Shown: positions 1 to 64,000 of the stretch, one piece after another
Position numbering within the stretch: the first letter of the stretch is position 1
Layout of the letters: each line of letters opens with the position of its first letter
NCBI RefSeq assembly: GCF_003334405.1
Contig: NZ_QOWM01000004.1
Length of the DNA stretch: 64,000 nucleotides
Reading direction: 5' to 3' (one strand)
DNA from: Escherichia coli
GTDB taxonomy: Bacteria > Pseudomonadota > Gammaproteobacteria > Enterobacterales > Enterobacteriaceae
Translations under genes and position numbers: made by a program
Notes under the pieces: generated by a model
The model's database searches: none
What the model was told of the DNA's origin: nothing
What the model saw: the letters and a program-made list of their open reading frames with translations, nothing else

Positions 1-1512
1 TTTGCTCTGACCGCGCTGTATCACTTTTTATTTGTACCCCTTACCCTGGGGCTGATTTTTTTGCTGGCTATTATGGAAACCATTTACGTGGTCACCGGCA
101 AAACAATCTACCGCGATATGACGCGCTTCTGGGGTAAGCTCTTCGGTATCAATTTTGCTCTTGGCGTGGCTACCGGCCTGACCATGGAGTTTCAGTTTGG
201 TACTAACTGGTCATTCTATTCCAACTATGTGGGCGATATTTTTGGCGCACCGCTGGCGATGGAAGCATTAATGGCCTTCTTCCTCGAATCCACCTTTGTC
301 GGGCTGTTCTTCTTCGGCTGGCAACGGCTGAATAAATACCAGCACCTGCTGGTGACGTGGCTGGTGGCGTTCGGTTCAAATCTCTCTGCGTTGTGGATAT
401 TGAATGCCAACGGTTGGATGCAATACCCGACCGGTGCGCATTTTGATATCGACACCCTGCGTATGGAGATGACCAGCTTCAGCGAGCTGGTCTTTAATCC
501 GGTCAGCCAGGTGAAATTTGTGCACACCGTAATGGCGGGCTACGTGACCGGGGCCATGTTTATTATGGCGATCAGCGCCTGGTATTTACTGCGCGGACGG
601 GAGCGCGATGTCGCATTACGCTCGTTTGCCATCGGTTCCGTCTTCGGTACTCTGGCGATTATCGGTACCCTGCAACTCGGAGACAGTTCTGCGTATGAAG
701 TCGCGCAAGTACAACCGGTAAAACTGGCGGCGATGGAAGGGGAGTGGCAAACGGAACCTGCACCTGCACCGTTCCATGTGGTTGCCTGGCCGGAACAGGA
801 TCAAGAGCGTAACGCCTTTGCCCTCAAAATTCCCGCGCTGCTAGGGATCCTCGCCACTCACTCATTAGATAAACCCGTGCCGGGTCTGAAGAATTTGATG
901 GCTGAAACCTACCCACGCTTGCAACGCGGACGTATGGCCTGGCTGTTAATGCAGGAAATATCGCAAGGCAATCGTGAGCCGCATGTGTTGCAGGCATTCC
1001 GGGGACTGGAAGGTGACCTGGGCTACGGCATGTTGCTCTCCCGCTATGCGCCGGATATGAATCATGTCACAGCCGCACAGTACCAGGCGGCGATGCGTGG
1101 CGCGATACCTCAGGTTGCGCCGGTATTCTGGAGTTTCCGCATCATGGTGGGCTGTGGTTCCCTGCTGCTACTGGTGATGCTGATTGCGCTTGTCCAGACG
1201 CTGCGTGGCAAAATCGACCAGCATCGCTGGGTGCTGAAAATGGCGCTCTGGAGTTTGCCGTTGCCGTGGATTGCGATTGAAGCCGGGTGGTTTATGACCG
1301 AGTTTGGTCGTCAGCCGTGGGCGATACAGGACATCTTACCGACATACTCCGCGCACTCCGCTTTAACCACAGGACAACTGGCTTTCTCACTGATCATGAT
1401 CGTAGGGCTTTACACCCTGTTCTTAATCGCCGAAGTCTACCTGATGCAGAAATATGCCCGTCTGGGGCCGAGCGCGATGCAGAGTGAACAACCGACGCAG
1501 CAACAGGGGTAA
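1..1512 (+). CDS. appC: Cytochrome bd-II ubiquinol oxidase subunit I, 5'-truncated by the window edge
   Basis: Frame 1 is open from position 1 ([34 protein letters not shown]...) and matches the AppC/CydA-family N-terminal region; stop TAA at 1510-1512; track ORF 61..1512 is the same frame. Confidence 0.93.
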
Positions 1513-1523
1513 AGGAGAAAATC

Positions 1524-2660
1524 ATGTTTGATTATGAAACATTGCGCTTCATCTGGTGGCTGCTGATTGGCGTGATCCTGGTGGTCTTTATGATCTCCGA
1601 CGGATTTGACATGGGGATCGGCTGTCTGCTGCCGCTGGTGGCGCGTAATGATGATGAACGCCGGATAGTGATAAACAGCGTTGGTGCACACTGGGAAGGC
1701 AACCAGGTCTGGTTGATCCTCGCTGGTGGGGCATTATTTGCCGCCTGGCCCAGAGTGTATGCAGCGGCGTTTTCCGGCTTTTATGTGGCGATGATCCTGG
1801 TGCTGTGCTCACTGTTCTTCCGCCCGCTGGCCTTTGATTATCGCGGAAAAATCGCCGATGCACGCTGGCGTAAAATGTGGGACGCCGGTCTGGTCATCGG
1901 CAGTCTGGTGCCGCCGGTAGTCTTCGGTATCGCCTTCGGCAACTTGTTGCTCGGCGTGCCGTTTGCCTTCACACCGCAATTACGCGTGGAGTATCTCGGC
2001 AGCTTCTGGCAACTGCTGACGCCATTCCCTTTATTGTGCGGATTGCTCAGCCTTGGGATGGTGATTTTGCAAGGTGGCGTCTGGTTACAACTGAAAACTG
2101 TTGGTGTGATTCATCTGCGTTCACAGCTGGCGACCAAACGCGCTGCACTGTTGGTGATGCTGTGCTTTTTGCTGGCGGGTTACTGGCTGTGGGTCGGTAT
2201 TGATGGCTTTGTACTGCTCGCCCAGGATGCTAACGGTCCTTCCAATCCGTTAATGAAACTGGTGGCAGTGCTACCTGGTGCCTGGATGAATAATTTTGTC
2301 GAGTCGCCCGTTTTGTGGATCTTCCCGCTGCTGGGATTCTTCTGCCCATTGCTGACGGTGATGGCGATTTATCGTGGTCGCCCGGGTTGGGGATTTTTGA
2401 TGGCATCATTGATGCAATTTGGCGTGATTTTCACGGCAGGCATCACGCTGTTCCCCTTTGTCATGCCGTCAAGCGTGAGTCCGATCTCCAGCCTGACGTT
2501 GTGGGACAGTACTTCCAGTCAGCTGACGCTGAGCATTATGTTGGTAATCGTGCTGATATTTTTGCCCATTGTGTTGCTCTACACTCTCTGGAGCTACTAC
2601 AAAATGTGGGGGCGCATGACAACAGAAACTCTCCGCCGTAACGAAAACGAGTTGTACTAA
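1524..2660 (+). CDS. appB: Cytochrome bd-II ubiquinol oxidase subunit II
   Basis: Track ORF of 378 aa ([17 protein letters not shown]...), 11 nt after appC stop; polytopic membrane protein, length matches AppB. Confidence 0.95.
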
Positions 2661-2672
2661 GGAGCAGAAACA

Positions 2673-2765
2673 ATGTGGTATTTACTTTGGTTCGTCGGCA
2701 TTTTGTTGATGTGTTCGCTCTCCACCCTTGTGTTGGTATGGCTGGACCCGCGTCTGAAAAGTTAA
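2673..2765 (+). CDS. appX: Small membrane subunit of cytochrome bd-II oxidase (30 aa)
   Basis: ATG at 2673 preceded by GGAG; encodes MWYLLWFVGILLMCSLSTLVLVWLDPRLKS, stop TAA 2763-2765; below the ORF-track size cutoff. Confidence 0.8.
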   Translation: MWYLLWFVGILLMCSLSTLVLVWLDPRLKS

Positions 2766-2770
2766 CGAAC

Positions 2771-2806
2771 GTAGGCCTGATGCGGCGCATTAGCATCGCA
2801 TCAGGC
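2771..2806. repeat. REP-like palindrome (gcctgatgcg...cgcatcaggc), probable transcript-end structure after appCBX
   Basis: Inverted repeat read directly; resembles the REP family seen elsewhere in the window. Confidence 0.5.
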
Positions 2807-2844
2807 AATCAATAATGTCAGATATGAAAAGCGGAAACATATCG

Positions 2845-4143
2845 ATGAAAGCGATCTTAATCCCATTTTTATCTCTTCTGATTCCGTTAACCCCGCAATC
2901 TGCATTCGCTCAGAGTGAGCCGGAGCTGAAGCTGGAAAGTGTGGTGATTGTCAGTCGTCATGGTGTGCGTGCTCCAACCAAGGCCACGCAACTGATGCAG
3001 GATGTCACCCCAGACGCATGGCCAACCTGGCCGGTAAAACTGGGTTGGCTGACACCGCGCGGTGGTGAGCTAATCGCCTATCTCGGACATTACCAACGCC
3101 AGCGTCTGGTAGCCGACGGATTGCTGGCGAAAAAGGGCTGCCCGCAGTCTGGTCAGGTCGCGATTATTGCTGATGTCGACGAGCGTACCCGTAAAACAGG
3201 CGAAGCCTTCGCCGCCGGGCTGGCACCTGACTGTGCAATAACCGTACATACCCAGGCAGATACGTCCAGTCCCGATCCGTTATTTAATCCTCTAAAAACT
3301 GGCGTTTGCCAACTGGATAACGCGAACGTGACTGACGCGATCCTCAGCAGGGCAGGAGGGTCAATTGCTGACTTTACCGGGCATCGGCAAACGGCGTTTC
3401 GCGAACTGGAACGGGTGCTTAATTTTCCGCAATCAAACTTGTGCCTTAAACGTGAGAAACAGGACGAAAGCTGTTCATTAACGCAGGCATTACCATCGGA
3501 ACTCAAGGTGAGCGCCGACAATGTCTCATTAACCGGTGCGGTAAGCCTCGCATCAATGCTGACGGAGATATTTCTCCTGCAACAAGCACAGGGAATGCCG
3601 GAGCCGGGGTGGGGAAGGATCACCGATTCACACCAGTGGAACACCTTGCTAAGTTTGCATAACGCGCAATTTTATTTGCTACAACGCACGCCAGAGGTTG
3701 CCCGCAGCCGCGCCACCCCGTTATTAGATTTGATCAAGACAGCGTTGACGCCCCATCCACCGCAAAAACAGGCGTATGGTGTGACATTACCCACTTCAGT
3801 GCTGTTTATCGCCGGACACGATACTAATCTGGCAAATCTCGGCGGCGCACTGGAGCTCAACTGGACGCTTCCCGGTCAGCCGGATAACACGCCGCCAGGT
3901 GGTGAACTGGTGTTTGAACGCTGGCGTCGGCTAAGCGATAACAGCCAGTGGATTCAGGTTTCGCTGGTCTTCCAGACTTTACAGCAGATGCGTGATAAAA
4001 CGCCGCTGTCATTAAATACGCCGCCCGGAGAGGTGAAACTGACCCTGGCAGGATGTGAAGAGCGAAATGCGCAGGGCATGTGTTCGTTGGCAGGTTTTAC
4101 GCAAATCGTGAATGAAGCACGCATACCGGCGTGCAGTTTGTAA
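2845..4143 (+). CDS. appA: Periplasmic pH 2.5 acid phosphatase / phytase (histidine acid phosphatase)
   Basis: Track ORF 2815..4143; start moved to internal ATG giving MKAILIPFLSLLIPLTPQSAFA signal peptide and 432 aa; RHGVRAP histidine-phosphatase motif present. Confidence 0.92.
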   Translation: MKAILIPFLSLLIPLTPQSAFAQSEPELKLESVVIVSRHGVRAPTKATQLMQDVTPDAWPTWPVKLGWLTPRGGELIAYLGHYQRQRLVADGLLAKKGCPQSGQVAIIADVDERTRKTGEAFAAGLAPDCAITVHTQADTSSPDPLFNPLKTGVCQLDNANVTDAILSRAGGSIADFTGHRQTAFRELERVLNFPQSNLCLKREKQDESCSLTQALPSELKVSADNVSLTGAVSLASMLTEIFLLQQAQGMPEPGWGRITDSHQWNTLLSLHNAQFYLLQRTPEVARSRATPLLDLIKTALTPHPPQKQAYGVTLPTSVLFIAGHDTNLANLGGALELNWTLPGQPDNTPPGGELVFERWRRLSDNSQWIQVSLVFQTLQQMRDKTPLSLNTPPGEVKLTLAGCEERNAQGMCSLAGFTQIVNEARIPACSL

Positions 4144-4153
4144 TGCATAAAAA

Positions 4154-4179
4154 AGAGCATTCAGTTACCTGAATGCTCT
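4154..4179. terminator. Hairpin between convergent appA and etk (agagcattcag-ttac-ctgaatgctct); A-run upstream on plus strand gives a U-run on the minus strand
   Basis: Perfect 11-bp inverted repeat read from sequence; aaaaa at 4150-4154. Confidence 0.6.
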
Positions 4180-4210
4180 GAGGCTGATGACAAACGAAGA
4201 ACTGTCTAAT

Positions 4211-4247
4211 GCGTAGACCGGAAAAGGCGTTCACGCCGCATCCGGCC
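4211..4247. repeat. REP element (gcgtagaccggaaaaggcgttcacgccgcatccggcc)
   Basis: Matches the enterobacterial REP consensus pattern (gccggatgcggcgtgaacgcc in reverse orientation). Confidence 0.6.
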
Positions 4248-4257
4248 ACTTTCAGTT

Positions 4258-6438
4258 TTACTCTTTCTCGGAGTAACTATAACCGTAATAGTTATAGCCG
4301 TAACTGTAAGCGGTGCTGGCGCGTTTAATCACACCATTGAGGATAGCGCCTTTAATATTGACGCCTGCCTGTTCCAGACGCTGCATTGACAAACTCACCT
4401 CTTTGGCGGTGTTCAAGCCAAAACGCGCAACCAGCAGGCTGGTGCCAACAGAACGCCCCACGACCGCGGCATCACTCACCGCCAGCATCGGCGGCGTATC
4501 GACAATCACCAGATCGTAATGGTCGTTCGCCCATTCCAGTAATTGACGCATCCGATCGCGCATCAGCAGTTCAGACGGGTTAGGTGGCACCTGACCGCGA
4601 GTAATCACATCAAAGCCTCCTTTGCCAAAATGCTGGATCACTTTGTTGAGCTCATCTTTACCTGCCAGATATTCCGACAAGCCATGTTCATTACTCACGG
4701 TAAACAGGTTATGCGAATAACCACGGCGTAAGTCGGCATCAATAAATAACACTTTTTGATCGGACTGGGCGATCACCGCTGCCAGAGTTGAACTGACAAA
4801 CGTTTTACCACTGTCTGGCGTCGCACCGGTGATCATTAGAATGTTATTCTCCGTCTCCATCATAGCGAAATGCAGACTGGTTCGTAGCGCACGTACGGCT
4901 TCCACAGCAGAATCCGCCGGGTTATCCACCGCCAGGAAGGGGATATTTTTAGTACGATGGCGCTGCTGATTAGAAAATAAATTTTTCTTACGCAGACGGG
5001 TGCGTTTATCCAGCCACTCGGACATTGGGATAGTGGCATAAACGCTGATGCCGTGCTCTTCCAGTTGTTCCGGGGCTTCTACACCACGACGCAACATCGC
5101 ACGCGCCAGCACGGCACCCACAGAAATAAACAGGCCAAGAATAAAACCAAGCACCACGTTCAACGCTTTTTTCGGTTTCACTGGCTGCGGCTGAGTGACT
5201 GCCGGGTCGATAATCCGCACGTTACCAATGGCACTGGATTTCGAAATACTCAACTCCTGCTGGCGGTTAAGTAATTGCAGATATACCGCACGGCCCGCTT
5301 CTACGTCACGACTTAAACGCAACACTTCCTGTTGGGTGGAAGGCATTGCCGATACCCGCTTATTCAGGCGTTTGCGTTCTTGCTCCAGCGTCTGGCGTTT
5401 TTCCAGCAGCGCACGATAAGTTGGGTGATCTTTCTTATACAGCTGGGAGATCTCTGCCTCGCGGAAGGTCAGCTCATTGAGTTGATTATCAACGTTCACA
5501 ATCTGCTCAAGAACGGCTTTGGCTTCCAGGTTAAGGTCAACCGAATCGCGCTGCTGGCGATAAACGTTGAGTTTTTCTTCCGCTTGGTCCAGCTCGCTGC
5601 GCACTTCAGGTAACTGGCGCTGTAAGAATTCAAGGCTTTGTGAATCCTGCGCCGCCTGGCGAGCGATATTCTGTTGCAAATAGTTGTTAGCGATGCTGTT
5701 CAGAATACGAGTAATCAACTGGGGATCATCACCAGTCATGGTAAGTTCCAGCATCCCGCTTTCTTTACTGCGTTCGCTAACGGTAAAGGTTTCCTGCAAT
5801 GCGTTAATCGCTTCCAGTTCGGTACGCTGGCTCAGGACAAACTGTGTTCCTGGTTTGGCCTTAATGTCCGCGATAGTCAGCGCAACGCCATCTTTTTCCA
5901 GACGCTGGCCGACCATACCATTGACGGTGAACTCTTCACCTTCCAGTGTATAGTGGCCGTTTTCCCCAACCGTGAGTGTCAGTTGCTGATCCTGACCATT
6001 CAGTTGTGGAATATGCATCCAGCTGATCGCCAGCTCACCTGGTTTTTCTTTGGTTAATCTCGCCCAGCCGCGACCCACAATCGGAAAATACTTCTGCTCA
6101 ACTATGTCGCGCAGATTCAGTTCAGCAATGGTTTTACCGAGAATCATGCGCGATTGCAGCAGTTGGATCTCCGGTGCAGACTCGGGCGATGAGTTAGGGA
6201 TCATATCGCTCAGGCCGCTGAGAATGGCGTTGCCCTGTTTTTGCTCAACCTGGACCAGAGTATCTGCCTGATAAATTGGTGTGCTTAACAGCGAGTAAGC
6301 GACAGCGATCAGCGTGAATAACGCGGTCACGCTGATAATAAACTTACGGTGATCCCATAACTCGCCGACCAGACGAAGCAGATCGATCTCATTTTCCTGA
6401 GTGCTGCCTGGTGGCGTATTCATATTTTTAGTTGTCAT
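4258..6438 (-). CDS. etk: Tyrosine-protein kinase (BY-kinase, Wzc paralogue)
   Basis: Track ORF of 726 aa, MTTKNMNTPPGSTQENEIDLLRL...; C-terminal Tyr-rich tail YSYGYNYYGYSYSEKE; Walker A GKT present. Confidence 0.95.
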   Translation of the reverse strand: MTTKNMNTPPGSTQENEIDLLRLVGELWDHRKFIISVTALFTLIAVAYSLLSTPIYQADTLVQVEQKQGNAILSGLSDMIPNSSPESAPEIQLLQSRMILGKTIAELNLRDIVEQKYFPIVGRGWARLTKEKPGELAISWMHIPQLNGQDQQLTLTVGENGHYTLEGEEFTVNGMVGQRLEKDGVALTIADIKAKPGTQFVLSQRTELEAINALQETFTVSERSKESGMLELTMTGDDPQLITRILNSIANNYLQQNIARQAAQDSQSLEFLQRQLPEVRSELDQAEEKLNVYRQQRDSVDLNLEAKAVLEQIVNVDNQLNELTFREAEISQLYKKDHPTYRALLEKRQTLEQERKRLNKRVSAMPSTQQEVLRLSRDVEAGRAVYLQLLNRQQELSISKSSAIGNVRIIDPAVTQPQPVKPKKALNVVLGFILGLFISVGAVLARAMLRRGVEAPEQLEEHGISVYATIPMSEWLDKRTRLRKKNLFSNQQRHRTKNIPFLAVDNPADSAVEAVRALRTSLHFAMMETENNILMITGATPDSGKTFVSSTLAAVIAQSDQKVLFIDADLRRGYSHNLFTVSNEHGLSEYLAGKDELNKVIQHFGKGGFDVITRGQVPPNPSELLMRDRMRQLLEWANDHYDLVIVDTPPMLAVSDAAVVGRSVGTSLLVARFGLNTAKEVSLSMQRLEQAGVNIKGAILNGVIKRASTAYSYGYNYYGYSYSEKE

Positions 6439-6457
6439 CGTATTTTATAAACTCAAA

Positions 6458-6904
6458 TTACCGGCTGAGGCGCTTCGCCCATTCCTGACTGGCGCGCTCC
6501 AACATACCGTAGACATGTTCAAATGCGTCCTGACTTTTACGATAGGGATCCGGGATCTCTTTCTGTTCCAGCCATTGCCCAAACAGCATTGTCTTCCCGC
6601 GGACCTCGGGAGCAATTGCGGTAACCTGAGCAATATGTTCCGACTCCATTGCCAGAATCAGATCGTAATTTCGTGCCATCTCAGCAGTGAGCTTACGTCC
6701 GGCATGTCCTTCAAGAGATACGCCATGATTAGCGGCAACATCTGCCGCTGTCGCATCTGCAGGGTGTTTTACCAGACCATGAACACCTGCCGATTTGACT
6801 TTTACGCCCGGCAGACGTTTACGCAGCAAGCGCTCGCCAATGGGCGAACGGCAAATGTTGCCGGTACAAACCACCAGGATTGAGTTAAATTTTAGTTGGG
6901 CCAT
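6458..6904 (-). CDS. etp: Low-molecular-weight protein-tyrosine phosphatase
   Basis: Track ORF 6458..6916 starts at GTG; internal ATG at 6904 gives 148 aa [21 protein letters not shown] with CX5R P-loop. Confidence 0.9.
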
Positions 6905-8031
6905 GTTTGAATCCACCGTGAAGTCTCTGTCAGGTCATGCACCCCGGAAATCGTCGGTACCAGCAGAGAAATCACACGGTTCCAACGAGCCAGCGGCGCG
7001 GTAGTGACATAAACAATGTCGTAAGGTTCAAGCTGGAATTCCGTTCCGAGTATCATTGCCGATGCGTCCTTCGCATTCAGCTGATAAATATTGGCGATTT
7101 TGCCATTCTGCTTGTTTTGCGTTGCACGAATAACAAAAATCCCCGTCGCATCAGCGACATCCTGATTCATACCCTCAGCGTTACCCAGCGCTTCCGCCAG
7201 GGTCATACCGCTGCGGTCCATTTTCAGCGTGCTCTGTTTACCCACTTCACCCATCACGAAGACTTTCAGATCATCGTTGCGCGGAATAAATAAAATATCG
7301 CCCGGGTGCAGCAGTTTGTTCTGGCGCAAGTCGCCACGCTGCATCAGCGCATAGAGGTTCACTTTGGTCTTTACGCCATTCTGGGTGAGCACCACGTTGC
7401 GCCAGTCTGCATCTGCGGTCAGACCGCCCGCGGCGTTAATCGCATCCATGATGGTCAGAGGAATATTGGTAATCGGCTGCTGACCCGATTTGCTGACTTC
7501 GCCGGTGACGTACGCTTTTTGCGATCGGAACGCCGCGACGCTGACATCGACTTGCGGGCTTTCAATGACTGAATCGAGACGCGCTGTAATCTCGTTGCGT
7601 ACCTGGGTAAGTGTTTTCCCGGCCACTTTCAGGCGACCAATATAGGGGTAGAAAATCGCACCATCGGCGTTAACCCAGTTGCCGGTATCACTGGCGCTAC
7701 GGTATTGCCCTGCGGGGGTGGTTAGTTCCGGGTGATCCCAGACCGTAACCATCAACACATCACCAATCCCGATACGATATTCATAGTTTGCGATTTGCTG
7801 CTCCAGCTCCGGGTTAGCCTGCGACATAATCGGTTTGGCGCGCAACTGATCAATCAATCCTGGCGTGACGGGATAGATATTGACCATTTTGTCCAGGTCA
7901 TACTGATTGTCAGGTAGTTCAATGACATCCTTGTTACTGGTCGATAAATTCTGACCAGGAACAAGGGTACATGCTGTCAAAGACAGAACAGCCAATGTCA
8001 GTACCGAAAACTTAAAAATGTTCTTTTTCAT
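6892..8031 (-). CDS. gfcE: Outer-membrane polysaccharide export lipoprotein (Wza paralogue)
   Basis: Track ORF 6892..8052 starts at TTG; ATG at 8031 gives 379 aa [21 protein letters not shown] lipoprotein signal; overlaps etp start by 13 nt. Confidence 0.9.
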
Positions 8032-8076
8032 TGGTTTATATTTATCAGTCAATGTAATGTTATGAATTACGTCAGG

Positions 8077-10173
8077 TTATTGTCCAACCGGTACTTCTCG
8101 CTCTGCCGTCATTGGATAGAGCTGGTATTTGCGTGACAGCATTTGTCCACCATCACGCGTCAATGGTGTCCACGAAACCACCGCGCGGTTGCGGTTAGGT
8201 CCAATGGTCATCAAGTCGAATGGAATCGAGATATAAAAACCTTTACTAAAGCCGCCTTCGCCGTAGTCATCTTTAGATACGTTACTGATTGCCGCCCATA
8301 CCCCTACCGCCACGCCGCTGTCAAAGCGTTTGGCGACGTCGATCGTTGCGCCTTTATCTTTTGCCAGATATTGCCCAACGCTAAGTTTCATCAGTACGCC
8401 ATTGAGCGTCGGCGGGTTCCAGTAAGCCGTCACGAAACCTGTTGGCGTGGAATAATCGGTGAAACGCATCATGTTGTCCCAGTCACGTTGCTTCACGTAG
8501 TTAACGTCCACACCCAGCGCCCAGCAGGCATCTAGCGGGCGATAAAGCAGCTCGGAACCGACACCGGCGTACATCGTTTCCAGATAACCGCCATACACCT
8601 GGCCATAGAAACCATTGCCTAAGTCAGCAAAATAGTTCGCCTGCAAGTTGTTGAGATAAACGTCATTGCGAACGTAGTCACGGATATGCGTGCGCACGCG
8701 GGGCAGGGTAGAGTCCGCGGGCAACAGCGAAGACTTAAACTTGTCGTAGTTGTTGTAAATATTGGTGAAAATACCGCCATCAAGCAGCAGGTGGTCGGTA
8801 AACCAGTAGCGGGCACTGGACATCAGCCCCAGCTGGAACATATAGAAATCTTCCGGGCCGCCCAGCGACTGTGAAAGTGTTGGGTTGAAAGAGTAGCTAA
8901 AGCGATCTTCACGAATACGGTAGCCCCGACCAAAGGCAGAAAGATCTTCAGCTTCAACACGTTGTTGTTGCAGTGGCTCTGATTGACCAGGCGCTGTACC
9001 TGCCAGCTGTTTGCGCAGGCTGGCTACGTCGGTTTCGGTAGTCACCATCGCCATATGCTCGCGCTTTTGCGTCACGCTAATCTTCTCAACGCCTTGCGGC
9101 AGGTTATTCACCAGAATCCGGTTGGCACGATCGACCGCTTCACGAGAGTCACGGTATTTGTATTGCTGACCAGACATATACAGTGTCTTATCGCGTAGCT
9201 GAATTTCTGGCGCGTCAAAGCCCGCGTTATACTTCAGGGCGGTAAGTTGGTTTGCTACCGTGGTGTACTGCAATCCTTCAGATTCAGGCGCAGGTTGATA
9301 TGCCGGTTTTGGCGTATCGCGCAGGGCAGGGCGCAGATCGTTGAAATTGGTCCGTAACGTGAAGCCAAACATCAACGTGTTACCGCGTTCATAACTCAGG
9401 TTGAGATCTGCCCAGCTGGCAGCGCGATAAACTGCGCCGACGTTGAAATGGCTTGCCTGAGGCAGTTTGCCAGCGAAATCATTCTGGTAATTGTTTCCAT
9501 CGTATTCGAGTTTCAGACGCAGGGGATTCCACGGCGTTTGATACTCAATGCCGCCAAAGATGGAAGCCGGGCCACGAAAGATATCGCTAAAGCTGATATC
9601 GCCCGCATCGTGAGACTCTGCGCGATGACAATATTTATCGCTCACCCGGCAAAACGGGTTGGTAATATTGCCCGCATTACCGGCGTAGCCCCATGCCATC
9701 CCGAGGGTGAAATCAAATGGCCCCGCTTGCTTGCTGGCCACCAGATACTCACCGTCAAACAGACCCGTACCAGCAATATCACGTTTACCAAACGCCACTT
9801 GCGGTAGCCAGTAACCTTCTTCCCACAGGCGAAGTTTAAAATCGAATGATTTGTCTTTGTATGACTGATCGCCGCTGAAATCTTCCCACTGGCTATATTT
9901 GCGTGTGCGCACATCCGTATAACGAATGGTGCCTTCCAGCCATGGGAACAGCGCCACGGAGGTGGAGTAGAACCGGTATTGATCGTTATCCCGGTAGTTG
10001 ACGCTGAATTCACCTTCCGGTGCGATGCGCGCATTTGGCATCTGCAACAATCCTGTGCCGCCAAAGTCTGATTGCGACGAACCCAGCGGATCCGGGTAGG
10101 TTAATACTTCAGCATGACAGGCACTGGAGACGGCAATGGCCAGGCAGCTTAAAAGATAAGAATTCTTCTTCAT
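8077..10173 (-). CDS. gfcD: Outer-membrane beta-barrel protein of the group-4 capsule operon
   Basis: Track ORF of 698 aa, [22 protein letters not shown] signal peptide; length matches GfcD. Confidence 0.93.
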
Positions 10174-10919
10174 CAGTCAGGAACACGTTGCGTTAAAACA
10201 GACACAATCTGGTCATTTAAATCAGCATATTTTTCGGGCAGTACATGCGCAGAAAAGCCCAACCAAAGCTGGCTGCCAGGCGGTGGTTCCACATGTCTTT
10301 TATTCCACAGGGCAACAGGGGCGACGACAGTCTCACCCTCAGGCGTAATCACCATAACGTTATTCTTGTCCGCGCCTGCAAGGCGGGGGTGATCTTGCAG
10401 ATAATCGGTAACGCTACGGCCTGCCTGCCAGGGCAATTGCCCGGCCCCAGAAACCGCACCCAGCAGAGTAATAGTCACCGGACGCTGTACGGTATAGAGC
10501 GTATAGTCCCCGACCAACGGGGGATTGCTGTTCTCATCCACTCGTACAAAATCAGGGTCCAGTTTGACCGGTAAGCGACCAGTGATATTGAGATTGAGTA
10601 ACTGCTGGCGCACGGATTTAATCGTTGCCGCCACATCGTCGTCAGCTTCTGCTTCCCAGGAAGCAAGCTGTGCCATGACATGTTGGTAGTCTTTAAGCGC
10701 TTTAGCTTTCGCCGCAGAGTCGGTCAGCAAGGCACCAGGCCACCAGAGGCGATCGCGCAGTTGCGGTTGTGTCACCAACTGGACAACATTTTCCACGGGG
10801 CCAACGGAAAGTGTCTGTTGTTCGCCAGGCAGATAAATAGTCACCGTTCCTTGCGCAAAGGCATGGGGTGTCATTACGTAAAGTACGCTGGCAATGAAAT
10901 ACGACTGTAATTTATTCAT
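10173..10919 (-). CDS. gfcC: Periplasmic group-4 capsule operon protein
   Basis: Track ORF of 248 aa with signal peptide; stop overlaps gfcD start by 1 nt. Confidence 0.92.
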
Positions 10920-11560
10920 GGTGCGGGTTTAAGAAACGTCATTTCTACGGGAATAACCCCTGCGCCTAACATTTGCCGACTTTGACGAACCTGGCCAGTA
11001 GCCGAATCGACCCAGAATGTGTTTTGCCACTGTTTTTCTGGCCGCGTGGAAGTCACCTCTTCCTGCCAGACATTACACAGCACATTGCGACCCGCAATAT
11101 TCAGCGTCTCTAATCCAGCAAAGGAAAAAGTAGAACTCAGGGTCGCAGAGCGAAAATGGTTGTCTTCACTCCAGAGAATATCGCGCGTCCAGCGGCTGCC
11201 ATCTTTTATTGCCAGCGCGTTACGCAGAGGGTCCTGCCCGGAATTTGTCACTTCCAGCAGATTATTATTAAGTTTGACGGTTTTTAAAAGACGTCCATTG
11301 TGGGTAACCAGCATGGCGTTATCCTGGGATAACCATTTGCTTTGTTCTTGTTCTATATATCCCAGTACCACAAAGATTCGTTGCCCTTCATTAAGGCGTA
11401 AATACATAGTGGAATAAGGCAACGCCTGGATCTGCTGATCCGCTACGGTGATATCCTGATTATCGAAAAGGCTGGCGCGAAATGTATCGACCATACTTTG
11501 CTGGCTGTGCGTACATCCCGCAAGAAATAGTGCGAAAATCGATAAAATAAGAGGGCGCAC
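10916..11560 (-). CDS. gfcB: Lipoprotein of the group-4 capsule operon
   Basis: Track ORF of 214 aa, GTG start at 11558-11560, LAGC lipobox; 4-nt overlap with gfcC start. Confidence 0.9.
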   Translation of the reverse strand: MRPLILSIFALFLAGCTHSQQSMVDTFRASLFDNQDITVADQQIQALPYSTMYLRLNEGQRIFVVLGYIEQEQSKWLSQDNAMLVTHNGRLLKTVKLNNNLLEVTNSGQDPLRNALAIKDGSRWTRDILWSEDNHFRSATLSSTFSFAGLETLNIAGRNVLCNVWQEEVTSTRPEKQWQNTFWVDSATGQVRQSRQMLGAGVIPVEMTFLKPAP

Positions 11561-11666
11561 CTTTAATCCTTGAAAGGTTAATTAAAAAAATGCAAATCTC
11601 TAAAGCCCGGTACGAATATCGCAACCGGGTATCATTTAACTTTAATTTCGACGCGTTAAAGCGGTA

Positions 11667-11972
11667 TTAGCGTGTAGTGGACGTGGTGGTTGAGGTGTTA
11701 TGAGAACCGCCATCGCCACTGTCATTTGCTGCAACAACTGCCAACGTCGCCACACCAACAGCCGTTGCCACACCGACAACTGTCGCCGTGCCGACAGCGC
11801 CAGCAGCCACGCCACCAGTGGTAGTAGCAGTCGTGGTTGCGCCGGTAGTGGTCGTTGTGGTGCCAGTAGTACCCGTCGTTGCCTCGGTCCCGTTTGTTGC
11901 TTCAGGGGCAGCAAACGCAGCTGGCGTCGTCAACATGAAGGCCATAAGGATTGCAGAAAGCTTGTGTTTCAT
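11667..11972 (-). CDS. gfcA: Thr/Gly/Ala-rich secreted protein, first gene of the gfc operon
   Basis: Track ORF 11667..11990; ATG at 11972 gives 101 aa MKHKLSAILMAFMLTTPAAFA signal peptide followed by a low-complexity T/G/A region. Confidence 0.85.
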   Translation of the reverse strand: MKHKLSAILMAFMLTTPAAFAAPEATNGTEATTGTTGTTTTTTGATTTATTTGGVAAGAVGTATVVGVATAVGVATLAVVAANDSGDGGSHNTSTTTSTTR

Positions 11973-36370: not shown

Positions 36371-39300
36371 TTAACCTATAGTCATTAAGCTGGCGTTACC
36401 GCCAGCGGCAGCGGTATTCACACTCAGCGAACGCTCGATATACAGCCGTTCCAGAAGGATATTGCTTTCGCCACGGGCAAAACCCTGCACCGAAACAATT
36501 GTGCCATCCCGCGCGGCAACTGCTTCACACAATGCGCGAAGCTGATCCGAATCACCGTGGAAGATCACCGCATCAAACGGTTGAGCGGTTATATTTTCCG
36601 CTTTCGCCAGTTGAATACGTTCGCTGACTGCCGATGGCAATGCCTTCACTAACTGACGATGCAGCGCGTCATCCGGCCACAGTACCTGGCTGCCCACCGC
36701 CAGCACGGCGGCGAGCTGAGTCAGCGCATCCTGCTCATCATCGGCAATACACAACACGCGCTCACGCGGCAGCAGCGTCCAGGTGTTGCGTTCACCCGTC
36801 GGCCCCGGCAGCAATCGTTGTGTTCCTGCCTGCGCCAGCTCGCCATATTGCGTACATAACGCCTGCAATTCTGGACGATTTGCTGCCCATTCCCGCAGTG
36901 CATTTAGCGGCTGAGTCAATGCGGCTTTCAACTGCGCATCGACCGGATACTTTGCATCCTGACGCGCGAGCGTCACTGCCAGCGCACTTTCCGGGCGATT
37001 CGCCAGCAGACGGTAGAGATAGAGCGGACCGCCTGCTTTCGGCCCGGTACCGGACAACCCTTCGCCGCCGAACGGCTGCACACCAACCACTGCGCCCACC
37101 ATATTACGGTTAACATACAGGTTACCAACATGGGCCGAGCCAGTGACCTGGGCGATGGTTTCATCAATGCGCGTATGGACGCCAAGCGTCAGACCATAAC
37201 CGGAAGCGTTAATCTGCTCGATCAGCTCTGGTAGCTGGTTACGGTTGTAACGCACCACATGCAGCACCGGACCAAAGACCTCTTTTTGCAATTCGGCAAA
37301 GTCATCCAGTTCGATCAGCGTCGGGGCGACAAAGGTGCCGCTTTGCCATTCACGGGCATCTTCGCTGTTTTCCCGCACCGCCTGGAACACCGGACGGCCT
37401 TTGCTACGCATGGTCTGAATATGGCGCTCAATATTGGCTTTCGCTTCGCTATCAATCACTGGACCGATATCGGTGGTCAGGCGACCCGGATTACCTATCC
37501 GGCATTCGGCCATTGCGCCGCGCAGCATTTTCAACGTGTGGTCGGCAATCTCATCTTGCAGGCACAGCACGCGCAGCGCCGAACAACGCTGACCCGCACT
37601 GTCGAACGCCGAGGCCAGTACATCCACGACGACCTGTTCGGTCAGTGCTGAAGAATCGACAATCATCGCGTTCATGCCGCCGGTTTCAGCGATGAGCGGA
37701 ATAGGGCGACCCTGAGCGTCCAGGCGGCTGGCGATATTGCGCTGCAGTAACGTAGCGACTTCGGTTGAACCGGTAAACATCACCCCGCGCACGCGATCAT
37801 CACCCGTCAGTTGCGCGCCCACGGTTTCACCCCGACCTGGCAGCAATTGCACCACGCCTGGCGGTACACCCGCTTCCAGCAAAATGGCGATCCCTTGCGC
37901 GGCAATCAGCGGCGTTTGTTCTGCCGGTTTTGCCAGCACGCTGTTACCTGCCGCCAGTGCGGCGGCGATCTGCCCGGTGAAAATAGCCAGCGGGAAGTTC
38001 CACGGACTGATACACACCACAGGCCCTAATGGACGGTGGGTTTCGTTAGCGAAATCATCCCGCACCTGTCCGGCGTAGTAGTGGAGAAAATCGACCGCTT
38101 CGCGCACTTCGGCAATGGCGTTACTGAAGGTTTTTCCGGCCTCACGCACCAGAATACCAATCAGTTGCTGCATCTGGCTTTCCATCAGCACGGCAGCGCG
38201 GTGCAAAATCGCTGCGCGTTCAGCCGGAGGCGTGGCAAACCAGATTGGCGCGTTATTAACCGCACTTTCCAGCGCCTGTTCTACTTCACGCGGCGTGGCT
38301 TCACGCACATAGCCCACAATATCTTTCGGTTCCGCAGGGTTAATAACGGGCGACATCTCACCTGCCGCTACCGGTTGTTCCAGCATTGGCAAGGCCTGCC
38401 ATTTTTGCAGTGCACTATTGAGCAGGGCAGAGGAGAGCGAGGCCAGGCGGTGTTCGTTAGCGAGATCCAGCCCTGCCGAGTTGTCGCGCCCGTGACCGTA
38501 AAGATCGCGCGGCAGGGGAATTTTCGGATGCGGTAATCCAGTTTGCCCTTCCTGTTGCGCCAGTTTTTCTACAGCAGTGACCGGATCGGCGACCAGTTCA
38601 TCCAGTGGCAAAGAGGTGTCGGCAATACGGTTAACAAACGAGGTGTTAGCACCGTTTTCCAGCAGGCGACGCACCAGATACGCCAACAGCGTTTCATGTG
38701 TGCCAACCGGAGCATAAATACGACACGGACGGTTAAGTTTGCCGTCGGCAACTTTCCCGGTGACCTGCTCATACAGTGGCTCGCCCATACCATGCAGGCA
38801 CTGGAACTCGTACTGACCCGGGTAGTAGTTCTGCCCCGCCAGTTGATAAATCGCCGCCAGCGTATGGGCGTTGTGCGTCGCGAACTGCGGGTAGATTAGA
38901 TTCGGCACCGCCAGCAGCTTTTTCGCACAGGCGAGATAAGAAACGTCGGTATACACCTTGCGGGTATAAACCGGATAACCTTCAAGGCCGTCCATCTGCG
39001 CACGCTTAATTTCACTATCCCAGTACGCGCCTTTCACCAGGCGAATCATCAGACGGCGACGGCTGCGGGTGGCGAGATCAATCAGGTAATCGATCACCAA
39101 CGGGCAGCGTTTTTGATAAGCCTGAATAACAAAACCGATGCCGTTCCAGCCTGCCAGTTCCGGCTCGAAACAGAGTTTTTCCAGCAGATCGAGGGAGATC
39201 TCCAGGCGATCGGACTCTTCGGCGTCAATGTTGATACCAATATCGTACTGACGCGCCAGCAGGGTGAGTGATTTCAGACGCGGGTAAAGCTCTTCCATTA

Positions 39301-40333
39301 CCCGGTCATACTGGGCGCGGCTATAACGCGGATGCAGCGCCGACAGTTTGATTGAAATGCCCGGCCCTTCATAGATGCCACGACCGTTAGACGCTTTACC
39401 GATGGCGTGAATCGCCTGCTGATAGGAAACCATATACGCCTGTGCATCTGCGGCGGTCAGCGCGGCTTCGCCCAGCATATCGTAAGAGTAACGGAAACCT
39501 TTCTCTTCCAGCTTGCGGGCATTGGCTAACGCTTCCGCGATGGTTTCGCCAGTGACGAACTGCTCACCCATCAGGCGCATCGCCATATCCACACCTTTGC
39601 GGATCAGCGGTTCACCGCTTTTACCGATAATGCGGTTCAGCGAGCGGGAGAGGCTGGCTTCGTTATGGGTGGAAACCAGTTTGCCAGTAAACAGCAGCCC
39701 CCAGGTGGCGGCATTAACAAACAGTGACGGGCTACGACCAATGTGTGACTGCCAGTTACCGTTGCTGATTTTGTCGCGAATTAACGCGTCGCGGGTGGCT
39801 TTGTCGGGAATACGCAACAACGCTTCCGCCAGACACATCAGCGCCACGCCTTCCTGCGATGACAGCGAAAACTCCTGCAATAACCCCTGGACCATACCTG
39901 CGCGACCACTGGCATTTTTTTGATTACGCAGTTTATCGGCCAGCTGATACGCCAGTTTGTGCGCCTGTTCAGCAACTGGCTGCGGCAGGCGGGCTTGTTC
40001 CAGCAGCATAGAAACCGCTTCGGTTTCCGGGCGGCGATAGGCCGCGGTGATCGCGGCGCGGGAAACCGACTGGGGCAATATTTGCTCGGCAAAGTCGAGG
40101 AATGGCTGGTGTGGTTCCTCTGCCGGAGTCGGTGCTTCATCGCTCTCATTGGCCGCGCCAGAAAGCAGCGCAGGTAGCTCCGGCAGAGTATCGCTGTTTT
40201 CCAGTTGTTCGAGATAAGAAAAAATCGCCTGCTTAATTAACCAGTGTGGTGTGCGATCGATACGTGTCGCGGCAGACTTAATACGCTCACGCGTCGCGTC
40301 GTCCAGCTTAACCCCCATGGTGGTGGTTCCCAT
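36371..40333 (-). CDS. putA: Bifunctional proline dehydrogenase / P5C dehydrogenase and transcriptional repressor
   Basis: Track ORF 36371..40399; ATG at 40333 gives 1320 aa MGTTTMGVKLDDATRERIKSAA (ribbon-helix-helix N-terminus). Confidence 0.95.
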   Translation of the reverse strand: MGTTTMGVKLDDATRERIKSAATRIDRTPHWLIKQAIFSYLEQLENSDTLPELPALLSGAANESDEAPTPAEEPHQPFLDFAEQILPQSVSRAAITAAYRRPETEAVSMLLEQARLPQPVAEQAHKLAYQLADKLRNQKNASGRAGMVQGLLQEFSLSSQEGVALMCLAEALLRIPDKATRDALIRDKISNGNWQSHIGRSPSLFVNAATWGLLFTGKLVSTHNEASLSRSLNRIIGKSGEPLIRKGVDMAMRLMGEQFVTGETIAEALANARKLEEKGFRYSYDMLGEAALTAADAQAYMVSYQQAIHAIGKASNGRGIYEGPGISIKLSALHPRYSRAQYDRVMEELYPRLKSLTLLARQYDIGINIDAEESDRLEISLDLLEKLCFEPELAGWNGIGFVIQAYQKRCPLVIDYLIDLATRSRRRLMIRLVKGAYWDSEIKRAQMDGLEGYPVYTRKVYTDVSYLACAKKLLAVPNLIYPQFATHNAHTLAAIYQLAGQNYYPGQYEFQCLHGMGEPLYEQVTGKVADGKLNRPCRIYAPVGTHETLLAYLVRRLLENGANTSFVNRIADTSLPLDELVADPVTAVEKLAQQEGQTGLPHPKIPLPRDLYGHGRDNSAGLDLANEHRLASLSSALLNSALQKWQALPMLEQPVAAGEMSPVINPAEPKDIVGYVREATPREVEQALESAVNNAPIWFATPPAERAAILHRAAVLMESQMQQLIGILVREAGKTFSNAIAEVREAVDFLHYYAGQVRDDFANETHRPLGPVVCISPWNFPLAIFTGQIAAALAAGNSVLAKPAEQTPLIAAQGIAILLEAGVPPGVVQLLPGRGETVGAQLTGDDRVRGVMFTGSTEVATLLQRNIASRLDAQGRPIPLIAETGGMNAMIVDSSALTEQVVVDVLASAFDSAGQRCSALRVLCLQDEIADHTLKMLRGAMAECRIGNPGRLTTDIGPVIDSEAKANIERHIQTMRSKGRPVFQAVRENSEDAREWQSGTFVAPTLIELDDFAELQKEVFGPVLHVVRYNRNQLPELIEQINASGYGLTLGVHTRIDETIAQVTGSAHVGNLYVNRNMVGAVVGVQPFGGEGLSGTGPKAGGPLYLYRLLANRPESALAVTLARQDAKYPVDAQLKAALTQPLNALREWAANRPELQALCTQYGELAQAGTQRLLPGPTGERNTWTLLPRERVLCIADDEQDALTQLAAVLAVGSQVLWPDDALHRQLVKALPSAVSERIQLAKAENITAQPFDAVIFHGDSDQLRALCEAVAARDGTIVSVQGFARGESNILLERLYIERSLSVNTAAAGGNASLMTIG

Positions 40334-40755
40334 GCCATTACTCCTGTTGTTCAGAAAGGTGCAACTTAACGTTATCGTGAAATATCCATGATGTTGCAAC
40401 TTTGTGCAACCATGTTAAATGTGACATGCGTAGCAAGCTTAAAAATGAATGAAATGTTAATAAAAGAAATCGATATGACAGGGATTAAAAAAATAACTCA
40501 GACTTTTTCTCTGCGGCAGTTAACATTTTTGAAAGGTGCAACCGCAAAAAATGTGAGAGAGTGCAACCTGATGAAAAATAGTGTCGCTGAGCACTAAAAT
40601 TTAATGTAAATGGTGTGTTAAATCGATTGTGAATAACCAGCGCTTCCGGCAGGATACGGTCGCCCTGGTAAAACATAAACTCTGTTACCCCGTTCCGGTG
40701 GCAGATATAACGGCAAGTTTCGACATTGCCGATAATAATTTTTTGGAGACTTTAG
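40334..40755. promoter_or_regulatory. put control region with divergent putA and putP promoters and five GTTGCA-type PutA operator motifs
   Basis: ggtgcaac 40358-40365, gttgcaac 40393-40400, gtgcaac 40404-40410, ggtgcaacc 40535-40543, gtgcaac 40561-40567; AT-rich 422-bp intergenic region. Confidence 0.7.
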
Positions 40756-42264
<1,509 letters not shown>

Positions 42265-42359
42265 GGGACTTAGCCTGCGGCGGTTTTGTTTGGCTTCAGC
42301 AGCGGGTTGCGCTCCCTTAATGTGCCTCGCCATATAAATTGAATGGTGCAGGGAGCGCG

Positions 42360-42389
42360 CAGGGGGCGGCCAATCGCCGCCGCCCCCTG
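42360..42389. other. GC-rich perfect 11-bp-stem hairpin (cagggggcggc...gccgccccctg) in the putP-efeU intergenic region
   Basis: Read directly; nested within a second inverted repeat (ttgcgctccc 42307-42316 / gggagcgcgc 42351-42360). Confidence 0.4.
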
Positions 42390-42562
42390 CTGTCCCGGCC
42401 TTCGGGGAACGCTTCAGCGATTTTGACGCCACCAACACCCGAGCTGTTATTATGTTCCGGGCAAAAAGTTAGATTTGATAATCGCGGATGGACGAAATTG
42501 CTTGATACACCCGCTTATCAGTTTTACATGGAAGCTCTGATGCATTGAGTCTGGACAGTTTT

Positions 42563-42598
42563 GTCGGCTGGATACGGCGTTTACGCGGCATCCGGCAA
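42563..42598. repeat. REP element (gtcggctggatacggcgtttacgcggcatccggcaag)
   Basis: REP-consensus-like palindrome read from sequence. Confidence 0.55.
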
Positions 42599-42729
42599 GA
42601 ACACATGGTTCTTTGCAAACAATCCCATCTTTCTACCCTGGAATAATCGTTTATATCCCTTGGCATTACCTCTCTTTGTTTACATTCCAACATCATTTTA
42701 TAAACATTCCGCTTGTGTTTTTCTTTGCC

Positions 42730-42749
42730 GTAATGATAATCGCTATCAC
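42730..42749 (+). promoter_or_regulatory. Candidate Fur box upstream of efeU (gtaatgataatcgctatcac, about 15 of 19 matches to GATAATGATAATCATTATC)
   Basis: Read from sequence about 60 nt upstream of the efeU ATG. Confidence 0.55.
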
Positions 42750-42806
42750 TGCGATTTACTTTTCTTTGCATAGATTGACTCAGAAAAACGTTTAAGGGTG
42801 GGTGGC

Positions 42807-43637
42807 ATGTTTGTTCCGTTTCTCATTATGTTGCGCGAAGGACTTGAAGCCGCGCTGATTGTCAGTTTGATTGCCAGCTATCTTAAGCGTACCCAGCGAG
42901 GCCGATGGATTGGTGTGATGTGGATTGGCGTGTTGCTTGCCGCTGCGTTGTGCCTGGGCTTGGGTATCTTCATTAACGAAACCACCGGCGAATTTCCGCA
43001 AAAAGAACAGGAACTGTTTGAAGGTATCGTGGCGGTGATCGCCGTGGTGATCCTTACCTGGATGGTTTTCTGGATGCGCAAAGTGTCGCGCAACGTCAAA
43101 GTGCAACTGGAACAGGCAGTCGATAGCGCATTGCAGCGTGGAAATCATCATGGCTGGGCGCTGGTGATGATGGTCTTTTTTGCCGTTGCAAGGGAAGGGC
43201 TGGAGTCGGTCTTTTTCCTGCTGGCGGCATTTCAACAAGATGTCGGGATCTGGCCGCCGCTGGGTGCAATGCTCGGTCTTGCTACTGCCGTGGTGCTAGG
43301 CTTCCTGCTCTACTGGGGCGGTATTCGCCTCAATCTTGGTGCATTTTTTAAATGGACCAGCCTGTTTATTCTCTTCGTCGCCGCAGGGCTGGCAGCTGGT
43401 GCCATTCGCGCATTTCATGAAGCCGGATTGTGGAACCACTTTCAGGAAATCGCCTTCGATATGAGTGCGGTGCTCTCAACTCACTCGCTGTTTGGCACGC
43501 TGATGGAAGGGATTTTTGGCTATCAGGAAGCGCCGAGCGTCAGCGAAGTCGCCGTCTGGTTTATTTATCTCATCCCGGCGCTGGTGGCATTTGCTCTGCC
43601 ACCACGCGCAGGGGCGACAGCGTCTCGCTCCGCGTAA
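42807..43637 (+). CDS. efeU: Ferrous-iron permease (FTR1/OFeT family); the reading frame is intact here
   Basis: Track ORF 42798..43637 begins at GTG; ATG at 42807 gives 276 aa MFVPFLIMLREGLEAALIVSLIAS with two REGLE motifs and no frameshift. Confidence 0.9.
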   Translation: MFVPFLIMLREGLEAALIVSLIASYLKRTQRGRWIGVMWIGVLLAAALCLGLGIFINETTGEFPQKEQELFEGIVAVIAVVILTWMVFWMRKVSRNVKVQLEQAVDSALQRGNHHGWALVMMVFFAVAREGLESVFFLLAAFQQDVGIWPPLGAMLGLATAVVLGFLLYWGGIRLNLGAFFKWTSLFILFVAAGLAAGAIRAFHEAGLWNHFQEIAFDMSAVLSTHSLFGTLMEGIFGYQEAPSVSEVAVWFIYLIPALVAFALPPRAGATASRSA

Positions 43638-43694
43638 CAAATACGACGCAAACTCTTGCTTAGTTACAACATACTTTAAAGGGATAGTCTCGTC

Positions 43695-44822
43695 ATGACC
43701 ATTAACTTCCGCCGTAACGCATTGCAGTTGAGCGTGGCTGCGCTGTTTTCTTCTGCTTTTATGGCTAACGCCGCTGATGTGCCGCAGGTCAAAGTGACCG
43801 TGACGGATAAGCAGTGCGAACCGATGACCATTACGGTTAACGCCGGGAAAACACAGTTCATTATTCAGAACCACAGCCAGAAGGCGCTGGAGTGGGAGAT
43901 CCTCAAAGGCGTGATGGTGGTGGAAGAGCGGGAAAATATCGCCCCTGGCTTTAGCCAGAAAATGACGGCGAATTTACAGCCTGGCGAATACGATATGACC
44001 TGCGGTCTGCTGACTAACCCGAAAGGGAAGTTGATCGTCAAAGGTGAGGCAACGGCGGATGCGGCGCAAAGTGATGCGCTGTTAAGTCTTGGTGGTGCAA
44101 TTACTGCATATAAAGCGTATGTCATGGCGGAAACCACGCAGCTGGTGACCGACACCAAAGCCTTTACCGACGCGATTAAAGCAGGCGATATCGAAAAAGC
44201 GAAAGCACTGTATGCACCGACGCGCCAGCACTATGAGCGTATTGAACCGATTGCTGAACTGTTCTCCGATCTGGATGGCAGCATTGACGCCCGTGAAGAT
44301 GATTACGAGCAAAAAGCCGCCGACCCAAAATTCACTGGTTTCCACCGTCTGGAAAAAGCATTGTTTGGCGACAACACCACCAAAGGGATGGATCAGTACG
44401 CTGAGCAGCTTTATACCGATGTGGTCGATTTGCAAAAACGCATCAGTGAACTGGCTTTCCCACCTTCAAAAGTGGTCGGCGGCGCAGCCGGACTGATTGA
44501 GGAAGTGGCAGCCAGCAAAATTAGCGGTGAAGAAGATCGCTACAGCCACACCGATCTGTGGGATTTCCAGGCTAACGTTGAAGGCTCGCAGAAAATTGTC
44601 GATTTGCTGCGTCCACAACTGCAAAAAGCCAACCCGGAACTGCTGGCAAAAGTCGATGCCAACTTTAAAAAGGTCGATACCATTCTGGCGAAATACCGTA
44701 CTAAAGACGGTTTTGAAACCTACGACAAATTGACCGATGCCGACCGGAATGCACTGAAAGGACCGATTACTGCGCTGGCGGAAGATCTGGCGCAACTTCG
44801 CGGTGTGCTGGGACTGGATTAA
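43695..44822 (+). CDS. efeO: Periplasmic iron-uptake component (cupredoxin / M75 peptidase-like)
   Basis: Track ORF of 375 aa with signal peptide [26 protein letters not shown]. Confidence 0.95.
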
Positions 44823-44827
44823 GCGTT

Positions 44828-46099
44828 ATGCAGTATAAAGATGAAAACGGCGTGAATGAACCGTCACGCCGACGTTTACTGAAAGTGATAGGTGCACTGG
44901 CGCTGGCGGGAAGTTGTCCGGTCGCTCATGCACAAAAAACGCAAAGTGCGCCGGGTACGCTTTCACCGGATGCTCGCAATGAGAAACAGCCGTTTTATGG
45001 TGAGCATCAGGCAGGGATCCTGACGCCACAACAGGCCGCAATGATGCTGGTGGCGTTTGATGTGCTTGCCAGCGATAAAGCCGATCTTGAGCGGTTGTTT
45101 CGCTTGTTGACTCAGCGTTTTGCTTTTCTGACTCAGGGCGGAGCAGCACCAGAAACGCCAAATCCGCGCCTGCCACCACTCGATTCCGGCATTCTTGGCG
45201 GCTACATTGCGCCCGATAATCTCACCATCACGTTATCGGTGGGTCACTCATTGTTTGATGAGCGCTTTGGCCTTGCGCCACAGATGCCAAAAAAGCTGCA
45301 GAAGATGACGCGTTTCCCCAACGACTCGCTGGATGCGGCGTTATGTCATGGTGATGTGTTGCTACAGATTTGCGCCAACACCCAGGACACGGTTATCCAT
45401 GCGCTGCGCGATATCATCAAACACACGCCGGATTTGCTCAGTGTGCGCTGGAAGCGGGAAGGGTTTATTTCCGATCACGCGGCGCGTAGTAAAGGCAAAG
45501 AGACGCCGATTAATTTGCTGGGTTTCAAAGACGGCACTGCCAATCCCGATAGCCAGAATGATAAGTTGATGCAAAAAGTGGTGTGGGTAACGGCAGATCA
45601 GCAGGAGCCTGCGTGGACAATCGGTGGCAGCTATCAGGCAGTACGCTTGATTCAGTTTCGAGTGGAATTTTGGGACAGAACGCCGCTGAAAGAACAGCAG
45701 ACGATTTTTGGCCGTGATAAGCAAACCGGTGCGCCGCTGGGAATGCAGCATGAGCATGATGTGCCTGATTACGCCAGCGACCCGGAAGGGAAGGTGATCG
45801 CGCTGGACAGCCATATCCGGCTGGCGAATCCCCGCACGGCGGAGAGTGAGTCCAGCCTGATGCTGCGTCGTGGCTACAGTTATTCACTGGGCGTCACCAA
45901 CTCCGGGCAACTGGATATGGGGTTGCTGTTTGTCTGCTACCAACACGATCTGGAAAAAGGCTTCCTGACAGTACAAAAAAGGCTCAATGGCGAAGCGCTG
46001 GAGGAATACGTTAAACCTATCGGCGGCGGTTATTTTTTTGCGCTGCCGGGGGTGAAGGACGCGAACGATTATTTCGGAAGCGCGTTATTGCGGGTTTAA
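44828..46099 (+). CDS. efeB: Tat-exported dye-decolourising (DyP-type) peroxidase
   Basis: Track ORF of 423 aa; twin-arginine signal [17 protein letters not shown]. Confidence 0.95.
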
Positions 46100-46107
46100 T
46101 GTTTTTA

Positions 46108-46242
46108 GGCGGATAAGGCATTTGTGCGCAGATGCCTGATGCGACGCTTGCGCGTCTTATCATGCCTACAATCAGTGCGGGTTTGGTAGGCTGGATAAGG
46201 CGTTCACGCCGCATCCGGCGATCGTGCACTGATGCCTGATGC
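46108..46242. repeat. Cluster of REP elements (BIME) after efeB
   Basis: ggcggataaggcatttgtgcgcagatgcctgatgcgacgc and gtaggctggataaggcgttcacgccgcatccggcg read from sequence. Confidence 0.6.
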
Positions 46243-46276
46243 AAATCCTGCTGAAAGCACACAGCTTTTTTCATCA

Positions 46277-46294
46277 CTGTCATCACTCTGTCAT
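46277..46294 (+). promoter_or_regulatory. Pho box (ctgtcat-cact-ctgtcat), PhoB binding site of the phoH promoter
   Basis: Two 7-bp direct repeats 11 bp apart, read from sequence upstream of phoH. Confidence 0.7.
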
Positions 46295-46443
46295 CTTTCC
46301 AGTAGAAACTAATGTCACTGAAATGGTGTTTTATAGTTAAATATAAGTAAATATATTGTTGCAATAAATGCGAGATCTGTTGTACTTATTAAGTAGCAGC
46401 GGAAGTTCCCGGCAGTGATAGTCAGTCACTATGGAGATCGCGG

Positions 46444-47508
46444 ATGGTAACGTCCTGTACTGGACATGTTTTAGATAATCAACGCGCCACCACTCGCGGA
46501 GTTTTCTCCTCCGGTAGTCATCTCGTCACTTTGCATTTTCAACCTCATCCTTTCTTTTCATGTGTTACCGACGCCGTAAACGGTGCGCGTAGCCGTTTTT
46601 CGGCATTTTATCCAAAAGCAAACTATGGCTTACAAGGAAGCCAACCCTCTGATGTTCGTGCGCATAATCGCGCTGCCAACGGCGCGTGTGATGAATACAA
46701 ACAACTCAAGGTGCTCTCCATGGGAAGACAAAAAGCAGTGATCAAAGCTCGTCGCGAGGCAAAACGTGTGCTGAGACGGGATTCGCGCAGCCATAAGCAG
46801 CGTGAAGAAGAATCGGTCACCTCGCTTGTGCAGATGGGCGGCGTAGAAGCCATTGGTATGGCCCGCGACAGTCGCGATACTTCGCCCATCCTCGCGCGAA
46901 ATGAAGCGCAATTGCACTATCTGAAGGCTATTGAGAGTAAGCAGCTGATATTCGCCACGGGCGAAGCCGGGTGCGGAAAAACCTGGATCAGCGCAGCAAA
47001 AGCGGCAGAGGCCCTGATACATAAGGATGTCGACAGGATTATCGTCACCCGTCCAGTTCTGCAAGCCGATGAAGATCTTGGCTTCTTACCTGGAGATATC
47101 GCAGAAAAGTTTGCTCCCTATTTTCGCCCGGTCTACGACGTGCTGGTCCGGCGCTTAGGGGCTTCCTTTATGCAGTACTGCCTGCGACCGGAAATAGGGA
47201 AGGTGGAAATTGCGCCGTTCGCCTATATGCGTGGACGTACCTTTGAAAATGCAGTCGTCATTCTTGACGAGGCGCAGAATGTGACTGCCGCGCAAATGAA
47301 AATGTTTTTAACCCGCCTCGGGGAGAACGTGACGGTTATCGTCAACGGTGATATCACGCAATGCGATTTGCCTCGCGGCGTGTGCTCCGGATTAAGTGAC
47401 GCGCTGGAACGTTTCGAAGAAGATGAAATGGTTGGGATCGTCCGGTTCGGTAAAGAGGACTGCGTACGTTCGGCACTTTGCCAACGTACGCTGCATGCCT
47501 ACAGTTAA
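46444..47508 (+). CDS. phoH: Phosphate-starvation-inducible ATPase PhoH
   Basis: Track ORF of 354 aa; Walker A GEAGCGKT; internal start MGRQKAVIK could give a shorter isoform. Confidence 0.92.
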   Translation: MVTSCTGHVLDNQRATTRGVFSSGSHLVTLHFQPHPFFSCVTDAVNGARSRFSAFYPKANYGLQGSQPSDVRAHNRAANGACDEYKQLKVLSMGRQKAVIKARREAKRVLRRDSRSHKQREEESVTSLVQMGGVEAIGMARDSRDTSPILARNEAQLHYLKAIESKQLIFATGEAGCGKTWISAAKAAEALIHKDVDRIIVTRPVLQADEDLGFLPGDIAEKFAPYFRPVYDVLVRRLGASFMQYCLRPEIGKVEIAPFAYMRGRTFENAVVILDEAQNVTAAQMKMFLTRLGENVTVIVNGDITQCDLPRGVCSGLSDALERFEEDEMVGIVRFGKEDCVRSALCQRTLHAYS

Positions 47509-47526
47509 GTGTGTTATCGGTGCAGA

Positions 47527-47554
47527 GCCCGGGCGAACCGGGCTTTGTTTTGGG
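47527..47554 (+). terminator. Intrinsic terminator after phoH (gcccgg-gcgaa-ccgggc followed by tttgttttggg)
   Basis: Hairpin plus T-rich tract read from sequence, about 20 nt after the phoH stop. Confidence 0.6.
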
Positions 47555-47557
47555 TGT

Positions 47558-47971
47558 TTATGCCCGGACTAGCGCTTTTTCTGAAACAACCATTTTTATT
47601 TGCCCCTGGCTGGTGAAGTGTACGCTCATCCTGTGGCTTTTTTGTAGTTGCTGATAGAGCTCATCAGGTATTGCTAAGCTCTCTGCATATTCTTGCGGCG
47701 TATATTGGTAGGCTGCATGATGCTGCTGTTTTTGAAAACGCAGCTTATTGTACAGCGCCCAGACAATTAACACGACGGCATTCGCCACTGCCAGCAAAAA
47801 ATAGAACTGAAGTCGGCTTCTGGCCTCGCTTTGCCAGTAATAACCCGTCAGCAGATCCATGGCGAATAAGAATATGAACAACGCAAATAATGTCCACAAG
47901 ATGGTTGTGGCAACATAATCAACCAGTAAACGTACTGGTGATTGTCGGGTCGTAATAATTAAATTGTTCAT
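47558..47971 (-). CDS. pgaD: PGA synthesis accessory membrane protein
   Basis: Track ORF of 137 aa, [26 protein letters not shown]. Confidence 0.93.
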
Positions 47972-47972
47972 A

Positions 47973-49298
47973 TTAACCTCTCAGAATCCCGCGATCGGGA
48001 CTTACCCAACGGGCGCGTTGCTTTTTAGGCATCAACATGACTCGTGTAAATGATACCAATGTCGTTGCCAGGCTCAGCATCCAGAAAATAACCGGGAACC
48101 AAATAATCCAGAAAAGCGATGAAGTCAGATTATGCTCATAGCGATTCTCGATCATCAGGCTGACAATAAATTGCAGTAAACATAACGTACACAATAATAT
48201 TCCGGCAGTATGTGTCGCAGCGATATGTGTCAATTCAATATTTAACGGTACACCGGCAAGTTGGACTGCGTAAATAATGAAACCGACCAGGCAGGTGAAG
48301 GCCCATATTGTCGTCAGGCAGTATTCAAAAAACAGCGGCCACATTCGAAAGTTTTCTTTGCGCCACAACCTTGTCATATTTTTGAGGAATACTTCTGCAC
48401 CGCCCTGAGCCCAGCGCAGGCGCTGTTTCCACAGCCCTTTTAACGTTTCAGGCATTAATATCCAGCACAGTGCCCGTGGCTCGTAAAAAATCGTCCACTG
48501 ATTCAACTGCAGCTTCCAGCTAATATCAATATCTTCGGTGATCATATCGTCACTCCAGTAACCCACTTCTGCCAGGGCGCTGCGACGAAATGCGGCAATA
48601 ACACCGGAAACGGTAAATACGTTTCCATAGATACGCTGGGTTCGCTTGATCAAACCAATAATTGAGGAATACTCGCCAACCTGAATTTTACCCACCAGGG
48701 TAGAACGTGTTCGAATACGAGGATTACCGGTTACGGCACCCACACGCGGGTTGTACAACATCGGTTCCACAATATATGCCGCCGCATCGCGGTCTAATAA
48801 CGCATCGCCATCAATGCACACCAGATATTCACTTTTCGCCGCGGCAGCTCCGGTTTTAAGCGCAATGGCTTTCCCCTGGTTTTGCGCCAGATGAATGACC
48901 CGCAAATGGGGAATTTGTGCAGCCATGCGATCCAGGATGGCACGGGTTTTATCTGTTGAACCGTCATTTACGGCAATAACTTCAATGTTCTCATAACGCT
49001 GTGCTAAAGCGGCGTGTATGGTTTCCTCAACGTTTTTCTCCTCATTAAAACAGGGAATGATAATGGAGATAGACGGATTATCTTTCAACTGGGGAGCTGG
49101 TGCGTTTTCTCCCCACGGCCAGTGGCGTTCACGATAGACCCAGAAATAGACGCCGCCAACAATCCACATAATGGACATAAAAAACGGCCAGAAGAAAACG
49201 AACCTCATCATCAGTTCACCAGAGTGAAAGTACGCTACGCATAGGGGTATGCATAACACCAGACATAATATAAAAAACGATACGATGCGATTAATCAT
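47973..49298 (-). CDS. pgaC: Poly-beta-1,6-N-acetylglucosamine synthase (GT2 glycosyltransferase)
   Basis: Track ORF of 441 aa; GT2 motifs ([13 protein letters not shown] QxxRW). Confidence 0.95.
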
Positions 49299-51309
49299 TT
49301 TTCGGATACCAGGCTGTTGAAAACTCAGGACGAATAAGGTCTATTTCAGGTTGGTTATGCAGAAAATTGTCGGGATAATAACCATAGTTTTTCACTCCAT
49401 TCAGTTGTAATAGGCTCATCCAGTGAGCGAGTTGTTGCGAAGAAATAGCCTGATGCTGACCATTTTTCTGCCAGTTTTGTGCCTGTAATTCTAAAATAGA
49501 TTTGTCTTTAGCCTGAGGGATGTTTTTAATTTGATTGGTCAATTGTATTAACCATTGGTCAGCCGATTTTTCTGCGACACCTTCCAGATAAGGCATAGCC
49601 ATAATAGCGGTCCAGTCATAGCTTTTTAGGAAATCAGCATAATTCTGTGCAAACCAGGCTTCACTTTCAGGTTGTATTACCGGAAGTGCAAAAATATTTC
49701 GTGCAGTTTTAATATGTGGACCGCGAATGGCTTTTACGCGCGCACTAAGTTCTAAAGTGAAGTCAGTTAACGCACGACTTTTAAAGCGGGCCCACTGTTT
49801 AAATTGCTCCGGGTTTTGTCGAATTTCGCTCAGACTCCCGCTAAAGCCTGCTTGCTGATAAGCCGTGATAGCCGGTGCACTGGCATCTTCATAATCTGAA
49901 AGCAAAGCATCATCGTGGAACAATATGCCATCAAAAGCAGCATGTCCGGCAAGATCTTCATATAACATGCCAACTTGTGCTCTGACTCTGTCATCGAAAG
50001 GAGAGAGACGGTGATATTGTTCAGGATGAATTTGTGCTTTTTTCTCCCCTGTTGGTAAGTATTTTACTCGCGTTAATGTGGGATCTAAATCCCAGCTTAA
50101 TACCGGCATCCACGCATAGATGTTTACACCTGAGCGGGTACGTAATTGCCAGGCAACCCGACTAAAAATATCTGCTTTCATTGGTAGCAAACGATTTGGA
50201 AACCAGACCTCTTTGACCAGCCCATCACCATCGGGATCAGCAAATGCCTGCAAATACACGGTTGATATTTGCATATCTTTCACCCGCTGAATTAGCACAT
50301 CAATATTGCGATCCATTTGCTGGAGGTTTTCGTCATAAACGTAATCAAGATCGATATGCATTATCCGTTGTGGTGATTTTTCCTGTACGGTAATAATTTG
50401 CTGGGCAAACTCTTTTAATGAGGGATTATTGGCGATTAATACCCGCGGAATGGAATCCAATTGCGACGCATTTGCCAAACCTGATTCAAGGGTGAAGAAC
50501 ATGTCATAACCGATTTTTTTTAATTCCTCTATCGCTATGCCATTCGCTTCGCCATAAGGCCAAACAAAAACGTGTGGATTTACCTCAACCTTTGTACGCA
50601 GGTATTCCGTCATTTTTACAGCATCCAGACGAATTCTTTCCCGGTATTCTGCTGCGGTTTCATACCGTGCGTGGTCAGTAAAATATGCACGATTTACATA
50701 TACAGGCAATAAGCTGCCGGTGGCATTAGCCTGAATACCGTAGTGAGAATTCCATGTATGAGAAGCGAGCTCAACGAGCCGGGAACGCGCAACTTCTCGC
50801 ACTTGTTGCCACGTGGCAAAATATTCTCGATCGACCAACTCATCGCCAAATTTTACTTGTTTATCCGCTGGCGTATCGACCCAACTGCCGACGGGGGCCC
50901 ATACAGCAGGCCACTGGAAGGCCTGAAGAATTGGGAAGACGCGGGTATAAAAACTCTGGTAGCCGTCATCAAAAGTCAGCACTACAGCTTTTTCCGGTAG
51001 CGGTTTTCCTCCTCGATGTGCTTCACGAATTTGAGCAATACTGACCGGTTGATAACCGTTCTCGCGCAGCCAGGCAAATTGTTCACGCAGTGCTGATGTC
51101 CGCACTGACATAAAACGCTGGTCGGCAGCTTCGTCTTCAACGTTATGCCATGAAATCGCTACAAAACCATTATGCGGCCACGGTTGCTCGGCGAGTAAAG
51201 ATTCGCGATCCTGTGGCGGTATAAATGATGTTCTTGACTGGCTAATGCACGCGGTGAGCATAATTATACTCACCAGCATCAGGAGATATTTATTTCCATT
51301 ACGTAACAT
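49291..51309 (-). CDS. pgaB: PGA N-deacetylase / export lipoprotein
   Basis: Track ORF of 672 aa; lipoprotein signal LTACISQ; 8-nt overlap with pgaC start. Confidence 0.95.
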
Positions 51310-51317
51310 ATTTATCC

Positions 51318-53741
51318 TTAAAATCTGAATGTCATATCGAATTCAACGTATAAGTTGTGTTCTCTGTCACCGTCATAAGGTCGTTTTTCCCAGCGTAGCG
51401 TTGCGCCAGCATCAATCACGTCATTCCAACTAATGCGTTGCCCGTAGCCGAGTTGGGTGACGACATCCGTGCCATAATGTTTTTGCCAGGAGGCACCAAC
51501 ACCTGCGCTGAATATTTGCTCCCAGCTATTTTCATAGCTTCGCCATAACAAATGGCTTGCCTCAAATGCCGGAACAATATCGAACGTTTTTATAGGGTTG
51601 TAGTATGGGGTATCGTGTTCTGTATTTTGTTCGTAATACAGACTGGGTAGGAAATCGACAATCAAATATGGTGAAGACCAGATGCGTTCCTGACCCTCAA
51701 GTGAGACTTCATGACGCTGGTTACTGTCGGAAAAATCAGTGAAAGCCCAGGAGACACCGTACTTACGCCGCTCATTTTGATACCAGCGAACATAAGCCTG
51801 AGCACTGTTGCCTGTAACACCATTTTTCATTGCCCGTAATGGAACGCGGTGAGAGAGGCGTTCCAGTTGCGAACCAATACGCCAGTTATCATTAAAATCA
51901 TACCAGCCAGACAGGCGCGCGCCGGGTTTATGCTCATGATTGAAAACGCGTTCAGCGTACTCTGCCTCGAGCCAGATATTACGTGACCGCCACTCAACAC
52001 CCGCAAGCCAGTCGCGAACAATCCCTTTTCCTTCGCTAAATTGTCCATCGGCATAACCGAATCCAGCAAAACCGCGCCAGTTATCCTTCAGCGGTGGTGA
52101 ATAAACGATGGTGGTTAAGTCGACATCATGTTTACCACTATCCGGGCCTTCGGCATCAATTCCTGTTGAGCCAGCGATACGAAGCTCTGCAAGATTATGT
52201 ACATCAACCGCACGTTTTAATCGTACAACGCCGGGATCTTGCGGTTCACGTTCGACAACATCGTGCGTTAAGACAGCTGCCTGCTGCCATTCTTGTAACG
52301 TTAATGCTGTCCAGGCTTGTTCAACCTCCAGATTAATATTACGTGGCTCGATCACTTCTGCTTTTTTTAATTCATTTTCTGCTGCACGAGGCCAACCGCG
52401 GGCTTGTAACACACTCGCGTAATCAATGCGCAGTCCCTGATTTCCTGGTGCGTTATAAGCAAGCTCTCTGGCTGTCATTTCAGCCTGAGGAAGATCATTA
52501 CTATATTTTGCTACGGTTGAGAGAAACGAATGCCCCTGTAACCAGGTATCATTCGGGATGCTCGTAGGCGTGCCCATTAACCGAAGGAAAGGCGGCGAAG
52601 TATTAATGGTATGTTGGGTGACAGTTAGCGCGCCCGGATAATTTTCACTCTCCAGGTGGCTGTAAAAGAGATCCGCAAGTTCTTCATCGGATAAATCCGG
52701 GGCAATGGTCTCCTTGTGATAAAAGAGCTCGGTCATTATTGACTGTGCTTTTTTCGGCTGATGATCTTTGAGATAAGCCGATGCAACCCAATATTGCCCC
52801 CAGGGCGGAATAATTTGCCCCGTCTTTTTTAATCGCTGATAGTGAGAAATAACGTCTTTATAACGATCGCGAGTTAATAACGCGCCAAGATGATCAACCT
52901 GAATACGCTGGTACTGGGCAGTGCGGTCTGGGTTATCGTGCCACAGAATTTCTAATGCAGCGTATTGGGCGAGGGCGCGATCGGCAATGGCATAACGTTC
53001 ACTTTCACTGCGCGTAGGCATAAACGACAGTCTGACCAGTTCGGCATGAATATCAGCGCGAATATCTGGCGTTAAATTGGCATCGTCAATCGCGGCAGCA
53101 AGTTGATTATTACGTAATGCCTGCACGTATTCTGTGGGATATTGTTGCGTAGATGCATTTTCAGGTAATGACTCTGTCATCGCCCGTAATTCATCCTGAT
53201 GACGCCCCGCCAGTTTATAGATATAGGCTTCTGCGAGTAAATTGGCTTTGTCCGGTGCTCCAGAGTTAAGCTGCTTAAGTTTAACCAGCGCAGTATCATA
53301 GTGACCAGCATCTGCCAGGGTTAAAATTTGTCCCCGTTGATAATCCTTATTTTGCGGCTCCAGAGAGAGCGCCTTTTGCCACAGTGTAAGCGAGTTTTGC
53401 CATTGTTGCAGGTTACGATAAGCGACGGCGACAGCTGCATAACCACGCGCTGGTAATTGCTGATGACGGTAGCGGTTGTAAACGGTAATAACCTGTTTAT
53501 CTTGCCCGGCCCATAAGGCAATCTGTAACCAGTCAGCAATTTGGTTATTGCTGAGTGCTGATTTTAGTGCAAACCATGACAAAGCTGGCTGAGTATTACC
53601 CTTGCGAGCTTCAATAATCAATGCATCATAGGCGTTATTAACAGCACTCTTCGCCGCGGGACTCGCTGCTAAAAATGCGGCAGTAAGAAGTTTCAAAGCC
53701 CATTTGGTTTTCGGGCACCTTTTTCTGCTACTTGAATACAT
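51318..53741 (-). CDS. pgaA: PGA outer-membrane porin with TPR domain
   Basis: Track ORF of 807 aa with signal peptide. Confidence 0.95.
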   Translation of the reverse strand: MYSSSRKRCPKTKWALKLLTAAFLAASPAAKSAVNNAYDALIIEARKGNTQPALSWFALKSALSNNQIADWLQIALWAGQDKQVITVYNRYRHQQLPARGYAAVAVAYRNLQQWQNSLTLWQKALSLEPQNKDYQRGQILTLADAGHYDTALVKLKQLNSGAPDKANLLAEAYIYKLAGRHQDELRAMTESLPENASTQQYPTEYVQALRNNQLAAAIDDANLTPDIRADIHAELVRLSFMPTRSESERYAIADRALAQYAALEILWHDNPDRTAQYQRIQVDHLGALLTRDRYKDVISHYQRLKKTGQIIPPWGQYWVASAYLKDHQPKKAQSIMTELFYHKETIAPDLSDEELADLFYSHLESENYPGALTVTQHTINTSPPFLRLMGTPTSIPNDTWLQGHSFLSTVAKYSNDLPQAEMTARELAYNAPGNQGLRIDYASVLQARGWPRAAENELKKAEVIEPRNINLEVEQAWTALTLQEWQQAAVLTHDVVEREPQDPGVVRLKRAVDVHNLAELRIAGSTGIDAEGPDSGKHDVDLTTIVYSPPLKDNWRGFAGFGYADGQFSEGKGIVRDWLAGVEWRSRNIWLEAEYAERVFNHEHKPGARLSGWYDFNDNWRIGSQLERLSHRVPLRAMKNGVTGNSAQAYVRWYQNERRKYGVSWAFTDFSDSNQRHEVSLEGQERIWSSPYLIVDFLPSLYYEQNTEHDTPYYNPIKTFDIVPAFEASHLLWRSYENSWEQIFSAGVGASWQKHYGTDVVTQLGYGQRISWNDVIDAGATLRWEKRPYDGDREHNLYVEFDMTFRF

Positions 53742-53975
53742 CCTGTATTACTCCATGTATTGCCAAAATCTCTCTCTGTATCTAATTACAGGTAACTGAA
53801 AAGAAAGATATTTTTGCACCTCATAATCCGTTATTAAACGCGGAAGAGAGACGTGAATTGTTGATGATGAGAAGAAGAAATGATGAGCAGAGTGTCCATA
53901 TAAAATCCTTTTCTCGCCCGAAAATCCATTCCAATGATGAGGATCTTCAGGAATACGGCATAAATCCCAATGCCT
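53742..53975 (-). promoter_or_regulatory. Long untranslated leader of pgaA, proposed CsrA-binding region (extent approximate)
   Basis: More than 500 bp AT-rich non-coding DNA between pgaA and dgcT; GGA within the SD context (minus-strand atacatGGAgtaatacagg); the 234-nt leader length is recalled from the literature. Confidence 0.45.
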
Positions 53976-54327
53976 TTTTCAAAATAAATTAGGATTAAAA
54001 TAATTAAATCAGTAAATTCCGATGCATGATTTCGGATTTTTCGAAAGTCCTGATGAAAGGCTGCGCTACGGCACTCACGGATTTAATTGTTATTCCTAAT
54101 GTATCTATGAATTAATGTTTTATAAGGATTTTCTATAACCATTTATAAGTATTTTCAAGCCTGGCTTGTTGCAAACAATGTATAAAGCACTTAGGCAATA
54201 ATAATTACATTCAGCAACTATCATCATCGGTATTGTTTGTGGGCGGAATTTCATATTGACAACAGTACAGTTCTTATATCTATTAATAATAGAAAGGGAT
54301 CTACAACCTACAGATTGGTGTAGCTTT

Positions 54328-55686
54328 ATGGAAAAAGACTATTTGAGAATTAGTAGTACTGTATTAGTGAGCTTATTGTTTGGGCTTGCTTTGGTTTTGG
54401 TGAATAGTTGGTTTAATCAGCCAGGCGTTGAGGAAGTTGTTCCACGATCAACCTATCTGATGGTAATGATTGCTTTATTTTTTATCGATACTGTTGCATT
54501 TATTTTTATGCAGTTGTATTTCATTTATGACCGTAGGCAATTTTCAAACTGTGTACTTAGTTTGGCTTTTCTGAGTTGTTTGATTTACTTTGTTATAACC
54601 GTCATTATCATTCAGCAAATTATTGAGGAGCGTTTGACAAGCAGTGTTGTCCAAAATGACATTGCAATCTATTATTTGTTTCGTCAGATGAGTTTGTGCA
54701 TATTAATATTTCTGGCATTGGTGAATAAAGTTAGTGAAAACACAAAACAGCGCAATTTATTTTCCAAAAAAATGACTTTGTGCATAAGTTTGTTTTTTGT
54801 TTTTGGGGGGCCGATAGTTGCTCACATACTTTCTAGTCATTATGAGAGCTACAATTTACACATTGCCGAGTTAACCAATGAAAATGGTCAGGTGGTTTGG
54901 AAAGCCTCATATGTTACCATAATGATTTTCATGTGGTTAACCTTGCTTTCGGTTAATCTATACTTTAATGGTTTACGCTATGATATCTGGAATGGAGTGA
55001 CGGTGATTGCTTTTTGTGCCGTACTGTACAATATCTCTCTGTTATTTATGAGCAGGTATAGCGTGTCCACTTGGTATATTAGTCGCACTATTGAAGTAGT
55101 CAGTAAGTTAACCGTTATGGTAATATTTATGTGCCATATATTCAGTGCGCTACGAGTAACAAAGAACATTGCACATCGCGATCCCTTAACCAATATATTT
55201 AACAGAAATTATTTTTTTAATGAACTGACAGTTCAATCAGCATCAGCCCAAAAAACGCCTTATTGCGTCATGATTATGGATATCGACCACTTCAAAAAAG
55301 TCAACGACACCTGGGGGCATCCGGTTGGCGATCAGGTGATAAAAACAGTGGTGAATATCATTGGGAAAAGCATACGACCAGATGACCTTTTAGCGCGCGT
55401 CGGCGGCGAAGAGTTTGGCGTCTTGCTGACGGACATCGATACTGAACGTGCGAAAGCTTTAGCGGAAAGGATTCGGGAAAATGTTGAGCGTTTAACTGGC
55501 GATAATCCTGAATACGCTATACCACAAAAAGTGACGATTAGTATTGGCGCTGTTGTGACTCAGGAAAATGCGTTAAACCCAAATGAGATCTATCGACTGG
55601 CTGATAACGCACTTTACGAGGCGAAAGAGACCGGGCGTAATAAGGTGGTTGTGAGGGATGTGGTGAATTTTTGTGAGTCACCATAA
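54328..55686 (+). CDS. dgcT: Membrane-anchored diguanylate cyclase (GGDEF domain)
   Basis: Track ORF 54256..55686; ATG at 54328 gives 452 aa MEKDYLRISSTVLVSLLFGLAL; GGEEF active-site motif (RVGGEEFGVLL). Confidence 0.9.
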   Translation: MEKDYLRISSTVLVSLLFGLALVLVNSWFNQPGVEEVVPRSTYLMVMIALFFIDTVAFIFMQLYFIYDRRQFSNCVLSLAFLSCLIYFVITVIIIQQIIEERLTSSVVQNDIAIYYLFRQMSLCILIFLALVNKVSENTKQRNLFSKKMTLCISLFFVFGGPIVAHILSSHYESYNLHIAELTNENGQVVWKASYVTIMIFMWLTLLSVNLYFNGLRYDIWNGVTVIAFCAVLYNISLLFMSRYSVSTWYISRTIEVVSKLTVMVIFMCHIFSALRVTKNIAHRDPLTNIFNRNYFFNELTVQSASAQKTPYCVMIMDIDHFKKVNDTWGHPVGDQVIKTVVNIIGKSIRPDDLLARVGGEEFGVLLTDIDTERAKALAERIRENVERLTGDNPEYAIPQKVTISIGAVVTQENALNPNEIYRLADNALYEAKETGRNKVVVRDVVNFCESP

Positions 55687-55726
55687 AGCGGCATTTTGAT
55701 CCTACCCACGTAATATGGACACAGGC

Positions 55727-56593
55727 CTAAGCGAGGTTCTTGTTTTCAAATTGTTCCGGACTGAGGCCGCCACACCAACTGTGCCGCCGCCACCGATTGT
55801 AATCACATTCGATATAATTAAACACCGTTGCCCGCATTATTTCCCGGCTGATAAAGTGTTCTCCATGGATACATTCCACTTTCAGCGAATGAAAGAAGCT
55901 TTCCACGCAGGCATTATCGTAGCAGCAACCTTTTGCGCTCATACTTCCACGCAGATTATGCCGCTTCAGTTGCGCCTGATAATCTGCTGAACAGTACTGG
56001 CCTCCACGGTCCGTGTGAACGATAACGTTCCGGGGCCTCTTACGCCGCCACAGCGCCATCTGCAGGGCATCGCAGGCCAGTTGCGCCGTCATGCGTGGCG
56101 ACATTGACCAGCCAATAACGGCACGTGACCACAGGTCAATGACCACTGCCAGATACAGCCAGCCTTCATCTGTACGTAAGTACGTGATGTCTCCTGCCCA
56201 CTTCTGGTTCGGGCCACTGGCGTAAAAATCCTGCTCCAACAGATTTTCTGACACAGGCAGGCCGTGTGCGCGGTAGCTGACCGGGCTGAACTTCCGGGAG
56301 GCCTTTGCCCTCAGTCCCTGACGGCGCAGGCTTGCCGCCACGGTTTTTACGTTAAAGGGGTAACCCTGAGCACGCAGTTCATCCGTCAGGCGTGGGGCAC
56401 CGTAACGCTGTTTTGACCGGGTAAAAGCCGCGAGGACAACGCTGTCGCAGTGTTGGCGGAACTGCTGACGCGTGCTTATCCTTGTCCGCCGCTGACACCA
56501 CGTATACCAGCCGCTGCGGGCCACCCGGAGCACGCGGCACATTGCTTTGATGCTGAACTCAGCCTGATGTTTTTCAATAAAGACATACTTCAT
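55727..56593 (-). CDS. insF: IS3 transposase OrfB (DDE integrase domain)
   Basis: Track ORF of 288 aa, [30 protein letters not shown]. Confidence 0.93.
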
Positions 56594-56889
56594 TTCAGGC
56601 GCTTCGCGAAGTATGTCGCGGCCTTTTGGAGGATAGCCAGCTCTTCATCCCGTTCTGCCAGCTGGCGTTTGAGACGTGCAATCTCGGTAGACATCTCCAG
56701 TTCACGTTCAGAAGACGTCTGCTGATTTTGCTGTTTACTGCGCCAGTTGTAGAGTTGTGATTCATACAGGCTGAGTTCACGGGCTGCGGCAGTAACACCG
56801 ATGCGTTCAGCAAGCTTCAGGGCTTCACTGCGAAATTCAGGCGAATGCTGTTTACGGGGTTTTTTACTGGTTGATACTGTTTTTGTCAT
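56590..56889 (-). CDS. insE: IS3 transposase OrfA (HTH)
   Basis: Track ORF 56590..56898; ATG at 56889 gives 99 aa [32 protein letters not shown]; 4-nt overlap with orfB typical of programmed -1 frameshifting. Confidence 0.93.
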
Positions 56890-56954
56890 GTGAGTCACCT
56901 CTGACTGAGAGTTTACTCACTTAGCCGCGTGTCCACTATTGCTGGGTAAGATCA

Positions 56955-57298
56955 GTGCCTGGCACACGCGTTTGATGGAAGACGGCGTTCAGGCAATGCG
57001 CGATTATCTTGCCGGACTGGATATCGCTTCGCCAGAGCATCAGGTTCTGATGAACGTAACAGCAAAAAGCGAGGTCGCTCCGTCAATTATCAAAGAAAAT
57101 CTCTCATTACACTTAACTCATACGGTGAAATGGACTGAATCTCTCGATACATTTCTGAATATGCCAACCCCGGTAGCTTTCCTTGAAATAAGTAATAAGC
57201 CCTATTTGGGGAATATGTTAAATGATTTTGCTGGCGTGGATCAGCAACGAGTTATGCATTGTCGTAAAGCATTTAGTGATGCAAAGGTATTCAAATGA
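56955..57298 (+). pseudogene. ymdE: C-terminal fragment of an acyltransferase-like gene (FabD-like), 5' end replaced by IS3
   Basis: Track ORF 56939..57298 begins at a TTG inside the IS3 inverted repeat; the frame continues straight out of the IS end with no upstream N-terminal part after dgcT; stop overlaps ycdU start (ATGA). Confidence 0.65.
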
Positions 57299-58281
57299 TT
57301 CCTGATTATTTAACTTTTATTCGCTTTCAGGATAAACGAAATCTGATATACATTTATGCTATTGGACTTATTCTGATAGGCTTTTATTGGAAGAATGCAG
57401 GGTTTACTTTTCCATCAGAGGATATTGGTGTAGTTAGTGGGATTCTGGCTCTGGTGCTGTATAATTTTATTTTTGATCTCAAGGCGTACTGGGCTTATAA
57501 ATGCGTCACGAAGAATATCGATTTTTCGTGGTTTAAGAAAAAGCAGAACCACAAAATAGAATTATTTCTTACACAACCTCTGGTGGCAGGATTTCTGTCG
57601 TTAATCATGTTGAGTGCAATGAGTTGGGGGCTATACCAGCTTCTACCCTCGTTATATGCGCTGTTCCTGATTTCGTTACTTGGGCCGTTGGTCATCTTTC
57701 TGCTGTTTCGGATGATCCGCACCAGTTATGTCAAGCAGGTCGCTATTTCAGTAGCGAAAAAAGTAAAATATAAAAGTCTGACTCGCTATGTGCTGCTTTC
57801 GGTGTGCATCTCAACGGTTGTTAACCTGCTTACTATCAGCCCGTTGCGTAACAGTGATTCTTTTGTGACAGAGGGGCAGTGGTTAACGTTTAAATCGATA
57901 ATTGCATTGCTCATTCTTTGTGGCGTAGTGTTGGCGATTAATCTGTTTTTTCTGCGCTTCTCCAAGCGGTACGCTTTTCTGGGCAGGCTTTTTTTGCAGG
58001 AAATCGATCTGTTTTTCTCCAGTGAAAATGCGTTGTCGACCTTTTTTGCCAAGCCGCTTTGGCTTCGGTTATTCATATTGCTGGTTATTGAAGTGATGTG
58101 GATTACGCTGGTGTCGGTATTGGCAACGCTTGTAGAATGGCGGATTTGGTTTGAAGCCTATTTTTTACTCTGCTATGTACCGTGCTTAATTTACTATTTT
58201 TTCTATTGTCGATTCCTCTGGCATAACGATTTTATGATGGCATGTGACATGTATTTCCGTTGGGGGCATTTTAATAAGTGA
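57295..58281 (+). CDS. ycdU: Polytopic inner-membrane protein of unknown function
   Basis: Track ORF of 328 aa, [32 protein letters not shown]; multiple hydrophobic segments; AT-rich coding DNA. Confidence 0.9.
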
Positions 58282-58432
58282 GGAAGTGATAGGAAGTGAC
58301 CAGATAATACATATATGTTCTGTACTCTCTTGCGCATTTTGATTGTTGACTGAGTAACCAGACAGTTGATGTGCACGATTTCCCCTCGCCCTAACAGACG
58401 TGGGCGGGGGCACCCGGTGTGTGCAATATACG

Positions 58433-58460
58433 AAAAAAAAGCCCGTACTTTCGTACGAGC
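58433..58460 (-). terminator. Intrinsic terminator copy in repeat unit 1 (minus-strand GCUCGUAC-GAAA-GUACGGGC followed by U8)
   Basis: Hairpin 58441-58460 and A8 on plus strand 58433-58440, read from sequence. Confidence 0.6.
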
Positions 58461-58613
58461 TCTTCTTTAAATATGGCGGTGAGGGGGGGATTGACTCGCT
58501 TCGCTCGCCCTGCGGGCAGCCCGCTCACTGCGTTCACGGTCTGTCCAACTGGCTGTCGCCAGTTGTCGAACCCCGGTCGGGGCTTCTCATCCCCCCGGTG
58601 TGTGCAATATACG

Positions 58614-58641
58614 AAAAAAAAGCCCGTACTTTCGTACGAGC
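58614..58641 (-). terminator. Intrinsic terminator copy in repeat unit 2
   Basis: Identical hairpin plus U8, 181 bp from the unit-1 copy. Confidence 0.6.
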
Positions 58642-58794
58642 TCTTCTTTAAATATGGCGGTGAGGGGGGGATTGACTCGCTTCGCTCGCCCTGCGGGCAG
58701 CCCGCTCACTGCGTTCACGGTCTGTCCAACTGGCTGTCGCCAGTTGTCGAACCCCGGTCGGGGCTTCTCATCCCCCCGGTGTGTGCAATATACG

Positions 58795-58822
58795 AAAAAA
58801 AAGCCCGTACTTTCGTACGAGC
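58795..58822 (-). terminator. Intrinsic terminator of serX (hairpin plus U8, 13 nt after the tRNA CCA end)
   Basis: Hairpin 58803-58822 and A8 on plus strand 58795-58802; GNRA (GAAA) loop. Confidence 0.75.
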
Positions 58823-58835
58823 TCTTCTTTAAATA

Positions 58836-64000: not shown

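What the first reader, a model, noticed from the sequence alone, without database searches (positions are those of the whole stretch)
11667..11972. GfcA is a signal-peptide protein made almost entirely of Thr/Gly/Ala repeats
Seen directly: after a 21-residue signal peptide the product is low-complexity (TTGTTGTTTTTTGATTTATTTGGVAAGAVGTATVVGVATAVGVATLAVVAA...). This composition suggests an O-glycosylation-like or mucin-like surface polypeptide, and repeat instability. The antisense ORFs the track calls here (11700-12014, 11788-12096) are artefacts of the same repeats.
Basis: seen in the sequence. Interest (0 to 1): 0.25.

Follow-up and report, generated by a model that had tools for sequence, protein, structure and literature searches.

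The report
Known capsule gene gfcA, threonine-rich
This is gfcA, the already known first gene of the E. coli O-antigen capsule operon; its odd threonine-rich product is real, but it does not change length between strains, and how it works is still unknown.

Summary
Window 11667-11972 (minus strand) encodes a 101-aa protein: a 21-residue signal peptide, then 80 residues that are 70% Thr/Gly/Ala (81% with Val). It is gfcA (ymcD), 100% identical to E. coli K-12, and heads gfcABCDE-etp-etk. Published work shows that an EPEC gfcA deletion loses the capsule and that a gfcA plasmid restores it.

- **Repeat instability:** not supported. All 97 spread-sampled full-length matches, out of about 3,600 gfcA-bearing complete E. 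coli genomes, are colinear (CDS exactly 306 bp). The DNA repeats are short and degenerate, and Thr uses all four codons.
- **Mucin-like O-glycosylation:** untested. Larson et al. 2021 already proposed it.

Comparing 68 syntenic homologues plus 67 database clusters changes the picture. The conserved parts are the signal peptide, a Gly/Ala/Val hydrophobic segment and a C-terminal poly-Thr tail that usually ends in Arg. The N-terminal Thr-rich stretch is an Escherichia-specific expansion.

The 'inner membrane' annotation is insecure. Insertion energy is marginal and no positive charges follow the segment.

Verdict: a known gene of unresolved mechanism and low interest.

The parts
11667..11972 (-). 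gfcA (ymcD) coding sequence, 101 codons plus TAA
   Evidence: ORF list and translation. 100% identical to K-12 MG1655 gfcA and annotated 'threonine-rich inner membrane protein GfcA' in RefSeq.
11979..11983 (-). Shine-Dalgarno-like AAGGA, 6 nt before the ATG at 11972
   Evidence: Read from the sequence. The alternative in-frame ATG at 11990 has no such site.
11910..11972 (-). Signal peptide, residues 1-21 (MKHK / LSAILMAFML / TTPAAFA), cleavage after A-F-A
   Evidence: Sequence features. The junction AFA|AP is conserved in the family alignment. AF2 predicts a helix at 3-13.
11808..11909 (-). Thr/Gly/Ala low-complexity stretch, residues 22-55; 53% Thr; variable and Escherichia-specific
   Evidence: Segmentation. 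It appears as a 20-27-column insertion relative to the family. Thr fraction is 0.53 against a family median of 0.12. The 15-bp indels in E. albertii and in variant L075 lie here.
11730..11807 (-). Hydrophobic Gly/Ala/Val/Thr segment, residues 56-81, built of degenerate hexapeptide units (xVGVAT)
   Evidence: Kyte-Doolittle 19-residue mean up to 2.16. 18-nt x3 direct repeat at 11745-11798. AF2 helix at 60-83 with low confidence. Summed Hessa dG about +1.0 kcal/mol.
11670..11729 (-). Conserved polar tail, residues 82-101: ANDSGDGGSHNTSTTTSTTR (acidic Gly turn, then poly-Thr, then terminal Arg)
   Evidence: Tail length is 15-21 aa in 68 of 68 family members, it holds 5-11 Thr in 67 of 68, and the last residue is Arg in 61 of 68. 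The same design appears in 67 database clusters.
11700..12014 (+). Antisense ORF (104 aa), codon-aligned with gfcA; spurious
   Evidence: 13 amino-acid changes from 16 allelic substitutions. An ORF of >=80 aa is open in this frame in only 16% of homologous loci. Not annotated in RefSeq.
11788..12096 (+). Antisense ORF (102 aa) in the frame that shares wobble positions with gfcA; spurious
   Evidence: 80% of codon-order shuffles give >=102 aa, and 67% of homologous loci have an ORF of >=80 aa in this frame. It runs into the promoter region and is not annotated.
11606..11629 (-). Hairpin CCCGGT(N12)ACCGGG in the 106-bp gfcA-gfcB spacer
   Evidence: RNA fold, conserved in Escherichia. It is not a canonical terminator and its role is unknown.
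10916..11560 (-). gfcB, YjbF-family lipoprotein (operon partner)
   Evidence: (PF11102).
10173..10919 (-). gfcC (operon partner)
8077..10173 (-). gfcD, YjbH-family outer-membrane protein (operon partner)
   Evidence: (PF06082).

Best explanation
**Identity (shown).** The feature is gfcA (formerly ymcD), the first gene of the E. coli group 4 (O-antigen) capsule operon gfcABCDE-etp-etk.

**Anatomy (shown).** It encodes a small pre-protein with four parts:
- a Sec signal peptide cleaved by signal peptidase I (residues 1-21);
- a Thr/Gly/Ala low-complexity stretch (22-55);
- a Gly/Ala/Val hydrophobic segment (56-81);
- a polar tail ending in poly-Thr-Arg (82-101).

**Family (shown).** It is the capsule-operon paralogue of YjbE. 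A gene of this design sat just upstream of the gfcB/yjbF-type lipoprotein gene at every locus examined where the upstream DNA was available. Across the family the signal peptide, the hydrophobic segment and the poly-Thr tail are kept. The N-terminal Thr-rich stretch is a fast-evolving, Escherichia-specific expansion. Within E. coli the gene has a fixed length of 306 bp, so it is not a phase-variable repeat locus.

**Function (from the literature).** The gene supplied in trans on a plasmid restores the capsule to an EPEC gfcA deletion mutant.

**Mechanism (inferred, not shown).** After export and signal-peptide cleavage, the roughly 80-residue polypeptide is intrinsically disordered and has one marginally hydrophobic segment. 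I propose that it is not stably retained in the inner membrane. Instead it works in the outer part of the envelope with GfcB (a LolA-like lipoprotein), GfcC and the two-barrel outer-membrane protein GfcD. In this model the hydrophobic segment is a membrane or partner-binding element, the conserved poly-Thr tail is the recognised part, and the variable Thr-rich stretch is a spacer.
For: **Identity and context.**
- ORF and translation.
- 100% DNA identity to K-12 gfcA (H46).
- Identical gene order torCRTS-yccM-gnsA-ymcE-ymcF-cspG-cspH-gfcABCDE-etp-etk-appA in RefSeq.

**Family.**
- Of 70 gfcB/yjbF loci, 67 carry a small ORF of this design (71-115 aa) 100-290 bp upstream. At the other three the upstream flank is cut at about 170-250 bp by the contig end. 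With the window gene this makes 68 family members.
- Profile-profile comparison of gfc-type against yjb-type gives probability 98.7%, E 4e-16.
- PF11106 (YjbE) hits 29 of the 39 members in the alignment.
- A profile search finds 67 clusters with the same design.
- Two distant members lie next to a YjbF homologue in a different gene order.

**Fixed length.** (97 of 97 sampled matches colinear).

**Purifying selection in the gfcA frame.** 12 of 16 substitutions are synonymous.

**Function.** An EPEC gfcA deletion loses buoyancy and capsule and is complemented by pgfcA (PMC3853201). All gfc genes are reported as required (PMC8592465, citing Peleg 2005).

**Mechanism.**
- AF2 predicts helices only for the signal peptide and the hydrophobic segment; the rest is coil, mean pLDDT 51. 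This agrees with 'natively unstructured' in PMC8346858.
- Summed Hessa insertion energy for the best 19-mer is +0.98 kcal/mol here and +1.7 at the family median.
- No Lys/Arg occurs within 12 residues after the segment in 67 of 68 members, while Asp/Glu is present in 61 of 68.
- All operon partners are periplasmic or outer-membrane proteins. The N-terminal barrel of GfcD resembles FapF, which transports an unfolded polypeptide (PMC8346858, PMC9603273).
Against: No localisation, topology or mass-spectrometry data for GfcA or YjbE were found in the searchable literature.

Classical hydropathy (Kyte-Doolittle 2.0-2.7) and published TM predictors call the segment transmembrane, and RefSeq names the protein 'inner membrane'.

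The insertion-energy estimate used here is a crude position-independent sum. For several gfc-type members it is about 0 or slightly negative.

AF2 on a GfcA-linker-GfcB-linker-GfcC fusion gave no confident docking. The GfcA part had pLDDT 22-33 while GfcB and GfcC reached 80-97. No direct contact with GfcB or GfcC is therefore supported, although the fusion trick and the 16-row alignment are weak tests.

E. coli GfcA itself does not reach any Pfam or NCBIfam threshold.
Confidence: 0.5

Rival explanations
1. GfcA is what the annotation says: a bitopic inner-membrane protein. After signal-peptide cleavage the Thr-rich N part faces the periplasm, the hydrophobic segment spans the inner membrane, and the poly-Thr tail sits in the cytoplasm. 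There it would assist an inner-membrane step (Wzx/Wzy/Etk) that diverts O-units into capsule polymer.
For: - Kyte-Doolittle mean up to 2.16 over 19 residues.
- AF2 helix at 60-83.
- The N region is net acidic (-1 to -4 in 63 of 68 members), while the tail usually ends in Arg.
- SOSUI, TMpred and TMHMM predictions reported in PMC10299036 and 10.1101/391854.
- Overexpressed YmcD lowered D-Ala accumulation, which hints at an inner-membrane effect (PMC10299036).
- Weak PDB-profile similarity to Gly-rich TM helices (PsaK, V-ATPase c subunit), with E about 0.6-1, not significant.
Against: - No positive charge follows the segment within 12 residues in 67 of 68 members, and acidic residues do.
- Insertion energy is marginal or unfavourable.
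- In the yjb-type the hydrophobic core is only about 17 residues.
- The best-conserved part would then be cytoplasmic, although GfcB, GfcC and GfcD all lie outside the inner membrane, and yjbEFGH encodes no inner-membrane partner.
Confidence: 0.33
2. This is the reader's reading and the speculation of Larson et al. GfcA is a mucin-like carrier. Its Ser/Thr residues are O-glycosylated with O-antigen, and the glycopeptide is exported through GfcD to the surface. There its hydrophobic segment anchors the capsule.
For: - Thr is 30% of the protein.
- The product is disordered and exported.
- A poly-Thr tail is conserved family-wide.
- The GfcD N-barrel is FapF-like (PMC8346858, PMC9603273).
- The speculation is stated in PMC8592465.
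- How the group 4 capsule is anchored is not known.
Against: - There is no experimental sign of glycosylation.
- The operon encodes no glycosyltransferase or O-oligosaccharyltransferase.
- YjbE has the same tail in K-12-type backgrounds that lack O-antigen.
- The Thr-rich N stretch is not conserved.
- Pro, typical of mucin domains, occurs once in the mature protein.
- The same GfcA allele (>=97% identity) occurs in O157, O111, O104, O145 and K-12 strains. It is therefore not tuned to the glycan.
Confidence: 0.13
3. gfcA is a contingency locus. Slippage in its repeats expands or contracts the Thr tract and switches the capsule on and off, or varies the product.
For: - Degenerate 18-nt and 21-nt repeats are present.
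- A 15-bp deletion flanked by ACCAC microhomology occurs in one rare variant, and a 15-bp length difference in E. albertii aligns to the same columns.
- The N stretch ranges from 10 to 56 aa among genera.
Against: - 97 of 97 sampled E. coli matches are colinear.
- There is no perfect repeat tract, and Thr codons are mixed.
- The observed inactivations are by IS1, IS5 or large deletions, not by slippage.
Confidence: 0.02
4. The ORF acts mainly in cis as a Thr-rich leader peptide. Ribosome stalling on Thr codons, together with the hairpin in the gfcA-gfcB spacer, would tune transcription or translation of gfcBCDE.
For: - A run of Thr codons sits near the 3' end.
- The spacers are 100-290 bp and this one contains a hairpin.
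Against: - The deletion is complemented in trans by gfcA alone (PMC3853201).
- A conserved signal peptide and hydrophobic segment make no sense for a leader peptide.
- The hairpin is not terminator-like and its fold is not exceptional, z -1.45.
Confidence: 0.02

Closest known systems
GfcA (YmcD) of E. coli K-12 / EPEC O127:H6, first gene of the group 4 capsule operon (Peleg et al. 2005; Larson et al. 2021, PMC8592465)
   Same: It is the same gene. The CDS is 100% identical to MG1655 (H46), with the same neighbours and the same operon. The 30% Thr content, the 101-aa length and 'inner membrane or secreted' are already in print (PMC8592465).
   Different: The window lacks the IS1 element that sits upstream of gfcA in K-12. 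The operon promoter region is therefore uninterrupted here.
YjbE (Pfam PF11106) of the yjbEFGH exopolysaccharide operon
   Same: - The position directly upstream of a YjbF/GfcB lipoprotein gene is the same.
- The design is the same: signal peptide, Ala/Gly-rich stretch, Gly-rich hydrophobic segment, acidic Gly turn and poly-Thr C-terminus.
- Profile-profile probability is 98.7%.
   Different: - GfcA carries an extra 20-27 residues of Thr-rich sequence and a longer hydrophobic segment (26 against 17 residues).
- It has a shorter Thr run in the tail.
- It does not reach the PF11106 threshold.
- Its operon continues into gfcE-etp-etk.
Mucin-type or O-glycosylated Ser/Thr-rich bacterial surface proteins (for example P. 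aeruginosa 1244 pilin, which carries an O-antigen unit on its C-terminal Ser; from my own knowledge)
   Same: Both are Thr-rich, disordered, exported polypeptides encoded in a locus that handles O-antigen polymer.
   Different: - GfcA has no Pro-rich tandem repeats.
- No dedicated oligosaccharyltransferase is encoded nearby.
- No glycosylation has been shown.
- The conserved Thr run is only 5-11 residues, at the extreme C-terminus.
Unfolded secretion substrates of outer-membrane barrels (FapC with FapF, CsgA with CsgG)
   Same: GfcA is a small, Sec-exported polypeptide predicted to be unstructured. It is encoded first in an operon whose outer-membrane protein has a FapF-like barrel (PMC8346858, PMC9603273).
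   Different: GfcA has no amyloid-type imperfect repeats. No secretion has been shown. AF2 gave no confident complex with GfcB and GfcC, and GfcD was not modelled.

Membership tests
Group 4 capsule operon gene gfcA | First gene of a co-oriented gfcA-gfcB-gfcC-gfcD-gfcE-etp-etk array between cspH and appA | tested here: met
   ORFs in the window. Identical order and names in RefSeq strain E2865. tblastn finds all seven products in related loci.
Group 4 capsule operon gene gfcA | Sequence identity to the characterised gfcA | tested here: met
   100% over 306 bp to K-12 MG1655 gfcA. 2,511 genomes are at >=99% identity.
Group 4 capsule operon gene gfcA | Required for capsule formation | not testable with these tools
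   Literature only: an EPEC gfcA deletion loses the capsule and pgfcA restores it (PMC3853201). All gfc genes are reported as required (PMC8592465).
YjbE family (Pfam PF11106) | Match to the PF11106 profile above threshold | tested here: not met
   E. coli GfcA gives no hit, even at E <= 10. By contrast, 29 of 39 syntenic homologues match at E <= 0.001.
YjbE family (Pfam PF11106) | Homology detectable by profile-profile comparison | tested here: met
   hhalign of gfc-type (A4) against yjb-type (A5) gives probability 98.7%, E 4e-16 over 77 columns. Low complexity may inflate the score.
YjbE family (Pfam PF11106) | Small gene adjacent to a YjbF/GfcB lipoprotein gene, with YjbG/GfcC and YjbH/GfcD following | tested here: met
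   Window, 67 of 70 loci and distant metagenomic loci.
YjbE family (Pfam PF11106) | Architecture: signal peptide, hydrophobic Gly-rich segment, acidic Gly turn, poly-Thr C-terminus | tested here: met
Bitopic inner-membrane protein | A hydrophobic segment with favourable insertion energy, and positively charged residues on the cytoplasmic flank | tested here: inconclusive
   Kyte-Doolittle 2.16, but summed Hessa dG is +0.98 kcal/mol. There are no K/R and two Asp within 12 residues after the segment. AF2 predicts a helix at low confidence.
Mucin-like / O-glycosylated surface protein | Pro/Thr/Ser tandem repeats and a cognate glycosylation enzyme | tested here: not met
   The mature protein has one Pro and there is no exact tandem repeat. 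No transferase gene lies in the operon.
Mucin-like / O-glycosylated surface protein | Glycan attached to Ser/Thr of the product; surface exposure | not testable with these tools
   No data were found in the literature searched.
Contingency (phase-variable repeat) locus | A perfect short-repeat tract with length polymorphism among strains | tested here: not met
   Only degenerate repeats are present. All 97 sampled matches are colinear.
C-terminal sorting signals (PEP-CTERM, GlyGly-CTERM, LPXTG) | A signature motif, then a TM helix, then a basic cluster at the very C-terminus, recognised by curated NCBIfam/TIGRFAM models | tested here: not met
   NCBIfam gives no hit at E <= 0.01. The hydrophobic segment is followed by a 20-residue acidic, Thr-rich tail rather than a basic cluster.

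The most novel reading that the evidence does not exclude
Mature GfcA (and YjbE) is not an inner-membrane protein. It would be an unfolded secretion substrate of the FapF-like barrel of GfcD/YjbH, chaperoned through the periplasm by GfcB and GfcC. It would end up in or on the outer membrane as the protein anchor of the O-antigen capsule, possibly carrying polysaccharide on the conserved poly-Thr tail. The hydrophobic segment would replace a lipid anchor. That would answer how the group 4 capsule is held on the cell.
Probability: 0.13. Interest if true: 0.65.

Novelty: already known. Interest (0 to 1): 0.2.

Why it matters
Group 4 capsules shield EPEC, EHEC and Shigella sonnei from host defences. 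The roles of GfcA-D and the way the polymer is anchored remain open questions.

The finding itself adds nothing new. The gene, its Thr content and the glycosylation idea are all published.

Three points from this check may help whoever studies it:
- The conserved, and so probably functional, part is the hydrophobic segment plus the poly-Thr tail. The conspicuous Thr-rich stretch is not conserved.
- The gene is length-invariant in E. coli and is shared across O serotypes. It is neither phase-variable nor serotype-matched within the species.
- The 'inner membrane' label rests on hydropathy alone, and the flanking charges argue against it.

Tried and rejected
- **Direct family assignment.** Pfam and NCBIfam scans of GfcA gave nothing. 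Family assignment needed synteny and profile-profile comparison.
- **Length survey in protein databases.** The 5.8-billion-protein search returned only frameshifted, truncated or chimeric variants. Length statistics were therefore taken from DNA searches.
- **Solved structures.** A PDB profile search found no relative, only insignificant Gly-rich TM helices.
- **Structure of GfcA alone.** AF2 with a 39-row family alignment gave mean pLDDT 51, so no fold search was attempted.
- **Complex modelling.** An AF2 run on a GfcA-(GGGGS)6-GfcB-(GGGGS)6-GfcC fusion with paired rows folded GfcB and GfcC well. GfcA stayed at pLDDT 22-33, which gives no support for a complex.
- **Terminator or attenuator in the gfcA-gfcB spacer.** No terminator-like site was found, and the hairpin fold has z -1.45.
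- **Rfam.** Only a weak cspA-like hit upstream at cspH.
- **Hidden divergent gfcA alleles in the third of genomes without a match.** Rejected. gfcBC is absent from the same genomes: 3,708 genomes have gfcBC against 3,608-3,673 with gfcA.
- **Substitution pattern as a test of antisense ORF 11788-12096.** Uninformative, because that frame shares wobble positions with gfcA. It was replaced by codon-shuffle and homologue tests.
- **Peleg et al. 2005.** The paper could not be opened.

Full report
**Observation.** Window 11667-11972 on the minus strand is an ORF of 101 codons.
- An AAGGA sits 6 nt before the ATG at 11972. An in-frame ATG at 11990 has no such site.
- Residues 1-21 (MKHK, LSAILMAFML, TTPAAFA) form a standard signal peptide with Ala at -3 and -1.
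- The mature 80 residues are 35% Thr, 19% Ala, 16% Gly and 11% Val.
- Against the window's own long ORFs (Thr 5.4%), 30 Thr in 101 residues has P = 9e-15. The entropy of the mature part is 2.74 bits, below all 1,437 background 80-aa windows, whose minimum is 3.31.
- The 'repeats' are degenerate. There are three 18-nt units at 72-83% identity in the hydrophobic part and 2.3 units of 21 nt at 74% in the Thr part. Thr uses all four codons.

**Identity.** The CDS is 100% identical to gfcA of K-12 MG1655 and is annotated 'threonine-rich inner membrane protein GfcA'.
- The surrounding genes match RefSeq strain E2865 gene for gene: torC, torR, torT, torS, yccM, gnsA, ymcE, ymcF, cspG, cspH, gfcA-E, etp, etk, appA.
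- Unlike K-12, the window has no IS1 between cspH and gfcA.
- Published work shows that an EPEC gfcA deletion loses buoyancy and capsule and is restored by a plasmid carrying only gfcA and its promoter (PMC3853201). All gfc genes are reported as required (PMC8592465).
- Larson et al. already noted the 30% Thr content and the 101-aa length. They described the protein as 'inner membrane or secreted' and speculated that O-antigen might modify GfcA for export through GfcD (PMC8592465).
- Solan et al. call GfcA natively unstructured (PMC8346858). Fruet et al. call it entirely uncharacterised (PMC11494523).

**Repeat instability.** Of 5,426 complete E. coli genomes, 3,608-3,673 carry gfcA.
- gfcBC is present in 3,708 genomes, so the whole module is simply absent from about one third, and there is no hidden divergent allele class.
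- In rows taken at even steps down the ranking, 59 of 59 full-length CDS matches span exactly 306 bp. All 38 full-length matches to a 541-bp region are colinear, apart from IS1 insertions upstream.
- Only 28 of 3,608 matches are below 95% identity.
- Alleles from O157:H7 and two divergent strains differ by 6-16 substitutions, mostly synonymous (12 of 16 in the most divergent), with no indel.
- The one E. coli length variant found came from draft assemblies. It has a 15-bp in-frame deletion flanked by ACCAC microhomology, in an operon that has also lost gfcB, gfcC and part of gfcD.
- One complete genome has gfcA replaced by IS5.

**Family comparison.** A scan of species-representative genomes with a GfcB profile gave 70 loci.
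- At 67 of them a small ORF of 71-115 aa lies 100-290 bp upstream of the gfcB/yjbF homologue. The other three are cut by contig ends about 170-250 bp upstream. With the window gene this makes 68 family members.
- Eleven of those loci continue into gfcE (gfc-type; 12 counting the window). The rest are yjbEFGH-type.
- All share one design: a signal peptide of 21-26 residues; an Ala/Gly/Thr/Ser/Glu stretch of 10-56 residues; a Gly/Ala/Val/Leu/Ile hydrophobic segment of 17-30 residues; and a tail of 15-21 residues. The tail has an acidic Gly turn followed by Thr residues (5-11 in 67 of 68 members) and ends in Arg in 61 of 68.
- The E. coli Thr-rich stretch appears as a 20-27-column insertion. Thr is 53% of that stretch in E. 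coli against a family median of 12%, while the tail is 48% Thr family-wide.
- Within Escherichia the signal peptide is identical. The hydrophobic segment (24 of 26) and the tail (19 of 20) are nearly so, while the N stretch has diverged and changed length.
- PF11106 (YjbE) recognises 29 of 39 members but not E. coli GfcA. Profile-profile comparison of the two types gives 98.7% probability.
- A profile search of 1.8 billion cluster representatives finds 67 clusters of 65-135 aa with the same design.
- Two distant members lie beside a YjbF homologue in other gene orders. One weak hit does not.
- A 2018 preprint already reported the high between-lineage variability of gfcA and proposed a serotype-specific role (10.1101/391854). 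Within E. coli that is not the case: near-identical alleles occur in O157, O111, O104, O145 and K-12 strains.

**Topology and mechanism.**
- Classical hydropathy calls residues ~56-82 transmembrane, with a 19-residue mean up to 2.16. AF2 draws a helix at 60-83, but mean pLDDT is only 51 and everything else except the signal peptide is coil.
- On the Hessa biological scale (simple sum), the best 19-mer costs +0.98 kcal/mol here. The range is -0.3 to +1.4 for the gfc-type, and the family median is +1.7.
- No Lys/Arg follows within 12 residues in 67 of 68 members, whereas Asp/Glu does in 61 of 68. By the positive-inside rule this is a poor stop-transfer signal.
- Every encoded partner is outside the inner membrane: GfcB is a lipoprotein with a LolA-like fold, GfcC is periplasmic, and GfcD is an outer-membrane double barrel with a FapF-like N-barrel (PMC8592465, PMC8346858, PMC9603273).
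- I therefore favour, weakly, a model in which mature GfcA leaves the inner membrane and works with GfcBCD. This step is inference.
- An AF2 run on a GfcA-GfcB-GfcC fusion with paired rows folded GfcB and GfcC (pLDDT 80-97) but left GfcA at 22-33. No contact is supported.
- No paper with localisation or mass-spectrometry data was found.

**Antisense ORFs.**
- The ORF at 11700-12014 is codon-aligned with gfcA. It is open because reverse complements of Thr, Ala, Gly and Val codons are never stops. The single TCA and CAT codons near the gfcA 3' end supply its stop and start.
- That ORF takes 13 amino-acid changes from 16 substitutions. Only 16% of homologous loci have an ORF of >=80 aa in that frame.
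- The ORF at 11788-12096 lies in the frame that shares wobble positions with gfcA, so substitution patterns cannot judge it.
- For that frame, 80% of codon-order shuffles give >=102 aa, and 67% of homologous loci carry an ORF of >=80 aa there.
- RefSeq annotates neither ORF.

**Verdict.** This is a correctly read, already known gene. The composition is real and extreme. The predicted repeat instability is not seen. The glycosylation idea is published and still untested. Interest is low; the open question is where mature GfcA ends up and what its poly-Thr tail does.

Noticed in passing
window 11973-12413: There is no IS1 between cspH and gfcA. The spacer is 441 bp, against 1,218 bp in K-12 MG1655, where IS1D lies about 90 bp upstream of gfcA. 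The capsule operon promoter region is therefore uninterrupted in this strain, although the gfcA CDS equals that of K-12.
   Followed up: partly
window 11606-11629 (minus strand): A hairpin CCCGGT(N12)ACCGGG lies in the 106-bp gfcA-gfcB spacer and is conserved in E. albertii and Escherichia sp. It is not a canonical terminator (no adjacent T run; fold z -1.45). Homologous yjbE-yjbF spacers are also long, at 100-290 bp.
   Followed up: partly
window 11988-11990 (minus strand): An in-frame upstream ATG would add MNKGKV to the N-terminus. It lacks a Shine-Dalgarno site. Some database entries for Escherichia homologues start even further upstream (118-119 aa).
   Followed up: partly
window 11642-11914 (minus strand): A same-strand, out-of-frame ORF of 90 aa overlaps gfcA. 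It is another mechanical ORF allowed by the stop-poor composition.
   Followed up: no
L004 (NZ_LR536431.1) 2001-3038; L075 1501-1839: Natural gfcA inactivations occur by IS5 replacement, and by a deletion fusing the gfcA 3' end into gfcD (with a 15-bp deletion in the Thr stretch). IS1 insertions upstream are common. About one third of complete E. coli genomes lack gfcA-gfcC altogether.
   Followed up: partly
window 12377-12700 (minus strand): There is a weak Rfam match to the cspA thermoregulator over the cspH 5' region, at 21 bits against a gathering score of 78.
   Followed up: no
Only frameshifted, truncated or chimeric variants are indexed. Protein-database surveys of this low-complexity family are therefore misleading.
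   Followed up: yes
L078 and L079 (metagenome contigs): Distant YjbE-like genes from GC-rich organisms sit next to a YjbF/GfcB homologue, but in different order and orientation. This suggests a functional pairing that goes beyond inherited operon structure.
   Followed up: partly

What the first reader, a model, noticed from the sequence alone, without database searches (positions are those of the whole stretch)
40334..40755. put control region: five GTTGCA-type PutA operator motifs between divergent putA and putP
Seen directly: five copies of the (G)GTGCAAC / GTTGCAAC motif at 40358, 40393, 40404, 40535 and 40561 in the 422-bp AT-rich intergenic region. This agrees with the known autoregulatory PutA operator count and indicates the regulatory region is intact.
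Basis: partly seen in the sequence, partly recalled or inferred. Interest (0 to 1): 0.15.

Follow-up and report, generated by a model that had tools for sequence, protein, structure and literature searches.

The report
Known PutA operators, E. coli put region
This is the already characterised control region between the E. coli proline-utilisation genes putA and putP, base-for-base identical to strain K-12, so the finding is correct but ordinary.

Summary
Window 40334-40755 is the 422-bp gap between putA (minus strand) and putP (plus strand). It is 38% G+C and 422/422 identical to E. coli K-12 MG1655.

GTTGCA occurs at the five stated places (40358, 40393, 40404, 40535, 40561). Chance predicts about 0.3-0.4 hits here, and none of 20,000 shuffles reached the observed six strand hits.

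The interpretation as PutA operators is supported:
- The adjacent PutA has an N-terminal DNA-binding domain identical to the crystallised one (PDB 2gpe, 2rbf).
- The 40535-40544 site equals the published co-crystal consensus cGGTTGCACc.
- GTGCAACC and GTTGCAAC are the most conserved 8-mers of this gap in 110 Enterobacterales species.

Some nuances emerged:
- Only four sites form the conserved core. The site nearest putA (40358-65) was seen only in E. coli.
- The 40393/40404 pair sits on the putA promoter (-35 and spacer) and overlaps a published predicted ArcA site under a ChIP peak.
- I could not read the primary paper (Zhou 2008), so the count of five and the operator numbering rest on my recollection.

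In passing I found a covarying RNA hairpin in the putP leader (40682-40704), next to a published RNA 3' end.

Verdict: already known, low interest.

The parts
36371..40333 (-). putA coding sequence (1320 aa). It encodes the trifunctional repressor/proline dehydrogenase/P5C dehydrogenase. The ribbon-helix-helix DNA-binding domain is residues 1-52.
   Evidence: ORF list, annotation of identical DNA in EcN and K-12, 1319/1320 identity to K-12 PutA, N-terminus identical to PDB 2gpe/2rbf.
40334..40755 (.). The put control region: the 422-bp gap between divergent putA and putP, 38.4% G+C.
   Evidence: It is 100% identical to K-12 MG1655 1078883-1079304 and present in 5421 of 5426 complete E. coli genomes.
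40358..40365 (-). GTTGCA site nearest putA (GGTGCAAC on +; aaGTTGCAcc on -). It lies about +12 to +17 of the inferred putA transcript. It is probably 'operator 5' of the literature; that numbering is my inference. Seen only in E. coli.
   Evidence: Among 110 species it occurs only in the two E. coli loci, and E. albertii has GGTATAGC there. It is intact in every E. coli variant examined.
40393..40400 (.). Palindromic site GTTGCAAC, with GTTGCA on both strands. It lies in the spacer of the inferred putA promoter (about -17 to -24).
   Evidence: GTTGCAAC is present in 110/110 species and invariant in the 13-genus alignment.
40404..40410 (-). GTTGCA site (GTGCAAC on +; tgGTTGCAca on -), 11 bp centre-to-centre from the palindromic site. 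It contains the inferred putA -35 hexamer TTGCAC.
   Evidence: The block ATGTTGCAACTTTGTGCAACC is invariant in 13 genera. The -35 assignment is inferred from the transcription start derived from Park et al. 2013.
40535..40544 (-). GTTGCA site whose minus strand reads CGGTTGCACC. This is the operator co-crystallised with PutA52 ('operator 2').
   Evidence: PMC4655474 lists PutA/2rbf as cGGTTGCACc, and none of the other four sites has these flanks. GGTGCAACC is invariant in 13 genera.
40561..40567 (-). GTTGCA site (GTGCAAC on +; agGTTGCAct on -), 25 bp from the previous site. It is probably 'operator 1' (my inference).
   Evidence: AGTGCAACCT is invariant in 13 genera.
40376..40387 (-). Inferred putA transcription start (~40376) and -10 hexamer GATATT (40387 down to 40382).
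   Evidence: Park et al. 2013 supplement places the ArcA site 1078163-1078193 (U00096.2) at -45 to -15 of the putA start. Converted with window = x - 1037772. AATATC is invariant in 13 genera.
40391..40421 (+). Published predicted ArcA-P site (three direct repeats), ATGTTGCAACTTTGTGCAACCATGTTAAATG. It overlaps the two promoter-proximal PutA sites.
   Evidence: PMC3798270 supplement: site sequence, ChIP peak, and putA 30.8-fold up in an arcA mutant. The sequence matches the window.
40420..40435 (+). CRP-like site TGTGACATGCGTAGCA, matching 8 of 10 consensus positions. Its right half is GTAGCA in E. coli and GTTGCA in Salmonella, E. albertii and Kluyvera.
   Evidence: Consensus scan and alignment. 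Binding was not tested.
40571..40597 (+). ymdG small ORF (8 aa, MKNSVAEH, in the K-12 annotation). In-frame longer versions start at 40475 (40 aa, epitope-tagged in the literature) and at 40388 (69 aa, the PGAP 'hypothetical protein'). The longer versions read through the 40535 and 40561 sites.
   Evidence: PMC6001520 gives the 40-aa ORF at 1079024-1079146. It is not conserved outside Escherichia in the alignment.
40604..40636 (+). Published ArcA-P site at putP P1, ATGTAAATGGTGTGTTAAATCGATTGTGAATAA. The repeats TGTAAA/TGTTAA/TGTGAA are spaced 11 and 12 bp apart. The inferred putP P1 start is ~40619.
   Evidence: PMC3798270 text and supplement: DNase footprint at -15 to +9, with the third repeat at 12-bp spacing not protected. 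The block is conserved in 13 genera.
40641..40663 (+). Nearly invariant block GCTTCCGGCAGGATACGGTCGCC in the putP leader. Function unexplained.
   Evidence: Alignment. CAGGATAC occurs in 82/110 species.
40682..40704 (+). Conserved RNA hairpin in the putP 5' leader. The stem is CUGUUACC/GGUGGCAG and the 7-nt loop is CCGUUCC.
   Evidence: GTTCCGG occurs in 92/110 species. On 77 distinct sequences 83% of cells pair; the covariation score is 0.566 against 0.304 in shuffles (0/500 reach it) and at most 0.21 for slid partners. RNAalifold recovers it. A published Term-seq 3' end at 1079260 equals window 40711, 7 nt after the stem.
40756..42264 (+). putP coding sequence (502 aa, Na+/proline symporter).

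Best explanation
The five motifs are the operator sites of the E. coli put regulon. PutA, encoded next door, is both an enzyme and a repressor. When proline is scarce, its N-terminal ribbon-helix-helix dimer inserts a two-stranded beta-sheet into the major groove at GTTGCA plus a few flanking bases.

The two tandem sites at 40393-40410 are one helical turn apart. They lie on the -35 hexamer and spacer of the putA promoter, and the 40358-65 site lies just inside the transcribed leader. Occupancy of these three sites blocks putA transcription. The two sites at 40535-44 and 40561-67 lie about 80 and 55 bp upstream of putP P1 and repress putP.

When proline is present, PutA's flavin is reduced, the protein moves to the membrane and both genes are derepressed. 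A second, independent layer acts on the same DNA: ArcA-P binds sites overlapping the putA-proximal operators and the putP P1 start.

Shown here: the motifs, their statistical enrichment, their identity to K-12 DNA, their conservation, and the intact cognate DNA-binding domain.
Taken from literature: binding, repression, the redox switch and the ArcA sites.
Inferred: promoter positions and operator numbering.
For: - Exact motifs at the stated places.
- Enrichment: 6 hits against 0.26-0.42 expected, with 0 of 20,000 shuffles reaching 6.
- 422/422 identity to the K-12 put control region.
- PutA 1319/1320 identical to K-12, and residues 1-52 identical to PDB 2gpe/2rbf.
- Window 40535-40544 equals the 2rbf consensus cGGTTGCACc listed in PMC4655474.
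- Genomic SELEX found PutA bound only to the putA/putP spacer (PMC8249747).
- In 110 Enterobacterales species with divergent putA-putP, every intergenic region holds 2-6 GTTGCA places (median 4), mostly at near-constant offsets.
- The most widespread 8-mers there are GTGCAACC and GTTGCAAC, each in 110/110.
- These motifs are invariant islands in a 13-genus alignment while their surroundings diverge.
- None of 28 variable columns among six E. coli sequences (the window and five variants) falls in a hexamer.
- Promoter geometry derived from Park et al. 2013 puts the 40404-10 site on the -35 hexamer.
Against: - No binding experiment can be run here, and the primary paper (Zhou et al. 2008) could not be read. 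The count of five, the statement that three sites act on putA and two on putP, and the operator numbering rest on my recollection.
- The 40358-65 site is not conserved outside E. coli, so conservation gives no independent support for that one.
- The 40393-40410 pair is also part of a published predicted ArcA site under a ChIP peak. Conservation there cannot be credited to PutA alone.
- The two putP-side sites do not overlap the inferred P1 core promoter, so how they repress putP is not explained by simple occlusion.
- The absence of E. coli polymorphisms in the hexamers is not significant on its own: about 2 were expected, P about 0.1.
Confidence: 0.95

Rival explanations
1. The promoter-proximal motifs (40391-40421) are primarily ArcA-P direct repeats, and their conservation reflects anaerobic repression of putA rather than PutA autoregulation.
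For: The Park et al. 2013 supplement lists ATGTTGCAACTTTGTGCAACCATGTTAAATG as a three-repeat ArcA site under a ChIP peak. putA is 30.8-fold derepressed in an arcA mutant.
Against: In that table the middle repeat scores -0.1 bits and the first only 7 bits, so the strongest ArcA element is ATGTTAAATG, outside the GTTGCA motifs. ArcA does not explain the identical GGTTGCAC core at 40535 and 40561. The co-crystal sequence and the SELEX result point to PutA. The two readings are compatible, since two regulators can share overlapping sites.
Confidence: 0.25
2. Only four sites are functional operators. The 40358-65 copy is a recent, possibly neutral, chance match that arose in the E. coli lineage.
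For: It is present only in the two E. coli loci among 110 species, and E. albertii has GGTATAGC at the aligned position. The four other sites are conserved from Escherichia to Pantoea and Serratia.
Against: The site is intact in all E. coli variants examined, including the most divergent ones sampled. It shares the flank GTTGCACC with operator 2. As I recall, Zhou et al. 2008 found three sites needed for putA repression, which would include this one. One extra chance hit in 422 bp is not rare (about 0.3-0.4 expected), so statistics alone cannot decide.
Confidence: 0.15
3. The motifs belong to another regulator with a similar half-site, for example CytR (octamer GTTGCATT), or are chance products of an A+T-rich spacer.
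For: RegulonDB describes the CytR site as repeats of GTTGCATT, which shares the GTTGCA core (PMC3013702).
Against: None of the five sites continues with TT; they read GTTGCAcc, GTTGCAac, GTTGCAca, GTTGCAcc and GTTGCAct. Chance is excluded by the shuffles and by conservation in 110 species.
Confidence: 0.02

Closest known systems
E. coli K-12 put control region with PutA operators (Zhou et al. 2008, J Mol Biol 381:174; PDB 2rbf)
   Same: The sequence is identical over all 422 bp. The same five GTTGCA places are present. The repressor DNA-binding domain is identical. The 40535-44 site equals the co-crystal consensus.
   Different: Nothing in the control region differs. The window is not MG1655 itself: there are 2 mismatches in the 7001 bp compared, one giving PutA M946I.
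Put control regions of other Enterobacterales (Salmonella, Citrobacter, Klebsiella, Kluyvera, Pantoea, Serratia and others)
   Same: All have divergent putA-putP with a 388-720-bp spacer. Most share a core of GTTGCAAC plus an adjacent GTTGCA about 60-75 bp from the putA start, with one or two further sites about 130-160 bp beyond; 81 of 110 hold the full four-site core.
   Different: They lack the E. coli site next to the putA start. Several carry a GTTGCA at about +97 instead, where E. coli has GTAGCA at 40428-33.
Tandem-operator ribbon-helix-helix repressors (Arc, MetJ, CopG, type II antitoxins)
   Same: They use short operator repeats bound by beta-sheet insertion. The adjacent sites here are one helical turn apart (11 bp between 40396.5 and 40407.5). 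PutA residues 6-50 also match CopG-family regulators in the PDB.
   Different: In PutA the domain is fused to a 1320-residue enzyme, and the effector signal is flavin reduction and membrane binding rather than a small co-repressor (established knowledge, not tested here).

Membership tests
PutA operator set of the E. coli put control region | GTTGCA core motif present at five places in the spacer | tested here: met
   40360-65, 40393-400 (palindrome), 40405-10, 40537-42 and 40562-67.
PutA operator set of the E. coli put control region | Located between divergently transcribed putA and putP | tested here: met
   ORFs and annotation of identical DNA.
PutA operator set of the E. coli put control region | Sequence identity with the characterised K-12 control DNA | tested here: met
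   422/422 intergenic bases, and 462/462 including flanks.
PutA operator set of the E. coli put control region | Cognate repressor with an intact ribbon-helix-helix domain encoded at the locus | tested here: met
   Residues 1-52 are identical to PDB 2gpe/2rbf. Full-length identity is 1319/1320.
PutA operator set of the E. coli put control region | One site matches the operator solved in complex with PutA52 | tested here: met
   cGGTTGCACc (PMC4655474) is the reverse complement of window 40535-40544. No other site has these flanks.
PutA operator set of the E. coli put control region | Each site is individually bound by PutA and needed for repression | not testable with these tools
   This needs gel shift, footprinting or reporter assays. 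Readable literature shows only that PutA binds this spacer as a whole (PMC8249747).
PutA operator set of the E. coli put control region | Positions agree with the published operator map | tested here: inconclusive
   Identity to K-12 makes agreement near certain, but the published coordinates could not be read. Only operator 2 could be matched, through a secondary source.
Conserved enterobacterial PutA operators | Motif conserved at the aligned position in other genera | tested here: inconclusive
   Four of the five sites are conserved, being invariant in 13 genera with the core present in most of 110 species. The 40358-65 site is found only in E. coli.
ArcA-P direct-repeat sites | TGTTA-like repeats at about 11-bp spacing, under a ChIP peak or DNase footprint | tested here: met
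   The sequences in the Park et al. 2013 supplement match window 40391-40421 and 40604-40636 exactly. The 11- and 12-bp spacing I read at the putP site agrees with their text. The binding itself is their result, not mine.

The most novel reading that the evidence does not exclude
The put control region may hold more than its DNA operators.

First, the putP leader may carry an undescribed, selectively maintained RNA hairpin (40682-40704, loop CCGUUCC) that adds a post-transcriptional layer to proline uptake. It sits beside a nearly invariant block (40641-63).

Second, the operator set may be turning over. A four-site core is ancestral to Enterobacterales. E. coli gained a site inside the putA leader, while the GTTGCA at +97 kept by Salmonella, E. 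albertii and Kluyvera reads GTAGCA in E. coli.
Probability: 0.4. Interest if true: 0.35.

Novelty: already known. Interest (0 to 1): 0.1.

Why it matters
The finding itself adds nothing new. It re-identifies a textbook autoregulatory region in a K-12-like E. coli and shows that it is intact. Its use is as a positive control, since a reader working from raw sequence located all five operators correctly.

Two by-products may be modestly useful to people who study proline utilisation:
- A 110-species view suggests that only four operators are ancestral and that the site nearest putA is specific to E. coli.
- There is covariation evidence for a structured element in the putP 5' leader that coincides with a catalogued RNA 3' end.

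Tried and rejected
1. Reading the primary literature. Zhou et al. 2008 (PubMed id and PMC2665032), Tanner 2008, Singh & Tanner 2012, Larson 2006, Gu 2004 and a 2017 review are not held. Full-text searches for PutA plus GTTGCA found no paper that states the five operators. One search was wasted on 'five puta...' matching 'five putative'. PMC3413123 does not mention PutA.

2. The consensus promoter scan found one plus-strand candidate (ATGAAA-18-TAAAAT, 40571-40600) and nothing for putA. That candidate is not conserved in other genera. I used transcription starts derived from Park et al. 2013 instead.

3. Rfam gave no match at or near a gathering score. A 15.5-bit match to RF02780 (PutA 5' UTR thermometer) at 40304-40367(-) reflects a shared Shine-Dalgarno sequence and shared first codons. 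Its predicted pairs are mostly broken, so I do not call it a thermometer.

4. A pseudoknot between the hairpin loop CCGUUCC and GGA(U)ACGG at 40651-58 would give 7 pairs with one bulge. I rejected it as unsupported, because divergent genera change the block without any compensating change in the loop.

5. CytR half-sites were rejected because the flanks are wrong.

6. In one search the E. albertii row was given with wrong coordinates and should be ignored.

Full report
**What is there.** Window 40334-40755 lies between the start of a 1320-codon minus-strand ORF (putA, 36371-40333) and a 502-codon plus-strand ORF (putP, 40756-42264). The same DNA is annotated that way in E. coli Nissle-type and K-12 records. 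The gap is 422 bp and 38.4% G+C, against 50.4% for the window.

An exact search finds GTTGCA at five places:
- 40360-65 (-)
- 40393-98 (+) overlapping 40395-400 (-), which together form the palindrome GTTGCAAC
- 40405-10 (-)
- 40537-42 (-)
- 40562-67 (-)

**Is it more than chance?** The rest of the window carries GTTGCA at 6.1e-4 per base, which predicts 0.26 hits in 422 bp. The observed number is 6 strand hits at 5 places (Poisson P = 3e-7). In 20,000 dinucleotide-preserving shuffles of the region the mean was 0.42, none reached 6 and two reached 5. The 64-kb window as a whole is not enriched.

**Identity with the characterised region.** The region occurs in 5421 of 5426 complete E. coli genomes, and 4992 of them are at least 99% identical. 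Over the 7001 bp compared, the window differs from MG1655 at two positions. One of them gives PutA M946I. The strain is therefore K-12-like but not MG1655.

**Evidence that these are PutA operators.**
- The first 52 residues of the window's PutA are identical to the crystallised ribbon-helix-helix domain (PDB 2gpe, 2rbf).
- A readable paper tabulates the PutA-DNA complex 2rbf with the consensus cGGTTGCACc (PMC4655474). This is the reverse complement of window 40535-40544, and none of the other four sites has those flanks. That site is therefore the co-crystallised operator.
- Genomic SELEX with purified PutA gave a single peak, in the putA/putP spacer (PMC8249747).
- The five-operator count, the GTTGCA consensus, and the statement that three sites serve putA and two serve putP come from Zhou et al. 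2008. That paper is cited by every readable source but is not held here, so I give those points from memory. As I recall the abstract, the sites were defined by gel shift and crystallography rather than footprinting.

**Independent comparative test.** A DNA-pattern scan of one genome per species, using the conserved first codons of putA, returned 120 loci. In 110 of them putP lies divergently 388-720 bp away.
- Every one of these spacers holds GTTGCA at 2 to 6 places. The distribution is 2:1, 3:18, 4:61, 5:21 and 6:9.
- The sites sit at nearly constant offsets: the palindrome at about +60 from the putA start, a second site 10-12 bp further, and two more at about +205 and +230.
- Without any prior motif, the 8-mers found in the most spacers are GTGCAACC (110/110, 272 occurrences) and GTTGCAAC (110/110).
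- In a 13-genus alignment, ATGTTGCAACTTTGTGCAACC, GGTGCAACC and AGTGCAACCT are invariant islands in otherwise diverged sequence.
- Among six E. coli sequences (the window and five variants), none of 28 variable columns falls in a hexamer. About two were expected, so this alone is weak.

**A nuance on the fifth site.** The site nearest putA (40358-65) occurs only in the two E. coli loci of the 110. E. albertii has GGTATAGC at the aligned position, and Salmonella, Citrobacter and Klebsiella have unrelated sequence. Within E. coli it is intact in all variants I examined. The common polymorphism is A/T at 40353, outside the site. Conversely, E. albertii, Salmonella, Kluyvera, Mangrovibacter and some Pantoea carry GTTGCA at about +97, where E. 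coli reads GTAGCA (40428-33). That position is also the right half of a CRP-like site (TGTGACATGCGTAGCA, 8 of 10 consensus positions), so its meaning is ambiguous.

**Geometry and mechanism.** The Park et al. 2013 supplement (PMC3798270) gives positions in U00096.2 coordinates. I converted them to window positions by subtracting 1,037,772 and checked the conversion against the printed sequences.
- The ArcA site ATGTTGCAACTTTGTGCAACCATGTTAAATG (window 40391-40421) lies at -45 to -15 of the putA start.
- That places the putA start near 40376, the -10 hexamer GATATT at 40387-40382 (AATATC is invariant in 13 genera), and the -35 hexamer TTGCAC at 40410-40405.
- The 40404-10 operator therefore contains the -35 hexamer. 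The palindromic operator fills the spacer, 11 bp (one helical turn) away. The E. coli-specific site lies at about +12 to +17.
- Repression of putA by promoter occlusion follows naturally from this arrangement.
- The same supplement and text place the ArcA-P footprint at putP P1 (window 40604-40636) at -15 to +9, so the P1 start is near 40619.
- The repeats I read as TGTAAA/TGTTAA/TGTGAA, spaced 11 and 12 bp, match their remark that the third repeat at 12-bp spacing is not protected.
- The two putP-side operators then lie about 55 and 80 bp upstream of P1, outside its core promoter. How they repress putP is not explained by what I could compute.
- The proline/flavin/membrane switch that releases PutA from DNA is established knowledge and is summarised.

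**Rivals.**
- The promoter-proximal pair is also part of a published predicted ArcA site under a ChIP peak, and putA is 30.8-fold derepressed in an arcA mutant. This complements the PutA reading rather than replacing it. The strongest ArcA repeat lies outside the GTTGCA motifs, and ArcA does not account for the distal pair.
- CytR (octamer GTTGCATT) does not fit the flanks.
- The fifth site could be a neutral recent copy. I give that 0.15.

**Seen in passing inside the same coordinates.**
- The putP-proximal half holds a nearly invariant block, GCTTCCGGCAGGATACGGTCGCC (40641-63).
- It also holds a hairpin at 40682-40704, with stem CTGTTACC/GGTGGCAG and loop CCGTTCC. The loop is conserved (GTTCCGG in 92/110 species) while the stem covaries.
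- On 77 distinct sequences, 83% of cells pair. Six of eight pairs show changes on both sides. The covariation score is 0.566 against 0.304 in shuffles (0/500 reach it) and at most 0.21 when partners are slid.
- Frequent U-G pairs fit the plus (putP mRNA) strand and would be C-A mismatches on the other strand. Folding is more stable on the plus strand in 49 cases and on the minus strand in 28.
- RNAalifold recovers the hairpin in 25 genera. A second, more variable hairpin follows at 40711-40731.
- Term-seq data of Adams et al. list an RNA 3' end at 1079260, 45 nt upstream of putP. It is not Rho-dependent, has a low intrinsic-terminator score, and is flagged as the uORF pair ymdG-putP. That position is window 40711, seven bases after the stem.
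- No Rfam family matches.
- ymdG (8 aa at 40571-97, with in-frame 40- and 69-codon versions) reads through two operators and is not conserved beyond Escherichia.

**Verdict.** The feature is already known and intact, so interest is low. The comparative result on the fifth site and the leader hairpin are minor by-products that someone working on put regulation could test.

Noticed in passing
window 40682-40704 (+), with a Term-seq 3' end at 40711: Covarying RNA hairpin in the putP 5' leader, with stem CUGUUACC/GGUGGCAG and conserved loop CCGUUCC. It is present in 92 of 110 Enterobacterales species. A published RNA 3' end (K-12 1079260) lies 7 nt after it. There is no Rfam match, and I found no description of it in the readable literature.
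   Followed up: partly
window 40641-40663 (+): Nearly invariant block GCTTCCGGCAGGATACGGTCGCC in the putP leader. It shares TTCCGG(C/T)(A/G)G with the hairpin region 51 bp downstream. Its function is unexplained, and pairing with the hairpin loop is not supported by covariation.
   Followed up: partly
window 40711-40731 (+): Second leader hairpin, CGGCAA..TTGCCG in E. coli. Compensatory changes are visible by eye (Salmonella GGCAC/GTGCC, Klebsiella CGACA/TGTCG), and it is deleted in several genera. The pairs were not counted formally.
   Followed up: no
window 40358-40365, compared with L005 (E. albertii), L047 and L093 (Salmonella) and others: The PutA site nearest putA is found only in E. 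coli among 110 species. Several other genera instead have GTTGCA at about +97, where E. coli has GTAGCA (40428-33), overlapping a CRP-like site.
   Followed up: yes
window 40388-40597 (+): Three nested in-frame ORFs end at 40597: 69 aa (the PGAP 'hypothetical protein' in most E. coli records), 40 aa (the epitope-tagged YmdG of VanOrsdel 2018) and 8 aa (the current K-12 ymdG). They run through the PutA operators and are not conserved outside Escherichia.
   Followed up: partly
window 40304-40367 (-): Sub-threshold Rfam match (15.5 bits against a 51-bit gathering score) to RF02780, PutA 5' UTR thermometer. It is explained by a shared Shine-Dalgarno sequence and shared first codons. The predicted pairs are mostly not formed in E. 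coli.
   Followed up: yes
L126 (E. coli EC22, NZ_CM169479.1) 3153-3865: In this strain only the first 152 bp of the put spacer (window-equivalent 40334-40485) match. An IS1 transposase gene follows, and pgaB/pgaA take the place of putP. The putP-side operators and putP are therefore missing at this locus.
   Followed up: no
window 61372-61733: Four GTTGCA hits fall within 360 bp, inside and next to a ycdZ-like membrane-protein ORF. The expectation is about 0.2, which is borderline after allowing for the number of windows. SELEX reports no PutA peak outside the put spacer, so this is probably chance.
   Followed up: no
window 35414 and 37496: These are the only two differences from K-12 MG1655 in the 7001 bp compared. 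37496 gives PutA M946I. The window therefore comes from a very close K-12 relative rather than MG1655 itself. It diverges from the Nissle-type record downstream of 42259.
   Followed up: partly

What the first reader, a model, noticed from the sequence alone, without database searches (positions are those of the whole stretch)
42300..42420. Nested GC-rich inverted repeats in the 540-bp putP-efeU intergenic region
Seen directly: a perfect 11-bp stem (cagggggcggc / gccgccccctg, 42360-42389) sits inside a second inverted repeat (ttgcgctccc 42307-42316 / gggagcgcgc 42351-42360), followed by cccggccttcgggg. It is not followed by a U-run, so it is not a simple terminator, and it differs from the canonical REP a little further on (42563-42598). 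It could be a structured 3' UTR of putP, a small-RNA gene or a protein-binding site.
Basis: seen in the sequence. Interest (0 to 1): 0.3.

Follow-up and report, generated by a model that had tools for sequence, protein, structure and literature searches.

The report
Truncated TRIP1/RRS repeat after putP
The GC-rich hairpins after putP are real and evolutionarily conserved, but they are the already described TRIP1b repeat, an internally deleted, inverted copy of the E. coli "replication risk sequence" (RRS), so the finding is ordinary rather than new.

Summary
There is a perfect 12-bp stem (42359-42370 / 42379-42390) and a perfect 9-bp stem (42309-42317 / 42350-42358). They lie side by side and are not nested. 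No U-run follows.

This is a copy of a dispersed ~280-bp repeat, not a locus-specific RNA element. It is TRIP1b (Rudd 1999; Li et al. 2024): it starts 41 nt after the putP stop codon, is 146 bp long, and lacks ~125 internal bp. The full-length copies TRIP1a (aqpZ-lysO) and TRIP1c (dusC-yohP) are the RRS elements of Pham et al. 2023/2024. In those, a G-quadruplex strand on the lagging-strand template causes post-replication gaps.

The window copy has lost the first G-run of that motif (3 mismatches), ~124 bp of the core, and the productive orientation. It is most likely an inactive relic that still folds and still provides homology for rearrangements.

Both hairpins are conserved with compensatory changes across Escherichia, Pseudocitrobacter and Klebsiella copies: 6 of 21 pairs, and 0 of 500 shuffles reach this.

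Small additions: the undeleted ancestor survives at this locus in 945 of 5426 complete E. coli genomes; similar ~124-bp deletions occur at two other loci; and the deleted segment weakly resembles Rfam TwoAYGGAY.

Novelty: already known. Interest: low.

The parts
42306..42451 (+). TRIP1b: the internally deleted copy of the TRIP1/RRS repeat (146 bp as defined by Rudd 1999 and Li et al. 2024)
   Evidence: GTTGCGCTCC starts 41 nt after the putP TAA, as published (PMC10888264). It is homologous to the full-length copies at both ends.
42284..42305 (+). Weakly conserved left extension of the repeat (GTTTTGTTTGGCTTCAGCAGCGG)
   Evidence: It is similar to the left flanks of other copies, for example Klebsiella TGTGGCTTCAGCG and the dusC copy GCTTCATCATC. 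The boundary is fuzzy.
42309..42358 (.). Hairpin H1: arms 42309-42317 and 42350-42358 (9 bp) around an AT-rich 32-nt loop
   Evidence: I12. It is conserved, with U-A to C-G covariation at the inner pairs.
42359..42390 (.). Hairpin H2: a perfect 12-bp GC stem (42359-42370 / 42379-42390) with loop CAATCGCC
   Evidence: I3. Four of its 12 pairs show compensatory changes across copies, and 99.5% of cells are paired.
42389..42392 (.). Deletion junction (...CCCCCTGC | TGTCCC...): 124 nt of the family core are missing after 42390, with 2-nt GC microhomology
   Evidence: Comparison with the full-length alleles at the same locus, L009 and L002.
42377..42396 (-). Remnant of the RRS G-quadruplex motif: GGGACAGCAGGGGGCGGCGG against the published GGGGGTGCAGGGGGCGGCGG
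   Evidence: It is the only match in the window and has 3 mismatches. The exact motif is present in full-length copies. A pattern of two-G runs survives on the minus strand.
42393..42407 (.). Small 3' hairpin (T/C)CCCG-GCCTT-CGGGG, retained from the family's 3' end
   Evidence: Alignments. It is part of the conserved structure.
42417..42437 (+). Conserved 3' block GCGATTTTGACGCCACCAACA. In full-length copies it forms the 3' half of the long closing stem, whose 5' partner is deleted here
   Evidence: It is invariant in the E. coli copies, was used for the genome scan, and pairs.

Best explanation
The feature is TRIP1b. It is one copy of the TRIP1 repeat family, whose full-length members TRIP1a (aqpZ-lysO) and TRIP1c (dusC-yohP) are the E. 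coli replication risk sequences (RRS).

Shown:
- It begins 41 nt after the putP stop codon.
- It keeps the family's 5' domain (hairpins H1 and H2) and its last ~60 nt.
- It lacks 124-125 internal nt.
- The undeleted form still exists at this same locus in other E. coli strains.
- The deletion removes the first G-run of the published G-quadruplex motif.
- The copy is inverted relative to TRIP1a in the same replichore, so its G-rich strand is the leading-strand template.

From the literature: full-length RRS fold when they are single-stranded on the lagging-strand template, block the polymerase and leave RecA/SSB-coated gaps. Inverted RRS give no gaps in vivo. The two RRS could not both be deleted cleanly from the strains used.

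Inferred:
- The window copy is a decayed, RRS-inactive relic. It probably arose by a slippage or microhomology deletion across the strongly folded 3' domain.
- What it still does is passive. Its hairpins can form in single-stranded DNA.
- The same hairpins can probably also form at the 3' end of the putP transcript.
- It offers homology for rearrangements with other TRIP1 copies.
For: - Repeat family: a median of 3 places per genome in all 5426 complete E. coli genomes.
- Alignment to the dusC, aqpZ, copA and putP full-length copies shows a clean internal gap.
- The start position is 41 nt after the stop codon, and 124 nt are deleted with GC microhomology. These match the published description of TRIP1b (PMC10888264).
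- RRS identity of TRIP1a/c and the G4 sequence come from PMC11194060 and PMC10287960.
- The G4 motif is exact in full-length copies but has 3 mismatches in the window, on the minus strand. In MG1655 coordinates it lies on the plus strand at aqpZ-lysO, whereas putP is on the plus strand.
- Inverted RRS give no gaps in vivo, and both RRS cannot be cleanly deleted. That TRIP1b was still present in those strains is my inference from its presence in MG1655. Only two prominent RecA/SSB peaks were reported genome-wide.
- The full-length ancestor is at putP-efeU in 945 of 5426 genomes.
- Hairpin conservation.
- TRIP1a/1b and 1b/1c rearrangements are reported. A putP-flank/aqpZ-flank chimera was seen here (L021).
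Against: - Inactivity is inferred, not measured. No paper read here reports zoomed ssGap-seq or RNA data for the putP copy.
- The deletion re-creates a G4-like run pattern (GGG-N6-GGGGG-C-GG-C-GG).
- In vitro, the C-rich RRS strand on the lagging template still gave gaps in about two-thirds of encounters (preprint 10.64898/2026.06.16.732529). A weak replication effect therefore cannot be excluded.
- The short form is common: roughly 2600 of 5426 genomes by subtraction.
- Similar ~124-bp deletions occur at two other loci. That could mean the short form is tolerated or even favoured rather than merely decaying.
Confidence: 0.85

Rival explanations
1. The element acts at the RNA level as the structured 3' end of the putP mRNA. 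Transcription reads from putP into H1/H2, and the stable hairpins stall 3'-to-5' exonucleases or help form the 3' end, as REP elements do. This could coexist with the repeat identity.
For: - The element starts 41 nt after the stop codon in the same orientation as putP, and no terminator-like site lies between them.
- The plus-strand RNA fold is very stable (-83.5 kcal/mol, z = -2.9).
- The putP-efeU allele that lacks TRIP1 and the REP carries a canonical hairpin-plus-T-run right after putP instead (L007). This suggests that 3'-end formation is solved differently in the two alleles.
Against: - No transcript data were available.
- TRIP1a sits downstream of the aqpZ terminator.
- At dusC, aqpZ-lysO and alx-sstT the repeat occurs in either orientation relative to the upstream gene, so the family is not defined by a 3'-UTR role.
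- Wobble-pair asymmetry does not favour the plus strand: 6 on plus against 11 on minus.
Confidence: 0.25
2. It is a weakened but still active replication-risk element. H1/H2 on the lagging-strand template, or the re-created G-run motif, still pause DNA polymerases and occasionally leave gaps.
For: - The single-stranded DNA fold is stable on both strands.
- A G4-like motif, GGGACAGCAGGGGGCGGCGG, is retained.
- In vitro, the RRS-C strand on the lagging template still triggers gaps.
Against: - In vivo, inverted full-length RRS gave no detectable gaps.
- Only two prominent peaks were reported in the genome.
- Both RRS could not be cleanly deleted, and I infer TRIP1b was still present in those K-12 strains. 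If so, it did not compensate.
- 124 nt of the core are missing.
Confidence: 0.1
3. It is an independent small-RNA gene, or a specific protein-binding site, in the putP-efeU spacer.
For: Only the conserved secondary structure and the position in a long spacer.
Against: - No promoter-like site on either strand in 42100-42900.
- No Rfam family.
- The sequence is a deletion derivative of a repeat found at other loci.
- About a third of E. coli genomes lack it at this locus.
Confidence: 0.03

Closest known systems
TRIP1 intergenic repeats, specifically TRIP1b (Rudd 1999, Res Microbiol 150:653; Li et al. 2024, Genes 15:236, PMC10888264)
   Same: The locus is the same (41 bp after the putP stop codon). 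So are the length (146 bp), the ~125-bp internal deletion relative to TRIP1a, the GC content and the predicted hairpins.
   Different: Nothing differs for the window copy. In addition, I find the undeleted form at the same locus in 945 of 5426 genomes. The sections of Li et al. read here describe TRIP1b only as the 146-bp form.
RRS, replication risk sequences (Pham et al. NAR 2023, PMC10287960; NAR 2024, PMC11194060; bioRxiv 10.64898/2026.06.16.732529)
   Same: It belongs to the same sequence family and shares the H2 hairpin, whose 3' arm is the complement of part of the G4-forming stretch. It also shares the 3' terminal block.
   Different: It lacks ~124 bp of the 222-bp core and the first G5 run of the motif. 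It is inverted with respect to replication and is not one of the two RecA/SSB peaks reported. It resembles an RRS in sequence but fails the features that define RRS activity.
REP/BIME elements
   Same: Both are GC-rich intergenic palindromic repeats located after genes, and both can protect mRNA 3' ends.
   Different: The sequence is unrelated and the element is much longer. The copy number is 1-10 in E. coli rather than hundreds. The true REP in this spacer is at about 42563-42602.
Rfam RF01731 TwoAYGGAY RNA motif (Weinberg et al. 2010; proposed CsrA binder, PMC4333381)
   Same: Full-length TRIP1 copies carry, on the G-rich strand, two adjacent hairpins with loops CAUGGAUG and ACA(A/G)GGA(U/C)G inside a long closing stem. 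They align to the whole model at 25.9-30.6 bits. A diverged TRIP1-like neighbour in Pseudocitrobacter passes the threshold at 49.2 bits.
   Different: E. coli copies are below the gathering score of 43, and Klebsiella copies gave no hit. The segment concerned is exactly the part deleted in the window, so the window copy has no such module.

Membership tests
TRIP1 repeat (TRIP1b) | Sequence homology to TRIP1a/TRIP1c at both ends | tested here: met
   96.7% over the 60-nt 3' end and 75.8% over the 120-nt 5' part, against the dusC copy. Alignments.
TRIP1 repeat (TRIP1b) | [quoted passage not shown] | tested here: met
   GTTGCGCTCC starts at 42306, 41 nt after the TAA at 42262-42264. Published position.
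TRIP1 repeat (TRIP1b) | Internal deletion of ~125 bp relative to the full-length element | tested here: met
   124 parent bases are missing relative to L009 and L002..
RRS (functional replication risk sequence) | Complete 222-bp GC-rich core | tested here: not met
   124 nt of the core are absent.
RRS (functional replication risk sequence) | G-quadruplex motif GGGGGTGCAGGGGGCGGCGG | tested here: not met
   the best match has 3 mismatches (42377-42396, minus strand). The exact motif is present in 11 other loci. The authors found no additional site in K-12.
RRS (functional replication risk sequence) | [quoted passage not shown] | tested here: not met
   In MG1655 coordinates the TRIP1a G4 is on the plus strand (L033), while the TRIP1b remnant is on the minus strand (window equals MG1655 here). 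Both loci are assigned to the same replichore from textbook K-12 oriC and dif positions, not from a tool result. GC skew of the window is weakly positive.
RRS (functional replication risk sequence) | Triggers RecA/SSB-bound post-replication gaps | not testable with these tools
   The literature reports two prominent peaks only, at lysO and dusC. No data specific to putP were found.
Rho-independent terminator | GC-rich hairpin followed directly by a U-run | tested here: not met
   there is no terminator-like site in the element. H2 is followed by TGTCCCGGCC.
REP/BIME | Match to the REP consensus or its RNA model | tested here: not met
   the naRNA4/REP partial match is at 42566-42602 only, and nothing matches in 42306-42451.
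TwoAYGGAY RNA (RF01731) | Two hairpins with AYGGAY loops scoring above the gathering threshold | tested here: not met
   The window gives no hit, because the segment is deleted. Full-length copies score 25.9-30.6 bits against a threshold of 43.

The most novel reading that the evidence does not exclude
The TRIP1/RRS family may not only be a DNA-level replication obstacle. It may be, or derive from, a structured-RNA or mobile element related to the orphan TwoAYGGAY motif.

- Its G-strand 3' domain carries two CsrA-site-like hairpins.
- The fold is kept by many compensatory changes.
- Copy number ranges from 1-10 in E. coli to at least 13 in one Klebsiella pneumoniae chromosome.
- The element occurs in either orientation at the same intergenic loci.

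On this reading, the short TRIP1b form is a recurrent derivative that has shed that module while keeping the 5' hairpins, and it may be tolerated or favoured.
Probability: 0.1. Interest if true: 0.55.

Novelty: already known. Interest (0 to 1): 0.15.

Why it matters
For genome annotation, this stretch should be labelled TRIP1b, a partial RRS repeat, and not flagged as a candidate sRNA or riboregulator.

For the RRS field, the putP copy is a natural deletion and inversion variant:
- It keeps hairpins H1 and H2 and a G4-like remnant.
- It sits in the non-productive orientation.
- By inference, it did not rescue loss of both RRS.

The coexistence of full-length (945 genomes) and deleted alleles at one locus gives a natural comparison. 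It could be used to test which parts of the element are needed for gap formation. The orientation polymorphism at other TRIP1 loci adds further natural variants for that test.

Tried and rejected
- Rfam at a permissive E-value over the spacer gave only chance-level miRNA/snoRNA hits and the REP.
- The promoter/terminator scan found nothing in the element.
- The phage collection gave no match.
- Every plasmid hit I inspected was a chromosome or chromosome fragment filed as a plasmid. They give no evidence of plasmid-borne mobility.
- The genome-contig scan used an exact 21-mer and was too strict. It returned only Escherichia species, Pseudocitrobacter faecalis and three short contigs that I take to be contaminants. 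The taxonomic spread therefore rests on Klebsiella hits from the plasmid collection and on the literature.
- I tried to define the insertion boundaries, target-site duplications or terminal inverted repeats from empty sites. This failed at four loci:
  - copA-ybaP: K-12 has ybaQ there.
  - alx-sstT: K-12 has an unrelated GC-rich repeat there.
  - dusC-yohP: every row shown spans about 590-611 bp, which is consistent with the element being present in one or the other orientation.
  - putP-efeU: the element-free allele differs over ~460 bp.
  A MITE-like origin is therefore neither supported nor excluded.
- The strand-of-folding test by wobble asymmetry was inconclusive. Over 67 shared pairs there are 11 cells that wobble on the minus strand and 6 on the plus strand.

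Full report
**1. The observation**

The sequence shows a perfect 12-bp inverted repeat, GCAGGGGGCGGC (42359-42370) and GCCGCCCCCTGC (42379-42390), around an 8-nt loop. Immediately 5' of it is a perfect 9-bp inverted repeat, GCGCTCCCT (42309-42317) and AGGGAGCGC (42350-42358), around 32 AT-rich nucleotides.

The two hairpins abut and are not nested. CCCGGCCTTCGGGG follows, there is no T-run, and the terminator scan finds nothing in the element.

The region folds better than shuffled controls, both as RNA (-83.5 kcal/mol, z = -2.9) and as single-stranded DNA (z = -3.5 on the plus strand and -2.5 on the minus strand). Rfam has no family here. Its only meaningful hit in the spacer is the REP at 42566-42602.

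**2. What it is**

A 176-nt query over the element matches every one of 5426 complete E. coli genomes, at a median of three places per genome. So this is a dispersed repeat.

The other places are the dusC-yohP spacer, the aqpZ-lysO spacer and, in some strains, copA-ybaP and alx-sstT. Those copies are about 270-280 bp long. Aligned to them, the window copy has both ends but lacks an internal block.

The literature names this family. Rudd (1999) called it TRIP1, and Li et al. (2024, PMC10888264) surveyed it. [quoted passage not shown]

In the window, GTTGCGCTCC begins at 42306, exactly 41 nt after the TAA at 42262-42264. Compared with full-length alleles of the same locus, 124 nt are missing directly after 42390, with a 2-nt GC microhomology at the junction. 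The identification is therefore secure. TRIP1b spans 42306-42451, and a weakly conserved extension on the left reaches back to about 42284.

**3. What the family does**

TRIP1a (aqpZ-lysO) and TRIP1c (dusC-yohP) are the 'replication risk sequences' of Pham, Cox, Goodman and colleagues (PMC10287960, PMC11194060).

- They are 222-bp GC-rich repeats about 650 kb either side of dif.
- Their G-rich strand contains GGGGGTGCAGGGGGCGGCGG and lies on the lagging-strand template.
- They block polymerases and leave RecA/SSB-coated post-replication gaps.
- Inverted RRS give no gaps in vivo, and the two RRS could not both be cleanly deleted.
- The authors mention the third, partial TRIP1 copy only in passing.

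**4. How the window copy compares**

In my orientation the G4 strand is the minus strand. It overlaps the 3' arm of H2 and continues into ACCCCC, which is the first part of the deleted block.

The exact motif is present in 11 of the loci I fetched. In the window the best match has three mismatches: GGGACAGCAGGGGGCGGCGG at 42377-42396 on the minus strand. This agrees with the authors' statement that K-12 has no further site. A two-G-run pattern does survive, because the deletion juxtaposes a GGG run.

The window is identical to MG1655 over 4.5 kb except for one base, so K-12 coordinates apply. There, the TRIP1a G4 is on the plus strand (L033), and the TRIP1b remnant is on the minus strand. I assign both loci to the same replichore from textbook K-12 map positions of oriC and dif, not from a tool result. 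The G-rich strand of TRIP1b is then the leading-strand template.

The copy thus fails three defining features of a functional RRS: a complete core, the G4 motif and the productive orientation. Only two prominent RecA/SSB peaks were reported genome-wide. The papers do not say whether TRIP1b was present in the deletion strains. Because MG1655 carries it, I infer that it was there and did not compensate for loss of both RRS.

My best explanation is that this is a decayed, RRS-inactive relic. That step is inferred, not measured. An in-vitro report that the C-rich strand on the lagging template still produces gaps in about two-thirds of encounters keeps a weak residual activity possible.

**5. Are the hairpins meaningful?**

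Yes, at the level of the family. I aligned the 5' domain of 17 distinct copies from E. coli, E. albertii-group species, Pseudocitrobacter and Klebsiella.

- 97.7% of cells are paired.
- 6 of 21 pairs show changes on both sides: G-C to A-U at the base of H2 in Klebsiella, G-C to A-U inside H2 in K. aerogenes, two C-G to A-U changes in the O157 dusC and E. whittamii copies, and U-A to C-G changes in H1.
- None of 500 shuffles reaches this, and sliding the partners abolishes it (the Escherichia-only set is).

Over the whole element in 19 full-length copies, 14 of 67 pairs shared by the two strand-specific consensus folds carry compensatory changes. Wobble asymmetry does not tell which strand folds (11 cells against 6), so RNA folding and single-stranded DNA folding cannot be separated here.

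**6. Rival explanations**

A passive role as the structured 3' end of the putP mRNA is plausible. The element starts 41 nt after the stop codon, in the same orientation, with no terminator-like site between. The element-free allele has a canonical terminator instead (L007). It cannot be the family's defining role, because TRIP1a follows a terminator. The element also occurs in both orientations at dusC, aqpZ-lysO and alx-sstT.

An independent sRNA gene or a protein-binding site has no support.

**7. Things beyond the literature I read**

- The undeleted ancestor of TRIP1b is present at putP-efeU in 945 of 5426 complete genomes (examples are L002, L009 and L010). About 3562 genomes carry either form, and the rest have a different spacer (L007, and the O157 type with a 39-nt remnant).
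- Deletions of about 123-124 nt with different junctions occur at alx-sstT (L014) and at aqpZ-lysO (L006). These junctions lie between C-runs, which suggests recurrent slippage across the folded 3' domain, or gene conversion.
- An 11-nt slippage between the direct repeats GCAGGGAGCGC and GCAGGGGGCGG recurs in three copies.
- The deleted block, read on the G strand, aligns to the whole Rfam TwoAYGGAY model at 25.9-30.6 bits, below the threshold of 43. A diverged, inverted TRIP1-like neighbour in Pseudocitrobacter passes it at 49.2 bits. TwoAYGGAY is an orphan motif proposed to bind CsrA. This is a lead, not a result.

**8. Verdict**

The identity is already known (TRIP1b, a partial RRS). Interest is low.

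Noticed in passing
L009 505-783; L002 1040-1320; L010 (same locus as window 42306-42451): A full-length, undeleted TRIP1 sits at putP-efeU in 945 of 5426 complete E. coli genomes. The TRIP1b deletion is therefore polymorphic within the species. The sections of Li et al. 2024 that I read describe only the 146-bp form.
   Followed up: partly
L014 ~1073-1216 (alx-sstT); L006 2501-2640 (aqpZ-lysO segment on a record filed as a plasmid); window 42390/42391: Internal deletions of about 123-124 nt removing the same 3' sub-domain occur at three loci. There are two junction types: TGC|TGTCCC in the window, and C-run to C-run in L014 and L006. They could be independent slippage events or gene conversion.
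   Followed up: partly
L010 ~545; L025; L006 (corresponds to window 42348-42369): An 11-nt deletion recurs between the adjacent direct repeats GCAGGGAGCGC and GCAGGGGGCGG. It removes the 3' arm of H1 ([D7], 36, 39, 47).
   Followed up: no
L034 577-847 vs L003 ~997-1268 (dusC-yohP); L016/L006 vs L004 (aqpZ-lysO); L014/L025 vs L024 (alx-sstT): At three intergenic loci the element occurs in opposite orientations relative to the same flanking genes in different lineages, and the immediate flanks diverge. RRS activity is reported to depend on orientation, so this is unexpected and unexplained.
   Followed up: partly
L003 1120-1259 (-); L004 1611-1750 (-); L013 1974-2114 (-) and 2218-2281 (+): The segment deleted in the window resembles Rfam TwoAYGGAY on the G-rich strand at 25.9-30.6 bits (threshold 43). 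An adjacent, diverged, inverted TRIP1-like element in Pseudocitrobacter faecalis passes the threshold at 49.2 bits. The hairpin loops CAUGGAUG and ACARGGAYG look to me like CsrA binding sites; that resemblance is from my own knowledge, not a test.
   Followed up: partly
CP125156.1 (L028) and other Klebsiella records: One Klebsiella pneumoniae chromosome filed as a plasmid shows 13 places for the element, at many different intergenic loci. The family is more abundant there than in E. coli. Several PLSDB 'plasmids' that carry it appear to be chromosome fragments.
   Followed up: partly
window 42563-42602: A single REP unit gives a partial naRNA4 match at 28 bits. It is absent, together with TRIP1b, from the short putP-efeU allele L007, which instead has a canonical hairpin-plus-T-run terminator after putP.
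   Followed up: partly
window 42807-43637: efeU is intact here (276 aa). The window otherwise equals MG1655 over 4.5 kb, apart from a single 1-nt indel. In MG1655 efeU is annotated as a pseudogene, and the indel presumably corresponds to that frameshift. The source is therefore K-12-like but not MG1655.
   Followed up: partly
L008 1084-1121 (O157:H7, upstream of efeU): O157:H7 keeps only a decayed 39-nt 3' remnant of TRIP1 upstream of efeU. The sequence toward putP is replaced by other DNA.
   Followed up: partly
window 42469-42771 (-): RefSeq annotation of some K-12-type genomes calls a 100-aa hypothetical protein on the minus strand, across the REP and the region upstream of efeU. It does not overlap TRIP1b, and I did not examine it.
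   Followed up: no
L027 ~2050-2260 (K-12 alx-sstT spacer): Where other strains carry TRIP1d, K-12 has a different GC-rich palindromic repeat: CTCCCTCTCCC...GGGAGAGGGTCGGGGTGAGGG...CCCTCACCC. I did not identify it.
   Followed up: no

What the first reader, a model, noticed from the sequence alone, without database searches (positions are those of the whole stretch)
42807..43637. efeU is one intact 276-codon frame, so the EfeUOB ferrous-iron transporter is predicted functional
Seen directly: a single ORF with both REGLE iron-permease motifs, a Fur-box-like sequence 60 nt upstream (42730-42749), and efeO/efeB following intact. Established knowledge as I recall it: in E. coli K-12 efeU is cryptic because of a frameshift, whereas other strains such as O157:H7 carry an intact gene. 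Inference: this strain has a working low-pH ferrous-iron uptake system, which again argues against an unmodified K-12 origin.
Basis: partly seen in the sequence, partly recalled or inferred. Interest (0 to 1): 0.4.

Follow-up and report, generated by a model that had tools for sequence, protein, structure and literature searches.

The report
Intact wild-type efeU iron permease gene
The window carries the normal, uninterrupted efeUOB ferrous-iron uptake operon found in most E. coli; it differs from laboratory K-12 by the one base K-12 has lost, which is real but already well known.

Summary
An ORF at 42807-43637 (+) encodes 276 aa, with REGLE motifs at residues 10-14 and 129-133. It is a full-length FTR1/EfeU match, and intact efeO and efeB follow it.

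Across window 42500-46200 the sequence differs from K-12 MG1655 by one base. The GG at 42912-42913 (codon Gly36) is a single G in K-12, which then reads Ile35-Val-stop.

The K-12 allele occurs in 367 of 5426 complete E. coli genomes, and those listed are mostly K-12 laboratory derivatives. The intact allele with an identical 41-mer occurs in 3929. Intact is therefore the norm.

The EfeU protein is identical to that of an O157:H7 strain, the serotype in which the system was shown to work. EfeO and EfeB are identical to K-12's.

The window is not K-12. It has 15 substitutions against MG1655 outside a repeat array, an empty IS1D site and one fewer 181-bp RtT repeat. It matches wild K-12-like (apparently phylogroup A) isolates.

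Interest is low.

The parts
42807..43637 (+). efeU CDS, 276 aa plus stop. It encodes the inner-membrane FTR1-family Fe2+ permease.
   Evidence: ORF shown. Pfam FTR1 matches at 2e-89 over residues 1-275. The NCBIfam EfeU equivalog NF041756 scores 331 bits against a cutoff of 255, and TIGR00145 scores 352 against 304. The protein is identical to WP_000497942.1 of an O157:H7 strain and of NCTC9038.
42912..42913 (+). GG dinucleotide in codon Gly36 (GGT). K-12 has a single G here, which gives Ile35-Val36-stop.
   Evidence: Global alignment to NC_000913.3 shows this as the only difference in window 42500-46200. Translation of the K-12 pseudogene confirms the early stop.
42834..42848 (+). First REGLE (REXXE) motif, aa 10-14, within the first hydrophobic segment.
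   Evidence: Motif search and hydropathy segments.
43191..43205 (+). Second REGLE (REXXE) motif, aa 129-133, within the fourth hydrophobic segment.
   Evidence: Motif search and hydropathy segments.
42729..42747 (+). Fur-box-like site, matching 15 of 19 consensus positions, 60 nt upstream of the ATG.
   Evidence: It is the best match to the 19-bp consensus in the whole window on both strands. It is identical in K-12, O157:H7 and NCTC9038. A Fur box in the efeU promoter has been reported computationally, and efeU is listed as Fur- and CpxR-regulated (PMC4145685).
42755..42769 (-). CpxR-box-like site GCAAAGAAAAGTAAA, one mismatch from GTAAA-N5-GTAAA, lying between the Fur box and the start codon.
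   Evidence: Only 5 sites with at most 1 mismatch occur in the 2 x 64 kb scanned. efeU is listed as negatively CpxR-regulated (PMC9600279). Binding at this exact site is an inference.
43695..44822 (+). efeO, 375 aa. Periplasmic protein with a cupredoxin domain and an imelysin (M75) domain.
   Evidence: NCBIfam EfeO scores 772 bits against a cutoff of 297. Pfam finds Cupredoxin_1 and Peptidase_M75. PDB 7WGU matches at 2.8e-230. The protein is identical to K-12 EfeO.
44828..46099 (+). efeB, 423 aa. DyP-type haem peroxidase/deferrochelatase with an N-terminal SRRRLLK twin-arginine motif.
   Evidence: NCBIfam TIGR01412 scores 618 bits against a cutoff of 428. Pfam finds Dyp_perox_N and Dyp_perox_C. 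PDB 2Y4F and 3O72 match. The protein is identical to K-12 EfeB. The RR motif is read directly from the translation.

Best explanation
This is the ordinary wild-type efeUOB operon of a non-K-12 E. coli that is closely related to K-12 (apparently phylogroup A).

efeU encodes a seven-helix FTR1-type inner-membrane permease. Its two REGLE motifs, in helices 1 and 4, line the iron path. EfeO (cupredoxin plus M75 domain) and the Tat-exported haem peroxidase EfeB act in the periplasm. Together they import ferrous iron.

Expression is expected when iron is scarce, because Fur repression at the box overlapping the promoter is lifted. It is also expected at acid pH, when CpxR repression is relieved.

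K-12 has lost one G in codon 36, which truncates EfeU after helix 1. This window has not lost it, so the system is predicted to work.

Shown here: the intact frame, the family membership of all three proteins, the exact indel, its distribution across genomes, and protein identity to an O157:H7 EfeU. Inferred from literature: transport activity, low-pH specificity, and Fur/CpxR control.
For: The ORF is intact with both motifs. All three proteins score above the curated NCBIfam cut-offs, and the Pfam domain architectures fit.

There is a single-base difference from MG1655 across the operon and its promoter. K-12 efeU is annotated as a pseudogene or frameshifted.

The K-12 allele occurs in 367 of 5426 genomes and the intact allele in 3929 of 5426.

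EfeU is 100% identical to the EfeU of O157:H7 strain PV15-279. EfeO differs from that strain at 1 residue and EfeB at 5, and both are identical to K-12.

The Fur box is the top-scoring site in the window and is conserved.

Literature: the K-12 frameshift abolishes function and an in-frame operon restores growth under iron restriction (PMC2808357; PMC7549933). Fur and CpxR regulation is documented (PMC4145685; PMC9600279).
Against: The simple sigma-70 scan found no promoter-like site upstream of efeU at its thresholds, so promoter placement is inferred. A candidate is TTGTGT-16 nt-GATAAT at 42713-42740, overlapping the Fur box.

The primary papers (Grosse 2006, Cao 2007) are not in the held library, so their details rest on secondary citations and on my recollection.

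The state of the rest of the genome is unknown from a 64-kb window. This includes tat, fur and cpxRA.
Confidence: 0.9

Rival explanations
1. The window is K-12, and the extra G is a sequencing or assembly error that falsely restores the frame.
For: The operon differs from MG1655 only at this base. Single-base indels are the commonest assembly error.
Against: The window also differs from MG1655 by 15 substitutions outside the RtT repeat array, lacks IS1D (leaving a clean single copy of the 9-bp target GACAATACG), and has one fewer 181-bp repeat. It is 100% identical over 24 kb, including efeU, to independent wild-isolate assemblies. The site is a GG dinucleotide, not a long homopolymer. The same 41-mer occurs in 3929 genomes.
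Confidence: 0.02
2. The window comes from an engineered K-12 derivative in which efeU was deliberately repaired. By my recollection of Cao 2007, such strains were made.
For: The operon is nucleotide-identical to K-12 apart from the restored G.
Against: An allelic repair would not remove IS1D precisely. It would not change 15 scattered bases across 64 kb or alter the RtT repeat number. The whole haplotype matches many wild isolates from humans, animals and food.
Confidence: 0.02
3. The frame is intact, but the system is not functional or not used in this strain. It could be silenced, or made redundant by other iron uptake systems.
For: No expression or transport data exist for this strain. An ExPEC efeOB mutant showed no virulence defect (PMC7549933), so the system's contribution can be masked.
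Against: All three proteins are identical or nearly identical to versions shown to work. The promoter region from about 42672 onward, including the Fur box, is conserved with O157:H7.
Confidence: 0.06

Closest known systems
EfeUOB (YcdNOB) of E. coli O157:H7 and Nissle 1917 (Grosse et al. 2006; Cao et al. 2007)
   Same: Gene order is the same (efeU-efeO-efeB). The EfeU protein is identical to that of O157:H7 strain PV15-279. EfeO differs at 1 residue and EfeB at 5. The Fur box is the same.
   Different: The upstream intergenic region diverges before window position ~42672. O157:H7 carries an extra 1344-nt gene between putP and efeU. There is no functional difference that I can see.
efeU pseudogene of E. 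coli K-12 (b4490)
   Same: The nucleotide sequence across promoter, efeU, efeO and efeB is identical apart from one base.
   Different: K-12 lacks one G of the GG at codon 36, giving a 36-aa product that ends after helix 1. The window has the intact codon.
Ftr1p high-affinity iron permease of Saccharomyces cerevisiae (Pfam FTR1, PF03239)
   Same: The match to the FTR1 profile is full length. There are two REXXE motifs and about seven hydrophobic segments.
   Different: The partner is not a Fet3p multicopper oxidase. The bacterial system uses EfeO (cupredoxin plus M75) and the DyP peroxidase EfeB. The substrate is Fe2+ at low pH, according to the literature.

Membership tests
EfeU / FTR1 iron permease (PF03239; NCBIfam NF041756) | Full-length match to the family profile above the curated threshold | tested here: met
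   Pfam FTR1 matches at 2e-89 over residues 1-275 of 276, covering model positions 1-283 of 284. NF041756 scores 331.2 bits against a cutoff of 255, and TIGR00145 scores 351.7 against 303.8.
EfeU / FTR1 iron permease (PF03239; NCBIfam NF041756) | Two REXXE (here REGLE) motifs in transmembrane helices 1 and 4 | tested here: met
   REGLE occurs at aa 10 and aa 129, inside hydrophobic segments 1-25 and 118-142.
EfeU / FTR1 iron permease (PF03239; NCBIfam NF041756) | About seven transmembrane segments | tested here: met
   A Kyte-Doolittle scan gave seven distinct hydrophobic stretches (1-25, 32-62, 68-95, 118-142, 146-176, 175-205, 242-269). This is a crude method and no dedicated topology predictor was run.
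EfeUOB tripartite system | efeU followed in the same orientation by efeO (cupredoxin plus M75) and efeB (DyP peroxidase with a Tat signal) | tested here: met
   Coordinates are, NCBIfam matches and Pfam matches. PDB 7WGU, 2Y4F and 3O72 match. The SRRRLLK motif is visible in the EfeB N-terminus.
EfeUOB tripartite system | Fur-repressed, CpxR-repressed promoter | tested here: inconclusive
   Sequence matches are present: a Fur box at 15/19 that is the best in the window, and a CpxR-like box with 1 mismatch. Regulation is documented in the literature. Binding was not tested.
EfeUOB tripartite system | Fe2+ uptake activity at low pH | not testable with these tools
   This needs 55Fe transport or growth assays. 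It is inferred from protein identity to an O157:H7 EfeU and from the literature.

The most novel reading that the evidence does not exclude
The K-12 efeU deletion may not be a laboratory artefact. It may have arisen in the wild on a haplotype like this window's.

Strain EC06, recorded as a human gut isolate from Spain, carries the deletion. Yet it keeps window-type alleles at two yccE positions where MG1655 differs, and it has a private SNP and six RtT repeats.

The window's operon differs from K-12 by that one base only. The window strain and K-12-like strains would therefore form a natural near-isogenic pair for asking why EfeUOB was lost.
Probability: 0.3. Interest if true: 0.2.

Novelty: already known. 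Interest (0 to 1): 0.07.

Why it matters
It matters little beyond bookkeeping. It confirms that the window is not from K-12 and that this strain should have the acid-pH ferrous-iron importer that K-12 lacks. This is relevant only if the strain's iron physiology is compared with K-12. That K-12 is the exception and nearly all other E. coli are intact has been known since 2006-2007. The genome counts obtained here (367 with the K-12 allele, at least 3929 intact, of 5426) simply quantify it.

Tried and rejected
- The primary paper Cao et al. 2007 (PMID 17627767) is not held, so secondary citations were used instead.
- One literature query was swamped by DNA-repair papers, and another was rejected for a colon in 'O157:H7'.
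- The consensus sigma-70 scan found nothing upstream of efeU, so no promoter is claimed beyond a hand-read candidate.
- A PDB sequence search for EfeU found no solved relative at E <= 0.01.
- The weak Pfam MFS_1 hit on EfeU (4e-6) overlaps the far stronger FTR1 match on a hydrophobic protein, and I discount it.
- I first read the BLAST offsets as the window having an extra 181-bp repeat. TRF on both sequences showed the reverse, 2.4 copies against 3.4 in MG1655.
- I could not assign the window to one named strain. Different thirds of it are 100% identical to many wild isolates, including Z217-2/-4 and NCTC9087.
- About 1130 genomes matched neither 41-mer. Their efeU state was not determined.

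Full report
**Observation**

The window has one ORF at 42798-43637 on the + strand. From the ATG at 42807 it runs 831 nt, which is 276 codons plus TAA. RefSeq annotation of the near-identical genome NCTC9038 and of an O157:H7 genome uses the same 831-nt CDS.

The protein has REGLE at residues 10-14 and 129-133. These fall inside the first and fourth of about seven hydrophobic segments.

It matches Pfam FTR1 end to end (2e-89). It also exceeds the curated NCBIfam cut-offs for EfeU: NF041756 scores 331 bits against 255, and TIGR00145 scores 352 against 304.

efeO (43695-44822) and efeB (44828-46099) follow in the same orientation.
- EfeO has Cupredoxin_1 and Peptidase_M75 domains and matches the solved EfeO structure 7WGU.
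- EfeB has both DyP peroxidase domains and matches YcdB/EfeB structures 2Y4F and 3O72. An SRRRLLK twin-arginine motif is visible near its N-terminus.
- EfeU itself has no solved relative detectable by sequence.

**Comparison with K-12**

MG1655 annotates efeU (b4490, 1081356-1082185, 830 nt) as a pseudogene. A K-12-derived RefSeq record marks it 'frameshifted'.

Global alignment of window 42500-46200 with MG1655 shows exactly one internal difference. The GG at 42912-42913 (codon Gly36, GGT) is a single G in K-12. K-12 therefore reads ...Trp34-Ile35-Val-stop. The rest of the protein continues in another frame, so helices 2-7 and the second REGLE motif are lost.

**How common each state is**

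I used 41-mers centred on the indel. Any 28-base megablast seed must then span the site, which makes the search allele-specific.
- The K-12 allele was found in 367 of 5426 complete E. coli genomes. The 60 listed are mostly K-12 laboratory strains and their derivatives, such as MG1655, W3110, DH10B, MC4100, TOP10 and XL1-Blue.
- The intact 41-mer was found in 3929 of 5426 genomes, including O157:H7.
- The remaining ~1130 genomes have other substitutions in the 41-mer and were not classified.

Intact efeU is thus the species norm, and K-12 is the exception.

**Is it likely to work?**

The window's EfeU is amino-acid identical to the EfeU of O157:H7 strain PV15-279 (WP_000497942.1). EfeO differs from that strain's at one residue and EfeB at five, and both are identical to the K-12 proteins.

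Papers held here state three relevant things.
- The MG1655 transporter is non-functional because of the efeU frameshift (PMC2808357).
[quoted passage not shown] 2007).
- EfeU is an Ftr1p homologue that needs EfeO and EfeB (PMC4746246).

From memory of the Cao 2007 abstract, repair of the single-base deletion in K-12 gave a functional system. If so, the window's operon is nucleotide-identical to that repaired operon. The paper is not in the library, so this point rests on recollection.

**Regulation**

42729-42747 matches 15 of 19 consensus positions. It is the only such site on either strand of the 64-kb window, and the same site read on the opposite strand scores 14/19, as expected for a palindromic operator. 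It is identical in K-12, O157:H7 and NCTC9038.

A CpxR-box-like sequence with one mismatch lies at 42755-42769 on the minus strand. Only five sites that good occur in the 128 kb scanned.

efeU is listed as Fur- and CpxR-regulated, with a computationally detected Fur box (PMC4145685), and as negatively CpxR-regulated (PMC9600279).

The simple sigma-70 scan found no promoter upstream of efeU. A hand-read candidate, TTGTGT-16 nt-GATAAT at 42713-42740, overlaps the Fur box but is inference only.

**Origin of the window**

The window aligns to MG1655 1037773-1102729 at about 99.97% identity. The differences are:
- 15 substitutions outside the RtT repeat array, plus two positions inside it;
- no IS1D between gfcA and cspH, with a single copy of the 9-bp target GACAATACG that is duplicated in K-12;
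- 2.4 rather than 3.4 copies of a 181-bp RtT repeat next to serX.

The IS3 that K-12 calls IS3D is present at the same site, but more than a thousand wild genomes share that arrangement. Each third of the window is 100% identical to wild isolates from humans, animals and food.

This density of differences is well above what I recall separating K-12 substrains (recollection, not tested here).

**Verdict**

Nothing here is new. This is the wild-type efeUOB operon, and the K-12 frameshift has been textbook knowledge since 2006-2007.

The only mildly interesting by-product concerns strain EC06, recorded as a human gut isolate. It carries the K-12 deletion but has non-MG1655 alleles nearby. This hints that the deletion may not be confined to laboratory stocks. 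It would need a whole-genome phylogeny to settle.

Noticed in passing
window 11997-12005: This is an empty IS1 site between gfcA and cspH. The window has a single copy of GACAATACG, whereas K-12 MG1655 has IS1D (1049778-1050545) flanked by that 9-bp duplication. From memory, this IS1 is what silences the gfc (group 4 capsule) operon in K-12. If so, it is a second K-12-specific lesion absent from the window.
   Followed up: partly
window 58413-58854: A 181-bp tandem repeat carrying RtT RNA matches (Rfam RF00391 at 58474-58610 and 58655-58791) lies just downstream of tRNA-Ser serX (58836-58923, minus strand). The window has 2.4 copies against 3.4 in MG1655. RefSeq annotates six RtT units in EC06 and two in SY3626C1 and TP6-2. 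The array length is therefore highly variable among near-identical strains.
   Followed up: partly
window ~55697-56954: An IS3 element sits at the same site as K-12 IS3D, between dgcT and the truncated ymdE (an ACP S-malonyltransferase fragment). The arrangement is shared by more than 1000 complete genomes, so it is an old insertion rather than a K-12 marker.
   Followed up: partly
L007 (NZ_CM169496.1, strain EC06) 19916-20745 and flanks: EC06 is recorded as a human gut isolate from Spain. It carries the K-12 efeU 1-bp deletion. It also has window-type alleles at K-12 positions 1064298 and 1065060 (yccE), a private SNP at 1074093, and six RtT repeats. It could be a wild relative of K-12 carrying the frameshift, or a K-12 derivative or contaminant. 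This is unresolved.
   Followed up: partly
window 42265-42704 (putP-efeU intergenic region): The upstream part of the intergenic region varies between lineages. Megablast alignments of other E. coli genomes begin at window ~42642, ~42672 or ~42704. O157:H7 has an extra 1344-nt hypothetical gene on the minus strand between putP and efeU. From 42679 to the ATG, the window and O157:H7 differ at only four positions, and the Fur box is identical.
   Followed up: partly
window 47310-47503 (-): A strong Rfam match to Ysr251 (a Yersinia antisense sRNA; 189 bits against a gathering score of 100) lies antisense to the 3' end of phoH.
   Followed up: no
window 46444-47508 (+): The phoH reading frame is open for 354 aa from the ATG at 46444, as in the MG1655 annotation. 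RefSeq PGAP records of near-identical strains annotate only a 789-nt (262-aa) version. This is a start-codon annotation discrepancy.
   Followed up: no
window 23861-23939 (-), 29826-29868 (-), 12756-13178 (+): Other Rfam gathering-level matches are naRNA4 (REP-derived nucleoid-associated RNA), ES036, and the cspA-type thermoregulator leader upstream of cspG.
   Followed up: no

What the first reader, a model, noticed from the sequence alone, without database searches (positions are those of the whole stretch)
53742..54327. Large AT-rich divergent control region between pgaA and dgcT
Seen directly: 586 bp of non-coding, very AT-rich DNA separate the divergent starts of pgaA and dgcT. Established knowledge: pgaA has a long leader bound by CsrA at GGA motifs, and dgcT expression is also CsrA-controlled. 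The region therefore co-ordinates the polysaccharide synthesis genes and a c-di-GMP synthase from one intergenic segment.
Basis: partly seen in the sequence, partly recalled or inferred. Interest (0 to 1): 0.25.

Follow-up and report, generated by a model that had tools for sequence, protein, structure and literature searches.

The report
Known pgaA–dgcT control region of E. coli
This is the well-studied gap between the E. coli biofilm-polysaccharide operon pgaABCD and the c-di-GMP synthase gene dgcT. Its sequence is identical to K-12 MG1655, so the finding is correct but ordinary.

Summary
pgaA (51318-53741, minus strand) and dgcT (54328-55686, plus strand) diverge across a 586-bp gap at 53742-54327. 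The gap is 34.0% GC against 50.4% for the window and is identical to E. coli K-12 MG1655.

The gap is made of separate modules:
- The 234-nt pgaA leader (53742-53975). It holds 8 GGA motifs (2.5 expected), the published +61..+107 hairpin, a C-rich rut tract and a published CsrA CLIP-seq peak.
- The pgaA promoter and upstream activator block. A -124..+234 fragment (to about 54099) suffices for regulation, and 53990-54058 is up to 100% conserved in a 73%-identical allele.
- About 155 bp of poorly conserved AT-rich spacer.
- A conserved TTGACA and a short 35-nt dgcT leader (transcription start 54293) with one GGA and a hairpin over the ribosome-binding site.

Published ribosome profiling shows dgcT strongly derepressed in a csrA mutant.

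Only pgaA has a long leader. The co-ordination comes from CsrA acting in trans on two separate mRNAs whose start sites lie 318 bp apart, not from a shared cis element. All of this is already known, so interest is low.

Minor leads: a 21-codon upstream ORF that stays open in both allele lineages, and a conserved hairpin at +24..+59.

The parts
51318..53741 (-). pgaA coding sequence (807 aa), first gene of pgaABCD
   Evidence: ORF. NF007468 at 1457 bits, above the cut-off of 1043. RefSeq annotation.
53742..53975 (-). pgaA 5' untranslated leader, 234 nt (+1 at 53975, uncertain by 1-3 nt)
   Evidence: The 234-nt UTR is stated in PMC4052769. TSS-seq gives 1091745(-), a 233-nt UTR, equal to window 53974. 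GGA motifs lie at +9, +44, +49, +68, +79, +147, +222 and +233.
53741..53754 (-). CAUGGAGUAAUACAGGAUG: two GGA motifs (+222, +233) over the Shine-Dalgarno sequence and start codon. These are the CsrA sites for translational repression.
   Evidence: Sequence. The two sites over the SD and AUG are required for repression. They are 100% conserved in the divergent allele. Probability of being unpaired is 0.71 and 0.78.
53869..53915 (-). Imperfect hairpin +61..+107. The left arm (53895-53915) carries GGA +68 and +79. [quoted passage not shown] It acts as an anti-terminator that CsrA opens.
   Evidence: The hairpin is reproduced in the minimum-free-energy fold of the whole leader and of the isolated segment, -7.9 kcal/mol. 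It is weaker (-4.0 kcal/mol) in the divergent allele, which also lacks GGA +79.
53836..53894 (-). C-rich, G-poor tract +82..+140 (21 C and 4 G in 59 nt) holding two of the leader's three CUCAUCAU copies (+89, +105; the third is at +35): the Rho utilisation (rut) region
   Evidence: Composition. The rut assignment and in vitro Rho termination are in PMC4052769.
53840..53958 (-). Published in vivo CsrA CLIP-seq peak (peak_111; NC_000913.3 1092388-1092506)
   Evidence: PMC5694010 supplementary file 3. The peak sequence matches the window leader from about +18 to +136.
53834..53899 (-). 21-codon upstream ORF (MDTLLIISSSHHQQFTSLFRV*). Its SD is the AAGGA of the first CsrA site and its AUG overlaps the second. 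It runs across the rut tract.
   Evidence: the ORF stays open with the same start and stop in all five sequences. The two K-12 versus B2 differences are synonymous. The 11 differences to the divergent allele fall 4/3/4 across the three codon positions. [quoted passage not shown]
53916..53952 (-). Hairpin +24..+59, with GGA +44 and +49 in its apical part and 3' arm
   Evidence: -14.8 kcal/mol in K-12 and -17.8 kcal/mol in the divergent allele despite many substitutions. The formal pair count is inconclusive.
53957..53974 (-). 5'-terminal hairpin +2..+19 with GGGA in an 8-nt loop
   Evidence: probability unpaired 0.86. The stem and the GGGA are kept in the divergent allele. It is not among the sites described in the papers I could read.
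53976..54099 (-). pgaA promoter and upstream activating region (-1..-124). Candidate -10 is TATTTT at 53981-53986, and there is no good -35.
   Evidence: The -124..+234 fragment confers NhaR- and CsrA-dependent regulation in Salmonella. [quoted passage not shown] The consensus scan misses this promoter, which fits dependence on an activator.
53990..54058 (.). Most conserved non-coding block (-15..-85 of pgaA). It contains the dyad TCCGA-N9-TCGGA (54018-54036) and a T-N11-A box, TCGGATTTTTCGA (54032-54044). I infer that this is the NhaR site.
   Evidence: 80-100% identity to an allele that is 54-61% identical at four-fold codon positions. Four variable bases lie in the dyad spacer. The NhaR assignment is an inference: the footprinting paper was not available.
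54100..54255 (.). AT-rich spacer. It is mostly unconstrained, with two small conserved islands (54100-54130 and 54135-54158) that overlap a 15-nt direct repeat (54119-54133 and 54142-54156).
   Evidence: Sliding identity is 35-60% outside the islands. The repeat is family D1. In strain 99-3311 the similarity to the window ends at about 54105 and a different gene follows.
54256..54292 (+). dgcT core promoter. A perfect -35 TTGACA lies at 54256-54261. The -10 candidates are TCTATT (54279-54284, 17-bp spacer) and TATTAA (54281-54286, 19-bp spacer).
   Evidence: Sequence. TTGACA and TTATATCTATTAATA are conserved in the divergent allele. The position fits the transcription start implied by the 35-nt UTR. 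The promoter assignment is an inference.
54293..54327 (+). dgcT 5' leader, 35 nt. It holds a single A(N)GGA (GGA at 54297-54299), then a hairpin (54301-54308 paired with 54317-54323) that pairs the GGUG Shine-Dalgarno sequence (54317-54320). A second GGA overlaps the start codon (AUGGAA).
   Evidence: The UTR sequence AAAGGGATC... is used in PMC6028588 supplementary file 2. A single CsrA site near the SD is stated. OmrB is predicted to pair at -12..+2.
54328..55686 (+). dgcT (ycdT) coding sequence, 452 aa, with a membrane N-terminal domain and a GGDEF domain
   Evidence: TIGR00254 GGDEF at residues 280-443. RefSeq annotation. One record labels the protein 'MASE4 domain-containing'.

Best explanation
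The gap is the known regulatory region of E. coli pgaABCD and dgcT. It consists of two independent cis modules placed back to back, and the RNA-binding protein CsrA controls both in trans.

Module 1 spans about 53742-54099.
- An activator-dependent promoter, with NhaR binding in the conserved -15..-85 block, starts the pgaABCD transcript at about 53975.
- The 234-nt leader is regulated twice by CsrA. Binding at GGA +68 and +79 opens the +61..+107 hairpin, exposes the C-rich rut tract and lets Rho terminate transcription.

Module 2 spans about 54256-54327.
- A TTGACA-type promoter starts dgcT at 54293.
- CsrA binds the single AAGGGAU at the 5' end of the 35-nt leader, and possibly also AUGGAA at the start codon. 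This lowers translation and mRNA level.
- A small hairpin already pairs the weak GGUG ribosome-binding site.

When CsrA is titrated away, both the PGA machinery and a c-di-GMP synthase rise together. c-di-GMP in turn activates PgaCD.

What is shown: the sequence features, the folds, the conservation pattern and the published experiments.

What is inferred: the NhaR site, the dgcT -10/-35 elements and the role of the dgcT hairpin.
For: - Identity: the gap is identical to MG1655.
- pgaA start site: a 234-nt UTR in the literature and a TSS-seq start at 233 nt.
- GGA enrichment in the leader: 8 against 2.5 expected.
- The published hairpin is recovered by folding, and the rut tract composition fits.
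- The CLIP-seq peak maps to window 53840-53958.
- The -124..+234 fragment is sufficient for regulation.
- Conservation: blocks at the SD/AUG, leader +40..+140, promoter -15..-85 and the dgcT promoter stand out against a neutral-like 54-61% background.
- dgcT: a 35-nt UTR with a single A(N)GGA, and derepression in a csrA mutant (ribosome footprints log2 4.43, RNA log2 2.83, translation efficiency log2 1.36).
- Multi-tier model of CsrA acting on pgaA, nhaR and c-di-GMP genes.
Against: - No CLIP-seq peak was recorded on ycdT in the dataset I could read. Direct binding to dgcT therefore rests on Jonas et al. 2008, which I could cite only second-hand.
- The dgcT start site is taken from the UTR used in a modelling paper, not from primary mapping data that I saw. 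One TSS-seq dataset shows only a 2-read start 691 nt upstream, inside pgaA.
- GGA +79 and +147 are lost in the divergent allele, so the exact site set is not universal.
- Neither leader folds better than shuffled sequence (z-scores 0.10 and about 0). Covariation is uninformative with only three distinct lineages.
Confidence: 0.9

Rival explanations
1. The gap is a truly shared bidirectional control region. One set of protein-binding sites in the middle of the gap sets transcription of both pgaABCD and dgcT.
For: The genes are divergent neighbours in both deep allele lineages. Two small conserved islands and a 15-nt direct repeat lie in the spacer. An SrsR genomic-SELEX peak is reported at 1,092,430, equal to window 53882.
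Against: The start sites are 318 bp apart. The -124..+234 fragment already gives regulated pgaA expression. Most of 54060-54255 is at or below the neutral identity level. Strain 99-3311 keeps the pgaA side only up to about 54105, with a different gene beyond.
Confidence: 0.07
2. The AT-richness mainly reflects horizontally acquired, nucleoid-protein (H-NS) silenced DNA. The size of the gap has no specific regulatory meaning beyond the known pgaA leader.
For: The low GC extends through two-thirds of dgcT (34.9%). Full-length DgcT relatives were found only in Escherichia. An IS3 element abuts dgcT. About 1120 of 5426 genomes lack the locus. IS1 insertion and replacement variants exist.
Against: This reading is compatible with the best explanation rather than exclusive of it. 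No H-NS binding data were examined. Strongly conserved non-coding blocks show specific constraint.
Confidence: 0.3
3. CsrA controls Rho termination in the pgaA leader through translation of the 21-codon upstream ORF, whose ribosomes would mask the rut tract, rather than only through hairpin remodelling.
For: The first CsrA site is a good SD (AAGGA, 6-nt spacing) and the second overlaps the AUG. The ORF covers the rut tract and stays open in both lineages. In the divergent allele the AUG is kept while the GGA of the second site is lost.
Against: [quoted passage not shown] Substitutions to the divergent allele show no bias towards third codon positions (4/3/4). The conservation could equally be due to the RNA elements themselves.
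Confidence: 0.08

Closest known systems
E. coli K-12 pgaABCD 5' leader and promoter (Wang et al. 2005; Goller et al. 2006; Figueroa-Bossi et al. 2014)
   Same: The sequence is identical to MG1655. It has the same 234-nt leader, the same GGA sites over the SD and AUG, the same +61..+107 hairpin and rut tract, and the same CLIP-seq peak.
   Different: Nothing differs in this window. In a 73%-identical Escherichia allele, GGA +79 and +147 are absent and the hairpin is weaker.
ycdT/dgcT and ydeH/dgcZ as CsrA-repressed diguanylate cyclase mRNAs (Jonas et al. 2008)
   Same: A short leader (35 nt for ycdT, 29 nt for ydeH) with A(N)GGA near the ribosome-binding site, and strong derepression in a csrA mutant.
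   Different: ycdT has a single consensus site at the very 5' end, whereas ydeH has several around the SD. No CLIP-seq peak was recorded on ycdT in Potts et al. 2017.
Classical divergent promoter regions with shared operators (for example overlapping back-to-back promoters)
   Same: Two divergently transcribed, functionally linked genes share one gap.
   Different: The start sites are 318 bp apart, the modules are separable, and the DNA between them is poorly conserved. The shared regulator acts on RNA, not on a common DNA site.

Membership tests
pgaA CsrA/Rho-regulated leader | Transcribed 5' UTR of about 234 nt upstream of pgaA | tested here: met
   The sequence is identical to MG1655. The published UTR is 234 nt and the TSS-seq start is 233 nt upstream.
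pgaA CsrA/Rho-regulated leader | Multiple GGA motifs, including two over the Shine-Dalgarno sequence and start codon | tested here: met
   Eight GGA against 2.5 expected. GGA +222 and +233 are accessible in the fold.
pgaA CsrA/Rho-regulated leader | Hairpin +61..+107 with CsrA sites in the left arm and a C-rich rut tract in the right arm | tested here: met
   The minimum-free-energy fold reproduces it. The tract +81..+130 is 33-35% C and 3% G.
pgaA CsrA/Rho-regulated leader | CsrA binding in vivo | tested here: met
   The published CLIP-seq peak sequence maps to window 53840-53958. This is a literature result mapped here, not a new experiment.
pgaA CsrA/Rho-regulated leader | Rho-dependent termination stimulated by CsrA | not testable with these tools
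   Shown in vitro and in vivo in PMC4052769.
CsrA-repressed dgcT (ycdT) mRNA | A(N)GGA in a short leader near the ribosome-binding site | tested here: met
   AAGGGAU lies at 54295-54301 in the 35-nt UTR. GGA is retained in the divergent allele.
CsrA-repressed dgcT (ycdT) mRNA | Direct CsrA binding and derepression in a csrA mutant | not testable with these tools
   Derepression is documented. Binding is cited second-hand from Jonas et al. 2008. There is no CLIP-seq peak in Potts et al. 2017.
NhaR (LysR-type) activated promoter | LysR-type T-N11-A or dyad box upstream of a promoter with a weak -35 | tested here: inconclusive
   TCGGATTTTTCGA and TCCGA-N9-TCGGA lie in the most conserved block. 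The footprint paper was not available, so the assignment is an inference.
Shared bidirectional promoter/operator region | Closely spaced or overlapping divergent promoters that depend on common DNA sites | tested here: not met
   The start sites are 318 bp apart. The pgaA module is sufficient on its own. The spacer is unconstrained.
Any curated RNA family (Rfam 15) | Match at or near the gathering score | tested here: not met
   Only three chance-level hits (E-values 3.7-9.1), all far below their thresholds.

The most novel reading that the evidence does not exclude
The pgaA leader may hold more than the published model describes.

- A 21-codon upstream ORF stays open in two allele lineages that are only 73% identical. 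Its ribosome-binding site and start codon coincide with the two upstream CsrA sites.
- A hairpin at +24..+59 carrying two further GGA motifs is also conserved.

If the upstream ORF is translated in native E. coli, CsrA would gate Rho termination partly by repressing leader-peptide translation.

Separately, the two conserved islands and the direct repeat in the spacer could be sites for an unidentified transcription factor of dgcT.
Probability: 0.1. Interest if true: 0.35.

Novelty: already known. Interest (0 to 1): 0.08.

Why it matters
The region is a textbook case of multi-tier post-transcriptional control of biofilm formation. CsrA acts on transcript elongation, translation and stability of pgaABCD. 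It also acts on the activator NhaR and on c-di-GMP synthases. Re-identifying this region in a K-12-like genome adds nothing new.

The modest added value here is a coordinate-level map of the modules. There is also a phylogenetic footprint from a divergent Escherichia allele, which shows which published elements are under constraint and which are not.

Tried and rejected
- **Rfam scan** of 53300-54800 at E-value up to 10 gave only chance hits.
- **Consensus promoter and terminator scan** found neither real promoter. It found one weak terminator-like hairpin on the plus strand, which is simply the complement of the pgaA 5' hairpin.
- **Inverted-repeat search** with seeds of at least 6 found nothing.
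- **Folding energies** of both leaders are no better than shuffles.
- **Pair counting** on five sequences (three lineages) was uninformative: one pair with a double change.
- **Genome-collection scan** with DgcT found full-length relatives only in Escherichia, so no wider comparison of the gap was possible.
- **Primary papers not held:** Wang 2005, Goller 2006, Jonas 2008 and Thomason 2015. Several supplements were empty or truncated.
- **Two mechanical 44-aa ORFs in the gap** (53858-53992 plus strand; 54120-54254 minus strand) were rejected. The first is disrupted by a 1-nt indel in the divergent allele, and the second lies in the indel-rich spacer.
- **A whole-window GGA listing** served only to give the background frequency.

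Full report
**Observation**

The window holds an 807-codon ORF at 51318..53741 on the minus strand and a 452-codon ORF from the ATG at 54328 to 55686 on the plus strand.
- The first ORF is PgaA (NF007468, 1457 bits against a cut-off of 1043), and PgaB lies downstream of it.
- The second ORF carries a C-terminal GGDEF domain. RefSeq calls it dgcT.

It is 34.0% GC against 50.4% for the window. That places it in the lowest 1.4% of 586-bp windows. The low GC continues through the first 810 nt of dgcT (34.9%), so AT-richness marks the whole dgcT side of the locus and not only the non-coding DNA.

The gap is identical to E. coli K-12 MG1655. Window coordinate equals NC_000913.3 coordinate minus 1,038,548. 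The surrounding 12.4 kb differs by 3 substitutions. An 851-bp query covering the gap and its flanks matches 4306 of 5426 complete E. coli genomes. No feature is annotated inside the gap, and nothing there matches Rfam.

**The pgaA side**

Figueroa-Bossi et al. (PMC4052769) describe a 234-nt 5' UTR with six CsrA sites mapped by Wang et al. 2005. They also describe a hairpin-like structure at +61..+107. Its left arm carries the two promoter-proximal CsrA sites and its right arm is the 5' half of a rut site. CsrA binding opens the hairpin and allows Rho-dependent termination. [quoted passage not shown]

A TSS-seq dataset (PMC3415461) places the pgaA start 233 nt upstream of the ATG. This puts +1 at window 53974-53975.

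On that transcript I find GGA at +9, +44, +49, +68, +79, +147, +222 and +233. Shuffles give 2.5 +/- 1.4 (p about 0.005).

Folding reproduces the published +61..+107 hairpin, both within the whole leader and in isolation (-7.9 kcal/mol). The leader as a whole folds no better than shuffled sequence (z-score 0.10).

The tract +81..+130 is 33-35% C and 3% G. The leader contains the motif CUCAUCAU three times, at +35, +89 and +105, so two copies fall in or near this tract. This composition is what a rut site looks like.

The CsrA CLIP-seq peak published by Potts et al. (PMC5694010, peak_111, 1092388-1092506) maps to window 53840-53958. That covers the hairpin and the rut tract.

The GGAs at the Shine-Dalgarno sequence and AUG are predicted to be largely unpaired (0.71 and 0.78). 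GGA +68 and +79 are mostly paired, as the remodelling model requires.

The fragment from -124 to +234 was enough to give NhaR- and CsrA-dependent regulation when moved into Salmonella. The functional pgaA module therefore ends near window 54099.

**The dgcT side**

Reviews and modelling papers list ycdT (dgcT) as a directly bound CsrA target with only a single consensus site near the Shine-Dalgarno sequence.

The supplementary data of Leistra et al. (PMC6028588) give the ycdT mRNA as its 5' UTR plus 100 nt of coding sequence. The sequence begins AAAGGGATCTACAACC, with the start codon at position 36. This gives a 35-nt leader and a start site at window 54293.

A perfect TTGACA lies at 54256-54261. 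Candidate -10 hexamers lie 17 or 19 bp downstream of it.

The leader has one A(N)GGA at its 5' end (GGA at 54297-54299). A small hairpin follows and pairs the weak GGUG ribosome-binding site. A second GGA overlaps the start codon (AUGGAA). OmrB is reported to pair at -12..+2.

In the csrA mutant of Potts et al., ycdT ribosome footprints rise by log2 4.43, RNA by log2 2.83 and translation efficiency by log2 1.36. No CLIP-seq peak was called on it.

One TSS-seq dataset has only a 2-read plus-strand start inside pgaA assigned to ycdT. I regard this as noise.

**Comparative evidence**

Seventy-seven E. coli records carry an allele of the gap in the 60-80% identity band; the one examined is 72.8% identical.

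I fetched one of these (strain YZ22PE68) and two B2-type alleles. The genome-collection scan with DgcT returned one more copy of the divergent allele. It returned no full-length relative outside Escherichia.

In the divergent lineage PgaA is 80% identical and DgcT 77% identical at the protein level. Third positions of four-fold-type codons are 54-61% identical, which I use as a rough neutral level.

Against that background the gap splits into conserved and unconstrained parts.

| Window coordinates | What it is | Identity to the divergent allele |
|---|---|---|
| 53725-53775 | pgaA start, Shine-Dalgarno sequence and its two GGAs | about 100% |
| 53836-53935 | leader +40..+140 | 75-90% |
| 53990-54058 | pgaA promoter -15..-85 | 80-100% |
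| 54100-54130 and 54135-54158 | two small islands in the spacer | 75-85% |
| 54256-54300 | dgcT promoter and leader start | 65-85% |
| 53776-53835, 53936-53960, 54060-54100, 54160-54255 | the rest | 30-60%, with indels |

The most conserved block contains the dyad TCCGA-N9-TCGGA and a T-N11-A box. Four variable bases sit inside the dyad spacer. I infer that this is the NhaR site, but I could not read the footprinting paper.

GGA +79 and +147 are lost in the divergent allele. GGA +9, +44/+49, +68, +222 and +233 are kept. The +61..+107 hairpin is weaker there (-4.0 kcal/mol), while a hairpin at +24..+59 is kept or strengthened. Formal pair counting on five sequences is uninformative.

**Natural variants separate the two sides**

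- Strain 99-3311 matches the window only up to about 54105, and a different gene (a frameshifted EAL-domain gene) follows.
- Strain EC2 has an IS1 element inserted in the pgaA leader at about +18..+27.

**Interpretation**

The gap is two independent cis modules at opposite ends, with start sites 318 bp apart. About 155 bp of largely unconstrained AT-rich DNA separates them. Co-ordination of PGA synthesis with c-di-GMP production comes from CsrA acting in trans on both mRNAs and on nhaR. It also comes from c-di-GMP activating PgaCD. It does not come from a shared DNA element.

The qualifications are that only pgaA has a long leader and that 'one segment' should not be read as 'one element'. Everything essential here is published, so the finding is already known.

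**Limits**

- I could not read Wang 2005, Goller 2006 or Jonas 2008. The exact footprinted CsrA and NhaR sites and the primary dgcT start mapping are therefore taken second-hand or inferred.
- H-NS occupancy was not examined.

Noticed in passing
window 53834-53899 (-): A 21-codon upstream ORF in the pgaA leader (MDTLLIISSSHHQQFTSLFRV*) stays open with the same start and stop in alleles only 73% identical. Its SD and AUG coincide with the two upstream CsrA sites. In the divergent allele the AUG is kept while the overlapping GGA is lost. [quoted passage not shown]
   Followed up: partly
window 53916-53952 (-) and 53957-53974 (-): Two further leader hairpins are conserved between the allele lineages. 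One is at +24..+59, with GGA +44 and +49. The other is at +2..+19, with GGGA in its loop. Neither is among the CsrA sites described in the papers I could read, although the CLIP-seq peak covers the first.
   Followed up: partly
window 54119-54133 and 54142-54156 (+): A 15-nt direct repeat (TTTATAAGGATTTTC and TTTATAAGTATTTTC, 23 bp apart) overlaps the only two conserved islands in the otherwise unconstrained spacer. It could be an unassigned protein-binding site.
   Followed up: no
L007 (E. coli EC2), equivalent to window ~53948-53958: An IS1 element is inserted inside the pgaA 5' leader at about +18..+27, flanked by a duplicated CAGGAATACGG. It separates the promoter from the CsrA and Rho control elements.
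   Followed up: partly
L006 (E. coli 99-3311), breakpoint equivalent to window ~54105: The pgaA promoter and leader are retained, but the dgcT side is replaced by a frameshifted EAL-domain gene and a FidL-like gene. The breakpoint lies close to the -124 limit of the functional pgaA fragment.
   Followed up: no
window 58413-58854: A 181-bp tandem repeat upstream of serX has 2.4 copies here and 3.4 copies in MG1655. This, plus 3 substitutions in 12.4 kb, shows that the window is a K-12-like strain but not MG1655 itself.
   Followed up: yes
window ~53638 (+), inside pgaA: One TSS-seq dataset lists a 2-read plus-strand start antisense to pgaA, assigned to ycdT with a 691-nt UTR. A weak terminator-like hairpin on the plus strand at 53957-53974 would end such a transcript over the pgaA leader. 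This is probably noise.
   Followed up: no
E. coli genome collection: About 1120 of 5426 complete E. coli genomes give no match to the pgaA-dgcT junction. Full-length DgcT relatives were found only in Escherichia. The locus is accessory, has low GC and is flanked by IS3 in K-12 (window ~55697-56954).
   Followed up: no
window 25200-26460: This is the only other stretch of the window as AT-rich as the pgaA-dgcT gap (586-bp windows at or below 34% GC). It was not examined.
   Followed up: no

Follow-up and report, generated by a model that had tools for sequence, protein, structure and literature searches.

The best described counterparts of the locus analyzed here come from three sources. In Escherichia coli O157:H7 EDL933, the DNA beyond dgcT has been published as OI-47, an island of 31,727 bp that holds genes z1528-z1556 (PMC8565820). 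Goldstone et al. noted that ymdE is foreshortened by IS3 in phylogroup A, and speculated that ymdE and ycdU are kept by selection, on the grounds that both are core genes in mastitis isolates with little decay (PMC4951805). In the long-term evolution experiment, deletions adjacent to IS150 carry no target-site duplication, always follow an earlier insertion, and are often stepwise (PMC11708052).

We analyzed a window of 64,000 nucleotides of E. coli DNA that is 99.97% identical to K-12 MG1655 over 12 kb, one 181-bp repeat unit being different. The gene order in the window is pgaA - dgcT - IS3 - ymdE′ - ycdU - serX - ghrA, where ymdE′ denotes what is left of ymdE. The scar at IS3 is real, but it is an ordinary IS-associated deletion that is already documented, as IS3D, the ymdE pseudogene, and OI-47 have all been annotated or published. 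To this we add the base-exact breakpoints, the 44 bp that remain of the island's left end, a nested allele with a longer ymdE remnant together with its frequency, and the absence of precursors among complete genomes.

IS3 and the genes on either side

The gene dgcT (ycdT; 54328-55686, plus strand; b1025 in MG1655) encodes a GGDEF diguanylate cyclase and is intact. Its stop codon TAA (55684-55686) is followed by 10 bp (55687-55696, agcggcattt) and then by a complete IS3 on the minus strand (55697-56954, 1258 bp; IS3D of MG1655), with its IRR end at 55697 and its IRL end at 56954; direct reading and a script both returned the size and the 10-bp spacing given in a preliminary description of this DNA. 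Read along the window, the element begins with TGATCCTACCCA... and ends with ...TGGGTAAGATCA, and its terminal inverted repeats are imperfect and ~40 bp long (TGATCCTACCCA... / TGATCTTACCCA...). Size and repeats, which start with TG and finish with CA, are those of the IS3 group, as are the overlapping orfA and orfB on one strand, which correspond to insE (56590-56889, minus strand; 56590-56898 as an ORF; insE4, b1027) and to insF, the DDE transposase part (55727-56593, minus strand; a 288-aa ORF; insF4, b1026). RefSeq records describe the transposase with a "programmed frameshift", and annotated IS3 copies with 100% identity to the element occur in many genomes.

IS3 is bordered by ttt (55694-55696) on the left and by gtg (56955-56957) on the right; the 3-bp target-site duplication is thus missing, as the preliminary description had stated and direct reading bore out. 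Such a duplication characterizes the act of insertion rather than the IS3 element itself. The five IS3 copies of K-12 served as a control: perfect 3-bp duplications were found in IS3B (gat/gat) and IS3E (gtc/gtc), both plain gene interruptions that have kept them, and a clean duplication is also absent from IS3C (atc/acc) and from the truncated IS3A. The missing duplication is therefore informative, yet not unique to IS3D. In MG1655, IS3A (1255 bp; locus L012, 2230-3484) has the pseudogenes eaeH and ykgA as its neighbors, and IS3C sits in renD (locus L014, 2778-4035); these two copies may be signs of further IS3-associated rearrangements.

On the other side of IS3, ymdE′ (56955-57298, plus strand) consists of the 3′ 344 bp, residues ~200-313, of a gene for a FabD-like acyltransferase of 313 aa, and is annotated as a pseudogene in MG1655. 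Its reading frame does continue out of the left inverted repeat, being open from 56909 (46 bp back into IRL) to the stop codon at 57296-57298, and a possible TTG start within IRL at 56939 would give 119 codons. The full-length YmdE of O157:H7 (313 aa) matches PF00698 (Acyl_transf_1) over residues 11-286 (Pfam, E = 1.8e-24), with the nucleophile Ser97 in GHSVGE and a conserved His at 203. Against the FabD equivalog TIGR00128 it scores 178.7 bits, under the curated cut-off of 260.9 bits; YmdE is FabD-like, not the housekeeping FabD. The complete domain with its GHSxG serine is absent from the window copy; because ymdE′ starts only at residue ~200 and Ser97 is gone, its product cannot have acyltransferase activity.

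The start codon of ycdU (57295-58281, plus strand) overlaps the ymdE stop codon (ATGA). This gene is intact, was the last gene of the former operon, and encodes a multi-pass membrane protein of 328 aa for which no NCBIfam family match was returned. We regard it as highly improbable that the ymdE′ frame is translated from TTG 56939, coupled to ycdU by ATGA, and that the pair has been selected in phylogroup A independently of the lost operon. A scan for promoters and terminators gave no signal beyond that expected from shuffled sequence, and it showed no promoter on the plus strand ahead of ymdE′; the synonymous and nonsynonymous differences in ymdE′ (0-3 and 0-2 codons, respectively) are too few for a test of constraint.

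Farther downstream, RtT-like repeats and the tRNA-Ser gene serX (58839-58923) together span 58413-58923 on the minus strand, the repeats following serX. The unit after serX is 181 bp long, is present in 2.4 perfect tandem copies, and is RtT RNA by Rfam; The window is one unit short of MG1655, and between zero and two units occur in other strains. Just past ycdU, where K-12 has the repeats and serX, O157:H7 and E110019 have the start of a tyrosine-integrase island.

The island between dgcT and serX

In a blastn comparison with O157:H7 strain 3384, the window is collinear up to 55696/55697 and again from 56955, and strain 3384 holds 31,741 bp where the window has IS3, with homology breaking exactly at both IS3 ends. 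Because homology stops and restarts at the IS3 termini, IS3 stands in for these 31,741 bp, which include ymdE codons 1-199. The preliminary description had proposed to look at genomes with a full-length ymdE and had surmised that the lost DNA held the missing partners of ymdE and ycdU. Both expectations were borne out: genomes of this kind (O157:H7 and the unrelated O78 strain 3, with the full island in the same position) have an island of ~32 kb between dgcT and ycdU, and it contains acpS, an SDR, a dehydratase, an ACP, a GcvT-like protein, ketosynthases, a LolCDE-like exporter, and a LolA-like protein.

In O157:H7, the interval starts from the dgcT side with an EAL phosphodiesterase, a small hypothetical protein, a winged-helix regulator (judged by its position, it is the GrvA of the reviews), and an SDR, followed by a chaperone-usher fimbrial operon, a filamentous-haemagglutinin/ShlB two-partner secretion pair, and a co-oriented operon of 15 genes (locus L003, 761-15554). 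This operon begins with acpS, a FabG-like SDR, a FabZ-like dehydratase, an ACP, and a GcvT-like aminomethyltransferase; continues with an 852-aa double ketosynthase, a second ketosynthase, a hypothetical protein, a LolD-like ATPase, another hypothetical protein, and a LolC/E-like permease; and ends with a LolA-like protein, a hypothetical protein, the full-length ymdE, and ycdU. NCBIfam confirmed the ketosynthase, LolCDE-like, and FabD-like assignments, all with scores under the equivalog cut-offs, and 5 of the 10 operon proteins scanned had no family match. Judging from these domain assignments, the lost operon looks like a maker and exporter of an envelope lipid or polyketide.

The OI-47-type gene set (vmpA-grvA-fimbrial-TPS-FAS-like) between dgcT and ycdU/serX is absent from the window, which keeps only the first 44 bp of the island and its last ~3 kb (ymdE′, ycdU, and the repeats). 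The 44-bp left-end remnant (55653-55696, unstranded) is identical in K-12 and O157:H7 and is absent from island-free genomes. In CD306 and SCU-306, which carry divergent ghrA alleles, serX lies 104 bp after dgcT and there is no ymdE, ycdU, or island; the similarity of these genomes to the window breaks off at 55652 and picks up again among the RtT-like repeats close to serX, at the right edge of the region 58413-58923. The boundary of the island thus falls inside dgcT (window 55653-55686 vs. 19572-19614 in locus L009), and the last ~11 codons are wholly different, giving 452 aa in island-bearing and K-12-type genomes vs. 455 aa in island-free genomes. Because its boundary lies within dgcT, the island haplotype gives the diguanylate cyclase another C-terminal tail.

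K-12 and O157:H7 therefore have both island ends in common, the left one at 55653-55696 and the right one in the ymdE 3′ part and ycdU. Since K-12 retains 44 bp of the island that island-free genomes do not have, its locus is no empty site; K-12 descends from an ancestor with the island and has lost the interior of it. This explains the orphan ycdU and the dead acyltransferase fragment of K-12 as the last two genes of a lost lipid/polyketide-type export operon, with which K-12 also lost fimbrial, adhesin, and c-di-GMP/virulence-regulator genes. The function of ycdU or ymdE should be studied in an island-bearing strain.

Deletion alleles among complete genomes

Population counts were made over 5,426 complete genomes, about half of which have no island at all. 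The ymdE 3′ part and ycdU were found in 2,668 genomes, and the 5′ part of ymdE has been kept in 390 (mostly O157:H7 and O55:H7). The left junction of dgcT and IS3 is present in 2,300 of the 5,426. The query for the K-12 right junction returned 2,195 genomes, a number that includes a long-remnant variant also picked up by this query; the junction of that variant was found in 716, and taking these off leaves about 1,479 with the K-12 junction. The long-remnant allele (e.g., ECOR29, SJ7, and 2013C-3264) has the same dgcT|IS3 junction as K-12, but its IRL adjoins ymdE 185 bp further upstream with ggc as the right flank, and it lacks 31,556 bp. The two nested alleles (~1,500 and ~700 genomes) form a natural counterpart of the stepwise IS-adjacent deletions seen in the laboratory and offer a cheap lineage marker.

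The truncated alleles have SNPs in the ymdE 3′ part in common that are distinct from the full-length alleles, which is consistent with one origin. The IS3/ymdE′ junction of strain S1-NGR-02-A (locus L002) is identical to that of K-12, and its dgcT differs from K-12 at 27 of 1369 sites and from O78 strain 3 at 6; its ycdU is closer to O157:H7. This mosaic suggests that the deletion allele was passed between lineages by homologous recombination, and such movement blurs phylogenetic inference. The shared SNPs and the mosaic junction point to a single origin and subsequent spread by recombination.

Every short ymdE that we inspected adjoins IS3 or an IS3 remnant. Related genomes with the same junction and a short ymdE but no IS3, which the preliminary description had named as the observation that would speak against its reading, were encountered at none of the loci inspected; in strain 600, a later IS1-bounded deletion took away IS3 and most of the ymdE remnant. 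In E110019 and one other genome, IS3 ends at position 714 and is joined to the long-remnant ymdE flank (locus L008, 8001-8720), the IRL side of IS3 having lost 544 bp (positions 715-1258) up to exactly the former IRL terminus. An apparent surplus of 9 bp of ymdE in E110019 over the long-remnant allele was rejected as a chance overlap of two alignments.

The IS1-bounded deletion of strain 600 is a separate event and extends from pgaB into ymdE′ (locus L016, 4248-5040). Strain HS-01 (locus L017) looked as if it had lost more DNA to the left and right of IS3, the flanks now lying in pgaC and at the end of ycdU; its assembly is of low quality, and at both junctions there are ~45-50 bp that resemble errors and cannot be aligned, together with 7 bp from the original left flank, so that it was not used as evidence. 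Strain 600 and the possible erosion in HS-01 agree with the instability that has been noted in print for the pga locus of phylogroup A.

Origin of the deletion

We consider it very probable that an island-bearing ancestor received an IS3 insertion and that one or more IS3-anchored deletions then gave the K-12 state. An island of ~35 kb would have been present between dgcT and serX in the common ancestor of phylogroups A, B1, C, and E, and an IS3 copy would have entered it at a site no longer identifiable. The IS3-anchored deletion or deletions would have removed the DNA from 44 bp inside the left edge to the middle of ymdE, and would have replaced at least one flank of IS3, whereby the 3-bp duplication of the insertion was presumably lost. 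The inactive acyltransferase fragment, the orphaned ycdU, and the intact IS3 would be what this process left over. What is observed is where the breakpoints lie to the base, which DNA was deleted, that the two alleles share their left junction, and that their right junctions are nested. Most simply, the K-12 state arose in two steps: a first deletion of 31,556 bp would have produced the long-remnant allele, and an extension of 185 bp from the same IRL end the K-12 allele, in which 31,741 bp are missing. The two alleles could also be independent deletions from a common IS3-bearing ancestor.

Three precursor junctions were sought among the 5,426 complete genomes, each in a separate query because long-remnant genomes tie with any true match in a merged one. 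IS3 after dgcT next to an intact island (junction IS3-IRL|tttTAGCGGGTG) was found in 0 of the 5,426, and IS3 in an intact ymdE was likewise found in none of them, either at the K-12 junction site (...GAGCGgtg|TGATCC) or at the long-remnant site (...GCTGggc|TGATCC). With no precursor among these genomes, both the site of the first insertion and the succession of steps are reconstructions.

The order of events is a matter of inference, and so is the agency of either the transposase or homologous recombination with a second, transient IS3 copy. The chance is a little short of even that the deletion was transposase-driven, nearby DNA in the same molecule having been attacked by the resident IS3 or by a tandem dimer or reactive IRR-IRL junction derived from it. 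The intervening DNA would then have been lost and the IS kept, ~31.6 kb going once and 185 bp later. Such adjacent deletion agrees with breakpoints that both lie exactly at IS termini, with target sites that share no homology, and with right junctions that are nested in one direction from the same IRL end while the left junction is unchanged. Transposition in the IS3 family is mainly copy-out-paste-in via a circle, which does not by itself delete flanking DNA; stepwise, duplication-free deletions beside IS150 are documented (PMC11708052).

A reading to which we give a somewhat smaller probability, still well within reach, invokes a second IS3 in the same orientation inside ymdE and a RecA-dependent exchange with the copy after dgcT, which would have cut out the island together with one IS3. 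The hybrid IS3 left behind would then owe its left flank to one insertion and its right flank to the other, so that the exact scar, an intact IS3 of 1258 bp between the unrelated flanks ttt and gtg, is predicted. The median copy number among IS3-carrying genomes is 3, and recombination between two copies is the classical account of the IS150-bounded rbs deletions. However, a fresh same-orientation insertion is needed for each of the nested junctions, 185 bp apart, and neither a two-copy bracket nor a single precursor was present among the 5,426 complete genomes. As both adjacent deletion and two-copy recombination predict the scar, we take them as about equal, with a slight edge to adjacent deletion because of the unidirectional 185-bp extension. 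The account in the preliminary description, insertion followed by an IS-mediated adjacent deletion, is supported for the IS3-anchored loss of the 31,741 bp, but two-copy recombination would leave the same scar as adjacent deletion in the strict, transposase-driven sense.

That K-12 never had the island, IS3 having entered an ancestral short dgcT-ymdE′-ycdU arrangement and O157:H7 having later gained 31.7 kb, can be read from the convention of calling OI-47 an O157 "island" relative to K-12, but we reject this as exceedingly unlikely, since the breakpoints lie at the IS3 ends and not at island ends, the 44-bp left end of the island is present in K-12, truly island-free genomes have serX directly after dgcT without ymdE or ycdU, and ymdE′ is just the C-terminal third of one PF00698 domain that is whole in O157:H7.

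The IS3/OI-47 scar leaves current understanding unchanged. IS3D and the ymdE pseudogene of MG1655 (b1026-b1028) are the same element in the same position with the same flanks, and the window differs from MG1655 at neither junction, only in having one 181-bp RtT-like repeat fewer downstream of ycdU. The IS150-adjacent deletions (PMC11708052) are similar in that an IS end serves as the fixed limit on one side, no target-site duplication is present, and the deletion is enlarged stepwise; they differ in having been watched in real time from known precursors, whereas the IS3 events are ancient, are common to ~2,200 genomes, and have no precursor in the sample. OI-47 of O157:H7 EDL933 agrees with the missing DNA in position, size, and content (the EAL protein VmpA, GrvA, fimbriae, and a fatty-acid/polyketide-like cluster). 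Unlike the island described here, it is defined as the difference between O157 and K-12 and hence ends inside ymdE; the 44-bp left end, the ymdE 3′ part, and ycdU, which this definition omits, belong to the same biological island and survive in K-12.

Follow-up and report, generated by a model that had tools for sequence, protein, structure and literature searches.

The ymdE'–ycdU gene pair of Escherichia coli K-12 is very probably what remains, at the 3′ end, of an operon that was acquired horizontally and that O157:H7 has in intact form, the K-12 pair itself being a relic. The synteny with that operon, the point at which ymdE is truncated, the loss of its catalytic residues and the nested deletion states at the locus were all observed directly. 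K-12 ycdU is an intact, orphaned open reading frame (ORF) that is poorly expressed and probably has no function, and we infer that in the intact operon its product, YcdU, is a dedicated inner-membrane component of the pathway. The K-12 pair is an ordinary relic that has been annotated before, and most of its description can be found in the existing annotation and in the work of Goldstone et al. (2016; PMC4951805); only the parent operon, which is uncharacterised, and the orphan family of YcdU have real discovery potential.

The ymdE'–ycdU locus

The window, a stretch of 64,000 nucleotides (nt) from an E. coli genome, contains the region known in E. coli K-12 as the dgcT–IS3–ymdE'–ycdU–serX–ghrA locus (Table 1). 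The dgcT stop codon ends at 55686, 10 nt short of IS3, and the 31.7-kb O-island 47 of O157:H7 begins just 3′ of dgcT. The insertion element has the length (1258 bp), the terminal inverted repeats starting with TGATC and the two ORFs (102 and 288 aa) of IS3, and RefSeq labels it at a syntenic locus as 'IS3 family transposase, programmed frameshift'. Because IS3 ends at 56954, position 56955, which the first-pass annotation had given as the start of the pair, is the first base outside the element. The ymdE' reading frame is the one annotated as a pseudogene in MG1655 (1095505–1095846; PMC5635171), and the product of the ycdU ORF is 100% identical to 'protein YcdU [Escherichia coli]'. The G+C content of the stump region (39–44%) is lower than that of its surroundings on the right, which fits a horizontally acquired origin. 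The RtT-like units 3′ of serX sit inside a perfect 181-bp tandem repeat of 2.4 copies (58413–58854; Tandem Repeats Finder); these repeats lie outside the operon and mark its right-hand boundary. In O157:H7, serX is the integration site of O-island 48 (PMC3064760).

Table 1 Features of the K-12-type locus, in window coordinates
Feature	Position	Strand	Basis or remark
dgcT (ycdT), diguanylate cyclase, left neighbour	54328–55686	+	ORF; annotated as dgcT in two syntenic loci
IS3 (IS3D, insE/insF), 1258 bp	55697–56954	−	Ends read TGATCCTACCCACG...CTGGGTAAGATCA; occupies the place of the deleted operon genes
ymdE' pseudogene	56957–57298	+	Codons 201–313 and stop of a 313-aa malonyl-CoA:ACP transacylase
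AAAGG, weak Shine–Dalgarno-like element	57283–57287	+	7 nt 5′ of the ycdU ATG, within the ymdE' coding sequence; read in the sequence, putative function
ATGA start/stop overlap of ymdE' and ycdU	57295–57298	+	ATG 57295–57297, TGA 57296–57298; junction identical in O157
ycdU, 328 aa, terminal gene of the ancestral operon	57295–58281	+	ORF, homologues, AlphaFold2 model
Two RtT-like repeat units 3′ of serX	58474–58791	−	Rfam RF00391 at 58474–58610 and 58655–58791
serX, tRNA-Ser(GGA)	58836–58923	−	ARAGORN, Rfam

The first-pass annotation had drawn attention to the overlap between the ymdE' stop codon and the ycdU start codon, and every coordinate that it gave for this overlap is correct: the window reads ttcaaATGAt at 57290–57299. 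The start codon of ycdU is further backed by an invariant M-I-P-D-Y N terminus in 34 homologues. ATGA overlaps occur at 3 of the 16 junctions of the intact O157 operon, and the overlap is not unusual in itself; it is simply the inherited ymdE–ycdU operon junction. In other genera the junction is a short gap without overlap, of 10 nt where it was measured and about 5–35 nt from the stop of the malonyl-CoA:ACP transacylase (MCAT) gene to the next start according to gene calls, and these gaps often carry a Shine–Dalgarno-like sequence. Thus, by position, the two genes resemble a coupled operon pair: they are co-directional, overlap in E. coli, are separated by short gaps elsewhere and are adjacent in 16 of 17 loci. 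Judging from the 4-nt overlap, translation of ycdU may be coupled to that of ymdE. In K-12 the upstream ORF has neither its native start nor its promoter, so there may be nothing there for ycdU to couple to and the question of coupling is moot in that background.

The ymdE stump is the end of a probable malonyl-specific transacylase

The ymdE fragment had been described as the C-terminal part of a malonyl-CoA:ACP transacylase-like enzyme, a description that profile searches bear out. The 119-aa ORF that contains the stump has no Pfam match even at E ≤ 10, but the 113-aa ymdE' fragment itself matches the NCBIfam fabD model TIGR00128 (E = 2.3e-9; model positions 197–264 of 290) and differs at 2 residues from residues 201–313 of the full-length O157:H7 protein. 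That 313-aa allele is annotated as 'ACP S-malonyltransferase' and matches TIGR00128 with E = 1.8e-52 over residues 9–268, and PF00698 is on record for YmdE orthologues. With 178.7 bits, full-length YmdE does not reach the fabD equivalog cut-off of 260.9 bits, which indicates a dedicated paralogue distinct from the housekeeping FabD. Its nearest solved structures are the trans-AT transacylases PksC (5dz6) and DisD (3rgi), at about 1e-32, and the match to E. coli FabD is weaker (1e-22).

When aligned to PksC, full-length YmdE reads FAGQG (Gln15), GHSVGE (Ser97), Arg122 and SGAWHT (His203), and the arginine that is associated with malonyl specificity lies exactly 25 residues past Ser97. By these motifs, full-length YmdE has the appearance of a true loader with malonyl specificity. 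The K-12 remnant starts at Ala201; it keeps His203 but has lost the GQG motif, Ser97 and Arg122. With these catalytic residues gone, K-12 ymdE' cannot be an enzyme and is a pseudogene.

The parent operon is the right-hand half of O-island 47

In the O157:H7 strain F1273, full-length ymdE and ycdU close a co-directional gene block on a single strand. The block starts at its 5′ end with TpsA (filamentous-haemagglutinin-like) and TpsB, followed by AcpS, an SDR ketoreductase, a FabZ-family dehydratase, an acyl carrier protein (ACP) and a GcvT-like aminomethyltransferase-family protein. An 852-aa fused ketosynthase pair (KS–KS) and a 407-aa ketosynthase (KS) come next, and then hyp317 (soluble, 317 aa), an ABC ATPase, hyp218 (secreted) and a 436-aa FtsX/MacB-type permease. 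The 3′ end consists of a LolA-like 'TP_0789-like' protein, hyp462, the 313-aa transacylase and YcdU. The genes from TpsB to YcdU are separated by 73 nt at most. This intact operon of about 15 genes makes up the right-hand half of O-island 47, of which ymdE and ycdU are the natural 3′ end. The island has been defined as z1528–z1556 by subtraction against K-12 (PMC8565820), and because of this subtraction its published boundary falls inside the operon and leaves out both genes.

Several products of the operon are predicted to act beyond the cytoplasm. The hyp218, LolA-like and hyp462 proteins all have signal peptides. The permease carries PF12704 (MacB_PCD) and PF02687 (FtsX), and its hydropathy profile, in which a large periplasmic domain is framed by four hydrophobic stretches, fits four transmembrane (TM) segments; the ATPase (235 aa) carries PF00005. 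An FtsX-fold permease with a MacB_PCD domain and a separate ATPase is the make-up of a type VII (MacB/LolCDE-like) exporter. The model of hyp462 is a porin-like barrel of 18 strands. An invariant Cys23 had raised the possibility that hyp462 is a lipoprotein, which was rejected on account of this model and of the preceding residue, which is D, H or E and not the G, A or S of a lipobox. From its gene content, the cluster seems to pair cytoplasmic lipid synthesis with a route of export from the inner to the outer membrane, and its product is presumably a small lipid. No thioesterase or off-loading acyltransferase was recognised in the cluster. Literature searches by gene content and by EDL933 and Sakai locus tags found no description of the parent cluster.

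ymdE and ycdU travel together across Enterobacterales

A word-indexed search returned 114 relatives of YcdU, all from Enterobacterales, and an exhaustive search with a profile, run against 1.84 billion cluster representatives, returned 71, including distant members of 335–398 aa. Genomic contexts were collected from Klebsiella, Pantoea, Enterobacter, Mixta and metagenomic contigs together with eight genomes (four Serratia species, Edaphovirga, Entomohabitans, Cedecea and another enterobacterium), and the order of the cluster was mapped by tblastn with all cluster proteins. The gene order is common to Klebsiella, Pantoea, Enterobacter, Mixta, Serratia, Edaphovirga, Cedecea, Entomohabitans and the metagenomic relatives. 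The comparison comprised 17 distinct loci from about a dozen genera, and in 16 of them a PF00698 transacylase gene lies directly 5′ of the YcdU-family gene; at the remaining locus, a gene of the 462-aa type takes this position. The neighbours 3′ of YcdU-family genes vary by genus, which ties YcdU to the cluster and not to a chromosomal site, and no member of the family was seen outside the parent cluster among the relatives and loci examined. The cluster appears to be scattered through Enterobacterales and to reach beta- and deltaproteobacteria.

The first-pass annotation had suggested that the pair came from an acyl-transfer or membrane-modification module, and had named as a check whether ycdU homologues co-occur with acyltransferases. 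They do, at the 16 loci just described, and the module can be identified as a conserved fatty-acid/polyketide synthase (FAS/PKS)-like and exporter cluster that is intact in O157:H7. The same data speak to two other views of the pair. Four-nucleotide gene overlaps are common in bacterial genomes, and the overlap of ymdE and ycdU is not conserved outside E. coli, so that one could regard both the adjacency and the ATGA overlap as coincidental and the genes as never functionally linked. We give this view next to no credence, as the genes are adjacent and co-directional in nearly all of the loci across distant genera, with short gaps (10 nt measured; about 5–35 nt by gene calls) and always a different 3′ context; the synteny data effectively refute it. 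The reverse history, in which the K-12 arrangement would be ancestral and the O157 cluster would have been inserted into ymdE, is contradicted by the occurrence of the intact 313-aa protein in many genera.

IS3-adjacent deletions truncated the operon repeatedly

On the left, K-12 and strain 94-3024 have the same IS3 junction, 10 nt past the dgcT stop codon, where O157 runs into O-island 47. The right junctions differ, 94-3024 retaining 184 bp more of ymdE than K-12. The triplets that flank IS3 are unlike each other in the window (TTT and GTG) and also in 94-3024, so that a target-site duplication is absent and, in both strains, IS3 can no longer be bordered by its original insertion site on both sides. 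A common left junction, differing right junctions and the lack of a target-site duplication agree with the IS3-associated loss that had been proposed from the window. In strain HS-01, IS3 lies directly between a truncated pgaC and what remains of ycdU, its last 46 nt. An MG1655 clone that evolved in the laboratory has lost 26.5 kb in a deletion described as 'IS3-mediated', which runs from IS3 through ymdE and ycdU to pyrC (PMC8611074).

In a census of 5426 complete E. coli genomes, ycdU was present in 2668, and 389 had intact downstream cluster genes. The long-stump IS3 junction was found in 716 of the genomes and the short, K-12-type stump junction in about 1479. This pattern of junctions is the signature of repeated IS3-adjacent deletions. 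In the proposed sequence of events, IS3 would have inserted 10 nt past dgcT and rightward adjacent deletions would have followed, those in the K-12 lineage removing the operon through codon 200 of ymdE.

Is the K-12 pair a relic or a working unit?

A relic is not the only conceivable interpretation of an intact ycdU. The gene, perhaps together with the ymdE' stump, could have kept a selected function of its own in phylogroups A and B1, for example in udder colonisation or biofilm formation, in which case ymdE'–ycdU would be a minimal working unit. In the study of Goldstone et al. (PMC4951805), 98.5% of mastitis isolates carried ymdE and ycdU compared with about 80% of phylogroup A; the authors placed the pair in the mastitis-associated core genome and took the absence of mutational attrition to imply function. 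In about 2200 genomes that bear a stump, the ycdU ORF is intact, and the ycdU transcript is reduced in rpoS and cya mutants (PMC4512719). The mastitis pathotype, however, has been disputed by a later study (bioRxiv 10.1101/096479), and the argument from attrition meets the difficulty that the dead ymdE' stump is equally undecayed, with 3 synonymous and 2 non-synonymous differences from O157. Between K-12 and 94-3024, ycdU has 2 synonymous and 2 non-synonymous changes. As the dead stump is as well preserved as ycdU, the lack of decay reflects recency and not function. The synonymous divergence among stump alleles (about 0.9%) is too small for a test of selection, and in pairwise dN/dS comparisons of six ycdU alleles and the ymdE stump there were just 2–15 differences per pair.

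Expression and distribution also weigh against an independent function. RNA-seq gave 53–64 normalised counts for ycdU as against 37,076 for the neighbouring phoH (PMC10294691), and a promoter scan of the interval from IS3 to ycdU found no sigma-70-like site. An outward promoter in IS3 was considered as a driver of ycdU and set aside, because the scan gave no promoter-like site. Among the relatives examined the YcdU family is confined to the parent cluster, and IS3 deletions take out ycdU both in nature (HS-01) and in the laboratory (PMC8611074). Taken together, these data make a selected function of the K-12 pair distinctly improbable, and we retain the interpretation as a relic.

YcdU is an eight-helix membrane protein without described relatives

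That YcdU is a 328-aa multi-pass membrane protein, as first read from the window, follows from the length of the ORF and from eight predicted TM helices. Hydropathy and the positive-inside rule place both termini in the cytoplasm, with 23 lysine and arginine residues in the proposed cytoplasmic loops versus 2 in the periplasmic loops. An AlphaFold2 model built with 34 homologues has a pLDDT of 88 and a pTM of 0.84. No motif had been recognised in the protein at the outset, and profile searches and structure prediction likewise led to no described family: comparisons with Pfam, NCBIfam, PADLOC, PDB sequences, PDB folds and annotated AFDB clusters gave no match to one, and a Foldseek search of AFDB50 found uncharacterised relatives only. 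A Pfam match to Ycf12 (25 residues, E = 0.001) was judged spurious. The PADLOC search also found nothing that would suggest a role in a defence system.

In the subfamily of E. coli, Enterobacter and Klebsiella (type 1), the invariant cytoplasmic polar residues are R10, Q12, R142, H310, C317, D318 and R322. When Serratia-type and distant members are included, M1, P3, N34, W66, Y68, P95, P131, N177, P183, F190 and G230 alone persist, and these family-wide residues are spread over both faces and the core of the membrane. Such a distribution is not what would be expected of a classical His/Asp or Cys acyltransferase and points to a role in binding or translocation.

A tentative hand-over role for YcdU in the intact operon

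YcdU is the sole polytopic membrane protein of the operon besides the permease, and transporters of the LolCDE/MacB type act on substrates that are already at the periplasmic side. Since the transporter works from that side and YcdU is the only other polytopic protein, we arrive by elimination at a hand-over role. We tentatively propose that YcdU takes up the completed acyl or polyketide lipid on the cytoplasmic side of the inner membrane and then either presents it to the periplasmic leaflet or flips it there; the MacB/Lol-type transporter would then extract the lipid for the LolA-like carrier and the outer-membrane barrel. Searches of PDB folds and AFDB50 found no similarity of the YcdU fold to any known flippase or transporter. 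The invariant cytoplasmic His310, Asp318 and Cys317 of type 1 would suit catalysis and as such speak against a flippase or hand-over protein.

A catalytic alternative is that YcdU is a membrane-bound acyltransferase or chain-releasing enzyme that takes the acyl chain from the cluster ACP at the cytoplasmic face and transfers it to a membrane acceptor. This would supply the off-loading step for which the cluster has no recognisable thioesterase or acyltransferase, and would be in keeping with the position of all type 1 invariant polar residues in predicted cytoplasmic segments and of the gene next to that for the ACP-loading transacylase (16 of 17 loci). However, His310, Asp318, Cys317, Arg10 and Arg142 are not conserved in Serratia-type and distant members, HX4D, MBOAT-type and other acyltransferase signatures are absent from YcdU, and the protein has no Pfam, NCBIfam, PDB sequence or structural match. 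The off-loading enzyme could instead be the soluble hyp317. We therefore prefer hand-over or flipping of the lipid, itself a tentative proposal, to catalytic acyl transfer, which we consider unlikely; scaffold, regulatory and other roles of YcdU take up the remaining probability.

On a broader view, the parent system may be an undescribed one, in which a two-partner-secretion (TPS) exoprotein is combined with its own type II FAS/PKS-like synthase, the conserved GcvT-like enzyme included, and a Lol/MacB-like route to an outer-membrane barrel, and in which YcdU would be a new-fold protein that hands the lipid over to a type VII ABC extractor, a step for which there would be no known family. We regard this as a reasonable possibility that falls somewhat short of an even chance. 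If it is true, K-12 ycdU is a ready-made intact allele for studying lipid hand-over.

Implications and comparison with known systems

The interpretation as a relic explains why ycdU, a y-gene, adjoins a pseudogene, and it warns against reading ycdU as a gene that stands by itself. With the dead stump equally preserved and the alleles young, the case that absence of attrition means function is weak for the mastitis determinants. YcdU is better seen as the hallmark of a conserved, uncharacterised operon for lipid biosynthesis and export that is linked to a secreted TPS protein, and work on O-island 47, or on envelope lipids of Enterobacter, Klebsiella and Serratia, should count ymdE and ycdU in the unit.

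In IS3-mediated adjacent deletion, one end of the element stays fixed and the other junction moves into neighbouring DNA without a target-site duplication. The same is seen at ymdE'–ycdU, which is a textbook case with no unusual feature. Full-length YmdE shares with FabD and trans-AT transacylases the GQG oxyanion motif, the GHSxG serine, the arginine and the catalytic histidine; the K-12 copy retains the last 113 residues only.

The ABC ATPase, the FtsX-fold MacB_PCD permease and the LolA-like (PF17131) carrier of the parent cluster resemble components of the LolCDE–LolA–LolB and MacB systems. The resemblance has its limits: the outer-membrane partner is a porin-like 18-strand barrel and not LolB or TolC, and the cargo is presumably a small lipid and not a lipoprotein. 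The nearest described analogues of the parent cluster are the type II FAS-like clusters for aryl polyenes and xanthomonadins. These share with it a discrete ACP, KS and KS pairs, a FabZ/ApeI-like dehydratase, a ketoreductase and a LolA-like periplasmic protein for lipid delivery to the outer membrane, and they too are island-borne in E. coli. No ammonia-lyase, aryl starter or 4-HBA synthase, adenylation enzyme or MMPL/RND exporter was found among the cluster genes of O157, Enterobacter and the distant relative. In their place, the parent cluster encodes a GcvT-like protein together with a MacB/FtsX ABC transporter, an 18-strand barrel, a TPS exoprotein and YcdU.

Erosion and possible decay of the locus

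In strain HS-01, the IS3 that adjoins the ymdE stump (ymdE′) in the K-12-type locus is flanked by a truncated pgaC and by the final 46 nt of ycdU, and the locus is therefore eroded by this element in both directions. Through it, HS-01 has lost pgaA, pgaB and dgcT, together with ymdE′ and nearly all of ycdU. Frameshifts or internal stops occur in ymdE, the permease gene or ycdU of some strains with the full FAS/PKS-like cluster (L013 and L016), a pattern that may reflect decay of the operon by point mutation in some lineages; the same lesions may instead be assembly errors.

Coordinates of features in the window and the compared loci
Feature	Sequence	Position	Strand
Region of the IS3 between pgaC and ycdU remnants	L029 (HS-01)	3728-5046	
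TPS exoprotein (PF05860) region, usually with TpsB	L003 (O157:H7)	18233-23753	
TPS exoprotein (PF05860) region, usually with TpsB	L027 (Enterobacter)	1-4138	
TPS exoprotein (PF05860) region, usually with TpsB	L028 (distant relative)	5329-7869	
Frameshift or internal-stop region, full-cluster strain	L013	2403-3337	
Frameshift or internal-stop regions, full-cluster strain	L016	1682-2992 and 6126-7113	
Perfect 181-bp tandem repeat, 2.4 copies, immediately 3′ of serX	Window	58413-58854	Minus

Cluster variants and a secreted protein

At the head of the cluster in O157:H7, Enterobacter and the distant relative, acpS is directly preceded by a TPS-domain exoprotein gene, usually accompanied by a TpsB transporter gene. 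These genes and acpS share a strand, with a gap of 15 nt in O157. Recurrence of this arrangement in three hosts that differ greatly suggests possible cooperation between the secreted protein and the lipid pathway, with lipidation or a lipid cofactor as conceivable links.

A second cluster subtype (L011 and L019-L026, from Serratia, Edaphovirga, Cedecea and Entomohabitans) has an additional SDR gene between the permease and LolA-like genes and a further gene that encodes about 245 aa. The YcdU-family protein of this subtype shares only about 20% identity with E. coli YcdU. A third variant (L018 and L028) lacks the LolA-like and barrel genes entirely.

Composition and repeats around the locus

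Low G+C content is common to dgcT with its upstream region (34%; window 54000-55000) and the ymdE′-ycdU stump (39-44%), which suggests a foreign origin for the whole pga-dgcT-OI-47 neighbourhood.

The ycdU-serX spacing is only about 190 nt in the other E. coli strains examined, and K-12 therefore carries two additional units. Rfam RtT (RF00391) matches two units of the repeat, and each unit contains the core TGGCGGTGAGGGGG, the same core that forms the direct repeat of serX-integrated islands.
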